A stretch of 62,881 bases of DNA, the filler included, from Rhabdomonas costata (lineage: Eukaryota): NCBI GenBank assembly GCA_019059605.1. It is 42 parts of 42 records of this genome, joined end to end, with 100 filler letters (N's around TTAATTAATTAA, not from the genome) between each part and the next. Parts side by side here need not be neighbours in the genome. Positions count along the whole stretch, not along the records: positions 35,996 to 37,395 come from JAHMHO010017058.1; positions 37,496 to 38,895 come from JAHMHO010017059.1; 40 more parts are not named here. One strand, written 5' to 3'. The position numbers were made by a program, and so were the translations under genes. This document shows, piece after piece, positions 1 to 62,881 of this stretch (within the stretch, counting starts at the first letter, position 1; the number at the start of each line of letters is the position of its first letter). The notes below the pieces were generated by a model. It was given only the letters and a program-made list of their open reading frames with translations. It did no database searches and was not told where the DNA came from.

Positions 1-863
1 GCATGGGATAAAGAGTAAACACAACCCACACCGAGGATTAAACAGCGCTGTCAAGAGCGCAGGAACCAAAGTGGAAAGTTATAAAGAAGTTGAAGAATTC
101 GCCTTGGAACGTGGTGAAAAAATAATCAATGAAGTTGATCATACTGTCTGTGGACCAGACTGTGAAGTGCATCCCGTTCAGCCGGAGATACTGAATCTGA
201 GCAAGAATTTTGTCCATCTTTTTCCATAGAAGTTTCCACGGTGACTCCACCCATTGATATCGAAAGATCATAGGATCCATTTACTGCCAGAAAGTAATGT
301 TCCAGCGCAGAGACTGTAACGGATGTCACCAGAGGAAGATCGGGTGTTGTTGAAGCAGCTTAATTCGCTGCATGACTTGGGATTCACCGAGTCGGCGACA
401 TTGCCGTTTGGTGAGTGAGTGTGGTTCGTTCCGAAAGCGAACTAGAAGATGATGTTGTGCGTTTCCTACCGCTCGCTGAATGCAATCGCGGTGACTGAAT
501 CGTACACGTTGCCGAGGATTGATGAGAATTGATGATTGACAGTGCGTGACACTCAAAGTGGTTTACAAATTTAGATTTGCATTTCACCAGATCAGTGTCC
601 ATCAGTCGCACATTGAGAGGACGGCATTCAAGGCAAAGTACGGGCGTTCAAGTTTTTAGTGATTCCGTTCTTTCTGTGCAATGCGCCAGCCACATTTCAT
701 ATAAACATGGATCTCGTGCTTCAGGACCAGAGAAATTCACAGAAGCCCACGTGGACGACATCTTGGTGAACACGAACATGGTAGAAGATAACGTATTGGT
801 GTTGAGATAGGTGTGCAAGGGATTGGGTCGAGAGAATGTTTTCGCTAATCCAGTGAAATGTGT
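1..863 (+). mobile_element. Degenerate Ty3/gypsy pol fragment (protease-RT linker and RT)
   Basis: Broken frames read EVDHTVCGP, DHRIHLLP, RMSPEEDRVLLKQLNSLHDLGF and HVDDILVNT...FANP. These are colinear with the element at 59983-61382 (EVDHRICGP, RMSPAEDEELLKQLKSL, YVDDILVNT). Stops, frameshifts and deletions are present. Confidence 0.85.
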
Positions 864-1200
864 GGCACTCCCTCAACAGTGTACATTTTTTAAGCTACTT
901 TAATTGCTTGTGTTGACACTTATGATGTCCTGGAGCTCTGCAGTGACGAATCAAAGCTCCGAGAGTTGTTAGGGTGTTATGGAGTTCTCCGAGAGCCGCC
1001 ATTCAAGTGCTCAAAATGTGGCTTTGAGCTGAAGGACAGTGTGCACAGTGGCAAGCCTGACCTGGTGTGTACTGACCAGAAGTGCCGCCTTAGAGTGGCG
1101 GCTGTTGTGGATGGTCCCCTTCAGAGCTCTAAGCTGATTGTATCCTTTTATTTATCTCTCAGGTGGTTAGGAAGCGATGCATGTGCCCACTAGATTAGGT
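864..1200 (+). mobile_element. Merlin/IS1595-like transposase N-terminal zinc-ribbon remnant, abutting the gypsy RT
   Basis: YGVLREPPFKCSKCG...CTDQKCR...GPLQSSKL resembles the ORF at 36128-36664. Gypsy similarity stops abruptly at GGCACTCCC (864). Confidence 0.55.
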
Positions 1201-1401
1201 TATTTCATCTCGCGTGTGGTTATGATGCGATGCACGTGTACCATAGGTCAGGATATTTTGTCTTGCATCGGGTTAGGAGGTGATGCAGGTTTCACCTAAA
1301 GAAGATACACCGCTGAGGGTATGCCAAATGTGTTTTCGCGCAGCCGGAGGTAGAATATTATGCGTTTATCATTGGGAGGAATTGGATCATACACCAGCCG
1401 A

Positions 1402-1501
1402 NNNNNNNNNNNNNNNNNNNNNNNNNNNNNNNNNNNNNNNNNNNNTTAATTAATTAANNNNNNNNNNNNNNNNNNNNNNNNNNNNNNNNNNNNNNNNNNN
1501 N
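1402..1501. other. Artificial contig spacer (N-run + TTAATTAATTAA + N-run); recurs about every 1.5 kb, 41 times
   Basis: The same six-frame-stop 12-mer sits inside Ns at regular spacing, and sequence content is unrelated on either side. Confidence 0.98.
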
Positions 1502-1730
1502 TCGATGCTCGCCCCGGAAGAAAAATGTGTGGCCCAGCAACCATGTGCGACCTCATGCCCAATAGAAGCACATACGTTCAGAAAACCAAAACATGCGTGA
1601 ACAAGCGCAGGGACGAAGAAACCCAAAAACGACCAACCGCAATGAACTGCCTGCACACTTCCATATCGTGCCTGCACTGCTGTAATCCGATCAAATGCAT
1701 TGCAGAAACACACAAAATCCCATCCCAATT

Positions 1731-1788
1731 TCAGGTCGCAAGCTCCGTTCACTTGGTTCACCACTGGGAAATCTGAGAAGCGCATCAT
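1731..1788 (-). ncRNA. C/D-box snoRNA-like RNA #1
   Basis: ATGATGC (C) - 20 nt - GTGA (D') - 5 nt - GTGAACG (C') - 11 nt - CTGA (D). Confidence 0.75.
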
Positions 1789-1947
1789 TTGCGGGCAAAA
1801 AAAGTAGCAAGAACCAAAATGGAAATAAAGACAAGGACATGACCGATGTCAGAGAAATGGGCACCACCTCGAAACTCATAAGACAACAACGTGGAAAATA
1901 GCGCAAAAAAGTAGCTAGAGCGGTGCTTAAAAACGTCCGTGAAAATC

Positions 1948-2003
1948 TCAGCTCGAAAGTTTAGTTCATCGCCATCATTTCGGTGAAGATACGAAAACAT
2001 CAC
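1948..2003 (-). ncRNA. C/D-box snoRNA-like RNA #2
   Basis: GTGATGT (C) - 18 nt - ATGA (D') - 5 nt - ATGAACT (C') - 11 nt - CTGA (D). Confidence 0.72.
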
Positions 2004-2313
2004 TGAAAAGAGCGAATCGCCAAGAGCAGCGAGCCCGTCGCCGAGCCCTGGAAACAAAAAATAATCCGTTGAGTAACATTACTGGCACAGCACACAAACG
2101 TGCTGGAATGCAAAGGCAGTGGTCTATGGTAAAGCTGAGATGACGCCCTTCGAAATGCAGCCACAGCACCACACTCTTATATGCGTGGCCATGGAGATGC
2201 ACAATGTCCATAGCCCACATCCCACGGCGTGGACCGGGGTTTGCCCATCCCAACCTGCCCACAACAAAACATACGCGCACACGCACTGTGATAAGTTCAC
2301 GTCAAATGCCACT

Positions 2314-2369
2314 TCAGATCGGAAGCTCTGCTCATTAACTTCACCAGAGGGAAACCGGAGAATCATCAT
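2314..2369 (-). ncRNA. C/D-box snoRNA-like RNA #3
   Basis: Perfect ATGATGA (C) - 18 nt - GTGA (D') - 5 nt - ATGAGCA (C') - 11 nt - CTGA (D); clearly paralogous to #1. Confidence 0.8.
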
Positions 2370-2655
2370 TTGCGAAAGAAAAAAACGGTGGGCGGTGGGG
2401 GGGGGGGTTGAAAACCTCGAAAAAAAAACAACCAAGCAAAAAGCAAAGGCAAACAAAACCGCAACACTCGAAGTTTTGTCTCGCAGAAGAGATATGCATG
2501 ATGAGAAATGCTCCCAGTGTTTCGTTGCGTTTTTCGGGCGAATCGTGAGAAGAAAATCCACAGCAACCGTTCCGGAAAAAGGAAGCCGCCCCGCCCCCCC
2601 CCTCCACCCAACAAACACAACTAAAACAACAAAAGGAACCTTGGTATGCTTCCTT

Positions 2656-2709
2656 TCAGCTCCAAAGCTGTGCTCATTTATGTCATAAGGTGGAACCATG
2701 AGTCATCCT
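2656..2709 (-). ncRNA. C/D-box snoRNA-like RNA #4
   Basis: AGGATGA (C) - 16 nt - ATGA (D') - 5 nt - ATGAGCA (C') - 11 nt - CTGA (D). Confidence 0.72.
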
Positions 2710-3099
2710 TCGAGAGTTGCCACTCAGGCGGCCCGGGAGGGGGAGGGGGGGGGCAAATGCCCCGCTCTCCTGAAGTCGATGCTCGCCCCGGAAGAAAAAT
2801 GTGTGGCCCAGCAACCATGTGCGACCTCATGCCCAATAGAAGCACATACGTTCAGAAAACCAAAACATGCGTGAACAAGCGCAGGGACGAAGAAACCCAA
2901 AANNNNNNNNNNNNNNNNNNNNNNNNNNNNNNNNNNNNNNNNNNNNTTAATTAATTAANNNNNNNNNNNNNNNNNNNNNNNNNNNNNNNNNNNNNNNNNN
3001 NNGTGGTGTGGGTTTTTGCTGGAGGTTGGAGGTGCTATCATGAAAACACAGTACTATGCGCGCAGGGAGATGAGTGATGAGCAGGAGGGCAGGAGGGTG

Positions 3100-4050
3100 T
3101 GAGTGTGCAGACCATCGGATGAACTCGAACAGCGCAGTGCTGACGGCGCAGTTCGGAGAGGAGCTCATGCGGATCCCCACGTAGGTCATCACCAGCATGG
3201 GGTAGGTCCACGCCCCGGGAAGGTCCACCACAGGGAACTGCACGCGATCCCCACACCCTTCCTTTTCCCACGGAGGGCGAAGACAAAGCAGTCAGAGACG
3301 AGCACCAGGAACAAACAGCTAAGGCAGAGTGTCACACCACGCCACCCCTCACACAACCGAGGAGGTACACGCGTACAAGTGTACAACTTACGCCAATGCC
3401 GTCCGGCGAAAGAAGGGAAATACTTCGCCATTGGGGAGACACGGTTGGTCATCGCCGATCAACAATCGCAATCATCTCAGACATCCACCAGCACACACAG
3501 AGTGAACGCCCTGCGCGTGGGCGCACACCAGCAGCCCTTCTGCGTTCTGCAAGTCCCACAGCACGGGCCCCGGCAAGGGGTACGTGGGGTTGCCGTGACG
3601 GTTCAGCAGCGGGTTGAAGGCCACCTGGTGGTCAATCGCGTCAAAGAGGGGCACGAACCCCATGGAGTACGGCGTCTCCTTAATCTGAACATCAGCGAGT
3701 GAGCGAAGCGAGTGAGAGAGAAGTGCTTCCTTACCGGGGAAGGAGGAGGTCCTTGCAAGACCTTATTCTGAGCAGGGCCACTCAAGCGCAGCGCCTAAGT
3801 TCGGGCGACGTTCCAGTGCGTCCCTCTTGGGAGCCGGGTCCCTGTGCGTGTCCGCATTTCGCCTATGGCGGCCCCCCCTCTCACGTCCGAATTCTGCACG
3901 CAGTCGTCTTTTCCTAGGGTGAAAGTGTCCAACTTAGGCACCAACTCACTTACTCGGCGCTCAAAAAAGTTGGCGATGTCCACTGCATACACGGCGAGCT
4001 GGCGTGAGGCCCCCCCTTCCTGCTCAGCCCTGAGATTTGCGCATTGAGCC
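3100..4050 (-). mobile_element. Highly degenerate non-LTR retrotransposon RT remnant
   Basis: Motifs occur in the expected order across frames: LFDAIDHQVAFNPLLNRHG (AFDxIDH-like), GWRGVTLCLSCLFLVLVSDC (GVxQGxxLSPxLF-like) and HAGDDL (YADDL-like). Confidence 0.55.
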
Positions 4051-5388
4051 ACCGGCTTTCGGCTTTGCTACTGCTACAACGCTGCTGCGCTCGCCAGCCA
4101 TAGACTCGGCACCCCAGAGGCCTCTCTTGACCCCCATTGGGCCTATCATCCTCAAGCCCCTCTCCAGAGTACACCCTTCAATCATGACAGTCGCGCACCT
4201 TGGCGGACATCTTCAGCCCATCCCCAGTGTACGTGAGGATTGTCGAGGCATTGTTTCGCTTGTGGAAGCTCGGGAGGTCGCTGAAGGAGCTCATCGTGGC
4301 GTTCCATGCCGCACTGAACGAGCACATAATCAAGGTCTGCGCCAGGGTGTACCCCGTGCTGCCCTGCGAGCAAGCCAACCAAGAACGCATGCCCAACCCC
4401 CCNNNNNNNNNNNNNNNNNNNNNNNNNNNNNNNNNNNNNNNNNNNNTTAATTAATTAANNNNNNNNNNNNNNNNNNNNNNNNNNNNNNNNNNNNNNNNNN
4501 NNTTTTGGGGTTCGCTGTTAATAGCTGTGCGCTCAGGGCTGTCGCGCTTTCTTTGATGCGCTTTCTATCGCCGAAAGGAGGAATGTGCAGTCTCGTTTGA
4601 TGCCTGTTGTACATAACTGTGGCTGCCCTGTTAGCGCGTTTTCTGGCATTTTTCCCCAGCAAAATAGAAGTCGGCCTGCAATGTCATCAGTAGTAGTGCG
4701 ATTTGCCGTTAACGGCGGAGGACGAGATATCAAATGCTCATCAAGCAGGGCCTCCCAGCTGCGACTTTGGTTTCCTGCTTCTTGATGGCTTGCTTGGTTT
4801 GTTGCCAGACGTGCATTGCCTATGGGGCGACCCCCCAAAAAAAAATGCGGAAGAAAAACGTACTTTAACTGTTTGCCAAAACCGTGGAGTAGTGGTAGAC
4901 AATACCACTTGAACACACACAAGCTCGCACACACATCGAGTAAAATTGTCTCAAAACCGGCAGTGAGCCTTCAGAGGTTGCACAGTGCTGAGGTTTTCGA
5001 TGCTTGGGGTTGGAAGGCCTGGCCCGAGGAAGTGCTTGAATATGCGTCTGAGCTGCTCTCACCCTTACGCGATCATGCTGTTCTCTCTATAGAGAAGGGT
5101 TGTGATGATGCCAAAACCAGCCACAGGGAACAGTGCACAACTTTTTTCGAGGACAAGTCTGGAGAGAGGTGTAGGGCTGCCAACCCAATCACTGCATAAC
5201 AGAGAACCGCTCACGCACCCAAGTTATGTTTTGGTTGTGTGTTTGGTCTCTTCTCTCTGTGCTATCCTTTGGTGGGTTTGTTTTTTTGTTCAGTCTTTTG
5301 TCCTTTCTCTTTCTCTTTGTGTGTGTTTACTGCTGCTCTGTTGTGGTGGGGCTTTGCTTCGGCGTGGATAAAGTGGGAGAGTGTTGAA

Positions 5389-5815
5389 ATGAGCGATGCG
5401 GACGTCCGGCGCATCCTGAAATGCAAGAACCTCTACGAGGTCCTCCAGGTCCCCAAGGAGGCCACCGAGGATGAGATCAAGAGGGCCTACAAAAAGTGCT
5501 CCCCTCTCTAACTTCCCCTCGACCACCAATCTTTTCTTTGGTGTGGACGCATTTAACCTCTTCTCATATCTGCCAGTCTCAGTCGTTTCCAGTGGCCCGG
5601 GTTAGGGTACGCTACTTCTGTAGTTGATGGACCTGTGACCGCAGCGTGTTAAGCCAAAAAGATGAGCGCAGCTGTTCAGGCTTTTCTATCACGCACACTT
5701 GCGCGGCGACGTTCCAAAACCACTTCTACTCCCTGCGGGGCCTTTGCTTATCAGGTTTGCTTTGCTGACCCACCCGGACAAGAACAAGACCCCGGGCGCC
5801 GAGGAGGCCTTCAAG
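5389..5815 (+). CDS. DnaJ/Hsp40 J-domain protein (DNAJB12/14-like), 5' part; exons 5389-5495 and 5755-5815
   Basis: Spliced: [56 protein letters not shown], with an HPD motif and a GT-AG intron. Confidence 0.92.
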
Positions 5816-7031
5816 GTGCACTGCGCGTATCCCTCCACGTTTCGCTGCTCTGTCCTCTTTCCCTTCGAACCGTTCTTCCTCCCTCCTTCCCTCCCCACAA
5901 ACNNNNNNNNNNNNNNNNNNNNNNNNNNNNNNNNNNNNNNNNNNNNTTAATTAATTAANNNNNNNNNNNNNNNNNNNNNNNNNNNNNNNNNNNNNNNNNN
6001 NNAAAGAATAACAGATGCAGCGATATGTAAGCACTGAGAACAAGCTACATTAGAAGCGCAGCAAACGGAAAAAACCACCAAAACCACATAAAACCAACGA
6101 GACAATGTAGTTAAACTAATTAATGAAATGCGGTTAACCGAGGGAAAACACAATGGTGTTGGACACAAGGTGACACAAGAGTTCAAAAAAGATCCTACCG
6201 AGGTGCTCAGTCGCTACCATATGAAAAGCCAAATAAACAGCCAAACCTGAAGCACAAGCTTCTTCTGGGTTGTCGTGGCATTGTCGCTCTCCAGGATAGT
6301 GAAGAAGACGTTGCTGAAGAACACTTCCATCTCGTTCTGAGTGAACCGATGGACAGGTGTATCATGAAGTGGACAGCGTTAATACCAAAACAGTAGTCAT
6401 CGGCCGATCCCCTCCCCTCCCCTTGCCCCGCGCCAACTGCCCGCCACATCAAAAATTTGTGTTTTAGCTTTTGCTCTGCTGCGGTGGATTCGACATAACG
6501 ACTAAAACTGACCAAAAGGACCATCCGCCACATGACATCTACACATCTCCTGGAAAATGGTGTTGGGGGTTCATTCAGAGCAAGCTCATCCCTCCCTCAA
6601 CCCAATTGCCTTCATCCATCGACACCACATCAGCAGAAAAAATGTGCTTATGCGGCTCGATATGTTCCGTTCCATGCAACCCTGCTCTCAATTAACAAAA
6701 TCAGTGCTGAGCTTCACTGGAGTGCTCACATCGGAAAAAATATGCTCCGTGAGAGAAGACTCGATTACCCTCCTTTTGAATAAAAATTGTTAGATTTCAG
6801 ATGCCTGGTCTCTCACCCCTGACACCGGGTTTCAAATACCCTCTAACGATGTTTACAATTAACCAACTCAACCAACAACCTGTCCCCTTTGGCAGCAGTC
6901 AGGGGCACGACTGCCAGTCGCATTGGTCCAGTGCGAATGCAAAAATCCCCTGATGGTTGGGGAACGTATTTTCAAGATCCTTGCCAAAACTACCCTCTTG
7001 CGGCTGCGTTTCAGGAGCCACTGCCGCTAAC

Positions 7032-7190
7032 CTTGAGGCGCTCCCGGTACTTCGCGAGCAGCAGCAGGAAGATTTCCGCGGACTTCTCGAAGACCACGGG
7101 CACCACAGAAACGCAGTTCTGCAGCAGGGCAATGCACAGGTTCTCCTTCACCGATGCCATCAGCGTGGGAATCTCCCGGAACACTGTCCC
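7032..7190 (-). CDS. Internal exon of a Sec7/BIG-family ARF guanine nucleotide exchange factor (HUS region)
   Basis: TVFREIPTLMASVKENLCIALLQNCVSVVPVVFEKSAEIFLLLLAKYRERLK, then a GT donor. This fits the IKxxLCxxLxxN...FRxxLK pattern of BIG/Sec7. The 5' boundary is approximate. Confidence 0.8.
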
Positions 7191-9863
7191 CAGCAGGCAA
7201 CCCAAACCGTTGAAACACAAACAGGAAAAAGGCAACTCAAGCCAAACACAGACCTATGTCAAATCACTGCACTCACTGCACTGCACTCAACAGAAACGCT
7301 ACGTCTACGGGACACGCACAGACCTTCACAGTGTGGCTGGGATTAATTGGCAGGTCGTGCCTTGCGATCACATGGTTGTGGTTTCGGTTCTTGTTTGGAG
7401 TGNNNNNNNNNNNNNNNNNNNNNNNNNNNNNNNNNNNNNNNNNNNNTTAATTAATTAANNNNNNNNNNNNNNNNNNNNNNNNNNNNNNNNNNNNNNNNNN
7501 NNGTTTGGGCGAGAGTGTTGCTGCCCTGTCATCTACCCCTTGTCGTTGTCTGCTGAGCTGACAACGACAAGGGGTGCGCGTGGCAAATGTGTACGTGCGC
7601 GCTCAAGCCTTGGTTCTTTGGGAGGGTGCGTGCGCTGTGGCGATCCCGCCTGCACGCGCACCCTGCGCCAAACAAACACCGCACAAACCTCACAGCAGGC
7701 AACCTTTCCTTCAAAACTGTTCACTCGAACGCCTGCAGTAGAACTGTGGCCACAACATGGGAAGGGAGCTGGGTAGCCCAGCGGTGATGCCTGCTGCGCG
7801 CGCAGGTTATACTGCCATGTCATCCATCTCGGAGGATGGGCCACGGTATACGGCAACCTTTGGCTCCGAGAGCTCTGCGCGCGACAGCCCGAGCTCGAAG
7901 GAATATCCGGTGTTGGTTTGTGTGGGTGGGTGGGTGCTTTTCTTTCACTGATGACGTTTCTCACATCGCGTTGCTTTTTTGTTCTGTATCTCTTTGCGAG
8001 GGTAAGTAGGATGTGGTCTGCTCGGCATTCGCAGGGGTCTCCTTTTATTGCTTGCTGTTTTCAAGGGCATGTACAGGTCATCATTCAGTTGCCACACTCG
8101 TGACTCTTTGGCGCGCTCCATCTCAAGCCTTAGAACAGATCTCATTGGTCGGTTGTGTTACGGCTGTGCAACGAAAAAGCAGGGCTGGGGGGGGGGGGGG
8201 GGGGGTTGTGCATGGTACAGCGCAGCAGCTGCGGGATATTTACGACAACTTTCTGCTCGCCTTCGAGCAGGCCCACTTCAAAGGCAAGCGCTACGCCGAG
8301 CCCGAGCAGCGGGTGCCGCAAACCGTTAGTTTAGCTGCGCTGCATGGCAAGAGAACAGGACTCCCAGTGAACTGATGAATTCATTTAAAATCGGGGGTTA
8401 CTGCTTTGCTGCTCACTACTGACCAAAACGAATGAAAGAGGGTGTGAAAGAGAGTTCCTACGGGACAGGTGCACCGGTTCCTAACCCCCTGCGAGGTCTT
8501 CCATCGTCTCCTGGGAGACACGTTCATTGCTCCCTAATCACTGTAAACGGGTAGGGTCCCAAAATGCACCGGTGCCGTTCTTTTTTTGTCTGAGCAGCTC
8601 TGCTCTGGTATGTGAGGCGCTGGAGTAAAATGCACGTCACGCCCTTCTCTTTGCTCAGTTGCCATCCCTCCGCCTCCAATTGGCTGCCTTGAAGTTGATT
8701 GAAGTTGATCCAACCGGCAATTACTGTCACACCTCACACATTTCCACTCCGTTATCAACACAAGCCTCACCCGCCTCAGCACCGCGCCACAGACCGAGAA
8801 TGAAGAGGTTTGCGCCATAAGCTGAAATCTCTGTAGCGTGCCCCCCCCTCCTTCTGCATCCCCGTCTGCCAGGAGTTGCTGTTTCGGTTCGACAACCCCA
8901 CANNNNNNNNNNNNNNNNNNNNNNNNNNNNNNNNNNNNNNNNNNNNTTAATTAATTAANNNNNNNNNNNNNNNNNNNNNNNNNNNNNNNNNNNNNNNNNN
9001 NNGTGGTGGTGGCTAGAAAAGTTTGAATGAAAAAAGGGTTTTGTAAAGTAGTGTGCAACAATGACGATCATTAGGCAAACAAAGGAGTCAAAAGAAAAAG
9101 GTTGGGATGTAGGAGACTTGTGACTCGGCCTCCCTAATTTGCGTGGTCGGTTTCTGTTGTTTGAATAAAGACTGATAGAAGCGGCGTCTGGTGCCAAAAG
9201 AACCGGCGGCAGCACCTCATCTGATGCTCTCTGGCGCAGATAGTCTGAGAGACAGTCAGCTTCGCGTCATCGGAGAGCCGAGAGGCTGCGGTGAGCAGAC
9301 TGAATAGCACATTATCCACGTAGTCCACACCGGACCTGAACATAAGTAAGACATCCTGAACATCACCCCCCCGCCGCAGCCACCGCCAGCAAGACAGCAC
9401 AGATCACCAAGGCCATCGTCAAGGAGACGGTTGAAATGTTGGGAACTTGGTATTCACTCCTTCTGGATGGATAAATCAATTTTATGAATCTTCAAGTGTC
9501 TGCCGCGAGACCGCACCCTTACCACATCTCTACCACACCACTTCGGAGGTTAGCAGAACCAAAGGAGCATGATATGCTCGGTCGGAAGGGTCAAGTGGAC
9601 ATTTTCGGACCTCCTCTCATCTCATCTCACTATTCTCAAGGAACAATGCCATTATGCCATATGTGTCCCTGACCCGGCTTGCCAGCGCACCTGTCCAAAA
9701 CTGGGCTGACAATTCTCAGCAAGTGGCACGCAAACTGCACATTCGCCTCGGGTTCCACCCCACCAAAGCACCGCTCCACCATATCCGACAGGTACGTCTG
9801 AATCTGTGAGTTGAGGCACCCAACCGCAGGGACCGTCCCAGGGGCTCCGGTGCTTCCAAGTGT

Positions 9864-9909
9864 GTGTAGTGTGCGTGTACTGTGTGTATGTGTGTGTGTG
9901 TGTGTGTGT
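9864..9909. repeat. Imperfect (GT)n microsatellite
   Basis: Visible GT run. Confidence 0.8.
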
Positions 9910-12900
9910 TCGCATACGTGCGGACTGAAGGGCGCACGCGCTGGTCTTGCAGGTGCAAACGAGAGGTACCTCCGGAAGTTTCAGGAGTGTGCGTGCATGT
10001 GTATGTTGGACAATGAGCAACGTCCCGCGCGAGGTGCGCTATGCAGGTAAGCCGCAAATGTTTGAGTGGTACCAGTCTCGTGCACATTGTGCAGTCACCG
10101 TGGAGCGCAGGGATTACAAAGCGCAGAAAGATCGCACGTGAACCCCACAACCAGCGAATATACAATCAAAAAAATGCGGTGCACCTGCTGCTCAAAGACC
10201 AGCTGTTCAACGAACAGGAACCCCAGGAAGAGCATGTTGCTCATCCGCGGATCCGGTTTGGAGGCGTCCAGAATCTGTGGACCCAATTTCGAGAAATTTC
10301 GAGATAATTTTGTATAGCTCTCGAATAATTCGCTTCATCGCCGTAACATAGCCAACTTCGCTATGTTGGGTTTCACCCAATTTTTGGAGCAAAGGTTCTG
10401 GGNNNNNNNNNNNNNNNNNNNNNNNNNNNNNNNNNNNNNNNNNNNNTTAATTAATTAANNNNNNNNNNNNNNNNNNNNNNNNNNNNNNNNNNNNNNNNNN
10501 NNGGTGTTGGGGACAATGGACCCTCGAATCCCTATGAATCAACCAGAGAAAAAAGAAACACTGCTTTGAAAAATACAAAGGCGGAGAGGTCGGCCGATTC
10601 CAGCAGGAGGGAGAGACAGAATGGGATACCCGTGGAACAGTGAAATTATAAAGGCGTTTGTATGAAGGAGGCCTATGCCAGTGGGATGGTTTCAGAAAAG
10701 GCATTTTTCGAGGGGGTAGGGGTGTGGTGCCCGTGAAAGGAGAAAAGGTGACACAGGGACGTTTCGCGATTATTTAAATAAAATCATCACAGGTCGCCAG
10801 TTTCAATTTCTGCAGTTGTTGAGTTTGGAGGAGGAGGAGGAGGAGAGCCATACTATACGAAGGAATGCTGGATTCTATGATCCCACGCGTGTGATGCTGC
10901 TGCCCTTCCCTCACTCCAAGCCAGAATGGTGAGCACACTCCACAATTCTTTGGCTTCCCATGATGTCAGCTGAGAAGCTGGACAGGTGACCACAGGAGCG
11001 GCAGTGGTGGCGTCCCCACGATGTGCAACTGTCGGGGTCACTGGGAGCTGCAGTGCGGCGACAAGATGACGGCGGCGCGCTGCCCCCGCCGCCGCCGTAG
11101 GGAAGGCTAAAACAAAAACTCCTTCATTGCCTGCTCCTTTTCCAAAAGGTTCCTCTTGTCTGCCTTCCCACGCCTTTCTGCCGCACCCTTCTCCTCAGCC
11201 AGCTTGTCAAACGCGTCCTATCAAACGCCCACAGCAAAACAACCGTTTCATGGCGAAAAATGAACGTTCGAACGAAAACAAACCAAGTAATTACTTTCTG
11301 ATGTCAGCACTAGTCTTCCTGCTGTCTCCCTTCAAATGACCTTCAAATGAGTGCAGAAACGGTCGTATCGGTTTTTGTCGCCGAGGTGCCGTTTCAGGAT
11401 CATTTTTTGGGAGTACACTGCACTTTTAACGCCACTGAAAAAACCCCTCAAATGTCTTTTTGGCTTTGCTATTATTCGTGTGGGACAGCGGGGCAGCAGA
11501 GGGAGGAACATCCCACCGGGGTTACATTCGCATTCGCTATTCCATGTTAAACGAGCATCAAGCACCTTTTTTGGTGTTGCTTTTTCCGAGCAATTTCCGG
11601 AGGTGAGGTAACAGTCAATTGTGTCAGCAATGTGATGCTTCTGCAACACTTGGGAAGTTAGGGGGTAAAATTGGGCTTTTTAATGGTATTGAACGTCACC
11701 CCCCCCCCTGCCCGCCCAATAATTCGGTTGGATACATTGACGAATAGACGCCCTTTTGTGTAGCTGACAAAGGGAAATGTTCCGAGCGTGTTCTACCGCC
11801 TCGCAACTGACGGTGTGCGTGGCGTCGCAAGGATTTCATGCCCTGTGCACGGAGTGAAATCCGCCCTGTGTACCCCCATGTCGCGAACCCCCCCACACAC
11901 NNNNNNNNNNNNNNNNNNNNNNNNNNNNNNNNNNNNNNNNNNNNTTAATTAATTAANNNNNNNNNNNNNNNNNNNNNNNNNNNNNNNNNNNNNNNNNNNN
12001 ACTAGATCTGGAGCTGGAGGGACGGCAGTACTCCTAAGATGCATTGGTTGGCACTTTCCTAACAGGTTCTGTGCCTCGTATTCCTTCTCCGTGCCGAAAA
12101 ATGACCCTCTAAGGGACGATTATTGGCCTTTTCGAAATTTTCGACACAGGTGGATACAGGTGCACGGTGGACAACCTCAGGCTTGCATACTGAGCCGAAG
12201 CGTTCTGTCGGGGTAGCTTACCATACCCAGTACATTTTGGTACCAGAGTGGACGGGAAAACTTAGCTTTGCTGCCCCACAGGCCCTTAGGCCTTTGGGTC
12301 CTTCCTAGGCCATTCTTGCTGCCTTTATATAAGTGTGCAAGGGTGTTGGCAAGCGTGTTCTCCTTTCCAATTTCTGCTTTTTCAGGGAAAGAACTGCAGA
12401 CTGGCTCCTCGTCCAGCTGACTGCACCTCGGTTTGCCAGCACCAATTTGTGTGTGGTAAGTTGTGTTGTGTTCACATAACGTGCAGTTGCTGTGTAGTGC
12501 GTTTGTACAGACAGGACTGAGTGAGTGAGGGAGGGAGGGTGTGATGGATACCAGCGGAAGTCCCAGCTCGAGACAAACAAAGAAGAATCAAACAAAAGCG
12601 TCCCCCGCAAGTTGCGCTCACGAGGCAACTACACGATGGGTTCAGATGCCTGGGTACTGGGTCCGGGAGCCACAAACGGTCGAGCCAATCCCACAGGCAT
12701 GCCACCCTTACTACCTAACAAAGCGACCACGCGCACACGCGAAGGCAGGATAGCGCCCTCCGACAACAATAGGCACTGCGTCTTACCTTCAAAGGGGAAC
12801 ATAATCCAGGACCCAAGAAGGGGGGAAAGACTGGAGGCAGGTTTGCTTGCTTGGTTGTTTGCTTGCTTGTGAACCGCCGCAGGAAAAACCGGCGGGTTGG

Positions 12901-15900
12901 GCGACCGAGCACGGGCGCTTCACAACAAGCGCAGTCGCAACTGCAGTTCAGCACAAGGAAACGCATGGTATGTGGTTGAGGGCTGTGTGACAAGAAGCCC
13001 TATCGAAGTTAAGTAGCCCTTTACCACAGCGGTGCGTGCCTTTCGCTCTTGGCGGCTCACTCCACGGCTCACTTCAGAAGAAGGAGAGCGCAGGCACAGG
13101 AAGGTCTTGCTGGAGGGCAAGCCGACGCTTCGCCGTCATCACCCTCCATCGTATCCCACACTCGCCGCAGGCGTAATGGATATACCCCTTCAGAACAAAC
13201 GCAACCCCACAACAAACAGCTCATTAAAAAAAGGTTTATCCCCGCCTGAGTGCGCTTCAGAGACGCATTGCTCACAAATCCTTCCAGCACACATATACAT
13301 ACAGGAGAAAGCCATATGCTTTCACCCAACTATCGAAATGTGTTCCCATCGTTCGACAACACATTTCACATTTCCATATAAAGAGCGCTGAAAGAGCAGA
13401 NNNNNNNNNNNNNNNNNNNNNNNNNNNNNNNNNNNNNNNNNNNNTTAATTAATTAANNNNNNNNNNNNNNNNNNNNNNNNNNNNNNNNNNNNNNNNNNNN
13501 TTGTTTGTTGAAATTGAGAATGAGGATTTTCCTAACAGAGCATTGCTATACCTCAATAAATTCCGCCCCTTTCAATTCATTTGAAGCTCTACAAGGTCTA
13601 CGACTTCACCGGAAAAACCTCATTCTCAATTTCAATATACAACAGCGCAAGCAAATTCAAAAAAAATCAGTCGAAAAGAAGGACAGGAAGGAAGGGGAGG
13701 GCAGATCTGTGGCGAAGAAGATCTTCCCGAAACATACATGCATGAGGTACTCGGACGGTGCTGATTTTGTCCGCGTCCCGTCCCCTGCCTCAAACCAAAC
13801 GTGCACTCAACGCTGGGTCGAAAAGCTCTCCCCCCCCACTTCCTATAGTTTTTTGTCCACGAGCGTTCGGTGAGTTGATCCCTTCCGGAAGATACGTCGC
13901 CCTGCCTTTTAACGTCGCGGCCATTGGTGGGTGGCACATACCTTACAGGAGGGATGGAAAGAAGACCAATTTAGGCGGGTTCCCCTTCTTTTTTTTGTTC
14001 ACTCCTAATCTTCAATGTTGAATAGTACACAGTGCCCGTTTGTTTGTCCGTTGTTAGTGGCCTATGGGCAGTGGATCAGAAGTGAACGAAAAATCTACAA
14101 AATTCATAATAAAAAAAGTACCCAAGACGGGACATTTATTCGAAAAGAGTTGCCACCGTAGCGGGATTGCAACTATGGGGTATTAACTAGCAATGCACAC
14201 CACAAATCGTGCCGCCCGTGGCACCGGGAAAGGCAGCGGAGGGGGAGGCATCGGAAGAACACGACCACTGGAGGCTCTCTTCGGTGAGTCCTGCCCCGCA
14301 AAGGGCCAGGAAGAGGAGGAGGGCGGAGCTGGTGGCCCTGGAAAAGGCCCATGGAAAGCCTGCCAAGGGAGCGAAGACATGAGTGGTTGCCCGCAGCCAT
14401 AGGGAGTGCGAATCGCAGAATGGGGTGGAGCTCCTAGGGATATCGCGGGGACCCTATGGGTGGCCCTTTCAGCAGCGTAGGACACACCCCGGCGAGCGCG
14501 CAAGGGGCGGGAGTCTCTGCGGCTCATAATGGAGTACCGAAAGAAAGAGCACCCCTGACAAAAGCCTTCCTACTTGTCACAGCCCTGCAGTGACGAGGGG
14601 GGTGACAAAAAAAGCGGTTATGCGGAGCAGCGGGGAAGTGAGCGATCGATGAGAAAGGGACAGTACTCAATAAAACTAAACTCAATCACCTGAGCAGAGA
14701 TTGCCCACTTTAGATGCGACCTGTTCTTTCGCGTTGACTGTTTGGGTGTCATTTTCTATTTTCTCTACAAAGTGGAGTGCTCTTTGCGATCCATACCACA
14801 TATCATGCACCACCTGTTTTTCAAAAGGCTGAAAACAACAGTTTCGCGGAATCATGCCATCATTCACTGCGTGCCCCAAACCCCCAAACACACCCACCAC
14901 NNNNNNNNNNNNNNNNNNNNNNNNNNNNNNNNNNNNNNNNNNNNTTAATTAATTAANNNNNNNNNNNNNNNNNNNNNNNNNNNNNNNNNNNNNNNNNNNN
15001 TGTGTGTTGTGAGTATGTGTGTGTTGCGATGGTTCGCCAGTGCTCGCGCGTGTGTGCACTTTTGAACACTGGAGCACGATTGCACACGTGATCATTCGCT
15101 CCCGAAGAAAAAGATCGTCGCTCTCTCTGTCTCTCTCGTAACAATCATGACGCCACACTTGTGCCTCTTTTTCCTCGACGCGCAGATTTGTGCGATGTGG
15201 GTGTGCAGAGTCGCAAAGTATTCAGATTGGTGGCAGGGACTGATCGCTTTATCTCTTTCTTAAGTTGTTCGGGGGGAGGGGATTCTTTTAGTTTTGTTTC
15301 CTAAGTCTAGGGAAGAGGTATTATGGTGATGAATCTTTTTGTGAGAGGATAGGGTCGCAGACCTTGCTGGCCCTGTGATTGTCACCATCATCACCTTATC
15401 TCCTGACCTACCTAAACGCTGCACCTGCGCTAGTTCATAACGCCCCCCCCCCCTCGCTCCCGACATTGACGATAACGATGAACATTGATGAGAAGAAGCG
15501 GAACTCCCTCATACCACACAGCATTCGATCAAAGAAAACCTGAGGTTTTCATCTATTGGAGGGGGGGGCACCGGAATAGAACCCGAGAAGCTTCCAGAAG
15601 CTTCATTGTAGCACCGTTACTTGTTACTGGGAGTCACTCTCTCCCTCAATTTCAGTATAGTATGGTAAGTGTGGTAGGGACGGGGACATTTTTATATTAT
15701 GATCTCTAATACGAGCGCACCCGCAACACCTACTCTGCGACGGGCGCGACTGCTGCGCTGCTCTCTGAGCTTCGGAAGGAATGGACGGCGTACCTCTTTT
15801 CTTCTTTTTTCCCGTTCATATCCCGCTTCGACCTCCGTGACTGCATACCTCACTTTACATGGGTCAATCTGTCTCCCTCTTTCCGGTGGACTGTCTTTGC

Positions 15901-16962
15901 TCCTGCTTCTGCTCCCCGCCTCGCTGCTCTGCTCGCGCAAGCTCGCAAAAGTGTGCATTCGTTGAGCGCTGACGCGCGCGTGCAGGCTCATCATGGGTTT
16001 TTTGGTTTCTGGCGATACATCTGCTGTCTTCAAGTCGTTTGTAGTGAGCCCTGGTCTCAATTCTTCAATGAAACCCTGTGGTCGATGGGGATTCCCCCGC
16101 TCCACCATCGGGGAAAAGCTCTCCTTCTATACACACTGAAGGTTTTCGCGTACTTTTCTCTTCCTTCTTTACCTTTTTCTTCTGTCTGCTTTCTTTTTCT
16201 TTTTCTTTTTGAGATCTTCCTGTAATTGCCTCGGAAGGATGTGGATCAGCCATCTTGTGTGAGCCACCCCTTCATGCCTGCGCACCTTGGAAGCGCTTGC
16301 GCCTCCTTTTTGCCTCCCTTCATGGTAAACAAATCCCTTCCCCGATTCTCTCCCCTTCCTGCCGTACGCATCCGCGTCCCCGAATTGATCACCACCACAC
16401 NNNNNNNNNNNNNNNNNNNNNNNNNNNNNNNNNNNNNNNNNNNNTTAATTAATTAANNNNNNNNNNNNNNNNNNNNNNNNNNNNNNNNNNNNNNNNNNNN
16501 TGGGGTTGGTGATGACATGAAAAGGGTGACAGATCTGTACCGGTTGTTTCGCGATCACAACAATACAGTGCAGTGCATTTTTTCCACAAAATCTACAAAA
16601 CAAATTTGCACAAAAAACTTCGATTTTTCATTTAATCATGAATTCAACCGTAACGGAGCGAAAGCAAACGAAGACACGAAGGCAATAAGGACCCCGCGGG
16701 GTCTGGGAAAACACGCACCTGAGTGCCATACAAACCACGGATGTAAGAACGTTCACAGAAGATGCGTCAAGGCAAAAACAGTCTGGTTTTAGGGCAGCGA
16801 ACAGGGCATGACAACCCTGCTCTGGTTTGTAAAATACCATATTGCAGTCAAAGTGCTACGACAAATTGAGCCAGATTTCAGAGGTCCTACTTATATTTTT
16901 ACTTCGTCGCAAGGCCCTTGGATGAATGCGACAATGTTTAACAAAATTTTGCAAGCAAAGAC

Positions 16963-17501
16963 CGGGACAGTCCAGAAGAATGTAGTCGTCGGAGTATTCT
17001 CCCAGGACGTCGTATAGCCAGTCAAGGTTTTCCAACAGGTACCTGAAAGCACCAGTTGTTCAACACGAATCATGCAAACGGGGCTGGGTTCGTCTGAGCA
17101 CAAGCGCATACTCCATGCAATAGACCAAGCCTCCGTTGGGCCCCAACTCCTTCTCTTCCATAGCATCGGTGACTGTTATCAAATCCCGAATATCTGCGTT
17201 AAAAATTTGAAAAAGGAACACGAACCCCAATAATGCCCAAGAGCAAAACTCGGGTAAGTCATAACAAAAGCGACCTGCGCTGCAATCGTAGAAAAATTCG
17301 TCGGCTGCAGGATCCAGGTTGACGACGTGAACGTTTCGTTCTTGCAAGCGAAATGATGAAAACCCAACTCCGACATATCAAAACATCAACAAAGTCAGTG
17401 GGAGAAACCCCAAACACACTTTTTGTTCTGCAGTGTTTTTGAATTGTATTGCAGTAGGTGCTTTTCCCGGAACCCGCAGGTCCCATGATAATCTGGCAGT
17501 G
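16963..17501 (-). CDS. GPN3: GPN-loop GTPase 3, partial; four exons with short GT-AG introns
   Basis: Spliced: [17 protein letters not shown]...[11 protein letters not shown]...[37 protein letters not shown]...[10 protein letters not shown]. Confidence 0.92.
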
Positions 17502-18000
17502 CTGAAAATTATAGAACGTACACCGGTAACGTGCAGGCCCACCGTTGCAACCGTATCGGGTCAGTAATGGGTTATTTTAAATATCAGCTTGCTGCTTGCA
17601 CTATACCTGCGGAGGCAATGACCTGGGATTCTCGGGAAAAGTGCCAAAGCGAGTTTGTGGACGTGGGCGCGTTTGCCAGGTTAATAGAGCTAAATATAAG
17701 ACCCCGACGTCGCACTCACGCAAGACACGTGACGCCCCTAATTTGAAAACGACCACCCGAATCACTTTCTTTTCGCTAGACCGCTTGTGATCCCCCTTTT
17801 TCGGAAGGGGATTTGCAGCGAGAACTGACCACGAATTCCAAAGGGCAATTCAACAGACCAGAAACAAAAACAGTGACTGCGACTGTGAGAAACCAAAAAA
17901 NNNNNNNNNNNNNNNNNNNNNNNNNNNNNNNNNNNNNNNNNNNNTTAATTAATTAANNNNNNNNNNNNNNNNNNNNNNNNNNNNNNNNNNNNNNNNNNNN

Positions 18001-19340
18001 GGTCGTCCAGATGCAGGAACCCGGTGCGGGCTTCAAAGTGCTTGGCGTGCCAATCGGATCTACAGAATTCATTCGCAACGAGCTGAGCAGGGTGCAAACC
18101 CGCGTCAACCGTTTTTGTGATGGTGTCTTGAGCCTCGAGCACCCTCAAGCGGCATTTCTCCTTCTTCGGATGTGCGGCGGGGCTTGCCGTGTTGTGCACC
18201 TCCTCCGGTCTATGCATGGGACGGAAATTACGAGCAAGCCCGACAGATCGACCAAGCGACCATGGCGACGTGCGAAAAACTGGCCGGTTTTCCATTTACA
18301 GAGGCCACTAAGCTGCGGGTCACGCTTGCCCCCAAGCACGGAGGACTGGGCATACAAAGCGCTGTGGCAGTGCAACCGGCAGTGGTCTTCACTGGGTGGT
18401 GGCGGTTCGCGACGGAGGGGCTTGCCACCCTGGTGATCTCTAAACGTCTCACCGAAGGTTGGCCCGCAGTCCTGCTGGATGCCTTGGCCGATCTGTGCCA
18501 GACACTTCCCGCGCAGTGTTGTGTCCCCCGCCAGTGGCTTGTTGAAGCCAGAAGTGCCCGAAATCGAGTGGCTGTCCCAGAAGCGGTGGACGGAGAAGAT
18601 ACACGTGAGAGGTGGAGAAAACCTGCGATCTCTGCTCGGCGGGCGTGACCTCGTGTTGCTGCAGTGCCAGGACTCAACCCCAACGTAGGCGCGTGGCTCC
18701 GCGTAGTTCCCTCCCAAACAATTGGACTCGAACTCCAACCTCACACCTTTCGGATTCTCCTCGGGTGGTGGTTTGGCCACGAAGTGGTGTCGTCGAACTC
18801 TTCCCGGTCGGACGAAGCTGACCCCATCATCTGCCCCTTCTGCCAATCGGCGGCCGACCGGTTTGGTGACCACTTCGTCTGCTGCAAAAAAGTGGACTTC
18901 CACCCTAGGCACGAGGCAACTCTGGAGCAACTCTGCCCAGCCACCGAGTGGCCATTTGGGGGAGACAGCGCCCGGCGGACATCTTTCTGCCGCACTACAA
19001 CGTTGACCCGACCGCCGTCGACATCTCCATGACGCACCAGCTTGCGCCCGGTCTCGGGCTGGACACCCACGCCGCGAAGTCCGCGCTGCGCAACAAGGCC
19101 CGGAACAAGAAAAACAAGTAAGCCCCCTCGCCCCTCGCTGCACAAGCTGACCAACATCCCCTTCCTGATGTCCACCTTCGGGGCTGTGGAAGAGGAGGAC
19201 GCCGCGGCCTTTATGGACAAGATCACCAAGCAGCGGGTACCAGTCGCGGAGTGCAAGGAGCACCTTACCCAGTGCTCCAGATCTCGCGGTCTTAACGCAC
19301 GTGGCCCGACATCTTCTGGGAGCGGCAGGAGCCCTTGAAG
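18001..19340 (+). mobile_element. CRE-clade (RLE-type) non-LTR retrotransposon, 3' part, frameshifted
   Basis: KVLGVPIGS...PQAAFLLLRMC...VHLLR; LAPKHGGLGI; GAWLRVVP; zinc knuckle CPFC...GDHFVCC; RH motif; RPADIF restriction-like endonuclease motif. Confidence 0.85.
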
Positions 19341-20110
19341 GCACGTTTGGCCCCGTTGTATCCTGCGCCGGAATATTGTGAACCCCGCCCCCACCACACA
19401 NNNNNNNNNNNNNNNNNNNNNNNNNNNNNNNNNNNNNNNNNNNNTTAATTAATTAANNNNNNNNNNNNNNNNNNNNNNNNNNNNNNNNNNNNNNNNNNNN
19501 GGTGGGGGGTCCTCAAAGCCCGTGATGAGTGCAAGTGTTGTGTGCATGTGTGTGCGTGCTCTGGGCATGCGTGCATCTTTGGGAGGGGTTTGAGTTTCGT
19601 ACGTTGTGCAGTGTTCGACTTCGTTGTGCTGCACGCGGTACTTTCTCGTGCCCAATTTTGCCAGGCGCCGGTGTCCGTTACCTCTGAAGCGAACTTAAGG
19701 TGGAGGGATGACGTACGTTTGTTGCGAGGTTTCTGGTGAGCCGTTGTAACCATATCTTTTCCTCAGTGGCTGTGAACGTATGAAGTAATGAAGTGAAGCT
19801 GGTTTCAAAATACACGAAAAAGAAATCAGAGCAAAAAGAATAGGAGAAGTACCCTCGACGCTCGCTGGCTTGAATGTTACGCTTTTTTGTGAGAAAGTTT
19901 AGGTTGGCATTCAGTGGTAACAGGTACACTAAGCCTTATGGCCTCATTCTAAAAAAATGTTGTGCATTTATTTCAAATCAAATTGGAATCTGGATTGTGG
20001 ATTCGTCGCAAACTGATCTCCAGGTTCCTCTGCTGCCGGTGTTTTTGTTTTTTCTTGCTTTTGTGTGAGGTTCGCTAGGCGACTGAACTGTGCGAGAAAT
20101 CACAGGCTCG

Positions 20111-20716
20111 ATGATGCGGGCTGCAAGACTGACCCTGGGGAGGGTGTTTGATCCCGCAATCCTGAGCATCCTTCGCTGTCCCATTACCAAGGGCAGGTAT
20201 CCGAGTGGTTTCTTTTTTTGTTTGCGTGCGTGATTTCTCTTTAGTACAGTGGCTTGTTTCGAGCAATTGCCTGACGAGGCTTTGACGCGCGCATCTACAC
20301 ACGTGGTCCGGGTGTGCGGCGAGGACTGATGAGGAAAGCATTTATGCTGTGCCAGCTGTATGCACGAATTGCAAAAATAACAGGGGGTGCTTCATACAGA
20401 TTGCCAAACCCTCACAGGAGCACCACTGCAGCTCGGGAACACACACACACACGCACACACGCCTTTTGCGTTTTCCCATTGCATATGTATATCAAAACTG
20501 CCTTTACTTTTCGGCTTTTATTTATGGGGGTGTTCCTATACCCTTCCCTTTCTTCCAAATGCACATAGCCTTCGGTACGATGCTCAGCGGCAGTTGCTGG
20601 TCACTGCGGACTCGAAGATTGGATATCGTATTGAAGAGGGTATCCCTGTACTTGTCCCAGAAGAGGCTGTGGAGCTCGCCCCCAATGTGACGTTGGGCGC
20701 GCAGCCTCCTAACTAG
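20111..20716 (+). CDS. Trm112p-like / UPF0434 (YcaR/preY-type) small protein; exons 20111-20196 and 20569-20716
   Basis: Spliced: MMRAARLTLGRVFDPAILSILRCPITKGSLRYDAQRQLLVTADSKIGYRIEEGIPVLVPEEAVEL..., with an in-phase GT-AG intron. Confidence 0.9.
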
Positions 20717-22944
20717 GAGCTGGCAAAAACGTGACGCTGTGTTTGCAGTGCATTCGTTTCTTGCGTCGAAGCCTTAGAGCCAGTTACACTCTTTCTGCCA
20801 CGGGATCCGTGGGAGTGGGTGAGCGTGCAGTAGTCAGCCACAAAAGCCAATGCGCATGCCACCGGGTTGTTCGAGGATAAAGAAGTGCGCCCCACCCCAC
20901 NNNNNNNNNNNNNNNNNNNNNNNNNNNNNNNNNNNNNNNNNNNNTTAATTAATTAANNNNNNNNNNNNNNNNNNNNNNNNNNNNNNNNNNNNNNNNNNNN
21001 GTGTTGGGGGAGTTCGAGGTTGGATGGCAGGGGGCGTGCTTTTCCCTCTCTCCGCCCTCCGCATAGAGACCTACCACTCTGCCGTTTTTGAGGGAGGCCT
21101 TGTAAATAGCTTTTGGTGCCATTTTGCGCGATTGTACATTTTCGGTGTGACGATTAAGTGGAGCTGAACCCTTTATGGGGCTTGGTTGTGCCCCGATCCG
21201 GCCGCTCAGTGGTATTGTTCATGTCACTTGAGGACTCGAGAAGGTTAGCTTCAGCTCGTTTTTGAAGAGTCGGAGAACGAAGACGAGCGCAAGAGGTACC
21301 TTGAAGTATTTAGTTTGAGGAACGTCATGTTTTTGCATTTTTTAACATTAATGTGCACGATCCCATATAGGGGACACGTTTAAGTCGCTCCATGTGATTA
21401 AAATGTTGGGACTTTTCGAATGGCAATGGGCTTGTAATCCAATTTATAAACAGTTGCACTTCACTAACAACGTTCCTAAGGTACCTCCCAAATAACGCAT
21501 CTGTGGCCAGCAGCGCGTGCGCCCGTCAGTCCATGGCAGGTCATCAACAGTGCAACCAATGTGCACAGGACAACCGCAAAAAAAGAATTGGAACGTTAGA
21601 AGTTGGAGCTCCACCCCAGCTCTAGGCTTGCTCTTACCTTTCTTTTTTACTTTCAGTGCTTCTTCTTTGACTTAGGGACGGGTGTATTTTTGTTTGACTT
21701 CAGAGGTCTGGGTGGCGCTGTTTTTTTTCACACGGCATATGGCCCACTCACAGCCATCCCCAGGACGGCCCATGCTTGAGGAAGGTGTCCTCACTTCTCC
21801 ATTTGTGTTTGTGGCTTGCGAAAGCTCTTCAAAGCTGCACCCATGTTGCCTCTTCTGCCAGCATCTGCATGGGTTTACGGAAACAAGACCTCCTTTCATG
21901 GACATATCATGGATGCAATAGAAAGGAGAGGTGACACGGATTTCTGAGGATGGCATTGGCTTCCGTGGCTCACACTTTCTGCCAAGGTAGTTGCCCATGA
22001 CAGAGTTGTTCGAGGACTTTTTGCATCGGGCCCATTTCAGGGCCTGCAGGGTGTATTTTTTGTATTTGATGGCCCTTCTTCTAATCAGAAGCTTGCCTTG
22101 ACGTACGTGGTATATCTGAAGTTGGAGGTCGGAGCAACTGCTTGCTGTATCAGCTGGTTTGGCGCTTTCGGGTTTTTCATCATTTTTCGTGTAGAGGCTG
22201 CGCACTCGGGCTTGAAAAGTGCCGCAGACGACTACACTTCCCTGTCCGGTGGCGTGGGGCTTTGGCTTGGACCCTTCGAACTGGATATCCCAGAAAGAAG
22301 TCACCTGAATTTCAACTTGAAGCTTTGCATAAGAAAAAATACTCACATGCGGGCGGTATTGCATTTGTGCCCCCCCCCCTCTATCAATCACACACCCCCN
22401 NNNNNNNNNNNNNNNNNNNNNNNNNNNNNNNNNNNNNNNNNNNTTAATTAATTAANNNNNNNNNNNNNNNNNNNNNNNNNNNNNNNNNNNNNNNNNNNNC
22501 TGTTGAGGTGGTTGTGCTTTTTTGTCTCCGCAAAAAGGAAGTCTTGCTTTTGTGCGTGCATGTATGAAGTGAAAGCTTTGGCTCGAAGAAACATCAATAA
22601 TGCCCCGACCGTGTGCCTCTTTTTTTTTTTACCAAACGCAAAGAGGCAAACGCTACTGATCACCTCAATAGGGGCACCTCTGAAGCAGAAAATCAAAAAC
22701 TGGAACTGAAGAGCGCTCGGGTGGCAACTACGCGCCGGGGGAGTCTGCTTGTGGCTGTTGGCTTCGTTGAAAATTGAATGAAAGCTTCCCAGCAACTGGC
22801 TGCATCCCCACGGCTCCAACCGGCATCCATACGACCGTACTTTATGCCTGGCCTCGTGACTTCACAGAAAGCTTCCAAGCCACTGGCTGCAACCCCACCT
22901 TTCAGACACTAAAGCGACTTGATGTGGACTGGCGGGGATCACAC

Positions 22945-23675
22945 CATCTCCGCAATGGTACAGCCCAGGCCCCAGATATCCGCGGCTGTGGGGAGCACGA
23001 GCTGCCCGTTCACCTCCTCCAGACCCCGAATTACCTCAGGGGCCATCCACCCCATGGTGCCCCGGGCCCCGTAAATCCACTCTCGGTCTACCAGGGCCTG
23101 CGCGGCCTTCCCCCCGGGCAACACTCGGGCTGCACCAAAATCTGCCAGCTTCACCGAGGAGTGGTCCTCCGTGAGAAGCACGTTCGCCCCTGTGAGGGGC
23201 GTGGGGCGGGGTGAATGTCGTAGAGTTACAACCTCCGTACAGTGAGTGTAAGCTTTTCAAATCAGAATGGCTCCAATGCGAGAAGACCGTCTGAGGGGAG
23301 GGGGAAGTCTCCCAAGTAATTAAATATAGCAGAGACAGCTGTGGCATTTGATGATAAGGTCATCAAAAGACCTAAAAAAAACTAGGCACCGCTCCGGACC
23401 ACTCCGGCTGCCAGGTGGGCTGGTTTCCACGGCGCTGACCTTCGCCCCTAAACAAAAATATGTTTCTCGGAGCATCCAAATTCTAGCACGGGATTGTCCT
23501 GGACCGCAAATACCTTGCCGACCAAAATAAGAGGGAGTGGCAGGGATCTGTATATTCCCACAAGGCGTTGAGCTGCGATAGCTGTGAGGAGGTGGAGGTA
23601 CCCTTGACGTCATAGTGCGCGATGCCCATGCCGTGCATGTACTCGAAGGCTTGCAGCAGCTGCTTGGTGTACGTC
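22945..23675 (-). CDS. Ser/Thr protein kinase (STE11/MAP3K-like), two internal exons
   Basis: TYTKQLLQAFEYMHGMGIAHYDVKG|ANVLL...VKLADFGAA...GTMGWMAPEVI...ADIWGLGCTIAEM. Confidence 0.92.
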
Positions 23676-23999
23676 CTGTGTCAAGCCCCCCAAATCCACC
23701 CCACCGTGCTCAGGACCTCTAACGAGCACCCATCGAGCTACAACTGCCCACGCCTTCAAGCGGATGCCATCGGGAGAAAAAAGGACATATGCAAATTCTC
23801 TCCTCTCCCAAAATCCCTCTTTGAACCCTACCCGCACACACGCCTCCCCACGCCTTAGCCTTTTTTGTCCCCAAACGGTCAGCGTTCGAACTTTGTCGAN
23901 NNNNNNNNNNNNNNNNNNNNNNNNNNNNNNNNNNNNNNNNNNNTTAATTAATTAANNNNNNNNNNNNNNNNNNNNNNNNNNNNNNNNNNNNNNNNNNNN

Positions 24000-25050
24000 T
24001 GTGGGTGGTCCGCAACTGCGGAGTCATTCCACGGAGTGGTCAACTCTACCGAGAAATCATTGATATTGGAAAACTCCCAAAGAAACGTGGAAGCACCAGC
24101 TACTGAAGTTCTCTCGGCAACTGCTACGGGAGTTGCTGAGCCCTGTGGATTGACATCAGGCGGCTCCAACCCCACAGTGGATTCAAGTATGCGATCGACA
24201 TATGCCACCACCCTTGATCCGGCAGAAGAGAAACATACCATCCTTGCAGCCTCGGAAAGCGATGTAGCATCGCGTTTGCTCGAACGAGAGCTTGCCAGTG
24301 TGAAGCAGTTGTGCCAGAGGCATTCTCATGTGATTTCCGAGCTTCGTGGCGTGGTGGATCTGCTCCAGTCCCGAATCAGTGCCCTGGAATCTTGGTCCTC
24401 TCGTTCCGAGATGGATGGCAGTGGACAGCCCGGAGGTGTCGACTTGGCTCGACTTCCCATGGGGTTTATGATTACAGCCGATTACTCGACAGTGATGAAG
24501 CTCCGGTCGGCCGCCGATGGGGTGGTCTTTTTGAGGACTGGCGAGGGCCTGGGCTGTCACTCTGTCGCACAGTGGGAGGTTTACCTCCGCCGGTCGGAAG
24601 ATGGCTCCCTTCCCGTGGGGTGGAGCTTCGCTGTTGGGGTGGCCAGCCATTCTCACCCCCAACACTTGCCCTTGGGGAGCTCACCGAGCAGCTGGGGGGT
24701 GAGCCAGAACCGAGACATTCTTTCGGCAAACTCTGCTAACCGGTGCGTTGTTCACGTTTGCTTGTTTCAATTGTTGTTTTTTCATATGAGTCAGCTGGGT
24801 TTTGTCGCTTTTTTCTTGGCTTGGGTGTATGTGTATGTGTGCTTGTGTGGGCTTGTGTGTGTCAAATTGGCGTGTCAGGATGATGATGCACTGCAAATCG
24901 GTCATCCTTATCACGGTTGCTCTTCCAGGTCCTCCCTGCGAACGACGTGGGCCTCAGGATGGCTGGCGCAAGGCTGCCGTGTTCGACTGATCTTTCAGGG
25001 CATCACGGGAGAACTCTTGGTGCAGCGTACGGAGCCAAAGGATAGGTGTG
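24000..25050 (+). CDS. Coiled-coil plus SPRY-like domain protein, partial, with introns
   Basis: A long ORF has a heptad region (LERELASVKQL...LQSRISALE) followed by WEVYL...FAVGVAS...LGSSPSSWG and GCRVRLIF...GELLV. Confidence 0.6.
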
Positions 25051-25580
25051 CTAGAGGTCTTGTCCACTTGTTCTTCATTTGCTCTTTTTTTGTGCCCCGT
25101 GCCCCTGTGCCCCTCTTGCCGCTCTCGAGTGCTTTTTTGGTGGCGATTGTGAACTGAAGAACGAGCTGGATGGCACCTCGGGCTGGATGCTATTGTTTTT
25201 TTTTTGCTAATCCGATTTTTCATAGTTCAGGTATCCATGAACCAGTGAGCCATACGGAACGCACACGCAGAGCGCAAAGACAAATGATGCAGAAATGCGC
25301 AATGACAAAAACAACAATGGTCAAAATTGAATGGGAAACTTGGACAAAGAGGATAATAGTGAGAGGTAGGCAACAAAACTGCTGGGAGTAGGTACAGCAN
25401 NNNNNNNNNNNNNNNNNNNNNNNNNNNNNNNNNNNNNNNNNNNTTAATTAATTAANNNNNNNNNNNNNNNNNNNNNNNNNNNNNNNNNNNNNNNNNNNNG
25501 TGGTGGGTGTGGGTGGGGTGGTGTGTCAATTTTACCGGCGCCCACGCGCGCCTTGACGCACGCGTGCGCTTTTCCTGTAG

Positions 25581-26900
25581 GCGCCTCGGTGAGGCTGGTG
25601 TTTGCGGAGAACGACATCTTTGAGGCCTCTGGTCCTGGCATTGTGGTGGCGATGGGGACCCCGCAGTTCGTGGGCAACAACATCCACACCAACGCCAGCG
25701 CAGGTCGGTTCCATCACAATCTTTGGTTTGTGTTGGGTGAGTATCGCATCGTGCCAAGAACCTCACTGACTTTCGTTGTGTTCGTGCGTTTGTTTCATTG
25801 GGATTTGGACTGATTAGAAAGATGCATGTTTGCGAGAAAAGAAAGCACGAGCGGAATTATCGGAGAGATGATGGGGAATAGGGTGACAAAGATGGCATTT
25901 GTGATTTCCTTTCTAAGGAATCCGGATTGCTGGTTCTGACGCCAACCCCGTCTTCGGCAAGAACCTTGTCACCGGCCACACGGAGTGCGGGCTGGACGTG
26001 CGAGAAGGGTGCGCATGTGCACACGCACGAGAGTGTGTGTGTGTGTGTGTACCTGGATGTATGTTGTGCTAATACTGCACCAGCAGATCAGATATTCGTC
26101 GTCGTCTTGTGGCCACGTATTGCGTGCGTGGTGTGTGTGTGTGTGTGCGTGCGTGTGTGCGTGTGCGTGTGCGTGTGCGTGTGCGTGTGCGTGTGCGTGT
26201 GCGTGCGTGCGTGTTTGATGCGTGCCCGCGCCAATTGCGTGTTGTTTTCGGAACTGTTGACAAAGCACCCTTTTCTGTTTCACCGTTTACCTCCCCAGGT
26301 GCTTCTGTGCTCTGTTTCCGGTTACAAGTATTTGTCCCTGTCTCTTCTCCGCCGTTATTTTACCTTTTAGGGGCCGCGGGCTCCTCGCCGGGAACACCTT
26401 CACTGCCAACCGGGTGCACGTGCAGGTCCACGGCACCGGAAACCCCACTCTGCAGGGCAATGCACTGAGAAAGGCTGAGCGCTGTGCCGTGCTGGCCTCC
26501 GACGGCGCCACAGGGTCTGCACCCCCCTTCCCCCTCATCACGCACCGTCGAACCTCACGTGATCTTTTGCGGCAAAGGTGGAGGCTGTTCTGTCTGCAAG
26601 CAAAGGTTCAGAGATGAGTTTTCAACTCTGTGGCGATGGAATTCACGCAACAGCAGTGGCCATGGCCTCACAAGGGCGTTATGGGTACTTTTGAGCCCCA
26701 ATTTCTTTCTCAGAAAAGACGTTTGCTGAACCGAAGCCTTTAAAGGAAGAGACAGCGCGAATTCTCTGGGTTTTTTTTTTGCTGTGAAGTGTTTAATTGG
26801 TGGTGTTTTATGCGTTTGCTTATTCACAGAGTGTTCAGTTTCAACGAGATCGAGGGCAACGTCGTGGGAGTGGAGGTCACCTCGGGTGCCAACCCAGAGT
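25581..26900 (+). CDS. Right-handed parallel beta-helix repeat protein (FBXO11/NosD-like), four or more exons
   Basis: Exons read ENDIFEASGPGIVVAMGTPQFVGNNIHTN; GIRIAGSDANPVFGKNLV; GNTFTANRVHVQVHGTGNPTLQGNAL; NEIEGNVVGVEVTSGANP. Confidence 0.8.
26130..26214. repeat. Intronic (GT)n/(GTGTGC)n microsatellite
   Basis: Direct tandem copies are visible. Confidence 0.9.
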
Positions 26901-28514
26901 NNNNNNNNNNNNNNNNNNNNNNNNNNNNNNNNNNNNNNNNNNNNTTAATTAATTAANNNNNNNNNNNNNNNNNNNNNNNNNNNNNNNNNNNNNNNNNNNN
27001 TTTTGGTGTGGTGTCTCGTGAAACTAGCTTATTTGTGCATTAAAAAATTTTCTTTGAGCATTTTCAACTTTTGCATCTGCATGTTTTTTTAACTAATGTT
27101 TTGTTTATATCCTGCTGCATTAGCTTTTATGACTTTCCTGCATTTTTCGAACAACGCCATTTTCAGGGAAAGTTCCAACAGACCTTGCCATTTCAAAAAA
27201 TTCAATTGGCGCACATGGTTTGGGTGACTGTTTCGGTGCAGCGATATCCGCCTGGAGGGGTTTAACACACTGCCCCCTGGCGCTGAGAATTGTTTGAGTT
27301 TGGTGGCCTGGGGCTATTTGCCTGTCCCCCGTTCGGCATGGGGTGAGGGATGGGTGGTTCTTTTGTAAATACGTTGTGGGTGCTGTCGTAAACCCTCCGC
27401 TGCGTTGGGCACGAAGCGGCGCAAAAGCGATACTGAAGAGCCGCCAAGGGGCACCACAACCGGCTGAGGGTGAAAGGTCAGAAACTTCTGACCCCAAGGA
27501 CCGGTCACGCAGCGTTTCGGGTGGCCTGCGGTGTATACAAGAGACCCCAGGCCTGCTTGGGCTTTGCCCTCACTTGTTTATTTGTTGGAATAAAAAAGAA
27601 AAGATAAGGTGTCCTGGGCAAGCAGCGCGCAGCCTGGGTGCTCGCAAGGTGGTCCTATAGCACTCAGGGGCCACGGGGTTGCTGGCTCACCACAATTACA
27701 TTAAAATATATTTCAAGCGGGCGGTGTTTTTCATAGATAGATAAACATATTTCTTATAAAAAGTCTGACGAAATCACAGGAGTCTTGCAAGCGATGAGGA
27801 AACGGAACTATTGCGCAGCGGCGGAGGACGGTGAATAACACAAATGGAAGGGAAAGAGTGACACTAGAAGCACCACTATTACACTATTCACACTATCACA
27901 CCCTGGATGGAGAATGCAGAAAGGCGTTAGAAAAAGGGTACTTTTTCCAGCTAGTTGGACAGCTAAGCACCCACGTGGTTGATACCATTGAATTGTTGGT
28001 ATTTTACATATGAATTCTTCCGGAAATTTTGGTCCATTTCACTGACTGACTGAACTTACATACAAGTGGTCGATCTTTTTCCGCGCCTTTTGGGTACAAC
28101 ATATTCGTAACCTCGGCAGTGGGAGTGGTTTGGTCGATTCAAGAAAGAGGCTAATGGAAGAAGAATTCTTAGAGTGCATACAAGAAAGATCTTTAGCTCC
28201 TTTTTCGGGATCTCACCCCTGATTCACCACAGATGTTTGCTCAGCTGGAGAAGGATATGGCGGTATGGATGGCAAAGTTGGAGGCCGATGCTGCTGCGGA
28301 GGCTGCCGCTGCTGCGAAGTGATGTACTGATACTGTGAGAGATCTATGAGACGCTTGTGGGTGATGACCGTGGTATATACCCCGGTCATCACCACACAAN
28401 NNNNNNNNNNNNNNNNNNNNNNNNNNNNNNNNNNNNNNNNNNNTTAATTAATTAANNNNNNNNNNNNNNNNNNNNNNNNNNNNNNNNNNNNNNNNNNNNT
28501 TTTGGTTTGCGCAG

Positions 28515-28721
28515 GCAACTTTTCAGGTTCTTTCGCAGTTGTTCGGGACCATCAGGAGTGTTAACTCCAGTGCTAGGCTGGCGCTAGTGGGAAACAAGAC
28601 GGATTTGAAAAAGGCCAAGGTGAAGCGTGCTCAAGCTGACGAGGCTGCAAAGCTTCACGGCGTCTCCTTCACGTTTGAGCTCTCCGCAACTGATCGGCTG
28701 GCAGTCACGACGCTCTTTCGG
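28515..28721 (+). CDS. Ras/Rab-superfamily small GTPase exon (G4-G5); probable further exons near 29045 and 29190
   Basis: LALVGNKTDL (NKxD) ... FELSAT (G5), flanked by AG and GT. Confidence 0.82.
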
Positions 28722-29632
28722 GTGTTTTGCGTTATTCCAAGGCTTCTTCTAGTTGAATGACTCTTTTTCGAAGGCCTTTTCGAAGGCCAGAGCAGGTTTG
28801 TTGCCGCAGGTGCGCGTCCCAGACTTCACGGTAGGAAAGCGAGCGTCAGGTAGGGTGGGATACCCTTAGGCCGTGATATGAAAAGGGAAGGGTTTCCTGA
28901 TGCAAATCATATTTCAAACCCAGAAACCCGCCCCAGCTAAGCTGTTGAGTCGAAAAGTATGCTGAGCCGCTGGGATTGGGAAGGATGGTATTTATAGTTT
29001 TTATATTTGATTTTTTGTGTCTTTGTTCATCCTTTTGACACAGAAGCTTTTGCTGGAAGTTTTTCCCTCTGCCGACCGCACCGGCGAGCTCGTGGTCACC
29101 TCAGGATGCACAGACGCTCACCTGAAAGCCGCCGCTGAGCAAGCTGTGGTGCAATTTTTATTGTCCTTTATGTGCTTCTTTTCAACCAGGCGGCGAAGGA
29201 ATTGGTTTCGATGGCGTGCATTGGATGCCTCATTTCCAGGATGCCGAAGAGGGTGCTGTGCGGGAGATCCGTGCGTTCAACTGGAGGGACCTGCTGCTGT
29301 GGTGCTTCCGAAGAGCTGAGAAAGTGCCAGTTGATGGTTAGTACTGCGAGGCCCCCACGCTTGTATGCCACAGACAATTCTCACCGCGTTGAAAATTCGA
29401 ATGGAGGCTCGAGTTTTTCGTATTGATTTGCTTTTGTTTTTTTCTTGCTATTGTCTTTTGTGCTCTGTTTGATTTATGTGCTTTCATAAACGGCAGAATT
29501 GCAGTGTCATTACCGTGTTGCTGAAGAAGCTTTAAAGCATTTTTGTGAATGGGAGAGTGCTTCAACCTGTAACCTCTGCAACCTCGCAGCTCTTTTGGCC
29601 GGTTCCCGTCGAAAATGAGTGAGCTTATGGGG

Positions 29633-29891
29633 GGCTTCAATGCACTGCAGAGTGAAAACTATCATCCGAGCTTCATTCGGAATTTACATGCTGACTTCGT
29701 GGCACCACACCTCCATCACGATTTGGAATTCAATCACTGAATGGAACAGAACGCTGACGATTTTTTGTGTCATAAAATGAATCCGTGCGCTTTCTTCGCG
29801 GCAAGGTGGCAAGGGTCATTCTTTGATGGCCAGCAAGTGAATTCCGAATGAAGCTCGGATGATAGTTTTCACTCTGCAGTGCATTGAAGCC
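29633..29891. repeat. 52-bp perfect inverted repeat (29633-29684 / 29840-29891)
   Basis: GGCTTCAATGCACTGCAG...CGGAATT and its exact reverse complement at the contig end. Confidence 0.9.
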
Positions 29892-31095
29892 ACCCAACCN
29901 NNNNNNNNNNNNNNNNNNNNNNNNNNNNNNNNNNNNNNNNNNNTTAATTAATTAANNNNNNNNNNNNNNNNNNNNNNNNNNNNNNNNNNNNNNNNNNNNT
30001 ACAATGTCACTGAGAATTTGTTTGTTTGTTTGTTGCTTGAGTGGGAGTGGCAGCACACAAGCGCAAGGAGGAAATGGGGAGCATTTTTGCTCACTCCTAC
30101 TCCTCCTACTACTGCATACGGTATTTCGGCTTCGGTCGCGAGCTTCCGACCGTCCTTCTCTCTCTTGATTGCTTTGTGGCTTCCTTTTTTGAATGCACTT
30201 CCCTGGAACGTGCCAGTTGCTAGCCCTTGCCTCGGCGACATTCTTGTTTTTTCTCACCTAAATCCGCCCCGGTTGGTTGTCTCTGACTGATTTTATGTCC
30301 CCAAATACAATCACAGTTCATTTTTTTGATTTGAGCAGCCCCTGTCGTCGATGTCATGAGCACATCTCCAGAACAGCCTGGAACATGCCTGGAAGACAAG
30401 TAACTTGTGCGGACATTCCAAAGAGCAGGCAAGGAAAACTTTCTCCATGCACACGGTGAGTCCACCTTGTGCCGCGGGACATATGGCAACAGCTCGCACA
30501 ATTGCCGCAGTTATTGGAAGTTATTGGAAGTCGCTACTAAATGGATTGTTGGTTTGCATTTCTTAACTTTCGTTTTGTAAGAGGGAACTGGCTGAGATCC
30601 ACTTGATACCCTCACAAATGGGTGCACAGGACTGCAGCACGTTCAACACCAATGAGACGATGGAGAAGGTCTCGAAGGTCGGCGTCCCTCTCTCGGTATG
30701 GATGGATGCGCGTTGGTGTTCTGCAGCAGTTTTGGCACCGCATTTGCTCACATCTGGCTTTCTTGCCTTTGATGCCTGTTGCTTTGCTGTGTGATTCACT
30801 ATTAAGCAAATGTTTTTTACACAGGTCGTCCATGTTAAAGGTTCATTTTGATTTGGAGTTTTGTTGTTTGTGTGGGAAACTCTGAATTTCGAGATGAAAC
30901 GGGCCATAACTGCTTGACAGAATATGAGCAGTTCAGTCCGAGTCATTTGATTTAAGTCCTCCCACACGTACCGTCGGCATTGTCTCTTACAGCACTATCC
31001 CTCGTTGATGTAACTGCCCATTTTCTTTAGCCTGGCTTGGCAACTCCAACGGGATTTTTCTGCCACAGCCTGTTTTCCTTTTTGTGCTTGGACAG

Positions 31096-31398
31096 ACTCT
31101 CGTTGGCGCGAGGGCGGCCTGCGCGTCTGTAGCGCTGTCCTTCCAGTGCACGGGCTCCTCTCCCTCCTCGGCAACAGCCTCGTGTCAGAGCATCCAGGCC
31201 TCCGCCACCAACGGGGCTCTCAGCACTGCTCTCCCTGTTGTTCAGGCCGTGTACAGCTCCACCCCATACTACCCCACACCAGCCACAACCACCTCCACTA
31301 CCACCTCCCATACCACTTCCACTGCGGCGACCACATCCACTTCCACTTCTACCTCCACGTCCACCTCCACGACCACTTCCACGGCGGCAACCACCCAA
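31096..31398 (+). CDS. Exon of a Thr/Ser-rich mucin-like protein
   Basis: Follows a CAG acceptor: TLVGARAACASVAL...PTPATTTSTTTSHTTSTAATTSTSTSTSTS. Confidence 0.55.
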
Positions 31399-31499
31399 CN
31401 NNNNNNNNNNNNNNNNNNNNNNNNNNNNNNNNNNNNNNNNNNNTTAATTAATTAANNNNNNNNNNNNNNNNNNNNNNNNNNNNNNNNNNNNNNNNNNNN

Positions 31500-32700
31500 G
31501 TTTTGGGTGGAAAATCCTTGCTTCCAGGTATCCGACTTTCCGTCCCGTCATCGTCGTCGACTTTTTAAAAACTTCGTCATTTTTGAAAGTGCTTCTGGTT
31601 TCTCTTCAGATTCCCTATTTAGGATACTTTTCCAACAAATCAAAAACTCCCGAAGTTCGATCTGACTGACTGAACCTATGCTCTTCCTCCCAAAACGCGC
31701 GGCCTCAAATAGGGATGATTGTCGCCACTTTCTTTGGGTCCCGTTCCACCTCCGTCAAATCCACCTCTTTGAATGGTTATAAAACCGGGGTGGAATCAAG
31801 TCGATCGCGTGAAAAACAGGATGTACTCTTGATAATCTTTTTGCAATTTCTAGCAAGATTGTGTTTTTGTAATTGGCTTAGCAATTGGAAGTCTCCAACC
31901 GTCTTCGGCGTTAAAGGTGCCTTTGAGACTCCAAACTTCCACTGGTAATCCCTCATTAGACTGATCAGAACATCTTTTCCTACACAAAACTGAAAGTTTG
32001 CACTCTTCCGATTCGCGTATTGCTTGGAAATCTTCTGATCTGATTCTGATGATGATTCTCTTCTTTTCAAACGGATCATGAACTTCCTGCCACTCTGACT
32101 TCATTCTGCGAATGGTAAAACGCACTGCCTGGGTATTAGTTCCAAAATCTTGCTCCTCAGTATCTGGCGTCCCACCAAAAGACTGGATGGTATCCAAAGC
32201 ACAAGTAGAAATGACTATACTCTGTGTTTGCTATTGGCGTGCTGTTGATTGCTATATCTGAAAGAACAAACAAATCCGGACACTTTGCCTTTTGACTTGT
32301 CAACAACAACGTTCGCAACAACTGCTTCAATGTCTGGTTTGTAACGGTGCTTGATTGTAACCACACAAAGTCCACTGAAACCTATTCAAACCTTTGCAAA
32401 GTGTTTCCAAATTATTCAACAATGTACGCTCTGCAGATAATGGTATGCATTTATGCTCCTGAACGCAAACGTCATCTTCATAACCCCAGCTGTAATTGTA
32501 ACTCCACATTGATATGCAACATGTGAATCGTGATATCTCAAAATTACCTCCGTCACTTAATTCCTGCGTACTACGATATTCCCGTAATCCAAAATCCGAT
32601 TCTGGCGCCAATTGTCTTAACTCTTTTGCAACTTCAAAGTTTTTTTAGAATGTCATGATCCAACAAATAGTTTTCCAAACAGTCAGTCACGTACAGCCTC
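31500..32700 (-). mobile_element. Degenerate, rearranged Ty3/gypsy integrase/RT remnant
   Basis: MDFV; NQTLKQLLRTLL...IAINSTPIANTEYSHFYLCFGYHP (integrase C-terminal core); DPKKVATI (RT end). Many stops. Confidence 0.7.
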
Positions 32701-33006
32701 ACCAACTAAGTCTCATTTATCTTCAGTGCTTTATTCAGCTCTACATAATCTCTTTTCACAGCATCTTCGATTGATATCTATGACGCATTTCTGACCTGAA
32801 ACTGATCTAAATGGTTACGCGAAAGCTCATCGACAGAAACTACATGTTGTACTGGGATATGTGAAATCTTCAAAGTGTACCTCTTCAACACAAACCACCN
32901 NNNNNNNNNNNNNNNNNNNNNNNNNNNNNNNNNNNNNNNNNNNTTAATTAATTAANNNNNNNNNNNNNNNNNNNNNNNNNNNNNNNNNNNNNNNNNNNNG
33001 TGGTGT

Positions 33007-33150
33007 GTTGCTCGGTTGGTCGGTTCGTTATCTTTTGTTGCCCGGATAACTTCCTCACCCTAATTTCCTACCGAGACCAAGGCCGCGGTCTGCACCACAT
33101 TCATATGTATCACGGGCAACAAAAGATAACGAACCGACCAACCGAGCAAC
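33007..33150. repeat. 38-bp perfect inverted repeat (33007-33044 / 33113-33150)
   Basis: GTTGCTCGGTTGGTCGG...GCCCG and its reverse complement. Confidence 0.9.
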
Positions 33151-33233
33151 TCATCAACACCGACCACGCCCCACTAAGTCACTCGGATTCCCGAGGGTCT
33201 CAGAGATTCAAAAGGAGGCCGTCACCTCCCTTC

Positions 33234-34248
33234 TCAGCTGTTTGCGCCCTGCATCCACTGCACGGTTTCCTTCAGCCCCGCCTGCAAGGCCACCTGGGGC
33301 TGCCACTGCAGCGCCTGAGTTGCTCAGCTAATGTCGGCGTAGGAATCCCGGATATCCCCCAGCCGTGCAGGCTGGGCGACCAGCTCAAGTTTATGGCCGT
33401 GGAAGCACCCCGCGAGCATCGCCGCCAGCGCCTTCACCGACGTGAACTGGTGAGAGAACACATTGTGTGTGTGTGTCCAACTTCTGCCTCTCTCTCTCTT
33501 GGTTCTCTCTGTGTGTGGATGAACGTGCGCGTGAGCACACGCGCGCGCGTTCCGAAAGACTCTTCCCTGCATTCATCTGTGGCACAGTGGCCAAAGAGGG
33601 TCAATGCAAGGCATAAAAAGAGCGAAACGCCTCATTTGGAGCAGGTAATGCGCAGGCACAACCCCCCGCTGTGTTATTGCGCCAGCACACATGTCTTTCC
33701 AGTTCTGAAAACTCTGTGTATGAAGCCGGAGGAAAGCAGCGGATAGAAGAAGGCCGACAAAGGTGGGGCTTGCTCTTGGGTACGACGGGTAGGCAAGCAC
33801 AAGGCCAGGCCAAAAACCCCTCTCAGGCCCCTGAAAAGTACATATACAGACACCCCCCCCCCCTTCCACATACCTTTCCAGTCGCAACGTTGACCGCCAT
33901 GAAGCTGCTGGGCAGAGCCGTTGTCATTGCCAACACCAAGGCCTCTGCCACATCCTTAAAAAAAAAGCACCACAGCAAGGAAAGTAGGGCAAATCGAACA
34001 CGGTGCTGCCCAATATATCTGTCGTGCCCGTTCAGATGCGCGACACCGAGGCATCGGTCGGTTCAATCGTAGTAATCTCATACGCATACATAGTCTGGCG
34101 CGCGTATACACACAACTGAAATCACAGGCACCTTAACAAACACGAAGTCGCGGGTCTGCTCCCCGTCCCCGAAAATGGTGAGGGGCTTTCCCTCAGCCAG
34201 CAGCTGGGCAAACCGCGAGATCACCCCGCTGTACGGAGAGGAGGGGTC
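33234..34248 (-). CDS. NAD-dependent epimerase/dehydratase (UDP-glucose 4-epimerase-like), 3' exons 34248-34132, 33954-33874 and 33446-33234; in-frame TGA at 33324-33326
   Basis: [13 protein letters not shown]...[27 protein letters not shown]...[15 protein letters not shown]...[37 protein letters not shown]. Confidence 0.9.
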
Positions 34249-34496
34249 CTGCCAACACACAACAGGACAACGCCACAGGCGCGTGGTGGCCCTGTGTGCA
34301 CGAGGCATACCGGCCTTTCCATGGGAACGACTACTCACCCCACCCCCGCACAGAGGTTCATAGAAATAACGCCAATAACTTGAAACTTACAAAATGNNNN
34401 NNNNNNNNNNNNNNNNNNNNNNNNNNNNNNNNNNNNNNNNTTAATTAATTAANNNNNNNNNNNNNNNNNNNNNNNNNNNNNNNNNNNNNNNNNNNN

Positions 34497-35186
34497 GGGT
34501 TTTTGGCCTTGTGGCTGCCTGTACAGCGCCTCGTTCACTCGCAGCGCTTCCGCCCTTTTCCGATCCACCTCCACGGCAACCACAAGGTCAAAAAACCCCA
34601 AAAGAGGAAATGCATTTCCTCCCGCGCATGCCATACCGTCCAGGGCAACCCCTGACCGTGCGCATTCTGGGGCAATATGCCCCACAAACTCCGCCAGTAG
34701 GGAGGCCATTCTACTGGCGTGAATCTCGCCTGTGACAGACATGCTCGCCTCGGAATCCAGGAGTACCTGCCGGCGCAGGGCGAACGGCAGGGAAGGGAAG
34801 AAGTGGTCTCGCAGCTTCCCTGCAGCCCTGTCGAACCCCAAAGCAGCGCCTTCAAAGAACACCGGCGGGCGGGCCACCCAGTCCACCAGAGCACAGGCCA
34901 CCGCCTCACACTCCTGCGGGGAACGGAACCGCAGCACACAGCAGCCGTCACGAACATGCCTGTGATGGTTGAGCTCCACGGAGACAAAGGGGACGGGGAT
35001 GTCGAAAGGAGAGGCAGAGCCCACGCTGCGGTGGTACTCCCCGCAGACCATCCGTACGCCTTCTTGGATCACCTTGGCAAGGCCCCAGCCCGTGGAGGGG
35101 AACGGCACCCCGCGAGCAAGCAGAGCCCTGAACTCATGCTGTGCCTCAACAGAAACTTCCTCGGCTTCTGCGCTACCTTCAGCCAT
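34497..35186 (-). CDS. TGS-like RNA cap guanine-N2 methyltransferase, 3'-truncated
   Basis: LDSEASMSVTGEIHASRMA...LDGMACAGGNAF...VVAVEVDRKRAEALRVN fits the Tgs D.E..SVT.E..A / D...GGN / AVE.D pattern. Confidence 0.78.
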
Positions 35187-36249
35187 CAGAGGCACGAAGA
35201 TAAGTAGCTGCGAAAGCCGTTCAGTCCAGGACATCAGGAAAGTGCTGGGCGGAGAGAACAAGGGCTTCCAACAAATGTATTCAGCTCCGGTAAGGTAATG
35301 TGTGATATGCGCTCGACATTTTTGCGCATGAAAAGCGCATATTGTCATTTTGTGCGCGATCGTGCCAGCCCCCACGCCGCCTCCGAGCTGATTGTCCCTG
35401 TGCAGCGGTAGATTATGTGGACGACGATCCATAGCCCACCTGTAGATGCAACGTAACGATTTGTCAGAAACCCTTGAGGGCATTCACATCGAAACCACGG
35501 ATAATGAATGTAAACAAAAGTCAAACGTCATTCTATTATATCCATTCCTCCAGAATATGGTAAGAAGGGGAATCAACAACGACGGAGAAGGCCAAGGGCC
35601 ATGAGTACAAGTCTTCCAGAGGTTTGCACAGATGTGGTGAAAAGCGCAATCCCCGCAGAAAAGGCACACGCGGAGTGAAGCCTCCGAAATCCCCCCACCA
35701 CTAACACACACACGCAGACACTAAACATCAGCCAACACAGAGGAAAAAGGAGAGAAACAAACCCAACCCTAACGCATCACAAGCGCGAAAATGATGACAC
35801 TAAGTAATCATCAATCATAAGTACAAGAACACGTACCCGAGGCATTGCCAAAAAATCACAACCCACACCCTCCTCTATGGTTCAGGCCCAAACAANNNNN
35901 NNNNNNNNNNNNNNNNNNNNNNNNNNNNNNNNNNNNNNNTTAATTAATTAANNNNNNNNNNNNNNNNNNNNNNNNNNNNNNNNNNNNNNNNNNNNGGTTT
36001 TTGGGACCAACAGAAAAGTGCGCGTACCCGAAAGCAGGGACATCTGCGAATCTGCGAATATAGTCAAGACGTGCCATGTCGCAAGGAGCTCACCAAAAGG
36101 CAAACAAAGGGACCGGTCAAGTGGATTTTATCGGTTGGAGGGACACGTGGAAACCTTGCAAGCGGACTGGCAAAAGTAGCCCGCGGCGCATGTGTACGCG
36201 TTGACGTCGCCACTCGACCCGAAAAAAAAAAATTCTGATGTGACCCCCA

Positions 36250-36664
36250 AAGGGGTCACATCAGAATGAGCAGCTTCCCAGTTGATGACACACACCCTGA
36301 ACCTTTGTGACCAGGTGGCCACACCCAGGCGGCTGACACCCAGTATATGCACCGAGCGAACCCCGGCACAGTCATGGGCCCAGAAGTAATCCAAGAAAAG
36401 ACATTGCTTCAAAGGCAGGGGCGAGGATTCAAGAATAGAGGATGATTTACCATAAATCTTCTTTCGACACTTGGTACACCTCCGGTAGGAAGAACTGCCA
36501 TTTTGGCAGACCTCACCCAAAGGGCCACCACACTCACAAGAAGGATCTCTCAGTACACCATAGCTCTTCAAAAACTTGCGTAGTTCGGTTTTATCAGCAC
36601 ATAAAGCTTCTAAATTAACAAAGAGAACATGGCTGTAGAAAGAGGGGCAACACTCCCTAACCAC
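36250..36664 (-). mobile_element. Merlin/IS1595-like transposase N-terminal half, truncated before the DDE core
   Basis: FLKSYGVL...CECG...RRCTKCRKK...SILESSPLPLKQCLFLDYFWA...LGVSRLGVATWSQRFRVC (zinc ribbon + HTH). Confidence 0.75.
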
Positions 36665-37595
36665 AGGAACATTGCGTGTGGGACTCCGTCACCCCGGACC
36701 CCCCTACAGATGCAACTCGTCCTAACCCCCTGTTTTTCTCAATACTTTGTCCTATAGCCCTTTTAGTTTACTTCTGCCGGTTATATATACATAAACGTAG
36801 AATCATCACAGTAACAATGCCATGTAGGAATGACAATGGTATACATAACCACACTACGGCTAACCATCGGTAGGAACATTGGTAGTAGAAGCACCTCCAA
36901 CCGTACCACAACTCCTAGCCACCACCCAAACACCAACCTCCTAACACAACCAACACCCACAGTACCAACTTACTCCACGACTCACAACAACCCACCACAA
37001 CACACCAACAGTCCATGTCCCAAACACCCTCCAACCACATAGCACAAACCAAACCACGCAACACTGACACTACACCTCCCACATCACTCCATAGCCAAAA
37101 CCACAACGGTGAAACCAACGCCATGTACAACCATACAACACATGACACAAAAAAGAACCAATGACACAACTTCCAACCAATATAACCAAACTCTGAAACC
37201 ATAACACCATTTCAGTCTCATACCCACACAACAGACACACATTCCAACTCCAAGTAAATAGCTACAACACAACAACCAATATTTGCGCAACTCTACTCCA
37301 AACACACTGTAAAAGATACACAATACTCTACACTATAAAATGCAAGAATACACACGCACACGAGAAAAAAAGCCCATAAATCAAAATCAAAGACCNNNNN
37401 NNNNNNNNNNNNNNNNNNNNNNNNNNNNNNNNNNNNNNNTTAATTAATTAANNNNNNNNNNNNNNNNNNNNNNNNNNNNNNNNNNNNNNNNNNNNGGGTT
37501 TTGGTAGAGAAGGGAAGGAGGAAGGGAAGCAAGAGGCAATGCAACACTTTCTAGGGAAGGAGGAAGAGGGAGGAAGAGTTGTCGAATCGAGCTGC

Positions 37596-38036
37596 TCAAA
37601 ATGCAGCAGAAGCAGACCGCCGGTGCCTTGCAGGAGCAGCTGGAAAAGGAGCATGGACCTGGGTCGGAATCGGTTCCGGAGTCGGTTCCGGAGCCGGCGC
37701 AGGGACAGGAGCTGGAGTCCGTAGCCACGGATTAGCGGTGCGCGGCCGGCCTTCATTTAGAAGGCGAATCGTCTGCATCGCATGCGCTTTTGCATCAGAG
37801 CGCCGAATAGCACATCCAACGCAAAATACATGATATCGTTGTTTGGGGCTTACACACGTGCAATTTGTCGCTTCTCGCTTTCCCCAGCATTTCTGGCAGA
37901 AGCCACGATTTGGCAGTGTCTCGTTGCCGCAGAAGCAAGTGCCGGGAATGTAGGGGCGGACTGTGGGCACGATGGTCGGCCGGAAAGTGGCCGCGAAGGT
38001 CACTGGAGCGGTCGGGATGACGGCGGAGAAAGACAT
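37596..38036 (-). CDS. Hypothetical Cys-rich (zinc-finger-like), Pro-rich ORFan of 146 aa, probably viral
   Basis: Intronless ATG-to-stop ORF with CFC/CQKC/CTC/CVGC pairs; AAAATTGA lies about 106 bp upstream. Confidence 0.65.
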   Translation of the reverse strand: MSFSAVIPTAPVTFAATFRPTIVPTVRPYIPGTCFCGNETLPNRGFCQKCWGKREATNCTCVSPKQRYHVFCVGCAIRRSDAKAHAMQTIRLLNEGRPRTANPWLRTPAPVPAPAPEPTPEPIPTQVHAPFPAAPARHRRSASAAF

Positions 38037-38141
38037 TGCAAGAAGCTTAGCGGGCTGCGGGCTTATGTATGCAAAAGAAGAGTCTTAATTCGCATACAGT
38101 GATCAGCTTAGTTATATTGGACTAATCAAATAAAATAATTT

Positions 38142-38149
38142 TCAATTTT
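38142..38149 (-). promoter_or_regulatory. Mimiviridae-type early promoter motif AAAATTGA
   Basis: TCAATTTT on the + strand, in AT-rich context and oriented toward the ORF starting at 38036. Confidence 0.65.
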
Positions 38150-38329
38150 TATAAAGTACATATGATAAATATACAAGTAGTAAAACTTATATTGTAGAGA
38201 TCTAATACAATGTCATTATGAGATAATGAAAAAGAAAGATAACAACATAGGACGAATAAGAACTTATACCTGTTTAACATCTAATCTGTTCAATCATTTC
38301 AAGAGATATAACAGACAAAAGTTTACTAT

Positions 38330-38488
38330 GGGGCTGTGGAAATAAGAGAAATTAGACCATGAAGGACCATATGTTAAAAAGTATATAAACACTCATTTTT
38401 AATATCTTATTGTTGATACAAAAAAACTTATTTTTAGTATTCAATATCTAAAAATAAAATTTATAAAAATCCTTATTTCCACAGCCCC
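38330..38488. mobile_element. 159-bp MITE-like element with 17-bp TIRs
   Basis: GGGGCTGTGGAAATAAG (38330-38346) and CTTATTTCCACAGCCCC (38472-38488), flanked by TAT on both sides. Confidence 0.7.
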
Positions 38489-38523
38489 TATATATTTTTA
38501 TCTAATAATGTCGTCTTACTGTG

Positions 38524-38559
38524 TTATAATTATTTAAACAATAATTTAAATAATTATAA
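38524..38559 (-). terminator. AT-rich 15-bp perfect hairpin at the 3' end of RPB5 (Mimiviridae hairpin-rule type)
   Basis: TTATAATTATTTAAA-caataa-TTTAAATAATTATAA overlaps the stop codon. Confidence 0.7.
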
Positions 38560-38895
38560 TTTAACAACAACACGTCTATAATATATAGAATGACCTGATA
38601 AACTACTATTTCGTATAATTCTACATACAGATCCTGCTTTCATATTATAATATCTTGCAACTGGATCACTGGTAAATATTTTAGGCATTTGTTTTTTTTC
38701 AATATTATATTCTTTCATTATTTGTTGACTTTCTTTATCAGTTAATACAATATGTTGAGGTACAAGTACATGATCTACTATATTTATCATAAATTCTCTT
38801 TCTAAAAATATTTCAGTATTACGGAATTTTTCTCTTATTGAATCAGCTATTTTAGGATTAATATCATCAACAATTAATATAAGATAATTACTTTC
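38554..38895 (-). CDS. RPB5: DNA-directed RNA polymerase subunit RPB5, giant-virus (Mimiviridae-like) type, 5'-truncated
   Basis: Open from the contig edge: ESNYLILIVDDINPK...NTEIFLEREFMINIVDHVLVPQHIVL...MPKIFTSDPVARYYNMKAGSVCRIIRNSSLSGHSIYYRRVV. Intronless and extremely AT-rich. Confidence 0.92.
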   Translation of the reverse strand, partial: ESNYLILIVDDINPKIADSIREKFRNTEIFLEREFMINIVDHVLVPQHIVLTDKESQQIMKEYNIEKKQMPKIFTSDPVARYYNMKAGSVCRIIRNSSLSGHSIYYRRVVVKL

Positions 38896-38995
38896 NNNNN
38901 NNNNNNNNNNNNNNNNNNNNNNNNNNNNNNNNNNNNNNNTTAATTAATTAANNNNNNNNNNNNNNNNNNNNNNNNNNNNNNNNNNNNNNNNNNNN

Positions 38996-39801
38996 TGGAC
39001 ATCCCTGGGCCGAAGTCGATCCTGAACTACAGCACCACCGTGGAGAAGATGAGCCTGTTCTATGACATGCGAGCGCACGAGGAGATCTCAGGGATCACGT
39101 TTGAGCTGTTGTTCCAGCCCTCCGTGAGGTATCTTGAAAACGCGCGCTGCTCTTCGTACTTCTTGGACCTAATTTTATTGCCGATGCCTAGTGATGTGAA
39201 TAACATGAGTTTTTGTCTTCGGTTGTTTTTGCAAGGCCCAAACGGCTCCAGAATGTTTTGATAGGATTTGGAATTACCGTTAACGATATTGTTGACTTGG
39301 GCCCTCCCCAACATTTATTTGGACTAGTATGCTTTATTGGATCGCTTGCGATCAAGATTCGCCCGCTGCATGTTTGGTTGGGCTGCAAGCAAGGACCACC
39401 GAGTACGGTGAACTGCTACCAATTGCTCCCATTTGCTGCGCATCTAGCCTTGCTCCCTGAAAGAGCGTTTGACAATGTTGAACAGCAGAACCACCGCAAG
39501 AATGTTAGGATGCTTTGGAACCCAAATACCTCAAACAAAGCTATCCCCAGATGACCCCCAAGGCGAAGGCCCAGATGACCTCGTACACGCGCGTTAACCT
39601 CAACGGCAATGTCATGGCGCCCAGCATCTGCATCGCGGAAGGAGCCACGAATGCCTTCTACAACGTCTCTGTGATGCAGCTGTTTGGGGCGGATCAGGTC
39701 ACGGGGAAGAAGTTGGCGCGTTTTTACGGGGTGTCCATCCCGCAGCTTACCGTGAAGGAGATTGTGTCGACTCCGGAGTACTTCACGTGGTCCAATGAGC
39801 T
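38996..39801 (+). CDS. Two probable exons of an unidentified protein
   Basis: Coding-like GC-rich segments (...SLFYDMRAHEEISGITFELLFQPSV; YPQMTPKAKAQMTSYTRVNLNG...EYFTWSNEL) bounded by GT and AG. Confidence 0.5.
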
Positions 39802-42568
39802 GGTTAGTTGTTATTCGTTGGGTAGGCTGGGGAGAACGGCTCCCGTTGTTATGCAATTCTGTTTTCGGGGTTCAGGCAAGATGGTAAAAAAGAAAGAAAA
39901 GAGCAAGTGGGTACACCTTCAGCGAAGCAAAAGCCTGCACACGACAGCGATCGTGCGAGGCATAAGATTCTGGTGGCTTCTATCCACGATCCACACCAAG
40001 TGCTGTGCAAGTGCGGTGATCACGTCCTCATGTTTTCCTCGTCATTGGGGGGGGGGGAGCTTTCACAACAGCACGCAGTTTACAGAACGCCCAAAGGGCC
40101 CGTTGGGATAACGAAAGGCTTAACGGACTTCTGTTGAAAATACATGGACCGTGCAACTGCAGTGATTTCAGATTTCGGGGGGCTTCCCCACGCACAAAAG
40201 AGGGAGCCGTCACCGTTTTCATGCACGGTACTGTAAGTCTGTGTTTGCTGAGGGAGGAACGACAGAACGGCTTACAGCCTCGCTGTCCCTCTGTTATTTT
40301 CTCAATGGGCAACAACAGAAAGGTGTCGACGCATGCTGCAGCTTTTAGCGTGAAGATTGTGACTTCGCGGGGCCCGAGTGGCTTTGGCCCAAAAANNNNN
40401 NNNNNNNNNNNNNNNNNNNNNNNNNNNNNNNNNNNNNNNTTAATTAATTAANNNNNNNNNNNNNNNNNNNNNNNNNNNNNNNNNNNNNNNNNNNNTGGAA
40501 AGAATTGAATGACCTTCATTCCTTGGTTGCGGGAGGCGGGAGGAGAAGAATGAAAGTCATGCCTGAGACCATGCGACAGGGAAACCGATGCGGATATCAA
40601 GAGGAAGGCCACGACAAGCATTCTGAGAGCAAAAGCAGAAGAGCTGCGCCTGCAGTGAATCACGCAACACACTGGGACATCACTATGCGTTTCAAAATTT
40701 CAAAACAAAAAGGTAACGAGACTGTTACCCCCACGTCTGACAACAGAGCTAGAGGACCCTCCGTGCGAGCACCCAGGCTGCGCGCGTCTAGGTTAGGGGC
40801 AGCTTTTCTTTTCTTCTCTTTCCATCATCGCTCTCCTTCACGGGTGTGTTTCTTTTCTGTCTTTACATCGCACAAACATACACAACACGAACAAACAGAC
40901 ACAACTGTCCCTAAGTCAAAGAATAAAACATGTCTCCACAAAAACGGTCGTAAGCTGGGGAGCACTTTCCCCCGAGCAAACATTGAGGGGTGCAGAAATC
41001 CTCCGAAGGAAGAAATATCGCAGCTGACCACCAGACAGAACCAAGAGAGACAACACTGCACAACCAGAACTTAAGATCTACTAGAAAAAGTTTAAGATAC
41101 TTAACCTGCTCATGAGCGAGGGTTTGGTTTCGGTACTTACACGAGTTTACGCTGAACCATAAATTGCAGTAAGCTGTCCCTCCCATCAGTGACAAAAACA
41201 ATCAAACTTAGCAAAAACTCATGCTGACAGCCTGCATTCAGTTGAGCAGCTCACATGAAAAACAATGAAATGTACAAAACGACAAAATGACAATGTACAG
41301 TTCAAGGCGAAGCAGACGCTCGCCCCAACCCGTGCTTGCTCTGCGCAAAACAGCCCTGGAGCTTTTGTCCCTTGGAATGAGCCACACCCCCTCGCCAGTA
41401 GGAATGCAGAGAGTCGTCTGGACTGGGTTCCTGGTGCAGCCGGGGCCGGGGCCTCGGCTTGGGCTGCATAATAGAAACCACACATTGGCGTTCCACCAGC
41501 GCGATCCGTTGATATGCACGCGCGTCAAGAAATGGCCACAAAGGGCACTCTGGTCATAACTTTGACAGACAGTAGACAGTGCACTGGAGGAAGCTCTCGG
41601 GATCACATTTCCATCACAACAGCCGCTTTAGTGGTTGATGACTTTCAATTAATCGCAATATTTACTGGGGGGGGCTTCACTGGTCTGTGTGGACATGTGG
41701 AGAGCATATAGTAACAACAGTGACCCTAATTTGGTACACGTTCCACACAGTGGAATAAAACCCAGCAGAAGCATACCTTTACAGTTAAGTGAACAAAGAT
41801 GAGGAAAATTGGTGGGAAAACTAAAAAGAAATCTGCACCCCGCGGGTTGCGACTGAAAGGTAGTAAATCGGCGTTAAAATAGAAAAAAAAACAACNNNNN
41901 NNNNNNNNNNNNNNNNNNNNNNNNNNNNNNNNNNNNNNNTTAATTAATTAANNNNNNNNNNNNNNNNNNNNNNNNNNNNNNNNNNNNNNNNNNNNCAAAC
42001 ACTTTTTCGGCACAGAGAGTGTTTTCCTGTTCTTTCACCATTTTCACGGCTGGGAGAAAAATGTAAATTTTGCAAAAAAAAAAAACATGCAAAAAGAAAG
42101 TGTATTCAAGCCTATATTATGGGGTCGAAATGCAAAAAAAAAAAATTTGCAGGTTGCACTTTTTTCCCAGCCCGGCGATTTCTTCACTTTTTCGACGACA
42201 GCAAAATACTGCAAACGGTGAAAGTCGCCAACAGGGATGCACTGAAACCCACATGCCTCCCGCTTATTTGCTCGTGCCCACGCTTCTGTGCCCTTGTGGT
42301 TAGTGGACACTGGAGAAGGGTGTTGACAGCACAAAGCACACATACAAGGATACCACGGCTTGTGCGTGGACATAAAAAACAACCTCGGCCGCGCGGGGAG
42401 ATCAAAGACCAAGAAGTGAGATTCATCTTGTAAATTGTTTTTTTGGTGGCACTTCAAGTACTGCTCTGCGCTCCATGGATGCAGCAAGAATTGAGATTGA
42501 TTCAAACACTCCCGTGACGTGTGGATGTGCGAAGGGAGCAATAGCGGGGGTTGGGGGCGATCTGGAAC

Positions 42569-43395
42569 CGCAAAGCGCTCGGCGTCCAGGCTAACCAGGG
42601 CGACCAGGGTGGCGTACAGCGAGGTCTTCACCGTGAGCTGAGTCACGCACTTGAACAGGGTGTCCAGCACGTAGTCCAGCTTGCTGTGGAGTACTCGGAG
42701 CAGGGTGCGCCGAAGCTCGTCCAGCTGGGCCTTTTGCGTGAGAAAGCGAGACGATCATAACGATGCTAATGACGGGTGGGTGCGATGAGATAGCAAAAAA
42801 CAAGGAGAAAAAGAGACGTCCGCACACTTTTCAGCCAACTGTGTCACTGCCTGTGAAGGAAGCTGTGCAAAACGCTGTCAGACTCTCAGCTGTATACTGG
42901 GCAGAGGACAACCCCCCTGGAGGTGAGTTCTGTGATTCCCTTCGTTTTGAAGCCATATCGAAAAGTCCGTTTTGCCACATCTTGACTGTCTGACTTCTGT
43001 CGTGTGTGGTGGCCGATCACGAAAGACGAGAAGCAGCTCAGCACAGAAGCTACGAACAGCGCAATTCAGCGGAAGACACACAGAGGATGGAGAATGGGAA
43101 AATGCTAATGTCCTTGGCACTGCTTTCAAAGGCAGAACCGGCAACCTACCCCCACCAGTTTCCATGGACCCCAGATAAAGGCGAAGAGGGAAGCAGGGCG
43201 CTCACCTCCGTCCCGGGCTTGTCGCCCAGCCTGGTGATCTTCTCGTAGAGCTCCGAGTCATCCACCTCGACCCCCTCACTGTCCCCGGCCAGCGCCGGCC
43301 CCTCATCCACCTCCACCTCTTGGATATCCCTGCCTGGCCCGGCGCGGTAACCATCCTCCTCGTCCTCCTCCATGGGCTGGCGCCGACCATCCTCC
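42569..43395 (-). CDS. NCBP1: Nuclear cap-binding protein subunit 1 (CBP80) MIF4G N-terminal region; exons ending at 43206 and 42730-42569
   Basis: ELYEKITRLGDKPGTE|AQLDELRRTLLRVLHSKLDYVLDTLFKCVTQLTVKTSLYATLVALVSL fits the CBP80 pattern I.+.G+K...C...LP.K..+Y.TLVGL. Confidence 0.8.
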
Positions 43396-43741
43396 NNNNN
43401 NNNNNNNNNNNNNNNNNNNNNNNNNNNNNNNNNNNNNNNTTAATTAATTAANNNNNNNNNNNNNNNNNNNNNNNNNNNNNNNNNNNNNNNNNNNNTCTGT
43501 GAATGGGTTTTGGTTGTTGGCCGAAATTGAGCGGGGGGACAACGTTTGAGTCGCTGTGTGGGTATGTGTATGTGTGTGAAAGTCACACTGCTGTTTTAGG
43601 GAAGTTCGAAAGGGCAGCGGACCTCCGAGAGAAAGAGAGCGAGGGAGTGAAAGTGGTGGTGGCAAGGTGGGAGTGTGTTTGTGTCAGACCTGATATAGGG
43701 TGCAGGCGACAGCTTTTGAGATGGGGAGGGTTTCCACTCCT

Positions 43742-44799
43742 TTACGGGCGAATGGCAATCAGGGCCAGCTCCAGGGCACTGCGGCGGCCGTTGTTGAGCT
43801 GCATTGTGCGGAAGATGGGCACGAACATCAGGTCCACGTTGTCAGCCTCCAGATTCGCACGTCCGATGGCCACAGCCTTTTCAGCAATGAGAAATGAGAG
43901 GGATAAAAATCACAAACTCCATCGAATCCCAAACTCCTTTTACTGCAACCCCTTCATTCTGAGAAACGCAAGAATTGCAAAAACAATTGCCACCTGCAAT
44001 ACACACGGAAGAGCCCATTTTGCACCGATAACGCGCCCGTAAAAATCATACTTGACAGGCTTGACGCTCAGTGTAATCTGGGCTTCGATTAAAACTTCTG
44101 TCCTTATTGACGCAGAATGCTGCGCTCAATGCATTTTCCCTTTTTTCCATTGAAGAAGGGGGTTTGAGGGTTTGTGCGAGATGAACAGCGACGAGGAAAA
44201 CAGACAAAATAGGTTTCTGAATTAAAGATGCACACCACGCTTACAGGACATTAACAAGTGCAATGACAGGCTCGCTGACCTTAATGGCCTGCCCCACTGC
44301 GTCACGGCCAAGGGCCTCAAGCTTGCACTTCTTGTTCTCCCGGATGCAGTTTGCGATGGCGCCGGCCGTAGACTTTGGATTTGTAGAGCCCTGCAACGAC
44401 GAAAAACGAGGCGGGAAAATGTACGTTCGGTCCTATTCTGTTCCGGTCCTTCATTCTGCTTCACATGCGCGCACACGCCTTGGCGTCTGATTGACGTGAC
44501 TTTCGGGAACAGCGCTTCTCGCCCCATTGTGATTTATTCACATTGTTAACAAACCTTCCACCCCTGCTTGTGAACACAGCCTTTGCAGAAGGCATATGTT
44601 CACTTCCACATATGCATATGGGTGGGAACACGTTCAAGTTGATATTCCAAAGGAATTGGAAAGAAGGGAATCCAGTCCCAACTTACACACACCGCCACTT
44701 TGTACTCGGAGACATCCTTGTCATCCAGCGCCAGAGGAGCGCAAGGGAAGACCGTGAACTGCATCGCAGACCTCTCGGGTTCCTCGGCACTGGGCCCCG
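43742..44799 (-). CDS. SpoVS-domain protein (tandem domains), last three exons 44799-44693, 44390-44280 and 43876-43742
   Basis: Spliced: ...ERSAMQFTVFP...EYKVA|GSTNPKSTAGAIANCIRENKKCKLEALGRDAVGQAIK|AVAIGRANLEADNVDLMFVPIFRTMQLNNGRRSALELALIAIRP*. Confidence 0.88.
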
Positions 44800-46499
44800 C
44801 TTTGAGGCAAAAGGCAACGGAAAAATAGTACCATGGACTTTTTCGTTACATCCTACTCACCCACATCACAATGTGACAGGACCGCCCCCCCAACNNNNNN
44901 NNNNNNNNNNNNNNNNNNNNNNNNNNNNNNNNNNNNNNTTAATTAATTAANNNNNNNNNNNNNNNNNNNNNNNNNNNNNNNNNNNNNNNNNNNNGTTTTT
45001 GGGGAGGGATGCCCGGTGACCCGGCATCCCTCCCTAAAAATAAAAGAAGGGGAAGCACCGAAAGACGGAATTGGTTGCACTGTCACTGCGTCCCTTTCAT
45101 CAAACTGAAAATTAAAGATGCTCTCGTTCGATTCGGCATACAACGTAAGTGTCCTTTAAAGTGTCCTTTTGCGCCGGACCCCAGCTGTATTTTCCGTGCG
45201 TTGGGGAACGCGAGTTCACGACTGCGGTTGGGGGACAGCTGTGAAGTTCCACCACTCCGACGATCCCCACTTCCACCGTCACGGCACTTCTCGGGTGCTG
45301 TGTGTGACCACCGGCCCGGCGTCGGAGTTCCACATCTTCGAGATGGCTCAAGCCTTCGGCTCGGTATCCCACAGCAGTTCCTTTTCCCTCATTCTACTCT
45401 TTGAATCTGCGACAGTCCTTTTTATCCTATTGTGTCCACATTTTGTAATCAAGCTTGTAGAGGGAGAAGCCGAATTGGGCAGAACGTGCCTAAGGGTGAA
45501 TCCCGAGTTTGGAGCCCCGGGGTCTCGTGTGCGCTCGCAAGCCTTTTGTGAAAGGGCTTTCTGCCGAGGACCTTTCCGCTCCAGCCAGGCCAGAAATTAA
45601 AGCAAGAGCATAGCCCGTCAAAGACCTTTTCTCAACAGGGAAGCATACAGATACCGATTTTTGTGTTACATCCAGGCACCTTGGCAAGAAACACTGCTTT
45701 GCAACGAGGAGCGGGTAGGCAAGGAACTGGAATCCCTTGGCCGGTGTCAGCCTGGTGGCGTTGATACGCATTTCTTAGATTGGCCCACTTGACTTTGGGG
45801 TGGGGGATTGTAACGGTTAGCAGTAGAAACAGAAAACATCCAAAGTTGTTCTTGTTTGCACTTGCAGGTTAGGTAGCTGATGCAAAAACCCTCGAAATGA
45901 CTTTATTTTTTGTAAGGGAGATGGATGGCCTGTACCAGTATTCCCAACATGAGTTACTCTTTGGTTTGCACGTCAAATCTGTGTTGGATAAGGACTCGCC
46001 AATGGCTAGGTTATTGGTGGACATGTAGGACAGCCTAATTCAGCGGCCAGTCTGCGCCGCGACCGGAGCGAATTGCTGGGCCGGGAACGTAACTTGGGGA
46101 ACCTTTACCGATTTCTGTAATAAAAATAGTGTGAAAGAACAGTTACCAATAGTAACTGTTACCTCTCCAACTTCCGTTACCACTTCCCCCCCCCCCCAAC
46201 GTCAATTGCACCCTTACATCCTGTGAACAAGAAAGCAAGTTGCAGTGTAAACGCAGCTTCGCAACGCTGGCAACCTTGCTTTAAAGAATGAGAAGCGGCG
46301 TCTGTGGAGCGCGTGGACAACTTGGGCAGTGTTCTGCATCCATGTGCATATGCTCATCCCTGCAGGTGCAGCACGTGCAGGCGACCGGGGACANNNNNNN
46401 NNNNNNNNNNNNNNNNNNNNNNNNNNNNNNNNNNNNNTTAATTAATTAANNNNNNNNNNNNNNNNNNNNNNNNNNNNNNNNNNNNNNNNNNNNGGTGTG

Positions 46500-46642
46500 T
46501 GTGACTCATTGACTCATTTTGCCGTGGAAGACCCTACAAATCAACTTTCCTTTTCCCCAGCAAATAACACAATGACACTTGATGGGGAAAAGGAAAGTTG
46601 ATTTGTAGGGTCTTCCACGGCAAAATGAGTCAATGAGTCACA
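46500..46642. repeat. 60-bp perfect inverted repeat with a 23-bp loop
   Basis: 46500-46559 is the exact reverse complement of 46583-46642. Confidence 0.92.
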
Positions 46643-47200
46643 TAAATTTCAAAGATACGCACTTCAAAGCAGGAGCTGCTTTTCCTGCTGACTTGGAGCA
46701 CTTCGCTTTCAGTAGAGTTAATTAAATTCGAGCGCTCCATTGCGAGCCGGGATGAAATTAGCATTTCCCCCCCTTTTCATTACTCTGTTGAAAAAATTGC
46801 CCATTGATGGAAACATCGCGGTGGCAACTTTTATTTGACAAACGTATGGTGCTCTCATTTGGTGTGCCTTTTTGTCCAAAAAGGACGCTTTTCGGGGGGG
46901 GGAGGAGAAATCCACACTGTGCTGCAAAATGGCGGTGGCATGTCTTTGTTCTGATAAGTAGACCACCAAAAAACCATTGTCAACGGAGCTCGTTGGTATT
47001 CCAAAGCACAAGAACTGCGCCCGTATTTTGATTTGAGTCTCTTTCAAAGCCAGTTTTAAAAATTTGGTTTGAATTTGGGTTTTCAGGAGATCTCATAAAC
47101 CATATCAGTTCCCCAAGTTATCACGCTTTCAGCTGATAGTGGACGTGTGATTATTGTACACACGCAGGAGGTGCATTATAGGACATTGTGTGCGGGGCAC

Positions 47201-47425
47201 CAGGAAGGACAGTCACAGCCAGCGGGGAGCCATTGATGGGGTGAGTGGCGCCGGACTTCGCGTTGCGCAGGCTCACGCCGACATTGAATGGCCCCGCTTT
47301 GGTGGTGATGAAGGTGACCCGGTAGACTCCTTCCTCGTAGGAGTCCTGCCGCAGAACCTGCAGCTCACTGTCCTCACAGGCCACCGCGAAGGATTCGTCA
47401 TCCTTCGCCAGAGAAGTTGCGTTGC
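47201..47425 (-). CDS. Filamin/ABP280-type Ig repeat exon
   Basis: EEGVYRVTFITTKAGPFNVGVSL...HPINGSPLAVTVLP, bounded by AG and GT. Confidence 0.8.
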
Positions 47426-50119
47426 CTGGTTGCGTAGGGAGGTGGGTGAGGTGTGCGTCAGCGCTTATCCGACGCAAAGCAAAACAAAAAGAACAGAGAA
47501 TTCGACGAGGAGTGCATGAAAACACTCTCTCACACAAGGCATAAAAGAACAGAAAGGGGTGGAAAGCAATGGAGAAGTGTGGGGATGACGTGGATACGAC
47601 AATAAAGAAGAATGGAAGGTTCGCTGCTCGGGCGTGTAGGTGTGTGGGTGCGCGCGCACGGTTTCGTAATTGACTGTGATGCGTGAGAGGGGGTGAATCG
47701 AATTCCAAGGAGAAGCAGTGCATTTCCTCGAACTCGTCAGTTTATTCGTTCCAATGTCTCTGAATGAATGAAGGTTCACAAATGAGTGAGTTGTGAACAC
47801 AAACTATCCAGTGGAATCACAGGACCACAGGATCACAGGCATAAGTATCCACATGGCCCCCCCCTCAGGAGTATCCACAGTCAATTACAAAANNNNNNNN
47901 NNNNNNNNNNNNNNNNNNNNNNNNNNNNNNNNNNNNTTAATTAATTAANNNNNNNNNNNNNNNNNNNNNNNNNNNNNNNNNNNNNNNNNNNNAGCGCAAT
48001 CCTGGGGCAAGGCCCCGGCAAAGGTTTCCCAATATTTATCTGCTTAAACGTTTCACCTTGCCGCTCTAAATATTTCCAAGGTTTATCCGATGAGATGCTT
48101 GCGTAGCAGAGAGAGGTTAGGACTTTCTGGGCATCCTGAACTTGCCGAACTTGACATGGTCAACAAACAATCTATCGTGGGTGCAAAATCCATCAATTAA
48201 ACCTGGTATGTCCTTTGGGGTCCTTGCCTATCTCCGTGTTACCTATCACATTTGTGGATGCACTGAAGTGCTGAAAAATGGAGAAACAGTTCATCTGACA
48301 ATGGTGACAGGCTAATGGGGAATCATCTGGATTTGCCTCACCCCTCATTTCAGTACTACAACGTTGTATCAACTTCCCTGCCGTGCTCGCGGTTTTGTGA
48401 CCATGTGTGTGCGGGGTGGTCCTTCAACAGCCCAAAGTACCTCGCACCCGCCCCAGGGCTTCCTCCTTGGTAAGCTCTGCGACCCCAACTCGGGAGCGCC
48501 GCTCGTCCTTCCGGGTGGCGAGAGTGGTCGTACCTGGACTCGCAGCCGAGCCCGAAGGACCGGCGGACAACTGCACAGCTGAGACTCTGAGATGATTCCA
48601 GCCCCTGTTTTTTTTTCTTTTTTCGTGAAGCATCCACCGTTGTACTAATACTGAAGACCCGCGCAGCACTCGTATCCCTGCACTCTCGCGGGGAGTGTCA
48701 GGCTATTGAAACTGGATGAGACGCAGTGTTTTGTCCGCCGAGGCTGGCTGCACGTGATGTGTTTTATTGATGTGAATGTCGTCCTTCTTCCTGTTTTTCA
48801 CCTGAAGGTGCAAGGCTGTCCTGCGGGGTTTGTGGATCTTCGTTCAGTAGTTTTAGCGCAAGACTTTGATAGCGGTTTGGTATTTTATGGCGCAGCACCA
48901 AAAGTTCGAAAAGTATGATTATGGTGTCCCCAAGAAACGTCCAGCCTATCTCGCTCATGTGGAAGTTGAGACATTCTCGTTCACGCACGTTTGAGATCCC
49001 ATCCCGATTCATCCTCTGGGCAGTATGCCAGCCCTTTTCCACTCAACCCTTGCCCCAGCGTCCCCCACCGGCCGCGCCGCGGGCTGGCGTCCGTCCCTCA
49101 TCTAATGCTGTCTCACGCGTCCACCAAAGGCTGGAAACGGTCTTGTCCTCAGCCAACAGTATGTGCAATCGCCGCTCAAAACTCGGTAATGCAAAAGGAA
49201 GCCTATTATGGCTCGTTGTCACAGTTAACCTTACCGCTTTATAAGAGCGAAATGCGTTTTTCAGTCTGTTTTCTGTCAACACGGTAACACGGCCAACACC
49301 TTGAAGGCCGATTTGCGGAGATTGCCTTAGTAGTTCTTAACAGTCTATTAGTCGTCCTCGGCAGCCCCTCCACCCCACCCACACCACCACANNNNNNNNN
49401 NNNNNNNNNNNNNNNNNNNNNNNNNNNNNNNNNNNTTAATTAATTAANNNNNNNNNNNNNNNNNNNNNNNNNNNNNNNNNNNNNNNNNNNNATTGAGGGG
49501 ATTGTGTTTGAGGCCTGATGGCTGAGGACCAGCTTTTTGCTGGGTTTTGGTGGACAAGTGGGACAAGAGGCAGGCTGAGGGAAGACCTTTTTGTGAGGTA
49601 TTTCGTATGATTCTCTTATAACCAGGGTTGCAACGCCAACAAGTCTCCGGGTATGTCCCAGGAGGCAAGGTGTCAGCGTCCTCGGGGCAGGCAAACAGCA
49701 AGCATCTGCAACGTCCGGAACACACAAAAATGCAAAGTGAAGGGAAGGGGAGTGGAGTAACTTTTGGTGCGAAAAGTGGGAGATGGGGAAAGGGGGCTAC
49801 CGCATTTTGACAGAAATGATCCAGTGGAAAAGGTAGCTGTCAGAATAGGGATAAGCGAGACCCCTATCTTTGTTTACATTAGCTGTGTTTCAACCCGTAC
49901 GGTGCTTCAATTTGAACTCATTGCAGACCCATTGCACATCAGCATCGTTGGTGCCGGGCACTCTGTTTCTGAGCCAACCACTGGGGCATTGAGTTACAAC
50001 GTCCACTGCACGAACCCACCCTTTTTCGAAACCCATGCAGTCTTCTTCGCGGCACCCTTGGTCTTGGTGGCTCTCTGCCTTTCAAGTCCTTATCGCAACC
50101 TCCTCTTCGATTTCCTCAG

Positions 50120-50288
50120 ACCGCTATCCTGTTGCTGGCGCTGGGGCTGTACGCGGGGCTGGAGACCCGCCGCAACTACGGCTTTACGCACAGCGGTTGG
50201 CACGTCAGCGTCGCAGTGTCGCTGTGGCTGTGGCTGCTGGCGGTGCCCCCGAGACACCCCCGGGGCCCTGCACAGCCCTACACCCCGC
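50120..50288 (+). CDS. TMEM8/PGAP6/myomaker-family (DUF3522) membrane protein exon
   Basis: LLALGLYAGLETRRNYGFTHSGWHVSVAVSLW fits the ET..NY...HS.WH signature. Confidence 0.75.
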
Positions 50289-51749
50289 GTATGTGTGCCT
50301 GTATGTGCGGTTGTGTTGATGCGGATCTGATCTTTCTCTTTCTAGGTGTTCTGATGATGCCTGTGTTCTGCCACTGCCAATGCAAAAGGAGCAAAGTGTG
50401 TGCGAAACCCTTCTAAAGCACTAAAGCACGAAGCACTCTTCTGCACAAGTGGGCATGTCTCCGCAGTGTCCATACCTCAATGTTGTAGGGAAGGATGGAG
50501 TTTCAATTTTTACGACGGCTTGCCGTTTCTCCTGAGGAGCCAGGGCTCGGTGGGCACCATTTTGCAGACCCTTGCAGACCCGCCGTCCTCCTTTGCATTG
50601 AAGAAGCAAAGAATCTATCAAACAAGTCGCGGTTCCCTACCCCATTTTCTTCCCTGGATTCTGCAACACAACTGAAAAGTGAGGAAGCTGTGTAGATTTA
50701 ACGGACACTTCCCCGTCGGCCGTGTGCAGCAGCATCCGTGTCCCTTGCATCCTTGGTCTTTCTGCAGTGCATTCGGCGAGCACGTTGTGCTCAGAGGTTG
50801 AGGAGGGTGCCACCCCATTGGCGGCCCATCCCTCTCCCGGCTCCGCCGTGGTTCTTGTTCACCAAACCCCCAAACACACCCACCACNNNNNNNNNNNNNN
50901 NNNNNNNNNNNNNNNNNNNNNNNNNNNNNNTTAATTAATTAANNNNNNNNNNNNNNNNNNNNNNNNNNNNNNNNNNNNNNNNNNNNGTTGTTGTGTCCGC
51001 TTTTGCCACAATACCGTCGCCATCAGATGCAAAAGTGGTTGAAGCTGTTTTGCTTGTCAGTAGAACCAAATCTGGAATACCGCCTGTGGCAGTTTTGTGT
51101 GTGTGCACAAGTTATAAAGAGCAGAAATTCAAACGAAGATGAGTGTAGATCACATATGCATCTAGCTCAGGTTTCAGTTGTTCACGATCATGCCTGTGTT
51201 CGACTTGGAATCGGCTGCCTCTCCCTATGTCTGCACGTATCAGGGTGTGGTGCGAGTGTTCCAGAGTTGCCCACTGCGGTCACCGGCCAAGAAGCAGTGC
51301 GTGACCTTTCTTAAGGACTTCCTGGTGCGTCATGACTTTATATTTTTTTATATTTTGGTGACTTTTTTTTCTTAGATGCGTCTTACGTACGTAGTACATG
51401 CCTTTCCTCTCTCAACGCTACATTTGGGTGAGGTTTGTGCTACTTCTGTTGCGAGGGGAAAGAGTCAGCTGGATCGTTGCACTCCCAGAAATGGGTCGAG
51501 GCCAACGAGGAGAGCACCAGCAGAAGAAGAGCAACGCCACTGATTCCACTTGAACTCAACGGGTGGCATCGGAGAGTGCAGGACGGATCAGCCTTGGGGG
51601 ATACGAAATGAACTTAATATAATGGGAGGTTAAATTTTTTCAGAAAAATATGGTTGCTTCGGATCGAGCTTTGAAATTCCATTTAGATTAAACGTGACCA
51701 GTACGGGTCCGCTTTGTATGGGGTGGCGTGTGGGTGAAGGTGAGCAATT

Positions 51750-52364
51750 GGGCCACCCGGCCCCGCTGGGCTATGGCCGTGCTGCGGCCCTTCTGCGAGT
51801 ACCTCCCCAGACTGCTGTGGGAGACCCGGGCGGTGGGCGGGCAGGAGACTTTCCAGATGCAGGAGGTCGTAGCTTGCCTCCCACCGCCCCTATTTCGCTT
51901 TTTTGATGGTGTCACGCCTCTTAGCCTTTCGGTGGTTGCGGATCGAGCCTAATAAAAGTAATCATTGTCAGCCACGCCTTCCTGAGATTGCTCTCTCACT
52001 TCCATATTACTGCTGGGCCCTCTACCGCTCCCTTTTCAACCCATGATTTGCTGGGAGGGCTTTTTTGCACGTTCTGCTTCTATTTTTTCCTCCGCGTTTT
52101 CTGTGTTATGCTCTTTCCTTGCGCTTTCTTTGCTTTCCAAAAAGGACCTTGTGACAATTATACGCATCCTGCTGATCCTTCGTGGCCAGGCCGATGCGAC
52201 CGCCAAGGAGCTCGTGGTGGAGGTAGTGCTGCAGGGTGCACTGGTGAAGGCCTTGTGGTGGGCCACGGTGGCGCCGGCATCCGCGAAGACAACGGTGGAG
52301 GCGGAAGCAAAGGGAAAGAAGCGCAAGCTGCGCAGGAGCCTGGGAGCAGAAAAAGCTGCCCCTG
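51750..52364 (+). CDS. Probable exons of an unidentified protein
   Basis: Coding-like segments AVLRPFCEYLPRLLWE...; DLVTIIRILLILRGQ...KGKKRKLRR, with splice-like ends. Confidence 0.4.
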
Positions 52365-52868
52365 GTATCACAGCACAAAAACACCNNNNNNNNNNNNNNN
52401 NNNNNNNNNNNNNNNNNNNNNNNNNNNNNTTAATTAATTAANNNNNNNNNNNNNNNNNNNNNNNNNNNNNNNNNNNNNNNNNNNNGGTTGTTGTGGGATG
52501 CCTTCCCACAGTGCGCAACCGATGCGGCGATGTCGAGAGACTGTACATAGCATCAGGTACTCCCGTGTTGCGCGCCTGCGGCGTCGTGGGGTCCCTACGG
52601 GTGCGATTGTGTCCTTTTGTGTTTCTACGGGTGTGATTGGGGCCTTGTTTGTTTGGGAAATGGAGATGAGTTAAATGTGGCGATCGGATGATTGCTTGAG
52701 AAGGACATGGATTGTCCAAGAATTGTCCAAAAAGCTGTCACTCTTGCAAAAGAATTCTTCCGCCTTTGTACCTGCCTTCTGGGTAACTTTACTGAACGCG
52801 GTCTTCTCGATCCACAGCCTTTCGCCTCCTTGAAGCAGCCTCTATTGCTTTGTTTCCTGTGGGGGGAG

Positions 52869-52950
52869 GGGATGGCTTTTGAGAGCTTTGATAAGGATGG
52901 TGACGGGCGCATTTCCCCTGAAGACCTGAAGCTAGCGGCGGAGGAGCAGG
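52869..52950 (+). CDS. EF-hand exon (calmodulin/centrin-like)
   Basis: MAFESFDKDGDGRISPEDLKLAAEEQ, a canonical DxDxDG loop followed by a GT donor. Confidence 0.75.
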
Positions 52951-55900
52951 GTGCGTTCGGTCAGTTCTTATCTCTTTTTTTTTTTGCTTTACTCTATGCC
53001 CCGTGTGAGACACCAGCAGACTGATCTGTCGGCATATAAATGGCCCCTATTTTCGATGTTTTTGCTCACGAAAGCGCACAGGCAGTGGCAGTTCGGTAGC
53101 GAACCTTTTTTTTTTTGAAGAGAATGAGATGAGCTGTTTAAATAATTATCGAATTATCGAGACCCCCTCCCCTCCTTTTCCAGAAGCAACGGAACACCCC
53201 GACTTGATTTTGCAATGACTTTGGACCGCCAGAACAGAACCAGGTTACTCTCTCACTCTCACACGCTGCCTGGCCGGGTCACCAGAAGCGTGCCTACAAG
53301 GCTGCCGTGCGGTGGTGCGGTGGTCCGGTGATGGCAGTGTCCCAATATATCCCAATATTTGTATCTCTCGATCGTTGTGTTCGCGGAAGTAGAAAGTCAG
53401 GACGGTGACGAATAGTTGCGAGTTTTCTGGCAGGCTGCACAATGTGCACCGATAAAAAAATTGTCTTGTCCACGTCGGCATGAAACGCGTGTATTCTCCA
53501 ACTATGGTCACGTTGCAAGTTAGTGCGCAAGCTTCAGACGCACAGAAATTGGAGCCCTCCGTGGTGTCAAATGGTTGTCACTTTTGGAATCTGTCTGTCT
53601 GGAGATGCACAAGTGACGTTTTCTCGTGCTGTACCCGCGTCGCCCGCATGCCAAGGAAGCACTTTGCGGCACTTCAGAACGTGCATATCAGCCGCCGCCA
53701 ACGCATTATAAGCCGACAAATCAAACAAGGGAAAAATGGAAAGAATTTTGCACCGTGTGATCTGCGCGACTTGTATCCTTGCTAAGCGTATGGATTTCCG
53801 ATGTTCTTCTCAGGATGGGACTGGGCAGACGCCCCGGTGTACGCTGCCCTCCACAACCTCGCCACAGATGCCCGCCCGCTGAACCCNNNNNNNNNNNNNN
53901 NNNNNNNNNNNNNNNNNNNNNNNNNNNNNNTTAATTAATTAANNNNNNNNNNNNNNNNNNNNNNNNNNNNNNNNNNNNNNNNNNNNGTTGATGAAGTACA
54001 AAGTGTGACACTAGCGAGTGCAGCGTCTCGAGCCTAGTGAAGAATACTATTTTTGTTTCTTAATGTTTACATATGTTTCATATAATCTGCAGGTTGTGTA
54101 TTTTCGCTCGCACATTTATCTACACCTTCTAAAGCGATGTGTGGTTCCAACTCATGGTTTGCCTTTGGTCACAACTTCCCACCGATTTGCAAGTGTAAGG
54201 AAAACTCCGGTGCATATTTGATACACTGTGATTTTCCCACATCTAAATTCTCTGCTACCACCTGTACCAAAGTTCATGTAGTACTAATGGCCACTTTTTT
54301 GCAAGTGCAAGTGTATGTGAACATCTTTCAATTACCTGCTACTACCTGTCACGAATAGCAGGTTATATTTTTCCGCGTTTCTTAGCTATTATGTAGGCTT
54401 GTAAAAACTACGCGTCTACCATATGTAACTTGTAGCAATAAACCAAAACTTCCACGCAACACATTGTGTCAGAATTAGCAGATTGCTGTTACAAATTGCT
54501 TGAATTTTGCGACTTGCACGCGCCCACTCTATTTTCTCTACTCAGGGGTCAGTCACGACAAATAATTAGACTCTGCGTTCTCTTTCAACCAATATAAGTG
54601 ACAATAATGTTATTCCACATGGTTTCCAATGCTTTTGCTGAGGTCATTGCACAGCCTTGCAGAGACCACTTTACTTGCAGATGTCCGAGACTTGTTACTT
54701 TTGGTCTATAATCTCGTCGCAACCTGTCACTTTATCACACTTTTTTCTCTTATGAGACTATTCTAATTTATAGCGCACACTGCGGTGAATCAATATCAGA
54801 AATTTTTGTTTTTATATTTGAGTTGTATTGGTGACGTTATCGTGGCCCCAATGTCTCTTGTTTGATTTACAGAACAATCACTTGAGGCCACGACAATGCA
54901 AGTATTGACTCATGGTTCACGTCGTCCACCTGTATCAAGCCCATGCTGAAGTGGCTTGGCCTTGCGTATCAGCAGTGATTTACGTGTGAAGCGTGTTTTG
55001 CAACATCTGGTAGCATAATGGCTCATGTCTTGCGGCCTGTCTCTCTCCGTAGGTGTCCGTTGGCGGCGCCCCAGTCAAAGAACATAGCGTGTGGTATGGC
55101 AAACAACTTTCTCCCAGTGGCTTGGTGTACACCACATGAGTGGACATAAAAAGGTGGATAGTTTCACGGACACTGCGTGCAACTAAAAATCAGACATGGC
55201 CGGTCTTACGTCTGAGTTTTGAACGCGAAGTTGCATGTTCAATTCTTATACACTAACACGGAGCCAATTACAACGCAAGTGGCACGTCTTGGCTTCTGTT
55301 TCCACAAAAAATGCAACGGTGCCGTGATGACCATCTTGCGAGTATTTACGTGCGTACTTAACCATTCATTACACCATCCGAGTGCNNNNNNNNNNNNNNN
55401 NNNNNNNNNNNNNNNNNNNNNNNNNNNNNTTAATTAATTAANNNNNNNNNNNNNNNNNNNNNNNNNNNNNNNNNNNNNNNNNNNNACATCATCCTCAGTC
55501 TCCCATCCACCACGGAGGCATGAACGCACTCAGTGGACTGAGGGTTCATAAATTTATGGAGTATGCGTCAGACCGCAAGCAACAAGCTCATATTGCGGTT
55601 CTAGTTGTTTTCAACTTCGCGGCGTGAAGTATAGTTGTGTCCGTGTGTATTTTGTTGGTTTTTCCGTTGTTTGTGCGCGTTTTGCGGACGAATCCGCCTT
55701 GTTTGATGCGTTGCAGGGAATTTAAATGGCACTTCCTTACGGTAACCTCTCTGAACCAACCCCTGGCCCCTTCAGGCGCCCCATTGCCGGATACCGGCTC
55801 AAACACTGAATTTGTACGACGCCATTTTGACACGCCTAATTGTTTCTCCTCCGTTAGGCTTTTTCAGCCCAAAGAAGAAGCGCATTTGAAAAGGCAACTT

Positions 55901-57887
55901 GGCCAGCAGAATTTTGCATTATACTTCACCTCTACCCGAAGATCAAGAATGCAAAGATGACCAAAACTTCAACATGAGAAGTGGGTGGGCAGCAGTTGGA
56001 CAAAAATGGCCCATAATTACAAAGAATCTTGAAGCCCGGATTTCCTCCGTATAACCTTGCTGCATACACCATTCCTCACGTACGTGATTCCGAACGTACA
56101 TAATCGTGCACAGCCATATGTAGCGCGCAATTTTTTCTCTCAAAAACCCAGTCACGCTGCAGCATGCGCCGTGTAGTTCTACTAAAAGCGAATCATGCTC
56201 TTTGAGTATTGCTTTGTGCTTCAGCAGATGCATGTGCAGTGTTGTATTTGAATGAGTTTCTACGGTAAATATAAGATATGAGTCACACGCCGCTGACGAC
56301 AAAGAAATAGATAACTGTTCTTAGACTCTGTTTCACCTAACTGGCAAAATGCCTCATCCGTATTTACCAAATAAGAAATTTAGAGGCTTGGAACAGTATG
56401 GTGTCAATTACAGTGCTTCCTTTTCCGAAATTACAAAAATATAAATATTCGAATAACAGGCCGTATTCAATGAAACTTTTTCTCAGCAAGCTTAACGCTG
56501 TCATTTAGAGACGCACAGTTTGCACAATGATGCGCATTAATCTTGCAAACGTTTCGGTAGTAAAAGCATTTAGCAGCTCATATAAGCTCATATATAGAGC
56601 TTGCGCTTTTTACGTGCACGTTTTGGCGCACTTAGAGCTCCTAAGTACTGACTTTCCATTACTGCACGTTGCTATTTGTTTCAAAAATGACAGCTTAACC
56701 AAGACCTCGTATACTACACGACAGTGTGCACGTATATGGAGTCATTCAATTTTGTTGAACCGCACGTTGCTGATCAGCTAGCCCTGTAGCTAATATATTG
56801 TCATCAGTTTTGGAGGTTTTAAACTCTACTTCAGTATTACTGCCATATTACTGTGCAATACCAAAAACACAAACACACCACACANNNNNNNNNNNNNNNN
56901 NNNNNNNNNNNNNNNNNNNNNNNNNNNNTTAATTAATTAANNNNNNNNNNNNNNNNNNNNNNNNNNNNNNNNNNNNNNNNNNNNGGGGTGTTGGGCACAG
57001 TCTTTGGATACTCTCGAACGGGCAGGAACGGCTTTTTTCACTCTGTTTAAGATGGACCTTCAGTAGCTCTCCTCTTGCCTTGCTCACTTGTTAACTTGTT
57101 GAATTGCCACCAGAGGTCACTTTCTTTCAAAAAAAGACTTGTCTTTTTCTCTTTTCGGATGATGCGCCTTGTGCTCCCTTCTACACCATTCCACGTGCTT
57201 TTGTACATAGTCCGCAGCCCCTCTTTTACGCTGCATTACTGTGAAGGATGATGTTCCATACACGTATAGACTCGATTTTCATCAACTCGTAGCCGGAGGA
57301 GTCAATGGTATGGTAGTCCTGCGTCATCCGATACACAGGTTGACATAGGGTGATATATAGGCTGAGATAAGGCCCAACCACTGCTTCTTGTTCATCTGTT
57401 TGTGTCGTTTAATTGCCAGAGTTTGGGTCTGTGTACCTACCACAAGATTTTGGGCTCAGCTGACGTTCAGAGAGGAAACAGAAAACGTGACGGAACTGCC
57501 TGAGAATGTTTGATATTTTACGAAAGGTTGGGGGTAAACGGTCTCAACGTCCTTGAAAGGTGTATATTTCGGGAAACGTGGGCGAAGTTCTCCCATGGAA
57601 AAAAACAGAAAACGCCCTCGGAAGACGCGAAATAAAGGCTCAAATTGGGCCTACTTTCTACGAAAACGTTGCCCCATGCTCAAAATGCCATAGCAACACA
57701 CAGCACACCAACAAACATCCGTCACCACAAAACTGGCGAAAGTGGATCCCTCTTCGAGCGCTCGCGGTCAGAGCCGGGGCACAATTACTTACAAAGGATG
57801 CAAAAAAAAAGTGAAAGTCCGAAATTTGTACTAGAGAAAATAGTGCAGTTGCAGGGAACGGTCGAGCTGACAGCTGACGCAGACTTA

Positions 57888-58280
57888 TTACTCAACCTCG
57901 ATCTTCTTTTCATCTTCTCCGTCGCTCTCCTCGCTGTCGTCTTCCTCGTCGCCGTCCTCGTCCTTACTGCCTTCCTCCTCCTCGCTGTCCTCTTCTTTTG
58001 AAGCCCGTCCTGTCCCGACGGCTTCTTCGTCATCATCTACCACAGCCGCTGCTCCACGCCGGGCATTGCCTGAGGTGGAGCTTCGGCAGTTGGGGCAGAA
58101 CCACTGCCCCTCCGGCACAGCCGTGAGTGCGGGACGCAGACAGTACATATGAAACCCCCGGTCGCAAGTGTCGCACAGCAGGAGCTGCTCTGGGTTGGCC
58201 CCGTTGCGGCAGATCTCGCAACCATCACCGCCACCGGTATGCTCCCCCTCTCCCTCCGGGCAGGGCGCCTCAGCGGAAAC
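57888..58280 (-). CDS. PHD-finger protein exon followed by an acidic tract
   Basis: CEICRNGANPEQLLLCDTCDRGFHMYCLRPALTAVPEGQWFCPNC (C4HC3). Confidence 0.92.
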   Translation of the reverse strand, partial: VSAEAPCPEGEGEHTGGGDGCEICRNGANPEQLLLCDTCDRGFHMYCLRPALTAVPEGQWFCPNCRSSTSGNARRGAAAVVDDDEEAVGTGRASKEEDSEEEEGSKDEDGDEEDDSEESDGEDEKKIEVE

Positions 58281-58821
58281 CTTCCAAACAGGCATAAGGA
58301 ACAGGGGCAGTGCATTTGGAGTGCAGAAATCATTCACACATTCCATAAATATGTGCGCTGCATTATTTACCCTGCCCCCCCCCNNNNNNNNNNNNNNNNN
58401 NNNNNNNNNNNNNNNNNNNNNNNNNNNTTAATTAATTAANNNNNNNNNNNNNNNNNNNNNNNNNNNNNNNNNNNNNNNNNNNNCGCTGGGGGGGGGGGGG
58501 GGGGCAGAGTGTGGTATCTGACCTTGAAATCGCATGGGGATAACTATCGCGGTGCGGATGCAAAGCTGGACACGGAAACACGGCGGGGGCCGTCGTGGAA
58601 TGGAGCAATGTGGACTCTCACTTCACACATACACACTGCACCACTGCACATCCATCTCGCACGGGATCGCAACAGTAGGCCCCAACAAAGTACGGGTATA
58701 GTAGCATAATTTTGTGTGTGATAATTCGCCATCGCTGGGAGGAACTATTGCTGTTTGCTCCCTGTTAACAGCGCAATACATGGCTGCACTAATACCCCGC
58801 CTCAGTCTGAACCCTTCTTAG

Positions 58822-59789
58822 GCTTCGGTGCCCCGTGGAGTTCGTTAGCTTTGACTGCTACCACCGGTGGCCTCTGGTTCGGGTAGAGTTCCGGCAGGGT
58901 GAGGCGATGGCCCGCAGCCAGCTCCAGAGAGACCCGGATGTGGTGGGGCAGGTGCGGGCTGTGGAGGAGCTGGCTCGGGGCCCGGCAACCGTGGAGAGCT
59001 TCCGACTGCTGCACTCCGTCCTCCGAGATAAGGTGCGCGGCGAGGGGCCACCCGTACAAAAATATTGGAATGCACTTCAGTAGTGCTGCTTTTTCGGGGA
59101 TGTCCTGACGTTGCGTCAGGTTTGTGTGTGAAAGTTGTGTCACCCAACAACCGGGCTGAGTTTTTAGCTCACTCCTTTGCTCTCCGAATGCTCTGCAACT
59201 TGCCGGGAGTACTGTATGTTGCCTGCCTTAGTCTGGAACGTAAAAACCTGCTGCAACTGACAAATCTGAGTCAGTGCATATTCTTATTAACCCAGATGAG
59301 CTGTCAGTGGGCTGCCCTCTCCCGTTCCATGTTCCGTGCCACCGAACCCACTGGAATTCACTCACATGGGACCTGTGGTACATTTCCCACAATGGCACCT
59401 TGGTACGTTTGCGCGACAAGAACGAGTCTCATCAGGCACTGTTGCACTGGCTTTCGCCGGTGTGCGGCGGGTGGGGTACTGTCGTATGGCTATTTTATGT
59501 TGTAGTTGCAAACCTTCCGTTTTTTCGCTTTCAGGATTACCACCCCACCGTCCGCGTGGCAGCCGCCCGCGCCATAGCGGCCTTTCGACCAACTCCGCAG
59601 CCGCAGCCCGGGCCTTCCTCGCTGGAGCCCCTTGTGGGCAGCAGTGGGGGCGGGTCCAAGGTGGTGCTGCCCTTCCCCGCGCTGCAGGGGTACTTCCAGG
59701 GGCTGTTTTTCAACACGCGGGACCCCCCCGGTGGAGGCTATCTGCTGCCCAACCACTTCGAGAACTACGCCCTGTACCGCCTAAAGCTG
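58822..59789 (+). CDS. TAF2: TFIID subunit 2 (TAF2)-like; exons 58822-59032 and 59535-59789
   Basis: VEFRQGEAMARSQLQRDPDVVGQVRAVEEL...|DYHPTVRVAAARAIA...LPNHFENYALYRLK fits TAF2 Q...M...QL..+RDVVAQ...VR..A...N.F.....Y. Confidence 0.78.
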
Positions 59790-59982
59790 GTCCCCGCCCG
59801 CCGTCCTCTCATTGTCTTTGTCTGTCCAGCAGTACGGTTTCCGGAAAGCGGGTGCCCTCCTCCTCTCTCTCCACCCAAAAACNNNNNNNNNNNNNNNNNN
59901 NNNNNNNNNNNNNNNNNNNNNNNNNNTTAATTAATTAANNNNNNNNNNNNNNNNNNNNNNNNNNNNNNNNNNNNNNNNNNNN

Positions 59983-61382
59983 GTTTCTGGTACAACACCC
60001 TCAATGCCTCCACATTGGCATCCAACGTATCCGTGTTGACCAAAATGTCATCCACATACGCCCATGTCATCTCTCTCAAGTCTTCTAAAATGAAATCCAT
60101 TGTTCTCTGGAACGTGGATGGGGCATCACACAACCCAAAGGGCATGACTCTGAATTTGAACGAACCGTACCTCGTCTTGAATGCCGTCCTCTACACATGC
60201 TCTGGGTGAATGCGGATCTGATGAAATCCAGCATGCAAATACAGCTCCTAGAACCACTTCGCCTTTCCCGCGTGACCAATCATTTTGTCAATTCGTGGTA
60301 AAGGGTACGCATCTGTAACCGCAATTGCATTCAACGGTCTGTAATCAACACACAGCCGCAACTTACCGTTGGTTTTTGGAACAAAAAGCACACCTGCACC
60401 ATAAGGCGAGGTTGCTGGCTCTATAAAACCAAGCTCCTTGAGACTCTTCAGTTGCTTCAGCAATTCCTCATCTTCCGCAGGGGACATTCGGTACAGCCTC
60501 TGGGATGGTACCTTACTGTCAGGCTTCAAATCAATCCTGTGGTCAGTCCTCCTTGAAGGGGGTAACCCTCCGGGAACTGACGCTGGAAAGATGTGCGCAA
60601 ATTATCAATTGAGCCTCTGAATCTCTGGAGTTGTTGGTAACACCGCACAAGGGGGGCCACAAATTCTGTGGTCCACCTCTTTGATCAAATTTTCTTCCTC
60701 CTTTCGAGGCGAATCTCGCAACTTTCTTTTGACCTTCCACTTAGGCTCCTGAGCCCTAGCTATGGCTGGCTGGTCTTGCTTGGTTGGAACAACCTCTTCC
60801 ACCTCCAGTGCAGAAACCACGACCTGTGTATGGGACTGTGGATTTGTTTCCGCACCGTGTGGAATGGTCTCCAAAAAGACTCCAACACTCTGGACGTTGG
60901 GACTGCTTGGGACGTCGCCTCCACCCCCCCCTGATATTACGAGCTCGATGGGTAAAGACATCTGAACGTTCTGCGGTGGAGCAATCAACGGGTTCACCGG
61001 GGCAACTTCCCCTTGATCTGCCTCCAACATTCCTGTGGTGGGGCATGTGATTCGAAATGACTCCACCACTGGAAGCGCCTGGATGTCGTACATTCTTCCT
61101 CCTCTCCACACATTGACATTTCTGCGCTTCCAGTCAATCTGCGGTTGCAGCCTCGTTAAAAATGGATAGCTCAGCACCACTGGGATTGCAGTTTTGATCG
61201 CTCTCAAAAACAATTTTATCGGCATGGTACCCAACCTTCCGACAACTCGGACGAAGTGCGTCACGGGAAGTTCTTCCCCGTTCGCAACGCTCACTGTAAG
61301 CTTCTGCTGCAACGGGTACCTTTGCAAACGAAATCTCTGGAACAACTCCTGACTTGTAAACGAGTCTGAAGCTCCAGAGTCC
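59983..61382 (-). mobile_element. Ty3/gypsy LTR retrotransposon pol (aspartic protease + RT) with stops and a frameshift
   Basis: DSGAS...VSVANG...IDW; SPYGAGVLFVPK...LRLCVDYRPLN...YPLPRID; MPFGLCDAPSTFQR...YVDDIL. Confidence 0.95.
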
Positions 61383-61899
61383 NNNNNNNNNNNNNNNNNN
61401 NNNNNNNNNNNNNNNNNNNNNNNNNNTTAATTAATTAANNNNNNNNNNNNNNNNNNNNNNNNNNNNNNNNNNNNNNNNNNNNTTTTGTTGGTGCTATTCA
61501 ATGCTAAAGAGGGATGTCTCGTCGGTATCTGCGCTTGGTGTGTTTGGCGCGCTTGAGGGAAGACGGCTGGGATTTTAGCGCGCTCGGCGGCAAGAGCACC
61601 CAGACGGTCGTCATCCAGACCAACGTCATGCCTTCAGCGCTGCCCCCAGCATTGTCCGGGCTGTGTGACCTGTTGGCCATCTATGAGGGTGGCGTTGTCT
61701 ACGTGCGGGCAATACTGGTCACGGTCCTGTGCCAGGCGGCGTAGGTCCAGCAAGAACAGCACGTTAGTGGCCGCTTCCGCTGCCAGGAGCCATTGCAGGC
61801 GCTGGCGGCCAGGAATGTCTGTGACTGGAGCGGCGTTTGGCCCGTATGGGCAGGTGTCAGTGATGTCTTTAGAATATGCGGCAAGCCCTCCAGCAGGCG

Positions 61900-62450
61900 T
61901 CGATGAGTGAGACAATAGAATGGGCGCGCCGGCAGACTTTGGTATTGGGTATATCCAGTGGACGCAAAACATGCACCAGCCTCCGGATCCATCGCATGTC
62001 CGCCGCGTCATGTGTCTGTCCGTCGTCTGGGGGCAGGTCCAGGCCTCGGCCCCATACAAGGCAATGGGTCGGACAATCGAGTGGTACATCAAAGCTTTCA
62101 GCCTGGTCGGAAGTTTGGCGGAGTCTCGAATGTGCAGAAGTTGTGCCAAACAGATGCCGACGAAATTTGTGAGGTCCTGGTAAGAGTTCAGGTGCGTAGG
62201 TGCCTAGGTGCGTAGGAGGCGATGTCTAAGATATGTTGGGTCGGAGGGCATGTGCGTGAGCTTTGTCCTCGGGTTGATGTTAATGCCAGATCTTTTGCGG
62301 GTGATTCGAACTGTACCATGCGCGATGGGAAAGCCGGCATGTTCCGTTCGATAGGTGCTATGTAATTTCCCGATGGATGGTCAATGGGTCCGGTTGGGCC
62401 AGGTCGCAATTCCCTGCAGCGCCTTCCCGTGGATGAACAAAGGCCGAAAA
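61900..62450 (-). mobile_element. Degenerate LINE (RTE-like) post-RT remnant
   Basis: KLPTRLKALMYHSIVRPIALYGAEAW is the typical K...Y...VRP.LLYG.E.W motif. Confidence 0.7.
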
Positions 62451-62746
62451 AGGACACATCCCTAACTAACGAACCCCAGGTTTAAAGGACCTTCCACATG
62501 CATCCAAAGGGATAGTGCGCATCAGGAATTCCGCTGTGGCATATGGGACGCGGCATATGACGCATATACCCTAGAGTTCCTAGGTAAGTAAAATTTCACC
62601 GTTTCACCCCGCCTTTGCAGCCATGCGGCCTGCCATCCGCGTTTATGGGCGGGCGCATGGTTGTGGGAATGAATGCGGTGCAGAACGGGGACCGCTGCAA
62701 TACGGCTTGCATTAGCGCTTTTGGCCCCTTCCCCTCTGGCAAAGGC

Positions 62747-62880
62747 GGTGTGGAATTGAGCAGCTGTACATGGATGGACTGCGTTTGGTCCTGGTGTGAG
62801 CCCCCGAAAAACAACGAACGGAGCCCGCGCACGCAGCAAGCATTGCAGTGGATCCAAGTGCAGCTGCTCAATTCCACACC
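62747..62880. repeat. Imperfect 36-bp inverted repeat (MITE-like)
   Basis: GGTGTGGAATTGAGCAGCTGTACATGGATGGACTGC (62747-62782) versus the reverse complement of 62845-62880, with 4 mismatches. Confidence 0.75.
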
Positions 62881-62881
62881 C

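What the first reader, a model, noticed from the sequence alone, without database searches (positions are those of the whole stretch)
37496..38895. Giant-virus (Mimiviridae-like) contig inside a protist assembly
Seen: an intronless, very AT-rich RPB5, unlike the GC-rich spliced genes on other contigs. It has a perfect 15-bp hairpin at its stop codon, and an AAAATTGA motif points at the next ORF. Established: Mimiviridae encode RPB5, use AAAATTGA as an early promoter and end transcripts at palindromic hairpins. Inference: three independent signatures point to a possibly undescribed giant virus infecting, ingested by, or endogenised in this protist, which could give a virus-host link.
Basis: partly seen in the sequence, partly recalled or inferred. 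Interest (0 to 1): 0.85.

Follow-up and report, generated by a model that had tools for sequence, protein, structure and literature searches.

The report
Giant-virus RPB5 fragment joined to host-like DNA
One 1.4-kb contig carries the tail end of a giant-virus (Mimiviridae-like) RNA polymerase subunit gene joined directly to GC-rich, host-like DNA, a known kind of find that may mark a viral insertion or may be an assembly error.

Summary
The window is 42 contigs of about 1.4 kb joined by spacers. The finding is one of them.

**Confirmed**
- The minus strand 38895-38554 holds the C-terminal 113 codons of RPB5 (PF01191, E 7.5e-29). GC is 24% and GC3 is 5%.
- A perfect 15-bp hairpin overlaps the stop codon. 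None of 1000 shuffles reached 14 bp.
- One AAAATTGA sits at 38149-38142. A single copy is not above chance.

- The contig is bipartite. 37496-38062 is 58% GC and host-like in 3-mer make-up. 38063-38895 is 24% GC.

**Origin of the RPB5**
- Its best relatives are on IMG/VR giant-virus contigs, at 55% identity. Three of the four records searched carry NCLDV capsid genes.
- A profile test puts it in that clade: 154.5 bits against 120.6 for eukaryotes, with 45 of 45 leave-one-out controls correct.
- Trees agree, but AU tests do not reject other placements.

**Verdict**
- This is real giant-virus-derived DNA of a Mimiviridae-like lineage.
- Whether the junction is an integration site or a chimeric contig could not be tested, because no reads or whole assembly were available.
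- It is a known kind of thing, of modest interest.

The parts
38554..38895 (-). 3' half of an RPB5 gene: 113 codons plus TAA stop at 38556-38554. The 5' part is lost at the contig end.
   Evidence: Translation without stops. PF01191 E 7.5e-29 over residues 37-109. 55% identity to RPB5 on IMG/VR contigs L005 and L007. All invariant and nearly invariant columns of alignment A1 are kept. Terminal branch 0.32 against a median of 0.38. GC3 5.3%.
38524..38559 (-). Perfect 15-bp A/T-only hairpin with a 6-nt loop, overlapping the RPB5 stop codon. Candidate transcript-end or polyadenylation hairpin of the Mimiviridae type.
   Evidence: I5. 0 of 1000 shuffles with a stem of 14 bp or more. RNA fold -18.2 kcal/mol, z -4.35. 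9 of 16 clade relatives have a perfect stem of 9 bp or more within -30..+90 of their RPB5 stop. In the closest relative, L005, it also spans the stop.
38313..38503 (.). Inverted-repeat element. The 17-bp perfect arms GGGGCTGTGGAAATAAG (38330-38346 and 38472-38488) are 125 nt apart and extend to about 34 bp at 85% identity. Function unknown.
   Evidence: (I3). 0 of 500 mononucleotide shuffles reached 17 bp. DNA fold z -4.26. No exact copy of the arm in IMG/VR.
38149..38280 (-). 43-codon hydrophobic ORF. It may or may not be a gene. Its TAA stop overlaps the first A of AAAATTGA.
   Evidence: Not searched for relatives on its own. The tblastx of this stretch against the viral loci found nothing significant.
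38142..38149 (-). Single AAAATTGA, the Mimiviridae early-promoter octamer.
   Evidence: 0.23 expected by composition in the AT-rich part. In 16 clade relatives the motif occurs 69 times against 36.7 expected, and 31 of the 52 copies with a downstream ORF lie 26-59 nt before its ATG.
38063..38095 (-). ATG 46 nt after the motif, which is the commonest spacing in relatives. It opens only 10 codons and ends in TAA at 38065-38063, exactly where the composition switches. Possibly the stump of a viral gene cut at the junction.
   Evidence: Read. Spacing compared. An ATG in that range is expected by chance about one time in three (my estimate from base composition).
38040..38100 (.). Composition switch, the junction: about 58% GC to the left and about 24% GC to the right. 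The best estimate of the break is 38062/38063.
   Evidence: Sequence.
37496..38062 (.). GC-rich (57.7%) part of the contig with no recognisable gene. It includes the ORF 37596-38036 (-), 146 aa, which overlaps ORFs on the other strand.
   Evidence: 3-mer profile within the range of the other 41 contigs: 10 of 123 control fragments are at least as far from the pool. ORF146 has no Pfam family, no relatives and no Atlas match, with recognition 1780 and best score 0.77.

Best explanation
The right 833 bp of the contig (38063-38895) are a piece of the genome of an AT-rich giant virus of the Mimiviridae-like (Imitervirales-type) RPB5 clade.

**Anatomy on the minus strand**
- The last 113 codons of the viral RNA polymerase subunit RPB5.
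- A hairpin over its stop codon, of the kind at which these viruses end and polyadenylate transcripts.
- About 400 nt with an inverted-repeat element and a doubtful 43-codon ORF.
- An AAAATTGA early-promoter octamer, and 46 nt later an ATG whose frame stops after 10 codons.
- At that point the sequence turns into 58%-GC, host-like DNA.

**Reading I commit to**
- This is a fragment of giant-virus DNA inserted in the genome of the eukaryote that was sequenced, that is, an endogenous viral fragment. The junction cuts a viral gene just after its promoter.
- In that state the viral signals are not read by host machinery, so the fragment is most likely silent.

**Shown and inferred**
- Shown: the identity of RPB5, its kinship to viral contigs, the hairpin, and the composition break.
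- Inferred: that the break is a true integration site and that the GC-rich side is host DNA.
For: **Viral origin of the AT-rich part**
- PF01191 matches with E 7.5e-29.
- The best relatives in 1.84 billion representative proteins reach 122 bits, and nearly all of the top hits have AT-rich make-up and the N-terminal 'TNxIKML' motif. The best solved eukaryotic RPB5 scores 79.8 bits.
- Identity to IMG/VR contigs of 168 kb and 57 kb is 55%.
- Capsid_NCLDV is found in 3 of the 4 clade records that could be searched.
- Profile scores are 154.5 bits for the viral clade, 120.6 for the labelled-eukaryote profile, and 121.9 and 104.4 for two other viral groups. Leave-one-out controls were correct 45 times of 45.
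- In the careful tree the query sits in a 23-row group with support 83/86, made of 14 viral rows and 8 metagenome rows. None of the 8 labelled eukaryotes is on its side of the 94/86 split.
- A clade member is labelled 'Megaviridae environmental sample'.
- The hairpin is significant (0 of 1000 shuffles) and shared with relatives.
- The motif, its spacing and the family traits fit the literature: passages of PMC6163669 and PMC4402537, and RPB5 in the Mimiviridae core list of PMC3620924.

**Insertion rather than free virus**
- The AT-rich and GC-rich parts lie on one contig with a sharp break.
- The GC-rich part has the 3-mer make-up of the other contigs.
- The viral piece sits in a contig no longer than its 41 neighbours, which are all about 1.4 kb. 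I infer from this that the viral DNA is not in excess over the host DNA.
- Endogenous giant-virus elements of 25-35% GC in a protist genome whose GC differs significantly are on record (passage of PMC12455990).
Against: **Against a firm viral placement**
- The AU tests do not reject placing the query elsewhere. With the 6 labelled eukaryotes the p value is 0.108. With the eukaryote-holding side of the careful tree it is 0.223.
- In the 114-row set the constrained tree scored 16.4 log-likelihood units better than the quick free tree. Trees on 113 columns are therefore weak.

**Against an insertion**
- No read evidence for the junction could be obtained. A chimeric contig would look the same.
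- The RPB5 frame is intact and not fast-evolving. That fits a free virus or a recent insertion better than an old relic.
- The GC-rich side has no gene or repeat that ties it to the host. There are no matches within the window and no homologues.
- No other viral gene lies in the window: 706 ORFs from viral loci hit only RPB5.
- AAAATTGA is a single copy at chance level.
- The ORF-free stretch after RPB5 is not unusual for relatives: 8 of 92 gaps are 490 nt or longer. It is therefore no sign of decay.
Confidence: 0.45

Rival explanations
1. Chimeric contig. DNA of a free, ingested or contaminating giant virus was present at low level in the sample. The library or the assembler wrongly joined a viral read path to host DNA near 38063. 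The viral identity stands, but there is no physical link to the host genome.
For: - The RPB5 frame is intact, with a normal branch length.
- The break is abrupt and no host feature lies at it.
- The assembly is highly fragmented, with contigs of about 1.4 kb. My inference is that low depth or amplification makes mis-joins more likely.
- Nothing in the GC-rich part ties it to a gene.
Against: - No repeat is shared between the two parts or with other contigs that could explain a mis-join.
- A virus replicating in the culture would be expected to give long, deep contigs rather than a 1.4-kb one. This is inference and could not be tested.
Confidence: 0.3
2. The whole contig is viral. The GC-rich 567 bp are a foreign insert inside the virus genome, either a captured host gene or a mobile element. 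The AAAATTGA then acts as the promoter of the GC-rich ORF 37596-38036.
For: - The motif and the ORF are on the same strand, with the ATG 105 nt downstream.
- In relatives, 5 of the 52 motif copies with a downstream ORF lie 91-135 nt before an ATG.
Against: - The usual spacing is 26-59 nt, seen in 31 of 52 copies.
- An ATG at 46 nt opens a frame that is cut after 10 codons.
- ORF146 has no relatives and low recognition, and it overlaps ORFs on the other strand. That is what GC-rich non-coding DNA gives.
- A 34-point GC jump inside a giant-virus genome would be exceptional (my knowledge).
Confidence: 0.08
3. Cellular RPB5. The AT-rich part comes from the nuclear or nucleomorph genome of an AT-rich eukaryote, either a contaminant or a symbiont, and not from a virus.
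For: - The AU tests do not exclude the eukaryote-holding side.
- Atlas rows mix eukaryote and virus labels.
- RPB5 is universal in eukaryotes.
Against: - The profile test favours the viral clade by 34 bits, and none of the 8 labelled eukaryotes prefers that profile.
- Alignments to eukaryotic RPB5 mostly start later in the query: residue 19 for the best solved structure, 10 for animal RPB5, and 16-27 for others. For two labelled eukaryote hits the start is 21-27. For nearly all top hits it is residue 2-6.
- A hairpin lies over the stop, as in the viral relatives.
- The closest labelled sequences are viral.
Confidence: 0.07

Closest known systems
RPB5 (subunit 5) of the virus-encoded RNA polymerase of Mimiviridae / Imitervirales. 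Listed as a conserved gene cluster of the family in PMC3620924 (passage read).
   Same: - C-terminal Rpb5 domain.
- AT-rich coding sequence.
- Groups by profile and tree with IMG/VR giant-virus contigs and with a 'Megaviridae environmental sample' protein.
- Hairpin at the 3' end.
   Different: - At most 55% identical to any relative found.
- Only the last 113 residues are present.
- No named isolate sequence (Mimivirus, CroV and the like) could be placed in the tree, so the family label rests on one database label and on promoter and hairpin traits of the relatives.
[quoted passage not shown] An example is the 86-311 kb elements of 25-35% GC reported in PMC12455990 (passages read).
   Same: An AT-rich NCLDV gene next to DNA with the host's higher GC content. 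It carries an RNA polymerase subunit gene of viral type.
   Different: - Only 833 bp are seen, not a region of tens to hundreds of kb.
- No hallmark genes are linked.
- There are no signs of erosion in the one gene present.
- The junction is unverified.
Mimiviridae transcription signals: the AAAATTGA early promoter and the 'hairpin rule' for transcript 3' ends. Source: passages of PMC6163669 and PMC4402537. The original papers PMC1239944 and PMC2704430 were not held.
   Same: - A palindromic hairpin at the gene's end.
- The octamer directly after an upstream stop codon and 46 nt before an ATG, the commonest spacing in relatives.
   Different: - Prevalence, which is the defining property, cannot be judged from one gene and one motif copy.
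- The frame after the motif is only 10 codons long.

Membership tests
RPB5 / RpoH (Pfam PF01191) | Match to the Rpb5 C-terminal domain above the curated cut-off | tested here: met
   99.8 bits against a cut-off of 23.5, covering the full profile 1-73. 21 solved RPB5/RpoH chains match.
RPB5 / RpoH (Pfam PF01191) | Two-domain form with an N-terminal domain, as in eukaryotes and NCLDV and unlike archaeal RpoH | tested here: inconclusive
   The gene is cut at the contig end. Residues 1-36 before the C-domain align to the end of the N-terminal part of 200-aa relatives, with alignments from residue 2-6. PF03871 itself was not matched.
Nucleocytoviricota (giant-virus) genome fragment | The gene groups with NCLDV homologues rather than cellular ones | tested here: met
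   Profile test 154.5 against 120.6 bits, with 45 of 45 controls correct. The careful tree has 0 of 8 labelled eukaryotes on the query's side. However, the AU tests are not significant: p 0.108, 0.717 and 0.223.
Nucleocytoviricota (giant-virus) genome fragment | Linked hallmark genes (MCP, PolB, A32 ATPase, VLTF3) | not testable with these tools
   The contig is 1.4 kb, no whole assembly is held, and no other viral-like gene lies in the window. The relatives' records do carry capsid genes: 3 of 4.
Mimiviridae-like (Imitervirales) | High prevalence of AAAATTGA in promoter regions | tested here: inconclusive
   One copy against 0.23 expected in 833 bp. The clade relatives show the trait: 69 copies against 36.7 expected, with 31 of 52 lying 26-59 nt before an ATG.
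Mimiviridae-like (Imitervirales) | Hairpin-forming palindrome at the 3' end of genes | tested here: met
   A 15-bp perfect stem over the stop codon, with 0 of 1000 shuffles reaching it. Only one gene end could be examined.
Mimiviridae-like (Imitervirales) | Phylogenetic placement with named family members | tested here: inconclusive
   The only named member in the clade is 'Megaviridae environmental sample' P0180. No isolate genomes were available. MutS_V was found in 0 of 4 relatives' records, which are only 6-28% complete.
Endogenous viral element (GEVE-type insertion) | Viral DNA contiguous with host DNA, supported by reads | not testable with these tools
   Contiguity is seen in the contig and the GC-rich side is host-like in 3-mers.
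Endogenous viral element (GEVE-type insertion) | Signs of erosion (stops, frameshifts, transposon invasion) | tested here: not met
   The RPB5 frame is intact over 113 codons with a normal branch length. The ORF-free spacer is within the range of relatives. The 10-codon stump at the junction is the only hint.

The most novel reading that the evidence does not exclude
The contig captures the true integration breakpoint of a Mimiviridae-like giant virus in the nuclear genome of a poorly sampled eukaryote. Two long ORFs of that eukaryote tried here have no relatives among 5.8 billion proteins. The viral RPB5 is still intact, which would mean a recent insertion. It would give a direct virus-host link for a viral lineage that is at most 55% identical in RPB5 to anything in the databases searched.
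Probability: 0.4. Interest if true: 0.55.

Novelty: new member of a known kind. Interest (0 to 1): 0.3.

Why it matters
Giant-virus sequences inside eukaryotic assemblies are one of the few ways to link uncultured giant viruses to hosts. If the junction near 38063 is real, this small contig is direct evidence that a Mimiviridae-like virus has entered the genome of this organism. The rest of the assembly would then be worth screening for a larger element. If the junction is a chimera, the fragment still shows that such a virus was in the sample. Either way it is one more case of a well-documented phenomenon, resting on 833 bp and half a gene.

Tried and rejected

**Searches that found nothing**
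- GC-rich ORF146: no Pfam family, no relatives, nothing in the Atlas.
- A 329-aa ORF of a neighbouring contig, tried in order to name the host, has no relatives. Of the 9 long ORFs of other contigs scanned against Pfam, only a PHD finger matched.
- The AT-rich spacer and the GC-rich part against 84 viral loci gave only low-complexity matches (tblastx and blastn).
- The contig against the rest of the window gave no shared sequence.
- 706 ORFs of the viral loci against the window hit only RPB5.
- The 17-nt repeat arm has 0 matches in IMG/VR.
- No tRNA was found on the contig and no Rfam family in the window.
- MutS_V, tried as a Mimiviridae marker in the relatives' records, matched 0 of 4. Those records are fragments.
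- Low coding density, tried as a sign of decay, was not unusual.

**Trees and tests**
- The quick 114-row tree proved unreliable, because a constrained search found a better tree. I replaced it with a careful 56-row tree.
- Rows were chosen by hand from the 154 proteins and 84 loci. Near-duplicates and most unlabelled metagenome hits were left out.
- None of the AU tests was significant.

**Literature**
- The original promoter and hairpin papers were not held.
- No supplements were opened. The gene tables of PMC12455990 might say whether RPB5 is part of known endogenous elements.

**Readings rejected**
- A nucleomorph or AT-rich-eukaryote origin of the RPB5 was considered and largely rejected on the profile test.
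Full report
**What the window is.** The 62,881 bases are 42 separate contigs of 1395-1401 bp joined by N/TTAATTAATTAA/N spacers. The finding covers exactly one contig, 37496-38895. No whole assembly is held for this window. Everything below therefore rests on this contig, its 41 neighbours and public collections.

**The observation.**
- The minus strand from 38895 to 38554 is an open frame of 113 codons ending in TAA. It starts at the contig end, so only the C-terminal half of the gene is there.
- It matches the Pfam Rpb5 C-terminal domain over the full profile (E 7.5e-29, 99.8 bits), and it matches 21 solved RPB5/RpoH chains.
- The fragment is 23.9% GC with 5.3% GC at third positions.
- A perfect 15-bp inverted repeat with a 6-nt loop (38524-38538 and 38545-38559) overlaps the stop codon. 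In 1000 dinucleotide-preserving shuffles of the AT-rich part, none gave a stem of 14 bp or more and 2 gave 13 or more. As RNA it folds at -18.2 kcal/mol, z -4.35.
- AAAATTGA occurs once in the contig, on the minus strand at 38149-38142. The window holds 7 copies against 4.1 expected, and 13 of 100 shuffles had as many. In the AT-rich part, 0.23 copies are expected from composition. The motif by itself carries little weight.

- The contig is bipartite. In 100-nt windows the GC content is 48-67% up to about 38045 and 18-32% from about 38100 onward. Overall, 37496-38062 is 57.7% GC and 38063-38895 is 23.6%.
- This AT-rich stretch is the only one in the whole window below 33% GC.
- The 3-mer profile of the GC-rich part lies within the spread of 567-bp pieces of the other contigs: 10 of 123 are at least as far from the pooled profile. 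The AT-rich part lies beyond all 123.

**Is the RPB5 viral?**
- *Database hits.* In the word-indexed collection of 5.8 billion proteins, 4 relatives scored, the best at 54% identity. In the search of 1.84 billion representatives the best hit scored 122 bits at 51% identity. Nearly all of the top hits have AT-rich amino-acid make-up and an N-terminal 'TNxIKML' motif. The best solved eukaryotic RPB5 scores 79.8 bits, and its alignment starts at query residue 19.
- *Viral contigs.* In IMG/VR, 4 loci and then 80 loci encode relatives, many on contigs named GVMAG. The best two, at 55% identity, lie on contigs of 168 kb and 57 kb. Of the four records of this clade that could be searched, three carry Capsid_NCLDV genes, with 7, 3 and 3 matches.
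- *Labels.* Cluster look-ups gave eukaryote labels for Vicia, Cannabis, Neoechinorhynchus, Balamuthia, Gloeochaete, Strombidium, Neoconidiobolus and one EukProt transcript. They gave one viral label, 'Megaviridae environmental sample'.
- *Trees.* A quick tree of 114 rows put the query on a side without labelled eukaryotes. A constrained search later found a tree 16.4 log-likelihood units better, so I do not rely on the quick tree. In a careful tree of 56 hand-picked rows on 113 columns, the query sits in a 23-row group with support 83/86, made of 14 viral and 8 metagenome rows. That group lies inside a 34-row side with support 94/86 that holds none of the 8 labelled eukaryotes.
- *AU tests.* None rejects moving the query. 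With 6 eukaryotes the p value is 0.108, and with the 22-row eukaryote-holding side it is 0.223.
- *Profile test.* This test separates better. Against profiles built from the query-homologous region, the query scores 154.5 bits for the IMG/VR 'TNxIKML' clade, 120.6 for the labelled eukaryotes, and 121.9 and 104.4 for two other viral groups. In leave-one-out runs, 45 of 45 sequences scored best with their own group, and none of the 8 eukaryotes preferred the clade profile. The groups were drawn partly from the tree, which is a caveat.
- *Conclusion.* I take the viral origin as likely, about 0.9, but not proven by phylogeny alone.

**Is it Mimiviridae-like?**
- A review lists the AAAATTGA early promoter and 3' hairpins as traits that strengthen assignment to the Mimiviridae (passage of PMC6163669). 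Another paper states the same signals and notes that Pithovirus also follows the hairpin rule (passages of PMC4402537). RPB5 is in the family's conserved gene list (passage of PMC3620924).
- In 16 loci of the query's clade, AAAATTGA occurs 69 times against 36.7 expected. Of the 52 copies with an ORF of at least 80 codons downstream, 31 lie 26-59 nt before its ATG, and the commonest distance is 46 nt.
- Nine of these 16 loci have a perfect stem of at least 9 bp within -30 to +90 of the RPB5 stop. In eight of them, at most 5% of random windows of the same locus do as well. In the closest relative the stem also spans the stop codon.
- The relatives therefore show the family's signals, and the query shares the hairpin. 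No named isolate genome could be brought into the comparison.

**Anatomy after the gene (minus strand).**
- Downstream of the hairpin lies an inverted-repeat element. Its 17-bp perfect arms (38330-38346 and 38472-38488) are 125 nt apart and extend to about 34 bp at 85% identity. None of 500 mononucleotide shuffles reached 17 bp. The arm has no exact copy in IMG/VR.
- Next comes a 43-codon hydrophobic ORF (38280-38149), whose stop overlaps the first base of AAAATTGA.
- Forty-six nt after the motif there is an ATG at 38095. Its frame runs for 10 codons to a TAA at 38065-38063, and the GC-rich DNA begins at the next base. This looks like a viral gene cut just after its start. An ATG in that range would occur by chance about one time in three (my estimate), so this is a consistent detail and not a proof.
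- The GC-rich ORF 37596-38036 starts 105 nt after the motif, overlaps ORFs on the other strand, and has no Pfam family, no relatives and no Atlas match. I do not take it for a gene.

**What the junction means.**
- *Insertion (about 0.45).* A true insertion of viral DNA in the host genome fits several points. Both parts lie on one contig, the GC-rich part has a host-like make-up, and the contig length is ordinary. There are also published endogenous giant-virus elements of 25-35% GC in a protist genome whose GC content differs significantly (passage of PMC12455990).
- *Chimera (about 0.3).* A chimeric join would look the same in a single contig. The intact, normally evolving RPB5 frame fits a free virus at least as well.
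- *Decay.* There is no sign of decay beyond the 10-codon stump. ORF-free gaps of 490 nt or more make up 8 of 92 gaps in the relatives.
- *Other viral genes.* None lies in the window: 706 ORFs from the viral loci hit only RPB5.
- *Less likely readings.* A GC-rich insert inside a viral genome driven by the motif gets about 0.08. A cellular RPB5 from an AT-rich eukaryote gets about 0.07.

**The host.**
- The other contigs are 41-61% GC, and one encodes a PHD finger.
- Two long ORFs tried had no relatives.
- 'Eukaryote' is supported. 'Protist' and 'spliced genes' were not tested.

**Verdict.**
- The sequence features are real. The RPB5 fragment is giant-virus-derived and Mimiviridae-like, with at most 55% identity to anything found.
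- This is a new member of a well-known kind of find.
- The most interesting point is the virus/non-virus junction inside the contig. Only read-level data or PCR can tell whether it is biological.

Noticed in passing
window 38313-38503: An inverted-repeat element sits in the AT-rich spacer. Its 17-bp perfect arms contain the only G-rich run of that stretch (GGGGCTGTGG) and lie 125 nt apart. 0 of 500 shuffles reached 17 bp, and the arm has no copy in IMG/VR. It could be a small mobile element or a structural signal.
   Followed up: partly
window 1-62881: The window is a chain of 42 contigs of nearly equal length (1395-1401 bp) joined by artificial spacers. Neighbouring 'genes' across spacers are therefore not linked.
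   Followed up: yes
window 34497-35483 (-) and 37596-38036 (-): Two long ORFs on GC-rich contigs have no relatives among 5.8 billion proteins. Either they are not genes or the organism is poorly represented in databases.
   Followed up: partly
window 60605-61381 (-) and 61634-62203 (-): The ORFs look like retroelement pieces by eye, with a DSGA aspartic-protease-like motif. Pfam gave no match at E 0.001.
   Followed up: partly
loci L001-L054 (16 clade loci): In the uncultured relatives, AAAATTGA peaks sharply 39-59 nt before start codons, most often at 46 nt. The Mimiviridae early-promoter rule therefore seems to hold across this metagenomic RPB5 clade.
   Followed up: partly
P0011 (Vicia faba protein): This plant protein matched the query in two stretches, which suggests a tandem or duplicated Rpb5 C-domain. 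Its high total score is therefore not comparable with the others.
   Followed up: no
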